Positions 1-30,799 of a stretch of DNA of 30,799 bases are shown piece after piece. Made by a program: the position numbers and the translations under genes. The stretch comes from a candidate division WOR-3 bacterium (lineage in GTDB: Bacteria > Hydrothermota > Hydrothermia > JBDRYB01), in NCBI GenBank assembly GCA_049969615.1, contig JBMFOM010000010.1, positions 1 to 30,799 of the forward strand, given 5' to 3'. Within the stretch, counting starts at the first letter, position 1. Every line of letters starts with the position of its first letter. The notes beneath the pieces are model-generated. The model made no database searches and had not been told where the DNA came from. It saw nothing but the letters and a program-made list of their open reading frames with translations.

Positions 1-53
1 CTGACCCATCCGGGCTTTCTCAAACCAGGGGGGTATGCTGAGAATCAAAAATG

Positions 54-76
54 AGCACATCCGGGGAAAGGATCAC
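54..76 (+). repeat. Dispersed repeat, copy 1 (AGCACAtCCGGGGAAAGGATCAC)
   Basis: 22/23 identical to 2260-2282. Confidence 0.8.
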
Positions 77-142
77 TGAGATAAAGTATATTTGATTTGA
101 ACCATAAGTCCGGATTAAAATTTGCTTCAGAAGGAGAAGAAG

Positions 143-358
143 ATGCCTGTTCCAAAAAAACACCAGTCCAAGGCCAGGTCGCGGAAACGCAGGACGCATT
201 ACAAGGCCTCGGCTCCTACTCTAGTGGCCTGCCCCAGGTGCGGCGCGACCAGGCTCCCTCACAGGGCCTGCCCGGAGTGCGGTTTCTACCGGGACGAGAA
301 GGTCATGAAGAAGACAAAGGCTGAGAAGAAGATAGAGAAGGAGCTTGAAAAGGCCTAG
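143..358 (+). CDS. rpmF: 50S ribosomal protein L32 (Zn-ribbon C+ form)
   Basis: MPVPKKHQSKARSRKRR...CPRCG...PHRACPECGFY; SD AAGGAG at 131-136 before ATG 143; adjacent to plsX. Confidence 0.97.
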   Translation: MPVPKKHQSKARSRKRRTHYKASAPTLVACPRCGATRLPHRACPECGFYRDEKVMKKTKAEKKIEKELEKA

Positions 359-1366
359 ATGAGAGTCATCATTGACGCCTGGGGCACGGATAACGCCCCT
401 GAACCCGAGATAAAGGGAGCTATAGCGGCCCTGTCCAAGGCAAAGGATCTTTACATAACTTTGGTCGGCGATGCCGGGCTTATCTCGGAATCGCTCCGCG
501 AAGTCCCGACCAGGATTGACATTGTTGACGCGCCGGAGAGAGTTGAGTCCAGAGAGAAACCAACCGATGCCCTCAGATACAAACGAGGATCATCCCTTGC
601 TGTCGGCCTAAGACTCCTAGCAAAAGGTGAGGGCGACGCGTTTGTCTCTGCTGGAAACACAGGCGCGGTGATGGCTTTTTCCCTGAAGGAGCTCGGCACG
701 GTCAAGGGCGTGAAGAGGCCAGGCATAGCTGCGTTTTTCCCTCGCAGAAAAGGGGGCTACAACCTCGTCATTGATGTGGGCGCGAATGTTGATGTGAAGC
801 CCAACCAGCTTGAGCAATTCGCGATAATGGGTTCTTTGGCCTACAGGCACCTCTTCGGCGAGAAGAATCCCCGTGTGGGTATCCTGAATGTGGGCGAGGA
901 GGCCGTGAAGGGCAACGCCCTGGTTCTCGCTACCCAGGAGATCCTTTCTAAAAGTAGCCTTAATTTCATCGGATTCATTGAAGGCCACGAGCTCCTGAGC
1001 CCAAAGGCCGATGTCATTGTCATGGATGGATTTGTTGGCAATGTTATCCTCAAGTTCGGCGAGGGAATGGCATCAATGGTCTTTGGATTCCTGAAGGACG
1101 AGATGGAGGGCAGGCCCGAAACCCTGCTGGGCGCCATGCTGATGAGAAGGGCGATCAAGGGCCTCCTCAGAAAGGTTGACTTTGAGGAATACGGAGGCGC
1201 GCCTCTCCTCGGGGTGAACGGCCTGGTGATGATATGCCACGGCAGGTCAGGCCCGCGCGGGATAAAGAACGCGGTCCTAACCCTACGGAGGCTACACGGG
1301 GAGGGGCTTTTGGGGGAGATACAGAGGGAAATAGCCAGGTATCCAAATGGCCTGAAGTTCACATAG
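359..1366 (+). CDS. plsX: Phosphate acyltransferase PlsX
   Basis: IDAWGTDNAP, VSAGNTGA, IDVGANVD, LNVGEEAVKG, DGFVGNVILK, YGGAPLLGVNG..ICHGRS; canonical rpmF-plsX order. Confidence 0.97.
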   Translation: MRVIIDAWGTDNAPEPEIKGAIAALSKAKDLYITLVGDAGLISESLREVPTRIDIVDAPERVESREKPTDALRYKRGSSLAVGLRLLAKGEGDAFVSAGNTGAVMAFSLKELGTVKGVKRPGIAAFFPRRKGGYNLVIDVGANVDVKPNQLEQFAIMGSLAYRHLFGEKNPRVGILNVGEEAVKGNALVLATQEILSKSSLNFIGFIEGHELLSPKADVIVMDGFVGNVILKFGEGMASMVFGFLKDEMEGRPETLLGAMLMRRAIKGLLRKVDFEEYGGAPLLGVNGLVMICHGRSGPRGIKNAVLTLRRLHGEGLLGEIQREIARYPNGLKFT

Positions 1367-1554
1367 TTCAGCCGGCCAAAGATGCCAACTATCACCGTGA
1401 CATTCTTATCCCCAAGCCATTCCTTGTAGTCCTCCCTGGATTCCAGCCTCGCGAGGCCCAGGAAACCGGGGGTCACTTGGTCTATCATCTTGGGAGCGGC
1501 CGCACCTGCTCCGGCGAGTATTTCTGCGCTCATGGCAAGGATAAAGCTTATCAT
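1367..1554 (-). pseudogene. Possible 5' remnant of an exported protein gene (ORF continues antisense into plsX to 841)
   Basis: ATG overlaps the lipoprotein stop (ATGA coupling); starts MISFILAMSAEILAGAG; remainder lies antisense to plsX. Confidence 0.35.
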
Positions 1555-2093
1555 CGGAATACCACCTTTATTTCGGCCCAGGAAGCGCTATCAGCTTTGA
1601 AATCCTCCCAGGTAAGGACATCCCAGAGCTTCGTATCCGGGTTTTTCACCAGGTTGAGCTTGGCCGTTCCCTGCGCCCTGTATATGTTTTCCCCTGAGGT
1701 ATAGACGGTCATGTCATATGACAGGTTGTAAAAGTAGGAAGAGGGCCCATCTGACCACTCGTCAATCACCGTCAGGCTTGCGTTTATTGGTGTGGGCTGG
1801 CCCAGGTCCAACTGCGCCATCATGTTCCTTATGACCGTGTCTTCGGTTGCCTTTGTCCAGTTATCATACTGGGGACCATCCAGCGATGGATCAGGAGCGA
1901 AAACAAAGAACTCGTTCAGTGAGGCCATGTAGTTATCGGGTAGTTGGAAGTTCAACGCATTTTCAAGGTTATTTAGGACAGCGTCAGGGGATGTGGGTTG
2001 TTCCCAGTAAGGCGGACCTCCGGGTGGCTCAGGCTCGCGCAGGCCAAACCAATCGCAAGAGAGGAGAAGCGCCAGAGCCAGAAATCTTCTCAC
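1551..2093 (-). CDS. Hypothetical lipoprotein
   Basis: MRRFLALALLLSC lipobox, Pro-rich linker, PTSPDAVLNNL...; TATAAT 7 nt upstream of GTG. Confidence 0.8.
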   Translation of the reverse strand: MRRFLALALLLSCDWFGLREPEPPGGPPYWEQPTSPDAVLNNLENALNFQLPDNYMASLNEFFVFAPDPSLDGPQYDNWTKATEDTVIRNMMAQLDLGQPTPINASLTVIDEWSDGPSSYFYNLSYDMTVYTSGENIYRAQGTAKLNLVKNPDTKLWDVLTWEDFKADSASWAEIKVVFR

Positions 2094-2130
2094 GGGTTAA
2101 ATTATAACCCACTTCCTGCATAGGATCAAG
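2091..2130 (-). promoter_or_regulatory. Sigma70-type promoter for a leaderless lipoprotein mRNA
   Basis: Minus strand TTGATC-17 nt-TATAAT-7 nt-GTG. Confidence 0.7.
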
Positions 2131-2144
2131 CATTTGTGTATTTA

Positions 2145-2282
2145 GTGATCCTTTCCTCAAATGGTCTTAGAGTGCTCGTGGCTCTTTTCATAACTTGAGA
2201 AGCTCAATTTTCGCTCTGAAACCGTCAAACCCATGTTTCAACTTGGATGGAGCCAAGAAAGCACAGCCGGGGAAAGGATCAC
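2145..2282. mobile_element. Putative MITE-like element bounded by 12-bp inverted repeats
   Basis: GTGATCCTTTCC (2145-2156) is the exact reverse complement of GGAAAGGATCAC (2271-2282); the same end motif recurs at 65-76. Confidence 0.45.
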
Positions 2283-2296
2283 ACCTTCCTTGATAC

Positions 2297-2335
2297 ATGA
2301 TCCTGCATGGAAAATGGGTTATAATTTCTCCCTTG
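2297..2335 (+). promoter_or_regulatory. Sigma70-type promoter for leaderless rsmI
   Basis: ATGATC-17 nt-TATAAT(2320-2325)-7 nt-TTG 2333. Confidence 0.7.
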
Positions 2336-3004
2336 TCTGGAACCCTTTTTGTGGTGGCAACGCCCATAGGAAACCTGGAAGACATAACGCTCCGGGCCCT
2401 CCGGGTTTTGCGGGAAACCGAGATAATAGCATGCGAAGACACAAGGAGAACCCGCAAACTCCTCTCCCACCACGGAATTCGCGGCAGAACGCTTATATCC
2501 TACCACGAGGGCAACGAAAGAGAGAGGGCGCAGGAGCTCCTTGAAATCCTAACGAGCGGAAAGGACATCGCACTGGTTTCGGACTCCGGGACGCCGTGCA
2601 TCTCTGACCCAGGCTATAGGATAACCAAAGCCGCGGCAGACGCTGGGATAAATATCGTGCCGGTTCCGGGGCCCTCGGCACTGATAGCCGCGCTTTCGGC
2701 CTCCGGCCTTCCAACGGATCGTTTTGTTTTTGAGGGTTTCCTTCCCAGAAAGAGGGCCAGCCTGAAAAAAAGGCTCTCAGAGCTCGTTTCCGAGGAAAGA
2801 ACCCTAGTGATATATGAATCGGTCCACAGGATAAGTAAAACCCTGGCTGAGCTAGCGGATGTGTTCGGAGACCGGGAGGCCGTAATGTTCAGAGAAATGA
2901 CAAAAACACACGAGGAGGTCATAAGAGGCCGCTTATCCGCACTGGCGGAAAGAAAATTCCCCCAAAGGGGGGAATTCGTCATGGTCATAAAAGGCACAAA
3001 CTGA
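2333..3004 (+). CDS. rsmI: 16S rRNA (cytidine1402-2'-O)-methyltransferase
   Basis: GTLFVVATPIGNLEDITLRA, ACEDTR, LVSDSGTPCISDPG, PGPSA, FEGFLP, REMTKTHEE; start placed at TTG 2333. Confidence 0.96.
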   Translation: MSGTLFVVATPIGNLEDITLRALRVLRETEIIACEDTRRTRKLLSHHGIRGRTLISYHEGNERERAQELLEILTSGKDIALVSDSGTPCISDPGYRITKAAADAGINIVPVPGPSALIAALSASGLPTDRFVFEGFLPRKRASLKKRLSELVSEERTLVIYESVHRISKTLAELADVFGDREAVMFREMTKTHEEVIRGRLSALAERKFPQRGEFVMVIKGTN

Positions 3005-3012
3005 GGTTATAT

Positions 3013-3618
3013 ATGGCAGGTATAAAGAAATTCTTTCTCATGTTGACCAGGCCGCTGGTTATACCCCTCGTAAAACTCCGCGTTTCCCCTAACCTGCTCA
3101 CCCTGACTGGTTTCCTGGTTACCCTCTGTGCGGCCTGGTTATATCTCTCACATCCGATGTGGATAGCTGCGCTGGTGCTATTGGCCGCGGGCCTGTTTGA
3201 TACGCTTGATGGACAGGTCGCCAGGGCTGGTAGCCGCGAGAGCCTGTTTGGTGCCTTTCTGGACTCCGTGGTTGACAGGCTCTCGGAGTTCGCGATCTTT
3301 GCGGCCCTTCTGTGGAGGTTTAGGGATATCAACTGGCATTTCGCGATTATATTCCTGTCAATGTCCGCTTCCGTGATGATAAGCTATGCCAGGGCTAGAG
3401 GTGAGGGACTTGGATTGCGGACTGAGGCCGGGCCCATGCCTAGGGCAATAAGATACTTCTGGATCATTCTGGCCTCTTTTCTGCCACCGTTCTGGTTCAT
3501 CTTGGTCATGATCCCGTTCGCAGGGCTTGCGTGGATCACGGTTGCGCGGCGTTGCCGGGAGCTTTATACTTTTCTCTCTCCTCTTTCTGCTGGTTCTGAG
3601 GATAAGGAAAGGAGGTAA
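3013..3618 (+). CDS. CDP-alcohol phosphatidyltransferase (probable phosphatidylinositol-phosphate synthase)
   Basis: SPNLLTLTG and DTLDGQVAR...[10 protein letters not shown] signature; SYARARGEG; directly upstream of ino1. Confidence 0.88.
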
Positions 3619-3625
3619 TGAGATA

Positions 3626-4723
3626 ATGAACCATAAGGTGAGGGTTGCTATAGTTGGAGTAGGCAACTGCGCCTCTAGCATCGTGCAGGGCGTTCACTAT
3701 TACCGGAATGCCGAGGAAGGAGACTTTATCCCCGGGATAATGCATCCCGTCCTTGGCGGATACCACATAAGGGATATAGAATTTGTCGCTGGCTTTGACA
3801 TCAATGTAACCAAGGTTGGCAAGGATATTGCCGAGGCAATCTACGCAGATCCCAACAATACCTTTGTTTTTGCCCATGTTCCTCCTCTTGGCGCCAAGGT
3901 CCACAGGGGGCCAACAATGGACGGCCTTGGGAAATACCTGGTCAATGTAATCAAGGAATCAAAAGAGCCACCCGTTGATGTGGCGAAAGTTCTAAAGGAC
4001 ACAGGCGCTGAGATCGTTCTGAACTACTTGCCAGTTGGCTCCGAGGAGGCCACGCGTTATTACGCGCAGGCCGCGATTGACGCCGGTTGTGCGTTCGTGA
4101 ACGGCATTCCGGTCTTCATCTCGTCTGATGCTACCTGGGCAAAAAAATTCTCCGATGCTGGGCTTCCGGTTTTGGGGGATGACATAAAATCTCAGGTAGG
4201 CGCGACCATTTTGCACAGAACGCTTGTTCAACTCTTCAACGACAGGGGTGTGAAACTTCTCAGGACCAGCCAGCTCAATGTTGGGGGGAACACCGATTTC
4301 ATGAACATGCTGGAGAGGGAACGTCTTGACTCCAAAAAGAAGTCAAAGACCCAGGCAGTGACCTCCATGATACCCTATGACATGGGGGCCACTAATGTCT
4401 ATATAGGTCCATCGGACTATGTGGCATGGCTTGAGGACAGAAAATGGGCTCACATCCGCATGGAGGGCCAGACATTTGGTGATGTGCCTCTAACCATAGA
4501 ACTCAAGCTTGAGGTCTGGGATAGCCCTAATTCTGCTGGAGTAATGATAGATGCTGTCCGGTGTGCGAAAATAGCCCTTGATGCTGGTCTCTCTGGCCCG
4601 ATATGGGAACCATCGTCCTATTTCTTCAAATCCCCGCCAAAACAGGTTCCAGATTATAAGGCCAGACAGGCGGTGGAGGAATGGGTTGCCAAGCACGCCA
4701 AGCCAGTGGGCGTTGAAAAGTAG
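3626..4723 (+). CDS. ino1: myo-inositol-1-phosphate synthase
   Basis: [62 protein letters not shown] at 3609-3616. Confidence 0.96.
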
Positions 4724-4746
4724 GCGCGACCCCATGGGGTCGCTCT
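4720..4746 (+). repeat. GTAG-type REP-like palindrome / stem-loop
   Basis: GTAG (4720-4723, overlapping the ino1 stop) followed by the perfect 18-bp palindrome GCGACCCCATGGGGTCGC (4726-4743). Confidence 0.6.
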
Positions 4747-4797
4747 CCAATCAGGTTCAATTGATGGTGCAGGCCTGTGCCTCTGATGAGGTTTCTG

Positions 4798-5415
4798 TTG
4801 CGCGGGTTTTTTCTTGTCCTTGAAGGCATAGAGGGTTCCGGCAAGACCACCCTTGCCGAGGGCTTGGCCAGGAAATTTGAATCAGGTGGTTGTAGTGTCC
4901 TTTTGACCAGGGAGCCGGGCGGAACGCCCTTGGGCGAGAGGATAAGGGAAATACTCCTCCACTCCAAAAATGACATATCGCCATGGGCAGAGTTCTTTCT
5001 GTTCCTCGCCGCGAGGCGAGAGCACACCTACAGGGTAATAAGGCCAGCGCTTGCGGAAGGCAAGCCCGTTATATCGGACAGGTATTATCTCTCATCCTTC
5101 GCTTATCAGGGCTATGGCAGAGGTCTCCCACTGAAAATACTCTCCAGGCTCAACAAGTTCGCGACCGGAGGCTTGGTTCCTCATCTAACCATAATAGCCG
5201 ACCTGCCGGTTGAGCATGCCCTAGCAAGATTGAAGAGGAGCAGAGATAGGATTGAATCAGAATCAACCGAATTTCACGAGCGTGTGAGGCTTGGCTATCT
5301 GAAAATGGCGAGGCGAGCGGGGAAGAGGATAAGGGTCATTGACACGACCCGGCCCCGTGAGGAGGTCCTGGAAGAGGCATGGGGGATGGTACAGGAAAGG
5401 TTGCGGGGCAAATAG
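4798..5415 (+). CDS. tmk: Thymidylate kinase
   Basis: LEGIEGSGKTT P-loop, TREPGGT, ISDRYYLSSFAYQGYGRG; start TTG 4798 after GAGGT (ATG 4786 is an alternative). Confidence 0.96.
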   Translation: MRGFFLVLEGIEGSGKTTLAEGLARKFESGGCSVLLTREPGGTPLGERIREILLHSKNDISPWAEFFLFLAARREHTYRVIRPALAEGKPVISDRYYLSSFAYQGYGRGLPLKILSRLNKFATGGLVPHLTIIADLPVEHALARLKRSRDRIESESTEFHERVRLGYLKMARRAGKRIRVIDTTRPREEVLEEAWGMVQERLRGK

Positions 5416-5436
5416 CCCCAGGCCTATAATTTACCC

Positions 5437-6186
5437 ATGATAGGGAACGAGGTTCACTTCAACGCCTTCAACCCGGACGCCCCGGTATCGCCTGAGCTTC
5501 TTGTTGGCCGCAAAAAGGAGATCAACCCCTACCAGGAAGCCATAAATAGGACAACGAGGGGCCAGGTGAGAAATCTAATGGTGGTGGGTGAACCGGGCAT
5601 AGGTAAAACTTTATTCTTGTATCTAGTAAGAGGGAATTACACTCCCCCCGGATGTGCTGGCAATTTATCTATCATTGGGAACCTCTCGCAAGATGAGACA
5701 TTTGAGCTGGTGGACAAGGCCCTTGCCGAAAGTATCCTCCAAAAAAACCAAGAGGGAATTCAAAGACAATTTGTGGTTATGCTCCGAAGGCATGCCCAGC
5801 TTCGTTCACGCTATAGGGTGGAGGGGGACGGAGTTTTGGATTTTGTCGATTTTGTCAACAGACTCACGGGCACCGATGAGGTGAAGGGGTCCTGGACGTT
5901 CTCTGGTTCAAGTTCTTCCAGAACAGATACAGCAGGAAGATACAAGCAAACACCTACAGGCAAGTTTTGGACGCTATGGCATCTATACTGGATGACGAGA
6001 TCAATGCGGGAGACATCAGGGAAGAATTGAAACGCAAGAAGATCAACCTGGGCAATGCCCTGAATGTTTGGTCAAACGAGGGGTAATTTACAAGGTGGAG
6101 GAAAAAGGGGTTCTACAAAATGGGACAGGATGTTCAAGCTGTATCTGAGAATGGATGAGGCTGGAATTATAAAGAAAAAGCGTTGA
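5437..6186 (+). pseudogene. Decayed P-loop ATPase with C-terminal winged helix (archaeal ATPase/AAA_16-like)
   Basis: FNP...LVGRKKE, Walker A GEPGIGKT; no clear Walker B; C-terminal segments in shifted frames (YRQVLDAMA..., LVKRGVIYKVEEKG, RMFKLYLR...KKR* at 6186). Confidence 0.65.
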
Positions 6187-6242
6187 GCCCGGATCCCTCA
6201 TGAATCCGAAAGACCCTCTTGGTGCAATATAATGAATTGCCC

Positions 6243-7163
6243 CTATAGGCTCTTCCTGAAAGATTTCCTGGCCCTTTCCCCCAAACCAAAAAGTCTCCAC
6301 TGCTTGATGTGAATCCGCATTGGCCTGGCAATCGCGCCGAAGGACTCTTTGAACGCGGCCTGGCCAGCGTCTCCGGGTGTGGTTGAACCAAGGCTGAACT
6401 CGGAACAACCCCTCTCCCTGGCTGATTCAATGGAACGGAACACGAGCGCGCTCATGGGCCTCAGGGTAGCGAAGCTTCTGTCAAAGCCGTGCAGGTATGC
6501 AAAAGCCCTGCGGTTGTGAATCAGGTTGAGGATAAAGGCAACAGGCTTGTTCTCCTGTCTAGCCATGAAACCAAAGATATGGCCCTTCATCTCTGAGAAA
6601 AGGGATTGCATGGCCCCAGGGCTGAGAATCAAGCCGGTTCTTATGGCCTTAACTTTCAAGTAAAGCCCGTAAAGCTCGCCCGAGAAGCCGGATAGATCCT
6701 CCAGGACAAGTCCCCTCCTCTCTGCCTGCCTCGCGGCCTTGATCTGGGAACGCGACGGATTAAAACGCGCGAGATCAACCGAGTGAACGGGAACGATAAC
6801 AGCCTTCCACGGGGAATCAAGAGCATTCTCCGGATCGCATATCCTCGCGTGCCAGTAGCCGGCAAATGCCTTGTGCCACTCCTTTGGAGGCTGGGAACCA
6901 AGGGGGCCACCCGGAGCATCAAACGGGACGGAATACGCGGCCCTCATCAGGTAAAACCTTCTCTCAATAAGGGGTATTATCCCGGAAGGATAGCCCCACT
7001 CGTGCCAGACCAAGAACCTTATCCGCGAGAAGGGAAGGATTGAACTAGCGAACCTGAGCCAGGAAATAGTGTGGAACGGGGTAGCAGACGGCAGATAGAG
7101 GAATTGAAGGTAAATGGGAGAACCCTCATCGTAATCAACAAACTCAAAGGATTTTGCGATCAG
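6243..7163 (-). CDS. FemAB-like / GNAT-fold acyltransferase
   Basis: N-terminal ATPFHTISWL upstream of TTG 7013, RSQIKAARQAER, ALVFRSIESARERGCSEFSLG...FKESFGA; frame is open up to a TAG at 7185-7187; probable CTG start at 7163. Confidence 0.8.
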   Translation of the reverse strand: MIAKSFEFVDYDEGSPIYLQFLYLPSATPFHTISWLRFASSILPFSRIRFLVWHEWGYPSGIIPLIERRFYLMRAAYSVPFDAPGGPLGSQPPKEWHKAFAGYWHARICDPENALDSPWKAVIVPVHSVDLARFNPSRSQIKAARQAERRGLVLEDLSGFSGELYGLYLKVKAIRTGLILSPGAMQSLFSEMKGHIFGFMARQENKPVAFILNLIHNRRAFAYLHGFDRSFATLRPMSALVFRSIESARERGCSEFSLGSTTPGDAGQAAFKESFGAIARPMRIHIKQWRLFGLGERARKSFRKSL

Positions 7164-7783
7164 AATGTCCTCGTGAAACCAAAACTAGCACCACCCTCAG
7201 GCAATAGCCTGAACCTAAGACCCGTGCCCTCCAGAGGAGTGCCTGCGAACCACTGGGTATAGATGAAGGCCTCAACTCCGGCAAAAAGGTGGTTGGCCAA
7301 AATAACCCCCATCATGGTAGTAGAAAGACTGAACGCGTTTCGGGATGCTGAACGCAGACGCATGAACTCCTGCTTGCTGGATTCGCTGGGCCACTGCCAG
7401 GTCTCGGTGAGCTTAACCGAGTCCACATACGCGGCCTGCTCCTCCGGGTTGTCCGGGAAGAGATGCCTGGCCTCTGCCCACAGGGCCTGTATGTAATCGT
7501 CGTAGTTCATGTATGCCTCCATCGCGTCCCAATATTCCTCGCCCCAGTCAGGGCGCGCGCCGGTTTCCTGATATGCCCATATCCGGGATTCTTCAGCAAG
7601 CCTATCCCCCTTGACCCTGAAGCCCAGAACTCCGGCCCAAGAAACCGCCTCCACACCCAGGAAGGTCCAGCCAGTCGCGGTCTGGCCAACCGAAAACTGG
7701 CCCCAGCCAGGCAGGGCCAGGGATTTCAGGCCAGCCTGGAGCGAGGGCGAGAGGCCACCTAGCAAAGCGACGAAAATCATCAT
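7160..7783 (-). CDS. Hypothetical exported/membrane protein (SLALPGWGQ motif, DUF5683-like)
   Basis: Short hydrophobic N-terminus, SLALPGWGQF, C-terminal beta-strand-like FGFTRTF ending in Phe. Confidence 0.75.
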   Translation of the reverse strand: MMIFVALLGGLSPSLQAGLKSLALPGWGQFSVGQTATGWTFLGVEAVSWAGVLGFRVKGDRLAEESRIWAYQETGARPDWGEEYWDAMEAYMNYDDYIQALWAEARHLFPDNPEEQAAYVDSVKLTETWQWPSESSKQEFMRLRSASRNAFSLSTTMMGVILANHLFAGVEAFIYTQWFAGTPLEGTGLRFRLLPEGGASFGFTRTF

Positions 7784-8083
7784 CGAGGATATATTTTAAA
7801 CCATGTGGCTGGGCCTGATCAAAATGAAATGACTCGCACAAGAGAAGGGGCGTCCTCCGGCTTCATGATCCAAATTGAGCCTGCCCCAGAATAAGGCTTA
7901 CAGCCTGCCGCAAAATCATGGTTACAACGCGGCCGGGGCGCTCGTTCGCAACGAGTCCTTCGTCGTCTCGGGCCCGGTGGTGCACACAGGATTCGGCAAA
8001 CCCATGGTATGACGCCGCGTTCTCGGATTTCGCGTTTGGGGAACAACGAGCCGGAATCAAGGCGCGGGCCTGCGGCCCCGGTT

Positions 8084-8104
8084 TATAATTTCCCCCTACT
8101 GGAG
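8084..8104 (+). promoter_or_regulatory. -10 box and SD of the etfB operon
   Basis: TATAAT 8084-8089, GGAG 8101-8104, ATG 8114. Confidence 0.55.
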
Positions 8105-8113
8105 AATAGAACC

Positions 8114-8863
8114 ATGAAGATAGCTGTTCTTCTCAAAAGGGTTCCTGACACGGGGATTTCCCTTTGGGTTGCTCCTGATGGTTCGGACATCGTCCAGGAA
8201 GGCATCGTCTATGTCACCAGCCCATATGAGGAATATGGTCTGGAGGAGGCCGTCAGGATAAAGGAGAAGGCCCCGGACACCGAGATAGTCGCAGTGAGCC
8301 TTGGGCCAGACGAGGCCCAGGAGGTCCTTAGGAACGCGCTGGCAATAGGCGCGGACAGGGCAATCCTCCTCAAGAGTCCGGATTACAAATGGTTTGACCC
8401 CATGACAACAGCGGCCATTCTCGCAGAGACCCTAAGGGCCGAGAATCCTGATCTGATCTTTGCTGGCAAGCAGGCCGTTGATGACAACGCTTTCGCGGTT
8501 CCGGCCTATATCGCATGTAACCTTGGCCTGCCGATCGTCTCCTATGCTGTGAACATAGAGCTCTCCAGCGCGGACGCGATTGTCACCAGGGAAACCGATT
8601 GGGGAACCGAGAAGCTCAGGATTTCCCTGCCATGTGTGATAACCTGCGAGAAGGGACTAAACGAGCCGCGCCTGCCCGCGCTGAGGGGCATCATGGCCGC
8701 GAAGAAAAAGACCATAGAGATCAAGGATGTATCCGGCTCGCCGGTGTTTGCAAGGCCCACCCTGTCCCTGCCACCACAGAAACAGGCAGGGGTCAAGGTC
8801 CAAAAGGAATTTCCTCAAGATGTTGATGAGCTCCTCTCCTTCATGAGGGAAAAGATCCTATAG
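8114..8863 (+). CDS. etfB: Electron transfer flavoprotein beta subunit
   Basis: MKIAVLLKRVPDT, EEAVRIKE, ALAIGADRA, GKQAVDD, LNEPRLPALRGIMAAKKK. Confidence 0.95.
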   Translation: MKIAVLLKRVPDTGISLWVAPDGSDIVQEGIVYVTSPYEEYGLEEAVRIKEKAPDTEIVAVSLGPDEAQEVLRNALAIGADRAILLKSPDYKWFDPMTTAAILAETLRAENPDLIFAGKQAVDDNAFAVPAYIACNLGLPIVSYAVNIELSSADAIVTRETDWGTEKLRISLPCVITCEKGLNEPRLPALRGIMAAKKKTIEIKDVSGSPVFARPTLSLPPQKQAGVKVQKEFPQDVDELLSFMREKIL

Positions 8864-8872
8864 GAGGACAAG

Positions 8873-9832
8873 ATGTCAAAGGCATTGGTTTTTGCAGAAG
8901 GAAGAGGCGAGGCCCTGAAGGAGGCCTCCCTGGAGGCCTTTGGTGTTGCTTCTGCTTTGGCAGATGAGGTTGTGGCGGTTGCGGTTGGCCCATACTCTGC
9001 GAAGATCGTAGGTTTTGCGGACAGGATCCTTTTGGTCAACGAGGCCAGGCTCTCGCATCCGTTGGCAATTCCATGCGCCCGATCAATGGCTGAAGCCTTC
9101 AAAAAGGAGAATCCGGATCTCGTCATAATCTCGGCAACCCCGTTCGGAAAAGAGGTTGCTCCTTGCGTTGGTGCCTTGCTCGGTTTGCCCCTCATGAGCG
9201 ATGTGACCGATGTAAAAAAGGATGGCAATGCCTTGGTTTTCACCAAGCCGCTTTATACTGGCAAAATCATTGCCTCCTACAGGCTGGAAAACACTCCGGT
9301 TCTTTTCTCGGTTCGGCCAAAGGCCTTCCCGGTTCCCGAACCCAGAAGGTCAACGACGACAGAGAGCCTTTCTCCTTCCTTCCAGGACACTGATTTCCGG
9401 GTTTCGTTGGTTGAAGTCGCAGAGAAAGAGGCGGGCGACATAGATGTGTCCGAGGCTGACATCATAGTCACTGGCGGAAGGGGCATGAAGGGGCCGGAGA
9501 ACTTTGCCCTCCTGCGCGAGCTGGCCGCTATCCTTTCGGAGAAGACCGGCGTGAAGGTCGCTATTGGTGCTTCCCGCTCGGCCGTGGATGAGGGTTGGAT
9601 TGACCACTCCCACCAGGTCGGCCAGACTGGCAAGATAGTCTCCCCGGGGGTCTATTTTGCGATAGGGGTCTCCGGTGCTATGCAACACCTTGCGGGAATG
9701 CGAAACTCAAAGATCATCATAGCGGTCAACAAGGACCCTGACGCGCCCATTTTCTCCGTTGCCGATTTTGGGGTGGTTGATGACCTCTTTAAGGTCCTGC
9801 CGGAGCTGGTGAAACGCCTGAAAGAGGGCTGA
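8873..9832 (+). CDS. etfA: Electron transfer flavoprotein alpha subunit
   Basis: ADIIVTGGRGM, GASRSAVDEGW, QVGQTGK, GVSGAMQHLAGM, NKDPDAPIF; SD AGGAGG. Confidence 0.96.
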   Translation: MSKALVFAEGRGEALKEASLEAFGVASALADEVVAVAVGPYSAKIVGFADRILLVNEARLSHPLAIPCARSMAEAFKKENPDLVIISATPFGKEVAPCVGALLGLPLMSDVTDVKKDGNALVFTKPLYTGKIIASYRLENTPVLFSVRPKAFPVPEPRRSTTTESLSPSFQDTDFRVSLVEVAEKEAGDIDVSEADIIVTGGRGMKGPENFALLRELAAILSEKTGVKVAIGASRSAVDEGWIDHSHQVGQTGKIVSPGVYFAIGVSGAMQHLAGMRNSKIIIAVNKDPDAPIFSVADFGVVDDLFKVLPELVKRLKEG

Positions 9833-9835
9833 TTT

Positions 9836-10660
9836 GTGAAAAGGGCCATTCCCCTGGTTTTCTTTGCCCTGACATGTGGGAAGCATGAGGGCGAGATAAC
9901 CCTCTCTGGGACGATTGAAGTAAAGGAGGTGCGTATCTCCCCTGAGATAGCGGGTAAAATAGATAGGATGAATTTTCAGAGAGGGGATTCTGTCCGGGAG
10001 GGCGATGTCCTTTTTGGCCTTGACACAGTTCTCCTTTCTAAAACCCTGCTTTCGGCAAACTCACAGGCGCAGGCACTGCTTTCCCAGGCCGCTTCCCTGA
10101 ACCCACAGATAGCCCAACTGGATAAGGACATAAAAAGGGCAGAGGAACTACTCGGAGAGGGTGCTATTTCCTCACAAAGCCTTGAACAGATGAAGAGCGC
10201 GAGAGCCACCCTGGCGCGACAGAAGGCATCATTACTAGCCCAGGCCCAGGCCCTCTCTGCTCAGAGCGAAATGGCTCTGGAACAGGTGAAGAGGGCCGCG
10301 GAGGTGAAATCGCCGGTCTCGGGCGTGGTCCTGGACAAATGGGCAGAGCCAGGTGAAATGGCCGCGCCGAGCGTCCCTGTTTATCTTATCGGTGTCTTGG
10401 ACAGCCCGTATGTCAGGGTCTATTTGCCAGAGAAATACATCGGCAGGGTTCAGATAGGAACACCCGCTGTCGTGAAAACCGATGCCTTCCCCGATGAGTT
10501 TCCCGGAAGGGTTGTTTTCGTATCCCAGAAGGCAGAGTTCACTCCAAAGGAGATAATAACCCCTGAGGAGCGCACCAGCAGGGTCTTTGAGGTGCATGTT
10601 CTGGTTGAGGGCGCGAGGCTTTATCCAGGCATGTATGCGGATATCCGATTGCGCCCCTGA
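9836..10660 (+). CDS. HlyD-family periplasmic adaptor (YbhG-like), probable lipoprotein
   Basis: FALTC lipobox-like, SGTIEVKEVRISPEIAGKI, coiled coil, KSPVSGVV, AEFTPK. Confidence 0.9.
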   Translation: MKRAIPLVFFALTCGKHEGEITLSGTIEVKEVRISPEIAGKIDRMNFQRGDSVREGDVLFGLDTVLLSKTLLSANSQAQALLSQAASLNPQIAQLDKDIKRAEELLGEGAISSQSLEQMKSARATLARQKASLLAQAQALSAQSEMALEQVKRAAEVKSPVSGVVLDKWAEPGEMAAPSVPVYLIGVLDSPYVRVYLPEKYIGRVQIGTPAVVKTDAFPDEFPGRVVFVSQKAEFTPKEIITPEERTSRVFEVHVLVEGARLYPGMYADIRLRP

Positions 10661-10663
10661 GAT

Positions 10664-11515
10664 ATGTCTCCGGATGAGAATGACCTCAAACCCCTGATCA
10701 TGGATGGGGTTTCAAAGGATTTCGGCCCCACCCGTGCCATCAGGAATATTGCTCTCAGCCTTGATGCGGGGATCATAGCCGGGCTTCTCGGGCCTGACGG
10801 CGCGGGCAAGAGCACTCTCCTGGCAGTAGCCGCTGGAAGTCTCAGGCCAACCGAGGGTGAGGTTCTCGTTTTTGGCAGGCCGCCCCAAGAGGTTAGATCA
10901 GTTCTCTCCTATGTCCCCATGACCCAGGGCCTCTATGAGGACCTGACTCCTCTTGAACATCTCTCATACCTGGCTGACATGTATCGCGTTAGCAGGGATA
11001 GGGTTGATTATTTTCTGGAAATGGCTGGCCTGACCCATGCTAAAAACAGGCTGATAGGCCAGCTCTCTGGTGGTATGAGGCAGAAGCTGGCCCTGGTTGC
11101 AGGTTTTTTGCATGATCCCCAATTGCTCCTTCTGGATGAGCCAACCAGGGGAATAGACCCTGTTTTCAGGCAGGAAGTATGGTCAATGTTATACAGGATG
11201 GCTGGCGCCGGCAAAACGATTTTGCTCACCACATCAAGTTCAGAGGAAGCCGAGCGGCTTTCTTTCGTATTTTTCATGAAGGGGGGAGAGATAGTCGCGC
11301 GAGGCTCACCTCAGGAGCTGAAAGAGGGACTTTTGGGCCGGGTATTCGCGATCAGGGGAGATGAGGGTAAGGCCTACAGGTCTCTCAGACAAAAGGGCAT
11401 AAGAGCCAGGATGGCCGCAGACGGCGTCAGGTGCATCGCGGACAGAGGATTGCTTTCTGGCTTTGATTTCAGGGAAGTTGAACCTAGCCTGGGAGATGTT
11501 TTCCTTAATTTGTAA
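10664..11515 (+). CDS. ABC transporter ATP-binding protein (YbhF-like)
   Basis: GPDGAGKST, LSGGMRQKL, LLLLDEPT. Confidence 0.92.
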   Translation: MSPDENDLKPLIMDGVSKDFGPTRAIRNIALSLDAGIIAGLLGPDGAGKSTLLAVAAGSLRPTEGEVLVFGRPPQEVRSVLSYVPMTQGLYEDLTPLEHLSYLADMYRVSRDRVDYFLEMAGLTHAKNRLIGQLSGGMRQKLALVAGFLHDPQLLLLDEPTRGIDPVFRQEVWSMLYRMAGAGKTILLTTSSSEEAERLSFVFFMKGGEIVARGSPQELKEGLLGRVFAIRGDEGKAYRSLRQKGIRARMAADGVRCIADRGLLSGFDFREVEPSLGDVFLNL

Positions 11516-11620
11516 CCCACTCCCTGCGCAGGAACAAACATTTGAGACCTCTAATAAAGTAGTAATAACCTACTGGTTTGAGGGAGGAGCGCTTTGTCCA
11601 AGAGAACAGGGTTATAAGAG

Positions 11621-11730
11621 GGGGCCCCTGAAAAATCCCGCCAAGAGGGCATTTCCTCATGGTTCTCTTCCAGCTATGATGAGGCTCCCGGATAGGGACC
11701 AAGGACAAACCGGGATTTTTCAGGGGTTTC
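11621..11730. mobile_element. Putative MITE (IS5/IS1182-like ends) or structured RNA
   Basis: Perfect 16-bp inverted repeat CCCCTGAAAAATCCCG (11625-11640) / CGGGATTTTTCAGGGG (11711-11726) around a 70-nt core. Confidence 0.55.
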
Positions 11731-11902
11731 GTGTTCATAGACCCGGCACAAGTAGCCTAGTGCCGAAACTTTGCCCCATGATCCCTGGGATCCCTTATCA
11801 ATAAACGAATTGGGAAAAATGAGGTGTCAGGGTTGGGTATCCCTGCTTTGTCAGAGGTCTCCGCGATTTCCCGAGGACAGACCCCCCAAATGTGGCTTGA
11901 CA

Positions 11903-13311
11903 TCAAGGTTGAGTTCTGCACCCACAAATATAGATTTTCCTGAAGGGCCTTGACCCGTAGAACGAGTAGGTGAAACCAAGATCAAGACTATCCAGAGGTG
12001 TGAGATATGGGACACTCCTTAGTTCGTAGTCCGTTATCAGAACCAGATTCCCGTCTCTCACGGGGCCACGGAAATACGGACTGACAGTCAATTGCTTTTC
12101 CTTTGGCAGAAGCCAGAAGAGGTATCCCTCGCCGTGGAGGGCCATAAAATGCTGTCCGCAGATGCAATTCTCTCCTGGTTTTTCTGCATGAACCACTTGG
12201 CCGCTCGCACATATGCGGGGTTCAAAAGTGTGATCCGCAAGACGCTAGCTGATCTCCACCAGTAAAAGCACATTCCGGCAAGAACAAGGGCCAGGAAGCC
12301 ATATTTGAAGAGCCTACCTATCTGGGCCGCATATAGAAAACCGATATAAAGCAATATCCAGAGAAGGGGATAAACGAACTGGAATATCCTCCGTGGCCTC
12401 ATCCCGAATATCATGGGCAAGATGACCAATCCGATCGTTATGAGCGCGAGGAGCGTTTTGTCCAGGTCAAGCCTAGCCTTACGCAAGGGCCATAGGAGGA
12501 ACGCAAGCGCGGCTACGGTAACAGCGATCATGAGGTGCCAGGAAGAGAGTATCTTTACGATACCCCAACCCTTCTCGCTTATTCCGACTACATAACCCAG
12601 AATGAGCAGTTTTCCGGAATAGCAGGACACAAAGAGACTGGTCACAAGCACAATGATCCCGCCAGCCATTAGCCAGAGTATCCGCTGACCGTGCTTTCTC
12701 ATCACGGGTAATGCGAGGATCATGGCCATGAACAGGCAGAAAGCCATAAGACCCCCAAGCTGGTGAATCCAGAAGGACATGGGGAGAATGAAGAAACCTA
12801 GGTTCTGAAAAAAACGTTTCCTCGGGAGAAGCATGAGCGCTACCGAGGCCGTGATCCAGAGTGCCGCGAGACCCTCTGGTCTCTCGGTGTGGCCTATTAC
12901 CAATGGGAGAGGCGAGAGGGCCATGAGAAGGAAAAACATTCCGGCAGACCCGGCCTTGTTTTCCCTGAGCCTGGCCATAATGAGGCCCGCGAGTGTCAGG
13001 GCGACCCCAACCGAGATAAGGGAGAGGAATCTCATTGCCCATGGATTTTGTCCAAAGAGCTGAAAAGTCAACCTGATCAGGCTAATATATATCCAAATGG
13101 TGAAAAATCCCCATCCGAACTCAGCGCCCTGGGGACCTGCCAAGAGGGTTGTTGGCCAGCCATGTTCTATCCACCTCATTACTGATTGGGCAAAATAGGC
13201 TCCGTCGCCGTAGAAATCCACTGGCGCGAAGCCGCGTATAAAAACGAGGCCTACCACGAACCACGCGAGCGTGACGATTACCAGCCAGAACCCAAAGGCC
13301 CTTTCTTTCAT
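11903..13311 (-). pseudogene. GT-C fold (ArnT/PMT-like) membrane glycosyltransferase with a frameshift near the 3' end
   Basis: Polytopic membrane protein with DGAYF, RFLSL, RPEG, WIHQ; protein-like tail (MALHGEGYLFWLL...RKIYICG) continues in another frame from about 12146-12149; ATG 13311 after GGAG. Confidence 0.65.
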
Positions 13312-13312
13312 C

Positions 13313-13861
13313 TCATTCTCCAAGCAGTGGATAAGACGCTACCCTCGTGTATATAGGTCCTTCTGGCCTTAGCTTGCTCTCCATGAGGCTGAAGTGGCCG
13401 ACCCTAAAACTCACCGGGCCAAAGCTCGGAGAACCAAGCCTCCGGATCGGAATCCCCGTTTCCCTCCGGCCCCTCGCGAGGGTGAGGTGGGGACTAAATG
13501 GTTTATCATCCCTTATACCAAGGGGATCAAGCGCGAGACGCACCTTCCCCGCAAGACGCGCCAGTTCCTCGGCCCCCTCCCTCACCCCTATCCAGACTAC
13601 CCTGGCTATGGGCCTGTTCTCCGGAAAGGAACCCACGCCCTCAAGCGAGATAGTGAACGGTTCGGCCTTGACGGACGCGAGTGCATTTTTTATCTCATTT
13701 GCCAGGGCTGGCGGGGCCTCGCCAATAAAAATGAGGGTCAGGTGCAGGTTCTCCCTGGCAACCCACCTCGCGTGCCTGTATGATTCAGCTAACGAACGTT
13801 CAAACTCCCAGGCGGACGCCCTGACATCCTCAGGCAGTTCAATTGCTGTAAAAAGCCTCAT
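13313..13861 (-). CDS. thpR: RNA 2',3'-cyclic phosphodiesterase (2H family)
   Basis: MRLFTAIEL, two HLTL motifs, SKLRPEGPIY. Confidence 0.95.
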   Translation of the reverse strand: MRLFTAIELPEDVRASAWEFERSLAESYRHARWVARENLHLTLIFIGEAPPALANEIKNALASVKAEPFTISLEGVGSFPENRPIARVVWIGVREGAEELARLAGKVRLALDPLGIRDDKPFSPHLTLARGRRETGIPIRRLGSPSFGPVSFRVGHFSLMESKLRPEGPIYTRVASYPLLGE

Positions 13862-13862
13862 C

Positions 13863-15293
13863 TCAAGATTTTCCCTTTTGCGCGTCTTTTGCAGGTTTTT
13901 TGAGAAAGCTGAAGACGAAAACGGCCACCGTGGCCAAGATGAAAGCCGGCACCAGCTCGTAGATGAACCCGGAAAGGCCACTGAGTTTCCAGGCGAAGAC
14001 GGTTATCGCGCCAACCAGGAGGCCGGCTATGGCCCCGGGCGCTGTCGCCCTCTTCCAGTATAGACCGAGGATAACCACCGAACCAAAAGCCGCGCCCAGG
14101 CCAGCCCAGGCCAGGAGAACGAACCAGAAAACTAGCTGGGAGTTCCTGCCTATGTATCCGAGCACGAGTGCCACGCCGGTTATCAGGACTACGGAACCCC
14201 TTGAAAGCCAGACCATCACGCGCTCCGACGCCCTCCTGCCCCAAAACCTCTGGTATATGTCCCTCGCGACAGCGCTTGACGCGACGAGGAGCTGTGAATC
14301 AACCGTGCTCATGATCGCCGCAAATACCGCGGCCATTACCAAGCCAAATAGGAACTGGTGAAAATATGATTGGGCCAGGGCAGAGTAGAGGTTCTCTGGG
14401 TCCGAGTTAACGAGCATGTTCGCCAGCGGGAATATCTTTCTGCCCACAAGGCCGACCATGACAGCGCCCCATGCCATGATCACATTCCAAACCGTGCCAA
14501 TAAGGGCTGATTTTCTAAGAATGTCCGTGTCCCTCGCGCTCATGTATCTTACCAGGATGTGGGGGTTTCCGGGCGAACCTAGGCCTATGCCCAGGAGGCC
14601 TATTGTGCCGCCCGCGCCCAGAGTCCAGGGGTCAACGAGCCGGGGATCAAGGGCCCTGAGGGTCTCAAGGATAGGCTGGATGCCGCCTTGGTGAACTAGG
14701 GCGACGACTGGGAGCACGACCAGGCCCAGAATCATGAAAAGTGCCTGAATTACATCCGTGTAAGAGACCGCATAGAAGCCGCCCACTATCGTATAGACGA
14801 AGACTATGCCCGCGGTGAGGACGAGGCCCCATCCCTGTGGGATGTTCAGCGAGCCTAAGAAGGCCTTGCCGCCACCGAGCATCTGCGCGCCGAGATAAGT
14901 TGTGAGAAACGCGAGGAGTATTATCACCGATATTACTCTTAGCGCCGGGCTGGAGAACCTGGATTCCAGGAAGTCCGGCAGGGTGATGTCCCCCTTTTCG
15001 CCCGTGAAGTTCCTGAGCCTCCTGCCAAGAAATATGAAGAGAAGGAGCTCAACGATTATGTATCCAACGCAGGCCCAGACAGCAGATACCCCCTTGGTGT
15101 AGGCCATGCCCGAAAGGCCCAGGACCAACCACGCGCTCCTTCCGGATGCCACTGCCGAGAGCGCGACCACCCAGCTCCCCATGCGTCTGCCACCCAGGAA
15201 GAAGTCTGCCACTGACCTTGAGGAGCGCCTGGCGCTCAGGAATCCAACGAACAGTATGACCAGGAAATATAGTGCGAACGCGAGAGCGACCAT
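13863..15293 (-). CDS. putP: Sodium:solute (proline-type) symporter, SSS family
   Basis: FFLGGRRMG, ALSAVASGRSAW, GGFYAVSYTD, GNPHILVRYM, AAIMSTVDSQLL; substrate not verified. Confidence 0.88.
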   Translation of the reverse strand: MVALAFALYFLVILFVGFLSARRSSRSVADFFLGGRRMGSWVVALSAVASGRSAWLVLGLSGMAYTKGVSAVWACVGYIIVELLLFIFLGRRLRNFTGEKGDITLPDFLESRFSSPALRVISVIILLAFLTTYLGAQMLGGGKAFLGSLNIPQGWGLVLTAGIVFVYTIVGGFYAVSYTDVIQALFMILGLVVLPVVALVHQGGIQPILETLRALDPRLVDPWTLGAGGTIGLLGIGLGSPGNPHILVRYMSARDTDILRKSALIGTVWNVIMAWGAVMVGLVGRKIFPLANMLVNSDPENLYSALAQSYFHQFLFGLVMAAVFAAIMSTVDSQLLVASSAVARDIYQRFWGRRASERVMVWLSRGSVVLITGVALVLGYIGRNSQLVFWFVLLAWAGLGAAFGSVVILGLYWKRATAPGAIAGLLVGAITVFAWKLSGLSGFIYELVPAFILATVAVFVFSFLKKPAKDAQKGKS

Positions 15294-15294
15294 G

Positions 15295-15387
15295 CTAGCG
15301 AACCCCCTTTGTCAGGAAATAAAGCAATATGGCCAGAGCTATGATTGCTATGGGAAGGGCAACGAGCAAAAGATAAGCACCGGTCAT
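15295..15387 (-). CDS. 30-aa single-TM small protein, probable SSS accessory subunit
   Basis: MTGAYLLLVALPIAIIALAILLYFLTKGVR*; stop lies 1 nt before the symporter ATG; TATCAT 10 nt upstream. Confidence 0.75.
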   Translation of the reverse strand: MTGAYLLLVALPIAIIALAILLYFLTKGVR

Positions 15388-15515
15388 GCCGTTGGAAATG
15401 ATAAGGCCTCTCGGTAAGCTGCTTCAGCAAGTTCTGAGCCCCTCGCTCAGATTAGCATGTGGCACGTTGACACCCCCCGACGGTATATAATTTACCTAAC
15501 TTAAGGAGGTGTGAG

Positions 15516-16229
15516 ATGAAGAGCGAGAGATGGAAATGGGCCCTGGTTGCTGGGGCCGCTCTGGCAGGCGGATGGACCTATGATCTTGCTGGAATCAGAG
15601 ATGATCCCGGGCTCCGGGGAAAGGTTGACTCTGCCTACACGGAATACCTTCTTCAACACGACACGGCCGCATACATTTACCACACCCTCGGATGGGATTC
15701 CTTGCCGCCGGAACTTCCCTATGTCCCAGGCTGTCCTTTGATCTACCCGAACAAGATATGCGTCTATGGAAAGATCATCCAGATTGACACCTTTCTCTCT
15801 ATTGGAGCGTTATACCTGATTGAGGTTAAGGAGCTTTTCTGGGGAAACTCTTCCTCGGATACCCTGAGAATATATCTAGCCTTCCCTACCATTTCTCACC
15901 CCCATCTACCCCTTGAGGGGGATAGCCTTTTTATAGCTGGCAGTCATTTCCCGTGGTGGTTCATAGTCTGCTATAAAGAGGCCAGGGACTCCCTCTACAA
16001 CGGAACTATACCTGATCCATACCTGTCATGGCGGCGTTTGTCAGGGGCGGTGCTGAGAGCTCTACAACGGAACTATACCTGATCCATACCCTGGTGCTTA
16101 TCCTCTTGGTGGATCTTGCTTCATTTACGGTACGGCGACACCACGGAAGATGGCGTCCTCGTTGACACCTACATAACCTGGCTACGCGAAGCCGCGGCCA
16201 TCAAGAGAAACTTTCTTGGAGGTAGATAA
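15516..16229 (+). pseudogene. Exported hypothetical protein disrupted by 67-bp and 5-bp insertions
   Basis: SD AAGGAGGT, signal-like N-terminus; removing the duplication+insert and one TACGG restores ...PDPYPGAYPLGGSCFIYGDTTEDG...NFLGGR*. Confidence 0.7.
15993..16090 (+). repeat. Perfect 31-bp direct repeat flanking a 36-bp insert
   Basis: CTCTACAACGGAACTATACCTGATCCATACC at 15993-16023 and 16060-16090. Confidence 0.97.
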
Positions 16230-16231
16230 CC

Positions 16232-16366
16232 ATGAATCCCATAACCCTTATGGCTTTTCTTGTTAGCTACACCCTGAGCGGTCACTACTGGCAATGGACC
16301 GCCTGCTGTGAGTCAGTCAGAGCTTTTGCTTGTGGGACAATGGGTTCACGGGAAAAGAAAGCGTGA
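16232..16366 (+). pseudogene. Probable truncated 5' end of an exported protein gene
   Basis: GGAGGT SD, MNPITLMAFLVSYTLSGHYWQW..., only 44 codons. Confidence 0.45.
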
Positions 16367-16423
16367 GATCTCAGGGTCTTGAAGTAATTTACCGGGCTCT
16401 GCCTCCTGCCTTAGAATATAAAG

Positions 16424-17950
16424 GTGATCCTGATCACACTCCTCCTCGTCCAGGCCCCTGAGCAGGTCCCGGGCCTCGTCCTACCCGACACTGCTTATGA
16501 CATGACGCCAGTTGGCGGTGGGGACTACCTTCCCGTGGTGTCTCCAGATGGCAAAACCATGTTCTTCTGTTCCACCAGGTACGGGGGGCTCGGCGGCGAG
16601 GACATATGGGTGAGCTTCGCTGATTCCTTGGGAAACTGGGGCCCTCCGGAGAACCTCCGCGACCTGAACACCCTCCTGAACGAGGGCCCCGGGGCCATAT
16701 CCGCTGATGGCAAGGCTCTGCTTTTGGGATACAATACCTCGCCTGACCCCGCTGTGAGAAAATTTTTCGGCCTCAAGGAGGGCCAAGGTGGGATGGACAT
16801 ATTCATATCCCGGTGGAAAAAGGATAGGTGGCTCCAACCTGAAAATCTCGGCCCTGTCGTGAACAGCCCGACCTGGGACGCTCATGTGACCATAGCGCCG
16901 GACGGCTCTGCCATTTATTTTGCTTCCAACAGAGAGGGTGGGAAAGGAAAGACAGATATCTGGGTTTCAAGGTGGAACGGCAAGGAATGGGGCAAACCGG
17001 AGAACCTCGGTGCGCCTGTGAACACGATGGGCGAGGAATACTCGCCATTCATCGCGTCTGACGGGGTGACCCTCTATTTCTCGTCAAACGGGCGCATGGG
17101 CCTCGGCGGCCAGGACATATTCGTGAGCAGGCTCGTTAACGGCGAGTGGACAGAGCCGAAGAACCTGGGGGAGCCATACAACACGAGATACGATGACATA
17201 TTCTTCTCCGTGCCGGCCTCCGGGGAGTATATCTATTTCGCCAGGGGAGACAGTATCACAAAGGACGGCGACACTGTATCCCACATATACAGGGTGAAGC
17301 TCAAGCCTGAGTTCGCTCCCTCGCCCGTGACCCTGGTCAAGGGAAGGGTCTTTGACGCGTCAACCGGCGGGCCTCTCCGGGCATTTGTCACAGTGGAACT
17401 GTTGGAAACAGGCGAGGTGGTGCAGAAGGTTGAGACGGATCCCTACTCTGGGGGCTTTACTCTGATACTGCCTAAGAGGACTCTTTATGGTGTGACGGCC
17501 GAGGCTATGGCAGGAGATTTTACTTACTCCTCGTTTAACTACGACCTCACGGACGAGAGGACATACCAGGAATCCAGCCTTGAGATAGGCCTACAACCCA
17601 TCAGGACCGGAGCCAGTTTCTCTGTCAGGAATTTTCTATTTGACTTTGACTCGGACAAGCTGAGGCCCGAATCCGGGCCCGAGCTATCCAGGCTGGCTTT
17701 TTTCATGAAGGAACACCCGGGTATAAAGATCATCATAGAGGGCCACACGGACGATGTTGGAGAAGAGGCTTATAACCAGGCTCTTTCAGAGCGAAGGGCA
17801 AAAGCGGTCATGGAGGGCCTAGTGGGAATGGGGATAGCCAGAAACAGGATGAGGGCTGTTGGCTACGGGAAGACAAAACCCCTTGTTCCGAATGACTCAG
17901 ACGAGAACAGGCAGCTCAACAGGCGGGTGGAGATAGTTATCAGCGAATAG
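16424..17950 (+). CDS. OmpA-family protein with PD40 (WD40-like) repeats
   Basis: Repeated (S/A)xDGxxxxF...RxGGxGxxDI(W/F)xS...PENLG; carboxypeptidase-regulatory-like linker; C-terminal FDFDSDKL...IEGHTDD...LSERRA...NRRVE. Confidence 0.93.
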   Translation: MILITLLLVQAPEQVPGLVLPDTAYDMTPVGGGDYLPVVSPDGKTMFFCSTRYGGLGGEDIWVSFADSLGNWGPPENLRDLNTLLNEGPGAISADGKALLLGYNTSPDPAVRKFFGLKEGQGGMDIFISRWKKDRWLQPENLGPVVNSPTWDAHVTIAPDGSAIYFASNREGGKGKTDIWVSRWNGKEWGKPENLGAPVNTMGEEYSPFIASDGVTLYFSSNGRMGLGGQDIFVSRLVNGEWTEPKNLGEPYNTRYDDIFFSVPASGEYIYFARGDSITKDGDTVSHIYRVKLKPEFAPSPVTLVKGRVFDASTGGPLRAFVTVELLETGEVVQKVETDPYSGGFTLILPKRTLYGVTAEAMAGDFTYSSFNYDLTDERTYQESSLEIGLQPIRTGASFSVRNFLFDFDSDKLRPESGPELSRLAFFMKEHPGIKIIIEGHTDDVGEEAYNQALSERRAKAVMEGLVGMGIARNRMRAVGYGKTKPLVPNDSDENRQLNRRVEIVISE

Positions 17951-17953
17951 GGC

Positions 17954-18082
17954 TCAGGCGGTTTTTCCTCCCGAATCGTCGTTATTCCTCTTTCCCGCCA
18001 GCACCTTCCAGAAGCACCAGAAGAACAGGGACCCGACCACTCCCCATGCTATTATCACGAACGCCCAGCCCTGCCAGCTCAC
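17954..18082 (-). CDS. 42-aa small membrane protein, MetS-like NSS small subunit
   Basis: MSWQGWAFVIIAWGVVGSLFFWCFWKVLAGKRNNDDSGGKTA*; GTGA overlap with the NSS stop; SD GGAGGT. Confidence 0.8.
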   Translation of the reverse strand: MSWQGWAFVIIAWGVVGSLFFWCFWKVLAGKRNNDDSGGKTA

Positions 18083-19701
18083 GACGCACCTCCGTTGTTC
18101 TGGCTACGCCTGCCTCGCCAGGCCGAATTTATCATTATGGCAAAGAGCACCGCCACCGCAACCATGAACAGCCTTCCTGTCCACACGCCGATCCCCGAGC
18201 CTATGAAACCATTTAACCATCCGATAAACCCCTGAGTAGCCATCGTTTTTACAGCGGGGGCGATTATGTCCATCACTGTCCAGGCCGCGAGGATGATGAG
18301 GAGGATAACCGGGGTGACGAATTTCGTGATATACATGAAGAGCCTAGGCACCCTTATTAGCGCGTTCTGATGCAGCTCTTCCCACGCCCTGTCCGAACCA
18401 AAGATCCACATCAGAAGGATTACCTCAACGGCCGCGCCGAGGACAAGCCCAAATGTCCCGGCCCAGAAATCCATCTCATCAAGCGCGCCGCGGAGCATTA
18501 TGGGGATATGGGTGAAGATGAGCAAGAATATCCCCAGGGTAAGCGCGGCCCTGAGTTTTGACCAAGCGAACTCGTCCTCCAAGAACGCTATTATTGGCTG
18601 GCTCAGGGCGACTGAGGAGGTTATGCCAGCCAGAAAGAGAAGCCCGAACCATAGGGCAGAGAAGATATTGCCGTATGGTATGGATGAGAATATCGCTGGC
18701 ATTGTTATAAAGCCTAGGTTAAAGGCCCCGCCGGCGGCTATGTCGCGCGCTCCCGCTATGCCGAAGAATACCACCGCGGCCGGAATCGCGATTGAGCCTC
18801 CCAAAATGACTTCAGCGAATTCATTGGCGGAAGCGGTGGCCAGACCGTTCAGGGCTATGTCTTCATCCTCCTTGAGATAGGACGCGTAGGTGATGATGGC
18901 TCCGAAACCAAGGGAAAGGGTAAAGAATATCTGACCCGCGGCCGCGAGCCAGACTGATGGGCGCAGGAGAGCCTCCCATTGCGGTTCCCAAAGGAATGCC
19001 ATGCCAGCGAGGGAGGTTTGGTCCGGATGGACCGGCGCTCCCAGCGTGAAAACCCTTACAACCAGGGCCGCGGCCATCAGGAACAGGACAGGCATGGCTA
19101 TTTTTGCGAGGATCTCTATTCCCTTCTTTATGCCAAGCGAAAGTATCCACACATTCAAGGCAAGGGTAATGATGAAGAAGAAATAACACGCGACCGAGGG
19201 AACGATGATGTTGCCGCCGGCGAGGATGCGGCTTTGTTGATAACCCGAAAGGAAATCCGCGAAAGGCTTGAGAACCTGGGCAACGCCGGTGTCCACGAGC
19301 GCGGGCATCTTGGGCAGTTGACCCACAACCGAGAGTATGCTATAACCCAGGCACCAGCTCTCTATGTATATGTAATAGGTAACTATTATGAGCGGAAACA
19401 GGATACCCATTATGCCCAGGTATTTTGCTATAGGGCTGCGCCAGATGCTCTCATATGCCCCTGGGGTGGAGCTGTGTCCCAGAAGTCCTGCTCTCTTGCC
19501 TATGGTCCATTCAACCCACATCAGGGGAAGGCCTATCAACAGAAAGGAGATGAAATACGGAATCATGAAGGCACCGCCGCCGTTCTTGGCGGCCTGAACC
19601 GGGAAGCGGAGAAAGTTCCCCAGGCCAACGGCATTTCCGGCCATGGCCAGGATGACTCCTAGGCTACTTCCCCAGTGTTCGCGTTTTCTGAGAGGTGTCA
19701 T
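18079..19701 (-). CDS. Sodium-dependent transporter, NSS (LeuT-like) family
   Basis: REHWGS...GNAVGLGNFLRFP...NGGGAFMIPY, GQIFFTLSLGFG, ANEFAEVILGG, AGITSS. Confidence 0.95.
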   Translation of the reverse strand: MTPLRKREHWGSSLGVILAMAGNAVGLGNFLRFPVQAAKNGGGAFMIPYFISFLLIGLPLMWVEWTIGKRAGLLGHSSTPGAYESIWRSPIAKYLGIMGILFPLIIVTYYIYIESWCLGYSILSVVGQLPKMPALVDTGVAQVLKPFADFLSGYQQSRILAGGNIIVPSVACYFFFIITLALNVWILSLGIKKGIEILAKIAMPVLFLMAAALVVRVFTLGAPVHPDQTSLAGMAFLWEPQWEALLRPSVWLAAAGQIFFTLSLGFGAIITYASYLKEDEDIALNGLATASANEFAEVILGGSIAIPAAVVFFGIAGARDIAAGGAFNLGFITMPAIFSSIPYGNIFSALWFGLLFLAGITSSVALSQPIIAFLEDEFAWSKLRAALTLGIFLLIFTHIPIMLRGALDEMDFWAGTFGLVLGAAVEVILLMWIFGSDRAWEELHQNALIRVPRLFMYITKFVTPVILLIILAAWTVMDIIAPAVKTMATQGFIGWLNGFIGSGIGVWTGRLFMVAVAVLFAIMINSAWRGRRSQNNGGAS

Positions 19702-20791
19702 ATGACTGTCGCTCCTTCGGGTTGAGATCTTTTGTGAGCCTGAACCAGGCGTCGTTCCCTACCCTCTTCACCTCCCTCAGATTGAAACAGGGCGCGGACT
19801 CAAGGCTAAATGGCCCGCCGAATGGCGAGAGACCTTTGCCCAAATAACGAGGCGAGACGCAGACAATGAGCTCGTCCAACCACGGACTCTCAATCAGACC
19901 CTTTGCCAGTTTTACTCCTCCCTCAAATAGGATGGAGTTCATGTCCTCTGAGACCGCCTTTCTCAGGATTGCCTCCATGTCCAGATTGTCTCCCATCACC
20001 CATACGCCGTGGCCTTTGGCCTCTATTTCCTTGATTTTATCAGTAGGGGCCTTTGTGGTTGTTATTACTATGGTCCTTCCGTCCGGGTTAAGGACTTTCG
20101 CGGAGAGGGGTATTCTGAGGGATGAATCCAGAACAATCCTCGTGGGCGGCAACGGCGCGTAGGTCTTTCTGGGCGTCAGGAGCGGATCATCCGAGAGAAC
20201 GGTTCCAGCCCCCACGGCAACCGCACAGAACTCCCCCCTGAGGCTGTGGACCATCTCCAGGGATTCCTCAGAGGATAACCACTGACTCTTTCCGGTCTCA
20301 TCAGCCATAAAGCCATCCATGGTGATGGCTATCTTCAAAACGGTGTGTGGGAGGCCGGTTGTATGGCACTTGAAATGGCCGGGGTTTATTGCCTTCGCCT
20401 CGTCCTCCATGAGGCCAACATCAACCTGAATCCCAGCCTGTCTGAGTTGTCTCACGCCCCCGCCGTTGACCTTGGGATTTGGATCAAGCCCCGCGATGAC
20501 AACCCGGCTCAGCCCGGCCTCTATGATCCTGCTCGTGCAGGGTGGCTGGGTTCCGTGGTAGCAGTGGGGTTCCAGCGTCACATACAGGGTTCCATCTCTG
20601 GCGTGTGCTCCTGCCATCAGGATTGCCTCTGCCTCAGCGTGCAGGCTTGTGTGGCCACGATAAAATCCAATACCAACTATACGGCCACCCTTCGTTATGA
20701 CCGCGCCTACGGCCGGCCGTGAGCCAGCAAAAGGTTTCCCTAAAATGGCCAGGTCAAGTGCCCTGGCCATCATTTCTCTATCAATTTCCAC
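19664..20791 (-). CDS. ribD: Bifunctional riboflavin deaminase/reductase
   Basis: VGAVI, HAEAEA, VTLEPHCYHGTQPPC, DPNPKVNGGG, KIAITMDG, VGAGTVLSDDPLLT, FEGG. Confidence 0.93.
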   Translation of the reverse strand: MEIDREMMARALDLAILGKPFAGSRPAVGAVITKGGRIVGIGFYRGHTSLHAEAEAILMAGAHARDGTLYVTLEPHCYHGTQPPCTSRIIEAGLSRVVIAGLDPNPKVNGGGVRQLRQAGIQVDVGLMEDEAKAINPGHFKCHTTGLPHTVLKIAITMDGFMADETGKSQWLSSEESLEMVHSLRGEFCAVAVGAGTVLSDDPLLTPRKTYAPLPPTRIVLDSSLRIPLSAKVLNPDGRTIVITTTKAPTDKIKEIEAKGHGVWVMGDNLDMEAILRKAVSEDMNSILFEGGVKLAKGLIESPWLDELIVCVSPRYLGKGLSPFGGPFSLESAPCFNLREVKRVGNDAWFRLTKDLNPKERQSYDTSQKTRTLGK

Positions 20792-20875
20792 TGGAGGCTA
20801 TTATTATAAACTTTTGTCACGCATGATTTCAAGCATGCGTTGAATATGAATCCTCAAAAATGATACAATATCCAC

Positions 20876-21018
20876 ATGAACACCAAAACCTCATCCTGTT
20901 GACCATAATCTGGTTCTTCAAAATCTCAAAGCTCGCCGGAATCCTGATGATCCCATATATCCTTTGGGTCAGCTTCGCGTCCGTCCTAAACTTGGCCATA
21001 GTTATCCTGAACAGCTAG
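20876..21018 (+). pseudogene. tspO: TspO/MBR-family remnant with internal deletion
   Basis: 20890-21018 reads LILLTIIWFFKISKLAGILMIPYILWVSFASVLNLAIVILNS*, a typical TspO C-terminus; promoter TGnTACAAT-6 nt-ATG 20876 is out of frame. Confidence 0.75.
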
Positions 21019-22181
21019 TCTGCCTTGAGTATTCCTTCCCTGCCAAAGGCCTTCGCAGCCAAGAATACGGCTATCCCCGCATAAACCGAATTTGCGGCCA
21101 GGCTTATGACAAATGGCCACAGCGCGAGGTTTCCCATGAGCACACCCTTGATTGTCATCGCAGTATTATAGACTGGGACAAGCGCGCCCAGTGGGGTCAT
21201 GTGCGCGCCGGGAAACATGCTCGCCATGGCAGGGAATATCACTATAAGGGAAAGAGGCGTCAAATATGTCTGCGCCTCCCGGTAGCTCTTCGCGTAGGAG
21301 GCCAGCGCGACCTCAAGCGACGCGGCGAAAACAGCGAGTGGAAAAACACTTGTGATAAGGACGAGGAAACCAGCAAGGCTCATTGGCATTTCCGCGGTCA
21401 ACTCATTAAGCTCTGGGACCAAGTCCCCCAAGAACATGAAACAGAGGCCGTATGAAGCAAGGTTCAATAATCCGGTGACCAGAGCCGACAGCGCCACAGC
21501 ACTTATCTTGGATGAGACTATGACTCCCCTGGAAACCGGCGCGGAAAGCAGGATCTCCATCGTGTGTCGCTCCCGTTCTCCTGCAACAAGATCCATAGCG
21601 GGATACATTCCGCCGGTAAAGACAAGAAGAACAATGAGGTAGCCCAGCAGTATGCCTAGGATGTAGCCGGCCATCCTCTGCGGAGGAGCAACATTTTCCT
21701 CGGACACCAAAATGGGCCGCCACATCCACGCAGGCGCACCCAGGGTCTCCATGTTACTCCTTATGGTTAACTCACTCAGGGAATCTATCGCGGCGCTGGC
21801 CTTCCCAAGGGAATATCCTGAGGACTCGTCCGAGGCATCGTGATAAAGAATTACGGCAACCGTGCCATCATCGTTCTTTTCCCACCACAGGCCAATGTCA
21901 GCCTTACGCATCTCAACCTCGGCACGGGGGGAATCCGACCAGAACGGCAACAGACCTTTCCGCGTCAAAAGACTATCAAGGCCGGACAGGGGAAATCCTG
22001 GCCTAATGGCAATGGGGTGGGCGGCCTTTTCTATCTTGCTAACAGCGGATGCCGTGAAATATGAGACCGCAAGGAGAATCGTGGGTATAGCGATCAATGG
22101 AACGAAAATCATGCTTATTATTGCCCTCCTGTCCCTGATTATCTCTTTAATCTCCTTGAGAAAAAGAACTCTGAATCTCAT
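21015..22181 (-). CDS. natB: ABC-2 permease, NatB-like
   Basis: KEIKEIIRDRR, AMDLVAGERERHTMEILLSAPVSR...SK, SYAKSYREAQTY. Confidence 0.85.
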   Translation of the reverse strand: MRFRVLFLKEIKEIIRDRRAIISMIFVPLIAIPTILLAVSYFTASAVSKIEKAAHPIAIRPGFPLSGLDSLLTRKGLLPFWSDSPRAEVEMRKADIGLWWEKNDDGTVAVILYHDASDESSGYSLGKASAAIDSLSELTIRSNMETLGAPAWMWRPILVSEENVAPPQRMAGYILGILLGYLIVLLVFTGGMYPAMDLVAGERERHTMEILLSAPVSRGVIVSSKISAVALSALVTGLLNLASYGLCFMFLGDLVPELNELTAEMPMSLAGFLVLITSVFPLAVFAASLEVALASYAKSYREAQTYLTPLSLIVIFPAMASMFPGAHMTPLGALVPVYNTAMTIKGVLMGNLALWPFVISLAANSVYAGIAVFLAAKAFGREGILKAD

Positions 22182-22903
22182 CTGAAACCCCCTACTAGCG
22201 CGAGGTAGACCTCCCTGAGCTTCTGTTTGCCAGTTGTCTGTCTCAGAATAGATATGGTTCCTTCCGCCACAAGGCGGCCTCCGGCTATTACGATCACCCT
22301 GTCCGCCATGAATTCTGCCTCCTCCATAATGTGCGTTGAAACCAGGATTGCCCTACCCTCAGTCCTCATCTCAAGGATGAAATCTTCAACTGCCCTGGCA
22401 GATTCAACATCCAGCCCCTTTGTCGGCTCATCCATGATGAGTATGGGTGGATTGTGCACCAGACACCTGGCGACCGCGACGCGCTGCCTCATTCCGGTGG
22501 AGAGTCTAGCTATTCTCGTATCAACGAAGTCGGACAAGCCGAGTCTCTCAGAAAGATAGCCAATCCTACGCACGAGCTCACCCTTCTGAAGGCCTGACAA
22601 TCTACCGAATATGCTTAGAACCTCTCGTGGGGTTAACCTGTGATAAAGCCCCGAATCGGCTGGCAGAAAACCGAGGAGTGCCTTGGCTTCCTTTGGGGGT
22701 TTGCCAGCTAAGAGGGCCTCGCCCTGATCCGGGATGAGAAGCCCAGAAAGGAGCCTCATTGTTGTTGTCTTTCCCGCGCCATTGGGGCCCAGCAGAGCCA
22801 CAACCTCGCCGGGGTTCACGCGGAAAGATACCCCATCAACCGCCCTTACCCTGCCCCGTTTCTTATCCATGAATGTCTTGGAAAGGCTCTTGGCCTCAAC
22901 CAT
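22178..22903 (-). CDS. natA: ABC ATP-binding protein, NatA-like
   Basis: GPNGAGKTT, GLYHRLT, LSTGMRQRV, DEPTKGLD; ATG 22903 lies 6 nt after TATAAT. Confidence 0.87.
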   Translation of the reverse strand: MVEAKSLSKTFMDKKRGRVRAVDGVSFRVNPGEVVALLGPNGAGKTTTMRLLSGLLIPDQGEALLAGKPPKEAKALLGFLPADSGLYHRLTPREVLSIFGRLSGLQKGELVRRIGYLSERLGLSDFVDTRIARLSTGMRQRVAVARCLVHNPPILIMDEPTKGLDVESARAVEDFILEMRTEGRAILVSTHIMEEAEFMADRVIVIAGGRLVAEGTISILRQTTGKQKLREVYLALVGGFR

Positions 22904-23002
22904 GGTCAAATTATATCGGGTATCCAGGGTCCTCTGCACTAAGGCTTGGCTGAGGCTCATCAAAGCAGGCGTGGGAACCGGTTCATGGGATATAATTTAT
23001 GG

Positions 23003-24133
23003 GTGTTTTCGGCCATACTACCCACTACCAAACCCTCGTTCTCCGAGAGGATAACCGTATTGGCTGGAGAGCCAAGTGAGGTCTATACCGGCAAGAATTT
23101 ATCCTGGGATGCCCTGCGTTCCCTTTCAGTAAAGGGGTTTATGGTGGGTTATCTGTCCTATGACCTGGCCGAGGATATGCTCGGCCTCGGGAGGGGAAGA
23201 GGGCCCTTACCCAGATTTTGGTTCGGACTATACGACAACCTAACCGTAAAGGACGAGATAACGGGGAAATGGTTCATTTGGCACCTGGATGGATCAAAGG
23301 AACCTTGGCCTGCCTTGAGCTTGCCGGCGGGTGGGAATTTCAGGATTTGGCTCCGGGATTTTGACCAGTCCGCGGAAAACTACACCAGAACAATAAGGAA
23401 AATGAAGGAAGAGATAGCTAATGGCCACTACTATCAGGCAAACTATACGATAAGGGCACGCTTTGGGTTTTCGGGCAGTCCGCTCGGGCTTTTCCGCGCG
23501 CTCCTCAGAAAACAGCCCGTGCCCTATGGAGCATATCTGGACACGGGCAGTGGTTTGGTCATAAGCGGTTCGCCAGAGCTGTTTCTGCGCGTCAATAACC
23601 GTACCGCCACTACAAAACCAATGAAGGGGACACTCGCTCGCGGCTCCGGTGGAAGACAAAGGCTCTTCCGGTCAGAGAAAGACAGGGCAGAGAACCTGAT
23701 GATAGCGGACATAGCAAGGCATGATCTCGGCCGCATCTCGGATTGTGTAAGGGTGAAAAGGCTTTTCAGGGTTGAGAATTATGCGACGGTGTATCAGATG
23801 GTCTCAGTTATTGAAGCGGATCTCTCGCCGGGCAAAGACGCCTGGGATGCAGTGGAATCATGTTTTCCGCCAGCGTCGGTGACCGGCGCGCCCAAGTCCT
23901 CCGCGACTGAAGCCATAGCCAGGCACGAAGCGAGTCCCAGGGGGGTCTATACCGGAATAATCGGCTACACAGCGCCATGGGGCGATGCCTGTTTCTCGGT
24001 GGCAATAAGGACATGCGAGCTTCTGGGTGATCTTTTGCTTTACGGCACCGGTGGTGGAATAACATTCGCATCGGAACCAGAATCAGAATGGCAGGAGTGC
24101 ATGACAAAGATGGCCGCGCTGGAGGGGCTATAA
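23003..24133 (+). CDS. pabB: Aminodeoxychorismate synthase component I
   Basis: GYLSYD, YQANYT, SPELFL, KPMKGT, EKDRAENLMIAD, FPPASVTGAPK, GTGGGIT; GTG 23003 lies 6 nt after TATAAT. Confidence 0.88.
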   Translation: MFSAILPTTKPSFSERITVLAGEPSEVYTGKNLSWDALRSLSVKGFMVGYLSYDLAEDMLGLGRGRGPLPRFWFGLYDNLTVKDEITGKWFIWHLDGSKEPWPALSLPAGGNFRIWLRDFDQSAENYTRTIRKMKEEIANGHYYQANYTIRARFGFSGSPLGLFRALLRKQPVPYGAYLDTGSGLVISGSPELFLRVNNRTATTKPMKGTLARGSGGRQRLFRSEKDRAENLMIADIARHDLGRISDCVRVKRLFRVENYATVYQMVSVIEADLSPGKDAWDAVESCFPPASVTGAPKSSATEAIARHEASPRGVYTGIIGYTAPWGDACFSVAIRTCELLGDLLLYGTGGGITFASEPESEWQECMTKMAALEGL

Positions 24134-25354
24134 CCCCTTCCTGGCCACTACCAAAAACTCTGATTCCATTCCCATGGGGTTCAGGTTCTTACGGCCTCTA
24201 AAAAGCTTCCTGTTGGCTATCCTATCCTTAAAAACTTCAATAAGTTGCAAACCCCTATTTTCTAAATGATCAGCTATCACCCGCCAGATGGGAACCTCCT
24301 TTCCTTGAGTCTTGGGGGATCCGAGAAACACGCAAATATGGCCACCCGGCAAGAGATTCTCAAGAGTCAAGTCAAATGCTTTCAGCAAGTAGTAAAAATA
24401 GGAAATTGCCAGAGCTGAACTGACGATTCCCTCAATCAAAGGATATTCTCTCCACCAATCCGTGGGTGGTCTCTTATATTATGGAATTTCACTTCTTGCG
24501 AGCCTTTTTATCTCCTTCTCGGAGTATCCTAGCCAATAGAGGTCAATCTTGCTTGTCCTCAGATATTCCTGGGCCTGAAGATACGGAGGTGAAGTTACGA
24601 CCAAATCGTATCTAACTCCAGGGAACTCCCCCGGTTCAGAGATGTCTATTCCGTTGTAGATCTCATATTTGGGTTCCCTTGCGAGGCCCCTGACAAAGTG
24701 GTTGAACTCGGTAACCCTCGCCAAGTATTCCCTGGCTGTTTTTTCCAGCCGAGCCCTCATGACCGCTTTCCAATCTCCATTAAGAATTTCCTGAAGCTCC
24801 TCTGTCTTTCTCTTGCTTTTGAAGAGCTTGGGGGCCTTGTCCTCGTCCCAGGAAAACAGTCTGGAAATTCTCAGAAGCGCGAAAATGAGAATTGACTTGA
24901 GAGGGGATTGTAACCCTTCCAGGTTCCCCCATCTGTTCATCAGCTCCTCCAGAACAGGGGCCTCATACCAGTAGCCCATGCTTTTCCAGCTGGGCACAAA
25001 TCTTCCGTTCCCACTTTCCAGAGCCGCCAGACACCTGTCCAGTTCCGCGCGCCAGTCTTTATGCGGATCCAGGCGTAGTAGCTTCACTTCGGCCAGATGC
25101 TTGAGTATGGGGTTTATGTCAGCCAGCGCGAAATCCAGACCGCTCATATAAGCCTCCACTCCTGCTGTCCCGGAACCCCCGAATGGATCAAAAAGACGCG
25201 TGCCCGGCCCTCGGGAATAATTCTCAATGCAATACCTGACCACATGAGGGATGAACTTAGCAGGGTAATAGTAGATCCCATGAGTCGCGTAGGTAGTGGA
25301 CACCGGATACATGTCCCTAAAAATCACGGGCCTTGCCCCAAGGACTTCCTTCAT
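24128..25354 (-). pseudogene. Amino DNA methyltransferase (probably N4-cytosine, alpha motif order) with an in-frame TAA
   Basis: THGIYYYPAKFIP, DPFGGSGT (motif I), VTSPPY (motif IV); single TAA at 24479-24481, same frame continues to 24128. Confidence 0.85.
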
Positions 25355-25435
25355 AATGCTAAATGTTAATCATAACCTACTCACGGATAGATAATCAACT
25401 TGATGAAGAGTCCAGGAGTCTGGTATACTTTCCCC

Positions 25436-25891
25436 ATGAACATAACTAGGACACGTTTAGCCAATAAGAAAAAAGCCCTGGAGTTTGTCCTTGAGTGCTC
25501 ACCGGACATCGGCCTCGTGAAAGACAAACTGGATGGTGAATCCGTCCTCCGGCTGATAGTTGGAGCCATAAGGGGATTGGAGTGCGCACAGCCGATCGCC
25601 AAAGGAAATGCTTCGCTTTACGAGACTTCACGAGAAAAGATTGAAAAGTGGCTTGTGGAAAGACTTTCTCCCAATCTTATAGAAATAAACCCCGAGAAAG
25701 ATAAGGATTTTTACAGGCTCCTTCTTTTCTCGCTGCTAATGCCCTACAAAATGCGCGTAGGCAAAAGCAGGGCAACAATCACTGAATTTACTGACAGGAG
25801 CAAATCGCGAGGGACACTTCAAATTATCTCGGACCATTCTCGCGCGAGGATTGGCAGGGGCTTTTGTCCAGTCTTTTTAGAGAATAGATGA
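25436..25891 (+). pseudogene. Probable truncated type II restriction endonuclease (N-terminal part)
   Basis: Divergent from the MTase; ends in a degenerate QIISDH...RIG segment resembling the helix before a PD-(D/E)xK core; TATACT 6 nt before ATG. Confidence 0.45.
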
Positions 25892-26607
25892 ACTCCCTCC
25901 TCCACGGCCTCGGCCTTTTTGAGACCATTCGGGTCTCCGGCGGCATACCGGAGTTCTTGGAACTTCACATAGAGAGAATTAAAGGTTCCGCACGTTTTCT
26001 GGGCCTTGGTTTCTCAGAAATAGATTTCGTCAACGCGCTCACGGAAGCACTGGCTGACCGGTCCCCTGACCTGGATTGGAAAGTCAGGATAACTCTATTC
26101 TTGGACGAGGGGTCCCGTTATCTGGCCAAAGCGGAACCTCTGGGGTCGGTCCCGGAAATTGTCGATCTGGTGCTTTCGGATTACGGGGTTTTCTCCGAAA
26201 ACCCACTCTGTAAGCACAAGACAACATCGCGACTCCTCTATCACCTTGCCCAACAAGACGCTGAGGCACAGGGATGCTGGGACTCGGTTCTCCTGAACGA
26301 GCGGGGCGAGATAGCCGAGACAGGGAGGGCAAACCTGTTTTTCCTTGTTGATGATGATCTGCTTACACCACCAATATCATCCGGTGTTCTGCCGGGGATA
26401 ACAAGGCGCGTTATCCTCGCGACCGGAATGGCGAGGGAAAGCGTCTTGCGACCCTATGATATAAGGCGCGCGAGGGCGGCCTTTCTGACTAATTCCCTGA
26501 TAAGGGTGGTGGGTATTTCTCAAATACGCGGCCTGGAATACAAGCCGGATCCAGAGGCACTTGAAAATGGCACCCAGGAAATGAGAGAGGCCCTGATTCT
26601 GGGATAA
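25888..26607 (+). CDS. pabC: Aminotransferase class IV / aminodeoxychorismate lyase
   Basis: HGLGLFETIRV, HIERI, HKTTS, ETGRANLF, LPGITR, FLTNSL; near pabB. Confidence 0.85.
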   Translation: MNSLLHGLGLFETIRVSGGIPEFLELHIERIKGSARFLGLGFSEIDFVNALTEALADRSPDLDWKVRITLFLDEGSRYLAKAEPLGSVPEIVDLVLSDYGVFSENPLCKHKTTSRLLYHLAQQDAEAQGCWDSVLLNERGEIAETGRANLFFLVDDDLLTPPISSGVLPGITRRVILATGMARESVLRPYDIRRARAAFLTNSLIRVVGISQIRGLEYKPDPEALENGTQEMREALILG

Positions 26608-26689
26608 TCTGCCAACAGACCAAAGCCTGGGCCGGAAAACCTGTTCTTGCGGTTAGATTCCCCATGAGGCCTCGCCTTATCATATCGGG

Positions 26690-27448
26690 GTGATTAAACC
26701 CGGTCAGCCCATACTTCTCTGGGAGCCAAAATCTTCGTTCCTGATCGCCTACGAAGCCAGCAGGCGCCTTGACACACACAGGGGATTTCTGATCCTGCCG
26801 GAAAGACTATCATATGGCCAGGCTGTTGAGACTTCAACCGGACAAAGGTTCTGGGCTTTGGTGCCCTCGCTGTCCGAGCTCTCCATGAAGGTCAAAAGGA
26901 CAACAACCATACTCTATCCCAAGGATATAGGCTACCTGATAATGGAAACGGGGATTTCGTCGGGTCAGCGTGTCCTTGAGGTAGGCACGGGGTCTGGCGC
27001 GCTGACCCTAGTCCTGGCGAGCATGGTCGGCGAGGATGGCAAAGTCTATTCGTTTGAACGCAGGCCTGAGTTCCTTGAAAACGCAAAGAAAAATGTAGAA
27101 AAGTGGGGCCTGGGGGACAGGGTTGAGTTCATTCAGAGAGATCCGGCTGAGCAGGGCTTTGGAATAAGCGATATCAGCACTGCAATCATTGATGTGCCAG
27201 AGCCATGGACCATTGTCGGGCCAGCCCGCGAGGCCATCGGAGGCGGGGGATTCTGGGCCTCGCTGTCTCCCTGTATTGAACAGGTCATTCGGGTTACCGA
27301 GGAGCTGGAGGGAGCCGGTTTCGTGGCGACCAAGACCATTGAGCTCCTTGAAAGGGAAATCCTTATACGGCCTGGAAAAACCAGGCCACGCGAACGCATG
27401 ATCTCACATACCGGCTACCTGACGGTGGCCAGAAAGACATCACCCTGA
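26690..27448 (+). CDS. trmI: tRNA (adenine58-N1)-methyltransferase
   Basis: KRTTTILYPKD, VLEVGTGSGALT, IDVPEPW, SPCIEQV, RMISHTGYL. Confidence 0.93.
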   Translation: MIKPGQPILLWEPKSSFLIAYEASRRLDTHRGFLILPERLSYGQAVETSTGQRFWALVPSLSELSMKVKRTTTILYPKDIGYLIMETGISSGQRVLEVGTGSGALTLVLASMVGEDGKVYSFERRPEFLENAKKNVEKWGLGDRVEFIQRDPAEQGFGISDISTAIIDVPEPWTIVGPAREAIGGGGFWASLSPCIEQVIRVTEELEGAGFVATKTIELLEREILIRPGKTRPRERMISHTGYLTVARKTSP

Positions 27449-27497
27449 AAATCACACCAGGTGAGCTGGAATAGGATGATCCCTTATAATATTCTCT

Positions 27498-28439
27498 GTG
27501 CCGAAGATCTCGGTTGTCTTACCGGTCCACAACGAAGCCCCGAATCTGCCCGAGCTCTCGGAAAGGCTCACGAAGACACTTGACGGGCTGGTGGATGGGG
27601 ACTGGGAGGTCGTCATGGTGGACGATGGCTCCACGGATGACTCCTGGGAGCTCATGAGGGATTTTAGGGCAAAGGATAAGAGGTTTAAGATTATCAGACT
27701 CTCCAGGAACTTCGGCCAGTATGCCGCGGCAATGGCTGGAATGACTGCATCAAACGGGGATTGTGTTGTCATCATGGACGCGGATATGCAGGAGCCACCA
27801 GAAGAAATAGTGAAGCTATACGAGAAATTCCAAGAGGGCTACGACATAGTCTATGGAATAAGGGAGAACAGGGCCGACAATCTACTGAGGAGGCTGTTCA
27901 CCTGGATATACTGGTCAATACTGGCCGGGCTCTCCGGCGTCAGGATGTCAAAGAACCAGGGAATGCTGAGGCTGGCATCCCGGAGGGCCGCGGAGACGCT
28001 CTCACGGATGGGTGACATGGCCAGGTTCATAGATGGCGCGTTCGCATGGGTGGGTTTTCCCCGCGCGGAAGTAATGGTTTCCCAGGCCCACAGGACCAAG
28101 GGCAAAAGCAGTTATACTCCCAGAAAAATGTTGCGCGTAGTGCTGAATGTGCTTACAACCTACTCCACGGCTCCGCTCCGCCTCGCCAGCGTTTTTGGCG
28201 TTCTGTTCATTATACCGGCAATAGGTCTAGCGATATATTACATAGCACTCAGGATAATCTATCCCGATGTGCCGCCAGGATTCACAGCCACCGTGATAAT
28301 CATCCTTTTCATGGGCGGGCTTCAGATGCTCCTTTTGGGAATAATAGGGGAATACATAGCGACCATATTCTCAGAGATCAAAGGGAGACCACACTATATC
28401 ATTATGGAGGCTCAGCTTGGACAAGAAGAAGGCAAATAG
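27498..28439 (+). CDS. GT2 polyprenyl-phosphate glycosyltransferase (GtrB/ArnC-like)
   Basis: SVVLPVHNE, VDDGSTD, LSRNFGQ, MDADMQEPP, two C-terminal TMs, LGIIGEYI...RPHYI. Confidence 0.93.
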   Translation: MPKISVVLPVHNEAPNLPELSERLTKTLDGLVDGDWEVVMVDDGSTDDSWELMRDFRAKDKRFKIIRLSRNFGQYAAAMAGMTASNGDCVVIMDADMQEPPEEIVKLYEKFQEGYDIVYGIRENRADNLLRRLFTWIYWSILAGLSGVRMSKNQGMLRLASRRAAETLSRMGDMARFIDGAFAWVGFPRAEVMVSQAHRTKGKSSYTPRKMLRVVLNVLTTYSTAPLRLASVFGVLFIIPAIGLAIYYIALRIIYPDVPPGFTATVIIILFMGGLQMLLLGIIGEYIATIFSEIKGRPHYIIMEAQLGQEEGK

Positions 28440-29076
28440 CATTCTAGAGGAAATTGACAGATATTTCGCGGAGAGGATAGGGCGTTTTGGCATTTCTCCT
28501 CAGGGCGCTGGCTGGAAAAACCCGGAGGCACAGAAACTTAGATTCAAGGTGATGTGCGAGCTGGTCCTTCCGGAACACAGAAATCGTAGTGTCTCCATCC
28601 ACGAGATCGGCTGTGGCATGGCCCATATGATGGATTATCTGGCCGAGAAAGGGTTTCCGTATGATTATTCGGGCTCAGACGCCCTGACGAGAATGCTTGA
28701 AATCGCAATGGCCAGACACCCGGATATCAGGTTCACCCGTTTCAACATCCTGATTGACCCGCCCATTCAGGAAAGATACGATTATGTGGTAATGAACGGG
28801 GTATTCCATTATCTTGCGGAGGGAGTATCCTGGGGGGAATGGAAAGAAGAGATCCGAGCAATGATCAAGAAGGCCTGGCAAATGACGCGGGTTGGCATGG
28901 CCTTTAACCTGATGACGGATATGGTTGATTGGAAGGATCCGCATCTCTTTTACATAAACCCCTGCGAGGTTATCCCTTGGATCAGGGAATCTACCAGGCT
29001 CTTTGTCATAAAACAGGATTACTGGCCGTTTGAGTTCAGCGTGTTCGCATACAGGGAGGAAATGATTGATAGATAA
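28417..29076 (+). CDS. Class I SAM-dependent methyltransferase (paralog 1)
   Basis: GAGWK...QKLRF, IHEIGCGMAH, YDYVVMNGVF, MAFNLMT...DYWPFEF; TTG after GGAGG. Confidence 0.87.
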   Translation: MDKKKANSILEEIDRYFAERIGRFGISPQGAGWKNPEAQKLRFKVMCELVLPEHRNRSVSIHEIGCGMAHMMDYLAEKGFPYDYSGSDALTRMLEIAMARHPDIRFTRFNILIDPPIQERYDYVVMNGVFHYLAEGVSWGEWKEEIRAMIKKAWQMTRVGMAFNLMTDMVDWKDPHLFYINPCEVIPWIRESTRLFVIKQDYWPFEFSVFAYREEMIDR

Positions 29077-29710
29077 AATACTCAAGGAGATAGAAGAATT
29101 CTACTCAGGGAGGTTCTCTGAGTTCGGGCCAACCGCAAGGGGAGTGGCCTGGAAGGACGAGAAGGCTCAGCGCATGAGGCACGAGGTTCTCCTGGATGGG
29201 ATAAGACACGAGCACAGGGGCAAGCCCATAATGATTCACGAGATAGGGTGCGGTCTCGGGCACATGCTTGACCTGATAAAAGATATGGGCCTTCCATACA
29301 TATATTCTGGTTCGGATACCTCGGAGGCATATCTCATTGAGGCCAGAAAACGCAATTCGGGCAATGAATTTATCAGATTCAACTTCATAACCGACCCTCC
29401 ACCCAAAAATAAATACGATTATGTCTTCCAGTCCGGAGCATTCAACTACCTGCCGCCTAGCGCTGGGTGGGAGGGCTGGAGGGATATTGTTTTTTCAGTA
29501 ATAGACAAGATGTGGGCCATGTGCGAGAAGGGCATCGGTTTCAACCTACTCACGGACGCGGTTGACTGGAAAGACCCAGATCTCTTTTACATAAGCCCGT
29601 ATGAGGTCATTGAGCATCTGAGGAAACTCTCGCGTCTTTTTGTTCTGAGACACGATTATTATCCGTTTGAGTTCACCGCCTTCGCGTACCGGGAGGCAAA
29701 ATGCGGATAG
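29066..29710 (+). CDS. Class I SAM-dependent methyltransferase (paralog 2)
   Basis: GVAWK...QRMR, IHEIGCGLGH, YDYVFQSGAF, IGFNLLT...DYYPFEF. Confidence 0.87.
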   Translation: MIDKILKEIEEFYSGRFSEFGPTARGVAWKDEKAQRMRHEVLLDGIRHEHRGKPIMIHEIGCGLGHMLDLIKDMGLPYIYSGSDTSEAYLIEARKRNSGNEFIRFNFITDPPPKNKYDYVFQSGAFNYLPPSAGWEGWRDIVFSVIDKMWAMCEKGIGFNLLTDAVDWKDPDLFYISPYEVIEHLRKLSRLFVLRHDYYPFEFTAFAYREAKCG

Positions 29711-30417
29711 GTGGCGTTCTCCAGCCCGGATACCTGCCATGGCTGGGCTTTTTTGACCAGGTAGCGAGGTCAGAGGTCTTTGTTCTCCTGGACGATGTCC
29801 AGTACACGGTCAACGACTGGCGAAACCGCAACAGAATAAAGACAAAGGATGGGATCAAATGGCTCACTGTCCCGGTGCTCAAGAAGGGGCACTTGGACAT
29901 GCTGATAAATGAGGTCAGAATAAAAAATTCTGAGCCATGGCAAAGGAAGCACTGGGGCACCATAGAACACGCCTATTCAAAAGCAAGGTTCTTTTCCGAC
30001 TACGCGGAGGAGCTCAGGGAATTCTACGAGAGGGAATGGGAGTATCTGGTAGATCTTGATCATGAGCTCATATACTGGTTTGCCGATAAGCTGGGCATAA
30101 AGACCAGATTCCTGGTTTCTTCAAGGGACCTCATGATAAAAACCGAAGACAAAAACGAGAGGCTCTTCATCCTCTGCGACAAGATAGGGGTAGACACACT
30201 ATATGTCGGCGCGGCAGGCGCCAACTACATGGATCCGGTGTCCTATACCAGAAGGGGTATAAGGGTCATATTCCAGGATTACAAACACCCGACCTATACC
30301 CAGCTCTTCGGCGAGTTCATGCCGTATCTGTCAACGCTTGACCTCCTCCTGAACGAGGGGCCACGCTCTTTGGAGATAATTCTACAGGGAAGCGAGGGCA
30401 TTTTCGGGAAGATGTAG
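29701..30417 (+). CDS. WbqC-family protein
   Basis: QPGYLPWLGFF, LDDVQY...WRNRNRI, WLTVPV, YxQ...F.PYLSTLDLLLNEG. Confidence 0.92.
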   Translation: MRIGGVLQPGYLPWLGFFDQVARSEVFVLLDDVQYTVNDWRNRNRIKTKDGIKWLTVPVLKKGHLDMLINEVRIKNSEPWQRKHWGTIEHAYSKARFFSDYAEELREFYEREWEYLVDLDHELIYWFADKLGIKTRFLVSSRDLMIKTEDKNERLFILCDKIGVDTLYVGAAGANYMDPVSYTRRGIRVIFQDYKHPTYTQLFGEFMPYLSTLDLLLNEGPRSLEIILQGSEGIFGKM

Positions 30418-30437
30418 GAAAGCTTTATGCTTTTTCC

Positions 30438-30551
30438 ATGAAGCGCTTCGGGGTTATCCTGGAACCCCAGCCTGAGGGTGATTTCACCATTTATGGTGCC
30501 AATTTTCCGGCCTTGATTCCTCCGAAAAATGAGGCGTTGAAGTTGGGTTGA
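30438..30551 (+). pseudogene. HicB-like antitoxin 5' remnant
   Basis: MKRFGVILEPQPEGDFTIY resembles the HicB N-terminus; TATGCT 6 nt before ATG; interrupted by the IS remnant. Confidence 0.55.
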
Positions 30552-30712
30552 ACAGGACCAGAGGGGGATAAGAGGGCCTGGCCATCCCGTCTGAGTAGAG
30601 CTGGCTAATGGCCTTCTCTGTTGGAGAGAAGTCTATGAGCTCGTTGATCCTCATAGGAAGTGATCCTCTAGAACCCTCCTCTCAGCTTCAAACTGACCGA
30701 TGTTGAGCGTAA
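30515..30712 (-). mobile_element. IS1182/IS5-like transposase N-terminal remnant with putative terminal repeat
   Basis: Frameshifted EAERRVLEDHFL / RINELIDFSPTEKAISQLYS..RPSYPPLVLF (DUF772-like); GATTCCTCCGAAAAA at 30515-30529. Confidence 0.65.
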
Positions 30713-30799
30713 GCGAATGCTCAGAGGCCAAGGGTTGAACGAAAAGCCTGTTCCCTCAAAACTAAACCCTAACCTTAGGGCCTTCCTTCTGGCCCATGA

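What the first reader, a model, noticed from the sequence alone, without database searches (positions are those of the whole stretch)
15993..16090. Single repeat-spacer-repeat unit inside a protein gene: candidate ectopic Cas1-Cas2 spacer integration
Seen: a perfect 31-bp duplication of coding sequence (LYNGTIPDPY) encloses an unrelated 36-bp insert, TGTCATGGCGGCGTTTGTCAGGGGCGGTGCTGAGAG, which itself reads like foreign coding DNA (VMAAFVRGGAE). The 67-bp unit knocks the gene out of frame. Known: Cas1-Cas2 inserts a ~30-40 nt spacer and duplicates a repeat-length target, and off-target integration occurs. Inference: this is a natural fossil of off-target acquisition or a nascent neo-array. IS target duplications are far shorter, and simple slippage would not add foreign sequence.
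Basis: partly seen in the sequence, partly recalled or inferred. Interest (0 to 1): 0.8.

Follow-up and report, generated by a model that had tools for sequence, protein, structure and literature searches.

The report
CRISPR spacer inserted into a gene
A small gene of an uncultured hot-spring bacterium is broken by a 67-base insertion with the size and layout of one CRISPR repeat plus one spacer, most likely because the cell's own spacer-inserting enzyme hit the wrong target; this is a rare natural trace of a reaction known mainly from the laboratory.

Summary
A perfect 31-nt direct repeat (15993-16023 and 16060-16090) flanks a 36-nt insert that is unique in the genome. An ortholog at 86% protein identity has one copy of the 31-mer and no insert, a clean 67-nt gap.

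The same genome has an intact type I-B cas operon (cas6, cas7, cas5, cas3, cas4, cas1, cas2). Next to it lies an array of 183 repeats of 30 nt with spacers of mostly 36-37 nt, so the native unit is 66-67 nt.

A genome-wide scan found three isolated repeat-insert-repeat units. All three have a period of 67: this one, one inside a copy of an intergenic repeat family (31+36), and one at the 3' end of ilvE (37+30). Two of the three targets match the native repeat in register at 14-15 of 30 positions.

Not shown: no protospacer was found and no reads span the site.

Verdict: this is probably off-target Cas1-Cas2 spacer integration, a new natural member of a known kind. This scan has noted similar scars on other DNA. 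The 37+30 unit is not explained.

The parts
15993..16023 (+). First copy of the duplicated target (neo-repeat), in frame with the gene's 5' part
   Evidence: 31 nt, 100% identical to 16060-16090; its first 30 nt match the native repeat (transcribed orientation) at 15 of 30 positions in register, empirical p about 0.010.
16024..16059 (+). 36-nt insert of spacer length and unknown origin
   Evidence: Unique in the own genome. Absent from ortholog L004. No exact match in viral, metagenome or genome collections. No match at up to 3 mismatches in 63 other genomes of the class. No hairpin (z -0.88). GC 0.64, against 0.49 +/- 0.09 for native spacers.
16060..16090 (+). Second copy of the duplicated target, contiguous with the gene's 3' part but shifted by +1
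   Evidence: The frame-0 stop TGA 16080-16082 lies inside it.
15516..16229 (+). Disrupted gene of a small family with no Pfam match (intact relatives 184-216 aa). It is now a pseudogene with two frame-breaking insertions.
   Evidence: no Pfam family; no homolog in 40 relatives; 4 homologs among 5.8 billion proteins, all contiguous across the site. DNA alignment to L004.
16126..16135 (+). Separate 5-nt tandem duplication (TACGG twice), a second frameshift (+2). 67+5=72, so the last 32 codons (16134-16229) are back in the frame of the start codon.
   Evidence: The stop at 16080-16082 lies between the two lesions, so this does not rescue the gene.

Best explanation
The 67-nt unit is the scar of an off-target (non-canonical) spacer integration by the genome's own type I-B adaptation module (Cas1-Cas2, with Cas4). 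The proposed steps are inferred from the known chemistry of Cas1-Cas2. The integrase, loaded with a prespacer of about 36 nt, attacked the two strands of ordinary coding DNA about 31 bp apart, at a site that partly mimics the CRISPR repeat. Gap repair then copied the 31 nt on both sides of the inserted spacer. The result is repeat-spacer-repeat geometry, a +1 frameshift and a dead gene. What is shown is the anatomy, the empty site in an ortholog, the presence and dimensions of the native system, the recurrence of the same 67-nt period at two other loci, and the in-register likeness of two targets to the native repeat. What is inferred is the enzyme, the foreign origin of the insert, and the timing. 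The event looks recent because the two copies are identical. The unit on contig C1 has one change in each copy and looks older.
For: (1) Native system. cas1 scores E 1.9e-94. Cas1 scores 446 bits on the type I-B model TIGR03641 (cut-off 304). Cas2, Cas4, Cas3, Cas5, Cas7 and Cas6 are all above their cut-offs. Beside cas2 lies an array of 183 identical 30-nt repeats, and further array fragments lie on four small contigs.
(2) Dimensions. Native units are 66 nt in 67 of 182, 67 nt in 66 of 182 and 68 nt in 33 of 182. The scar is 67 nt, split 31+36, and 36 nt is the commonest native spacer length.
(3) Empty site. L004 lacks exactly these 67 nt, and all 4 protein homologs are contiguous there.
(4) Recurrence. 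A mismatch-tolerant scan of periods 35-130 over the genome outside the arrays gives 3 single-period units at period 67. No other period from 35 to 100 has more than one hit, apart from tandem arrays. The second unit (C1:45731-45828, 31+36) sits in one copy of a repeat family of more than 100 copies, and all 6 other copies I aligned lack the 67 nt.
(5) Target likeness. The targets on C10 and C1 match the native repeat at 15/30 and 14-15/30. Both do so in the same orientation and register, sharing CTAT at repeat positions 14-17. Empirical p is 0.010 and 0.010-0.028.
(6) Literature. P. furiosus Cas1-Cas2, also with a 30-nt repeat, integrates in vitro at non-CRISPR sites 30-31 bp apart that resemble the repeat at its borders and centre (PMC6698737, section 13 read). 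In the type I-B system of H. hispanica, mid-repeat motifs anchor rulers, and disturbed spacing gives duplications of 29-33 bp (PMC4872114, abstract).
(7) The inserts are unique and unstructured, unlike mobile elements.
Against: No protospacer was found for any of the three inserts, so neither foreign origin nor a PAM is shown. Exact searches gave 0 hits in viral contigs, and 0 in metagenome and genome contigs for this insert. There were also 0 hits in 63 other genomes of the class at up to 3 mismatches. I did not measure how often native spacers find a match in these collections, so this absence carries little weight either way.
No reads span the site.
The flank on the leader side shows no likeness to the native leader.
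The insert's GC (0.64) is in the top 9% of native spacers.
The third unit (C11) is 37+30. No native spacer is shorter than 32 nt (0 of 182), a 37-nt duplication is 7 nt too long, and its target matches the repeat at only 11/30 (not significant). Either it arose differently, or the process keeps the sum constant in a way that the standard model does not predict.
Confidence: 0.75

Rival explanations
1. An undescribed process, not Cas1-Cas2, adds a fixed length (here 67 nt) made of a variable insert plus a compensating target duplication. The match to the CRISPR unit would be coincidental or indirect.
For: All three units sum to 67, although one is split 37+30 and not 31+36. An earlier scan note on another genome describes a constant 72-nt sum with a compensating duplication and judged it not CRISPR-like (e1-5079327; not checked by me).
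Against: The fixed length equals the modal native CRISPR unit. Two of the three targets resemble the native repeat in register. Unlike that note, the inserts here are not copies of the genome's own DNA and are not hairpins. No enzyme is known for such a process.
Confidence: 0.1
2. Repair of a staggered or resected double-strand break captured a short piece of filler DNA (end joining or template switching). It duplicated the overhang by fill-in, with no role for CRISPR proteins.
For: Such repair can in principle give a duplication plus unrelated filler. A second small lesion (the 5-nt tandem duplication) lies 36 nt downstream of the second copy, which could hint at a locally damaged region.
Against: It does not explain three independent events with the same 67-nt period, the spacer-length inserts, or the likeness to the repeat. 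Template switching should copy DNA present in the genome, but the insert has no source in a 98%-complete assembly.
Confidence: 0.07
3. Assembly artefact: a false loop in the assembly graph or a gap-filling error created the A-B-A structure.
For: This is a fragmented assembly (203 contigs) with clear scaffolding artefacts elsewhere, namely 77-80-nt direct repeats beside runs of N on six contigs. No independent reads could be laid across the site. The only other record of the truncated protein is from the same source (NCBI, 2 contigs).
Against: The site is 15 kb from either contig end and has no N nearby. The repeat lengths of 31 and 37 nt do not match the 77-80-nt artefacts. An artefact needs real reads that join the insert to the 31-mer on both sides. 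The C1 unit has one diverged base in each copy relative to the family consensus, which an artefact would not produce. An artefact has no reason to reproduce the CRISPR unit length three times.
Confidence: 0.05
4. Insertion of a tiny mobile element (MITE-like or hairpin element) with an unusually long target duplication.
For: The genome is rich in small intergenic repeats. Earlier scan notes report hairpin elements with 35-39-nt duplications in other genomes.
Against: The three inserts are unrelated to each other and each is unique in the genome. None folds better than shuffled controls in a meaningful way (z -0.88, -2.26 with only a 4-bp stem, -1.06). The finding's insert holds no inverted repeat (the other two inserts were not scanned for this).
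Confidence: 0.03

Closest known systems
Off-target (non-canonical) Cas1-Cas2 spacer integration giving 'neo-CRISPR' units (Nivala, Shipman and Church 2018, Nat Microbiol). The paper is not held. I saw it only as cited in 10.1101/148544, PMC6698737 and PMC7054753 (passages).
   Same: A spacer-length insert flanked by a repeat-length duplication of non-CRISPR DNA, in a genome with an adaptation module.
   Different: That work used E. coli type I-E with over-produced Cas1-Cas2, and natural cases were called circumstantial. Here the events are natural, in a type I-B bacterium from a metagenome, number three in one genome, and one of them kills a gene. No enzyme activity is shown here.
In vitro off-target integration by Pyrococcus furiosus Cas1-Cas2 (PMC6698737; abstract and section 13 read)
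   Same: A 30-nt native repeat. Off-target sites paired 30-31 bp apart on opposite strands. The sites resemble the repeat at its borders and centre.
   Different: That is a plasmid assay with purified archaeal proteins. Here there are chromosomal scars, a different repeat sequence and a different central motif (CTAT here, adenine-rich there).
Repeat-duplication rulers of the type I-B system of Haloarcula hispanica (PMC4872114; abstract only)
   Same: Same subtype and 30-bp repeat. Mid-repeat motifs anchor the cuts, and disturbed motif spacing gives duplications of the wrong size (29-33 bp). This fits duplications of 31 nt here.
   Different: Those experiments mutated a real repeat inside an array. 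A 37-nt duplication with a 30-nt insert, as on C11, was not described in what I read.
Isolated or orphan mini-arrays proposed to arise by off-target spacer acquisition (Shmakov et al. 2020, CRISPR J). Not held; seen only as cited in PMC13142298 (passage).
   Same: Two repeats and one spacer away from cas genes.
   Different: The repeats here are plain gene or repeat-family sequence, not CRISPR-like repeats, and the unit lies inside a coding region.
Ectopic spacer acquisition inside arrays of Streptococcus thermophilus (PMC7999890; search listing and abstract start only)
   Same: Integration away from the leader-proximal repeat.
   Different: There the target is still a genuine repeat inside the array, so nothing is broken.

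Membership tests
Off-target Cas1-Cas2 spacer integration scar | Direct duplication of the target with the length of the native repeat | tested here: met
   31 nt (readable as 30-32) against a native repeat of 30 nt. 30-31 bp is the off-target stagger in P. furiosus.
Off-target Cas1-Cas2 spacer integration scar | Insert with the length of a native spacer | tested here: met
   36 nt. Native spacers are 36 nt in 67 of 182 and 37 nt in 66 of 182.
Off-target Cas1-Cas2 spacer integration scar | Intact adaptation genes and an actively grown array in the same genome | tested here: met
   Cas1 (446 bits, type I-B model), Cas2 and Cas4 are full length and above their cut-offs. The array has 183 repeats. 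Activity itself is inferred from array size.
Off-target Cas1-Cas2 spacer integration scar | The ancestral site is empty (one copy of the target, no insert) | tested here: met
   Ortholog L004 has a gap of exactly 67 nt. All 4 protein homologs are contiguous there.
Off-target Cas1-Cas2 spacer integration scar | The target resembles the native repeat or the leader-repeat junction | tested here: inconclusive
   Repeat likeness is 15/30 in register, empirical p 0.010, and is shared with the C1 unit. No likeness to the leader. The C11 target is not significant (11/30).
Off-target Cas1-Cas2 spacer integration scar | The insert derives from a protospacer in foreign DNA with the system's PAM | tested here: inconclusive
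   0 matches in all collections searched. The native PAM was not determined.
Off-target Cas1-Cas2 spacer integration scar | The structure is present in the reads of the organism | not testable with these tools
   Only one run holds any of the stretch (share 0.08). Its single matching contig ends at 15983.
Functional (neo-)CRISPR array | Repeats that the system's Cas6 can process: a native-like 3' part giving the 8-nt handle, and/or a hairpin | tested here: not met
   The neo-repeat folds at -0.1 kcal/mol, no better than shuffles. Its last 8 nt match the native repeat's 3' end at only 3 of 8 positions (alignment).
Functional (neo-)CRISPR array | Further spacers added over time | tested here: not met
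   Exactly two copies and one insert at each of the three loci.
IS or MITE insertion with target-site duplication | An element with terminal inverted repeats, present in several copies, and a short duplication | tested here: not met
   The insert is unique in the genome. No inverted repeat lies inside it. The duplication is 31 nt.
Simple tandem duplication by slippage | The whole repeated unit is derived from the ancestral local sequence | tested here: not met
   The 36-nt insert has no counterpart in the ortholog. The nearby 5-nt TACGG duplication does fit this class.

The most novel reading that the evidence does not exclude
Ectopic integration by this type I-B module may obey a rule that the textbook model does not predict. 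One version is that the total added length is held at one CRISPR unit (67 nt) while duplication and insert trade off against each other (31+36, 31+36, 37+30). The other version is that integration at foreign sites is helped by identity between the 3' end of the incoming prespacer and the flank it displaces. On the second version, the C11 unit is a normal 31+36 event. Its neo-repeat starts with GTTC after a G, like the native leader-repeat junction, and the last 6 nt of its spacer (GGATAG) equal the 6 nt before the cut. Either version would be a new constraint on how Cas1-Cas2 chooses or measures targets. It would also link this case to the constant-sum scars noted elsewhere in this scan.
Probability: 0.15. 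Interest if true: 0.7.

Novelty: new member of a known kind. Interest (0 to 1): 0.5.

Why it matters
Off-target spacer integration is well documented with over-produced or purified integrases. According to the passages I could read, natural cases are few and circumstantial.

This case offers a clean natural record. There are three independent scars in one genome, each with an empty-site control or paralog control, beside an intact type I-B system of matching dimensions, and one scar has inactivated a gene. That shows a real fitness cost of adaptive immunity (self-mutagenesis by the integrase). It also shows a route by which repeat-spacer-repeat seeds arise in ordinary DNA.

The shared in-register CTAT core points to a candidate mid-repeat anchor for this integrase, which is directly testable. 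The 37+30 unit raises a specific question about how the two cuts and the prespacer length are coupled.

Tried and rejected
Reads. One public run held 8% of the sampled words. Of the 3 records laid, one 266-nt contig is identical over 15718-15983 and stops before the unit, and two are weak matches at 16317-16374. This says nothing on the junctions.

Protospacer searches. Exact searches for the window's 36-mer in viral, metagenome and genome collections all gave 0. Searches in viral contigs for the two other inserts gave 0. A search at up to 3 mismatches in the 64 genomes of the class found only the site itself. I ran no control with native spacers.

Orthologs among relatives. 0 of 40 relatives, including 2 of the same genus, have the gene. 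The empty site therefore had to come from a metagenome contig (3 loci, of which only L004 is close).

C11 ancestral state. The two genomes of the same genus end ilvE just where the 37-mer ends, and their intergenic DNA is not alignable. No clean empty site could be shown for that unit.

Lower-stringency scan. This added two weak hits, at C25 (period 66, 20 of 24 positions) and C44 (period 68). They are at the level expected by chance and I did not count them.

C1:45731 as a relic mini-array. I first read it that way. I rejected this because its 31-mer is part of an intergenic repeat family with more than 100 copies.

Leader likeness of the flanks: none seen.

The 67+5=72 frame restoration as a functional rescue. 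Rejected, because a stop codon lies between the two lesions.

Papers. Nivala 2018 and Shmakov 2020 are not held. Supplementary files were not consulted.

Full report
THE OBSERVATION

The window is contig C10 of a 2.06-Mb assembly with 203 contigs, 98% complete. The only public run holding part of the stretch is a hot-spring metagenome.

At 15993-16023 and 16060-16090 there are two perfect copies of a 31-mer, 67 nt apart, around a 36-nt insert. The insert occurs nowhere else in the genome at up to 3 mismatches. The best other blastn-short match is 18 nt. The ORF that starts at 15516 reads the first copy in frame, then runs out of the family's frame and stops at TGA 16080-16082.

THE GENE AND THE EMPTY SITE

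The gene has no Pfam family and no homolog in 40 relatives, two of them of the same genus. A search of 5.8 billion proteins gave 5 hits: the window's own truncated product and 4 homologs of 184-216 aa. All 4 homologs run straight through the site.

The DNA of the closest homolog (P0002, 86% identity, metagenome locus L004) aligns with the window with two gaps only. One gap is exactly 67 nt, leaving one copy of the 31-mer and no insert. The other is 5 nt, where the window has TACGG twice (16126-16135).

Both insertions are therefore derived in the window's lineage, and the gene is a pseudogene with two lesions. 67+5=72, so the last 32 codons are again in the frame of the start codon. The stop codon between the two lesions rules out a rescue, and a one-in-three coincidence is enough to explain the frame.

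The base before the 31-mer is G in L004 and before the second copy, but C before the first copy. The split can therefore be read as 30+37, 31+36 or 32+35.

The genome has one cas1 (E 1.9e-94). It lies in an operon on contig C1 whose products score above the curated cut-offs:
- Cas2.
- Cas1, type I-B model, 446 bits against a cut-off of 304.
- Cas4, Cas3, Cas5, Cas7 and Cas6.
- One unassigned 495-aa protein in the position of Cas8.

Downstream of cas2 lies an array of 183 identical 30-nt repeats. The 182 spacers are 36 nt (67), 37 nt (66), 38 nt (33), 35 nt (7), 39 nt (6), 40 nt (2) and 32 nt (1). Four small contigs carry fragments of arrays with a variant repeat and the same 65-70-nt spacing.

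The native unit is thus 66-67 nt, against 67 for the scar. The scar's insert has the commonest native spacer length, and its duplication is one base longer than the repeat.

IS 67 SPECIAL IN THIS GENOME?

I scanned the whole genome outside the arrays for direct repeats at every spacing. I used exact repeats at spacings of 20-300 and windows of 26 nt with at least 24 matches for periods 35-130. Three units that occur at a single period have period 67. No other period from 35 to 100 has more than one hit, apart from tandem arrays (a 48-nt hairpin array and a 33-nt coding repeat).

The second unit is C1:45731-45828, two 31-mers that differ at 2 positions around a unique 36-nt insert. It lies in one copy of an intergenic repeat family with more than 100 copies. 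All 6 other copies that I aligned have a single 31-mer and lack the 67 nt. Against their consensus, each of the two C1 copies carries one change, so this event is older.

The third unit is C11:6811-6914, two perfect 37-mers around a unique 30-nt insert, at the 3' end of an ilvE-like gene. For this unit no clean empty site could be shown. The two genomes of the same genus end the gene just where the 37-mer ends, and the intergenic DNA differs.

A laxer scan added two weak hits at periods 66 and 68. These are at chance level and I did not count them.

DO THE TARGETS LOOK LIKE THE REPEAT?

I compared each duplicated segment with the native repeat in its presumed transcribed orientation. That orientation places the leader next to cas2 and ends the repeat in the usual 8-nt handle sequence; the handle sequence is recalled knowledge, not taken from any call. 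I allowed both strands and every 30-nt register.

The C10 target matches at 15 of 30 positions and the C1 target at 14-15 of 30. Both match on the same strand and in the same register, with the extra base at the 3' end, and both share CTAT at positions 14-17. Random genomic 31-mers treated the same way reach 15 matches in 1.0% of trials and 14 matches in 2.8%. The C11 target reaches only 11 of 30, which is not significant. The flanks show no likeness to the native leader.

COMPARISON WITH THE LITERATURE

This pattern agrees with what I read about related systems:
- P. furiosus Cas1-Cas2, also with a 30-nt repeat, integrates in vitro at non-CRISPR sites paired 30-31 bp apart. Those sites resemble the repeat at its borders and centre (PMC6698737, section 13).
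- In the type I-B system of H. hispanica, two mid-repeat motifs anchor the cuts, and changed spacing gives duplications of 29-33 bp (PMC4872114, abstract).
- Off-target integration in vivo, giving 'neo-CRISPR' units, is credited to Nivala et al. 2018. I could not read that paper and know it only from citing passages. One of these says the evidence in two other species is circumstantial.
- Off-target acquisition is also listed as one proposed origin of isolated arrays (passage in PMC13142298 citing Shmakov et al. 2020; that paper is not held).

WHAT THE INSERT IS NOT

The three inserts are unrelated to each other and unique in the genome, and none forms a meaningful hairpin. They are therefore not copies of a small mobile element.

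The ortholog lacks the insert, so simple slippage is excluded. An IS target duplication would be much shorter (established knowledge).

An assembly artefact cannot be excluded without reads. The assembly does show scaffolding artefacts elsewhere, as 77-80-nt repeats beside runs of N. However, those have a different length. The site here is in the middle of a contig without N. The C1 unit has diverged copies. An artefact also has no reason to reproduce the CRISPR unit length three times.

WHAT REMAINS OPEN

No protospacer was found for any insert. I did not measure how often native spacers find a match in those collections, so the absence weighs little.

No reads span the unit. The single run has one identical 266-nt contig that ends at 15983. 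The truncated protein is on record only from one source, on 2 contigs, which is not independent support.

The insert's GC of 0.64 is high for a native spacer, in the top 9%.

The C11 unit is the main puzzle. As 37+30 it has a duplication 7 nt too long and an insert shorter than any of the 182 native spacers, yet the sum is again 67.

It can be read instead as a normal 31+36 event. On that reading its neo-repeat begins with GTTC after a G, like the native leader-repeat junction, and the last 6 nt of its spacer (GGATAG) equal the 6 nt before the cut. Such an identity is very unlikely by chance (about 1 in 4096 per end, by calculation).

So there are two possibilities. The two cuts and the prespacer length may be coupled in a way that is not described. 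Or identity between the prespacer's 3' end and the displaced flank may favour integration at foreign sites. I did not test that claim. In the present genome the match to the native unit and to the native repeat points to Cas1-Cas2.

VERDICT

The best explanation is an off-target spacer integration by the genome's own type I-B adaptation module (confidence about 0.75). This event killed a small gene of a family found in only a few genomes, and it is one of three such scars in the genome.

It is not a working neo-array. There is one spacer only, and the neo-repeat lacks the fold and the 3' end that Cas6 processing would need (inference).

The kind of event is known from the laboratory, and this scan has noted it on other DNA. 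I therefore class it as a new natural member of a known kind, of moderate interest, with one unexplained feature (the constant 67-nt sum) that could be worth more.

Noticed in passing
window 16126-16135: A 5-nt tandem duplication (TACGG twice), absent from the ortholog, is a second frameshift in the same gene. Together with the 67-nt unit it adds exactly 72 nt, so the last 32 codons return to the start codon's frame. A stop codon between the two lesions prevents any rescue.
   Followed up: yes
genome contig C11:6811-6914 (locus L007:1012-1115): Two perfect 37-mers around a unique 30-nt insert (period 67) at the 3' end of an ilvE-like gene. The duplicated piece includes the place where relatives have the stop codon, and the insert brings a new in-frame stop 13 codons later.
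   Followed up: partly
genome contig C1:45731-45828 (locus L013:1501-1598): A 31+36+31 unit (2 mismatches between the copies) inside one copy of the abundant intergenic repeat family. All 6 aligned family copies lack the 67 nt.
   Followed up: yes
window about 11544-11745, and more than 100 other places in the genome: A copy of an intergenic repeat family of about 170-200 nt. A 72-nt part of it also lies next to the trailer end of the main CRISPR array (C1:21240-21311). Its conserved 31-mer contains a CTATGATGAGG stretch that resembles the centre of the CRISPR repeat. Earlier notes of this scan describe the family as MITE-like.
   Followed up: partly
genome contigs C195, C197, C200, C202: Short contigs made only of CRISPR units whose repeat differs from the main array at its leader-proximal end. 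They are fragments of at least one further array, with 65-70-nt units.
   Followed up: partly
genome contigs C7, C65, C79, C110, C150, C187 (beside runs of N) and the starts of C5 and C185: Direct repeats of 77-80 nt that flank gaps or sit at contig ends. They look like scaffolding or overlap artefacts of the assembly, not biology.
   Followed up: no
genome contigs C184, C187, C188, C190, C196, C147 and the end of C58: Many near-identical 114-nt tandem units (38-codon repeats). This is probably one long repetitive gene that the assembler could not resolve.
   Followed up: no
genome contig C23:12750-12890 and the ends of C71, C113, C149: Tandem 48-nt units, each holding a short perfect palindrome (CCCCGAATAAATTCGGGG). 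A REP-like hairpin array that breaks the assembly.
   Followed up: no
locus L008:5849-7336 (-): The 495-aa protein in the Cas8 position of the type I-B operon matches no NCBIfam model at E 1e-5. It may be a divergent large subunit.
   Followed up: no
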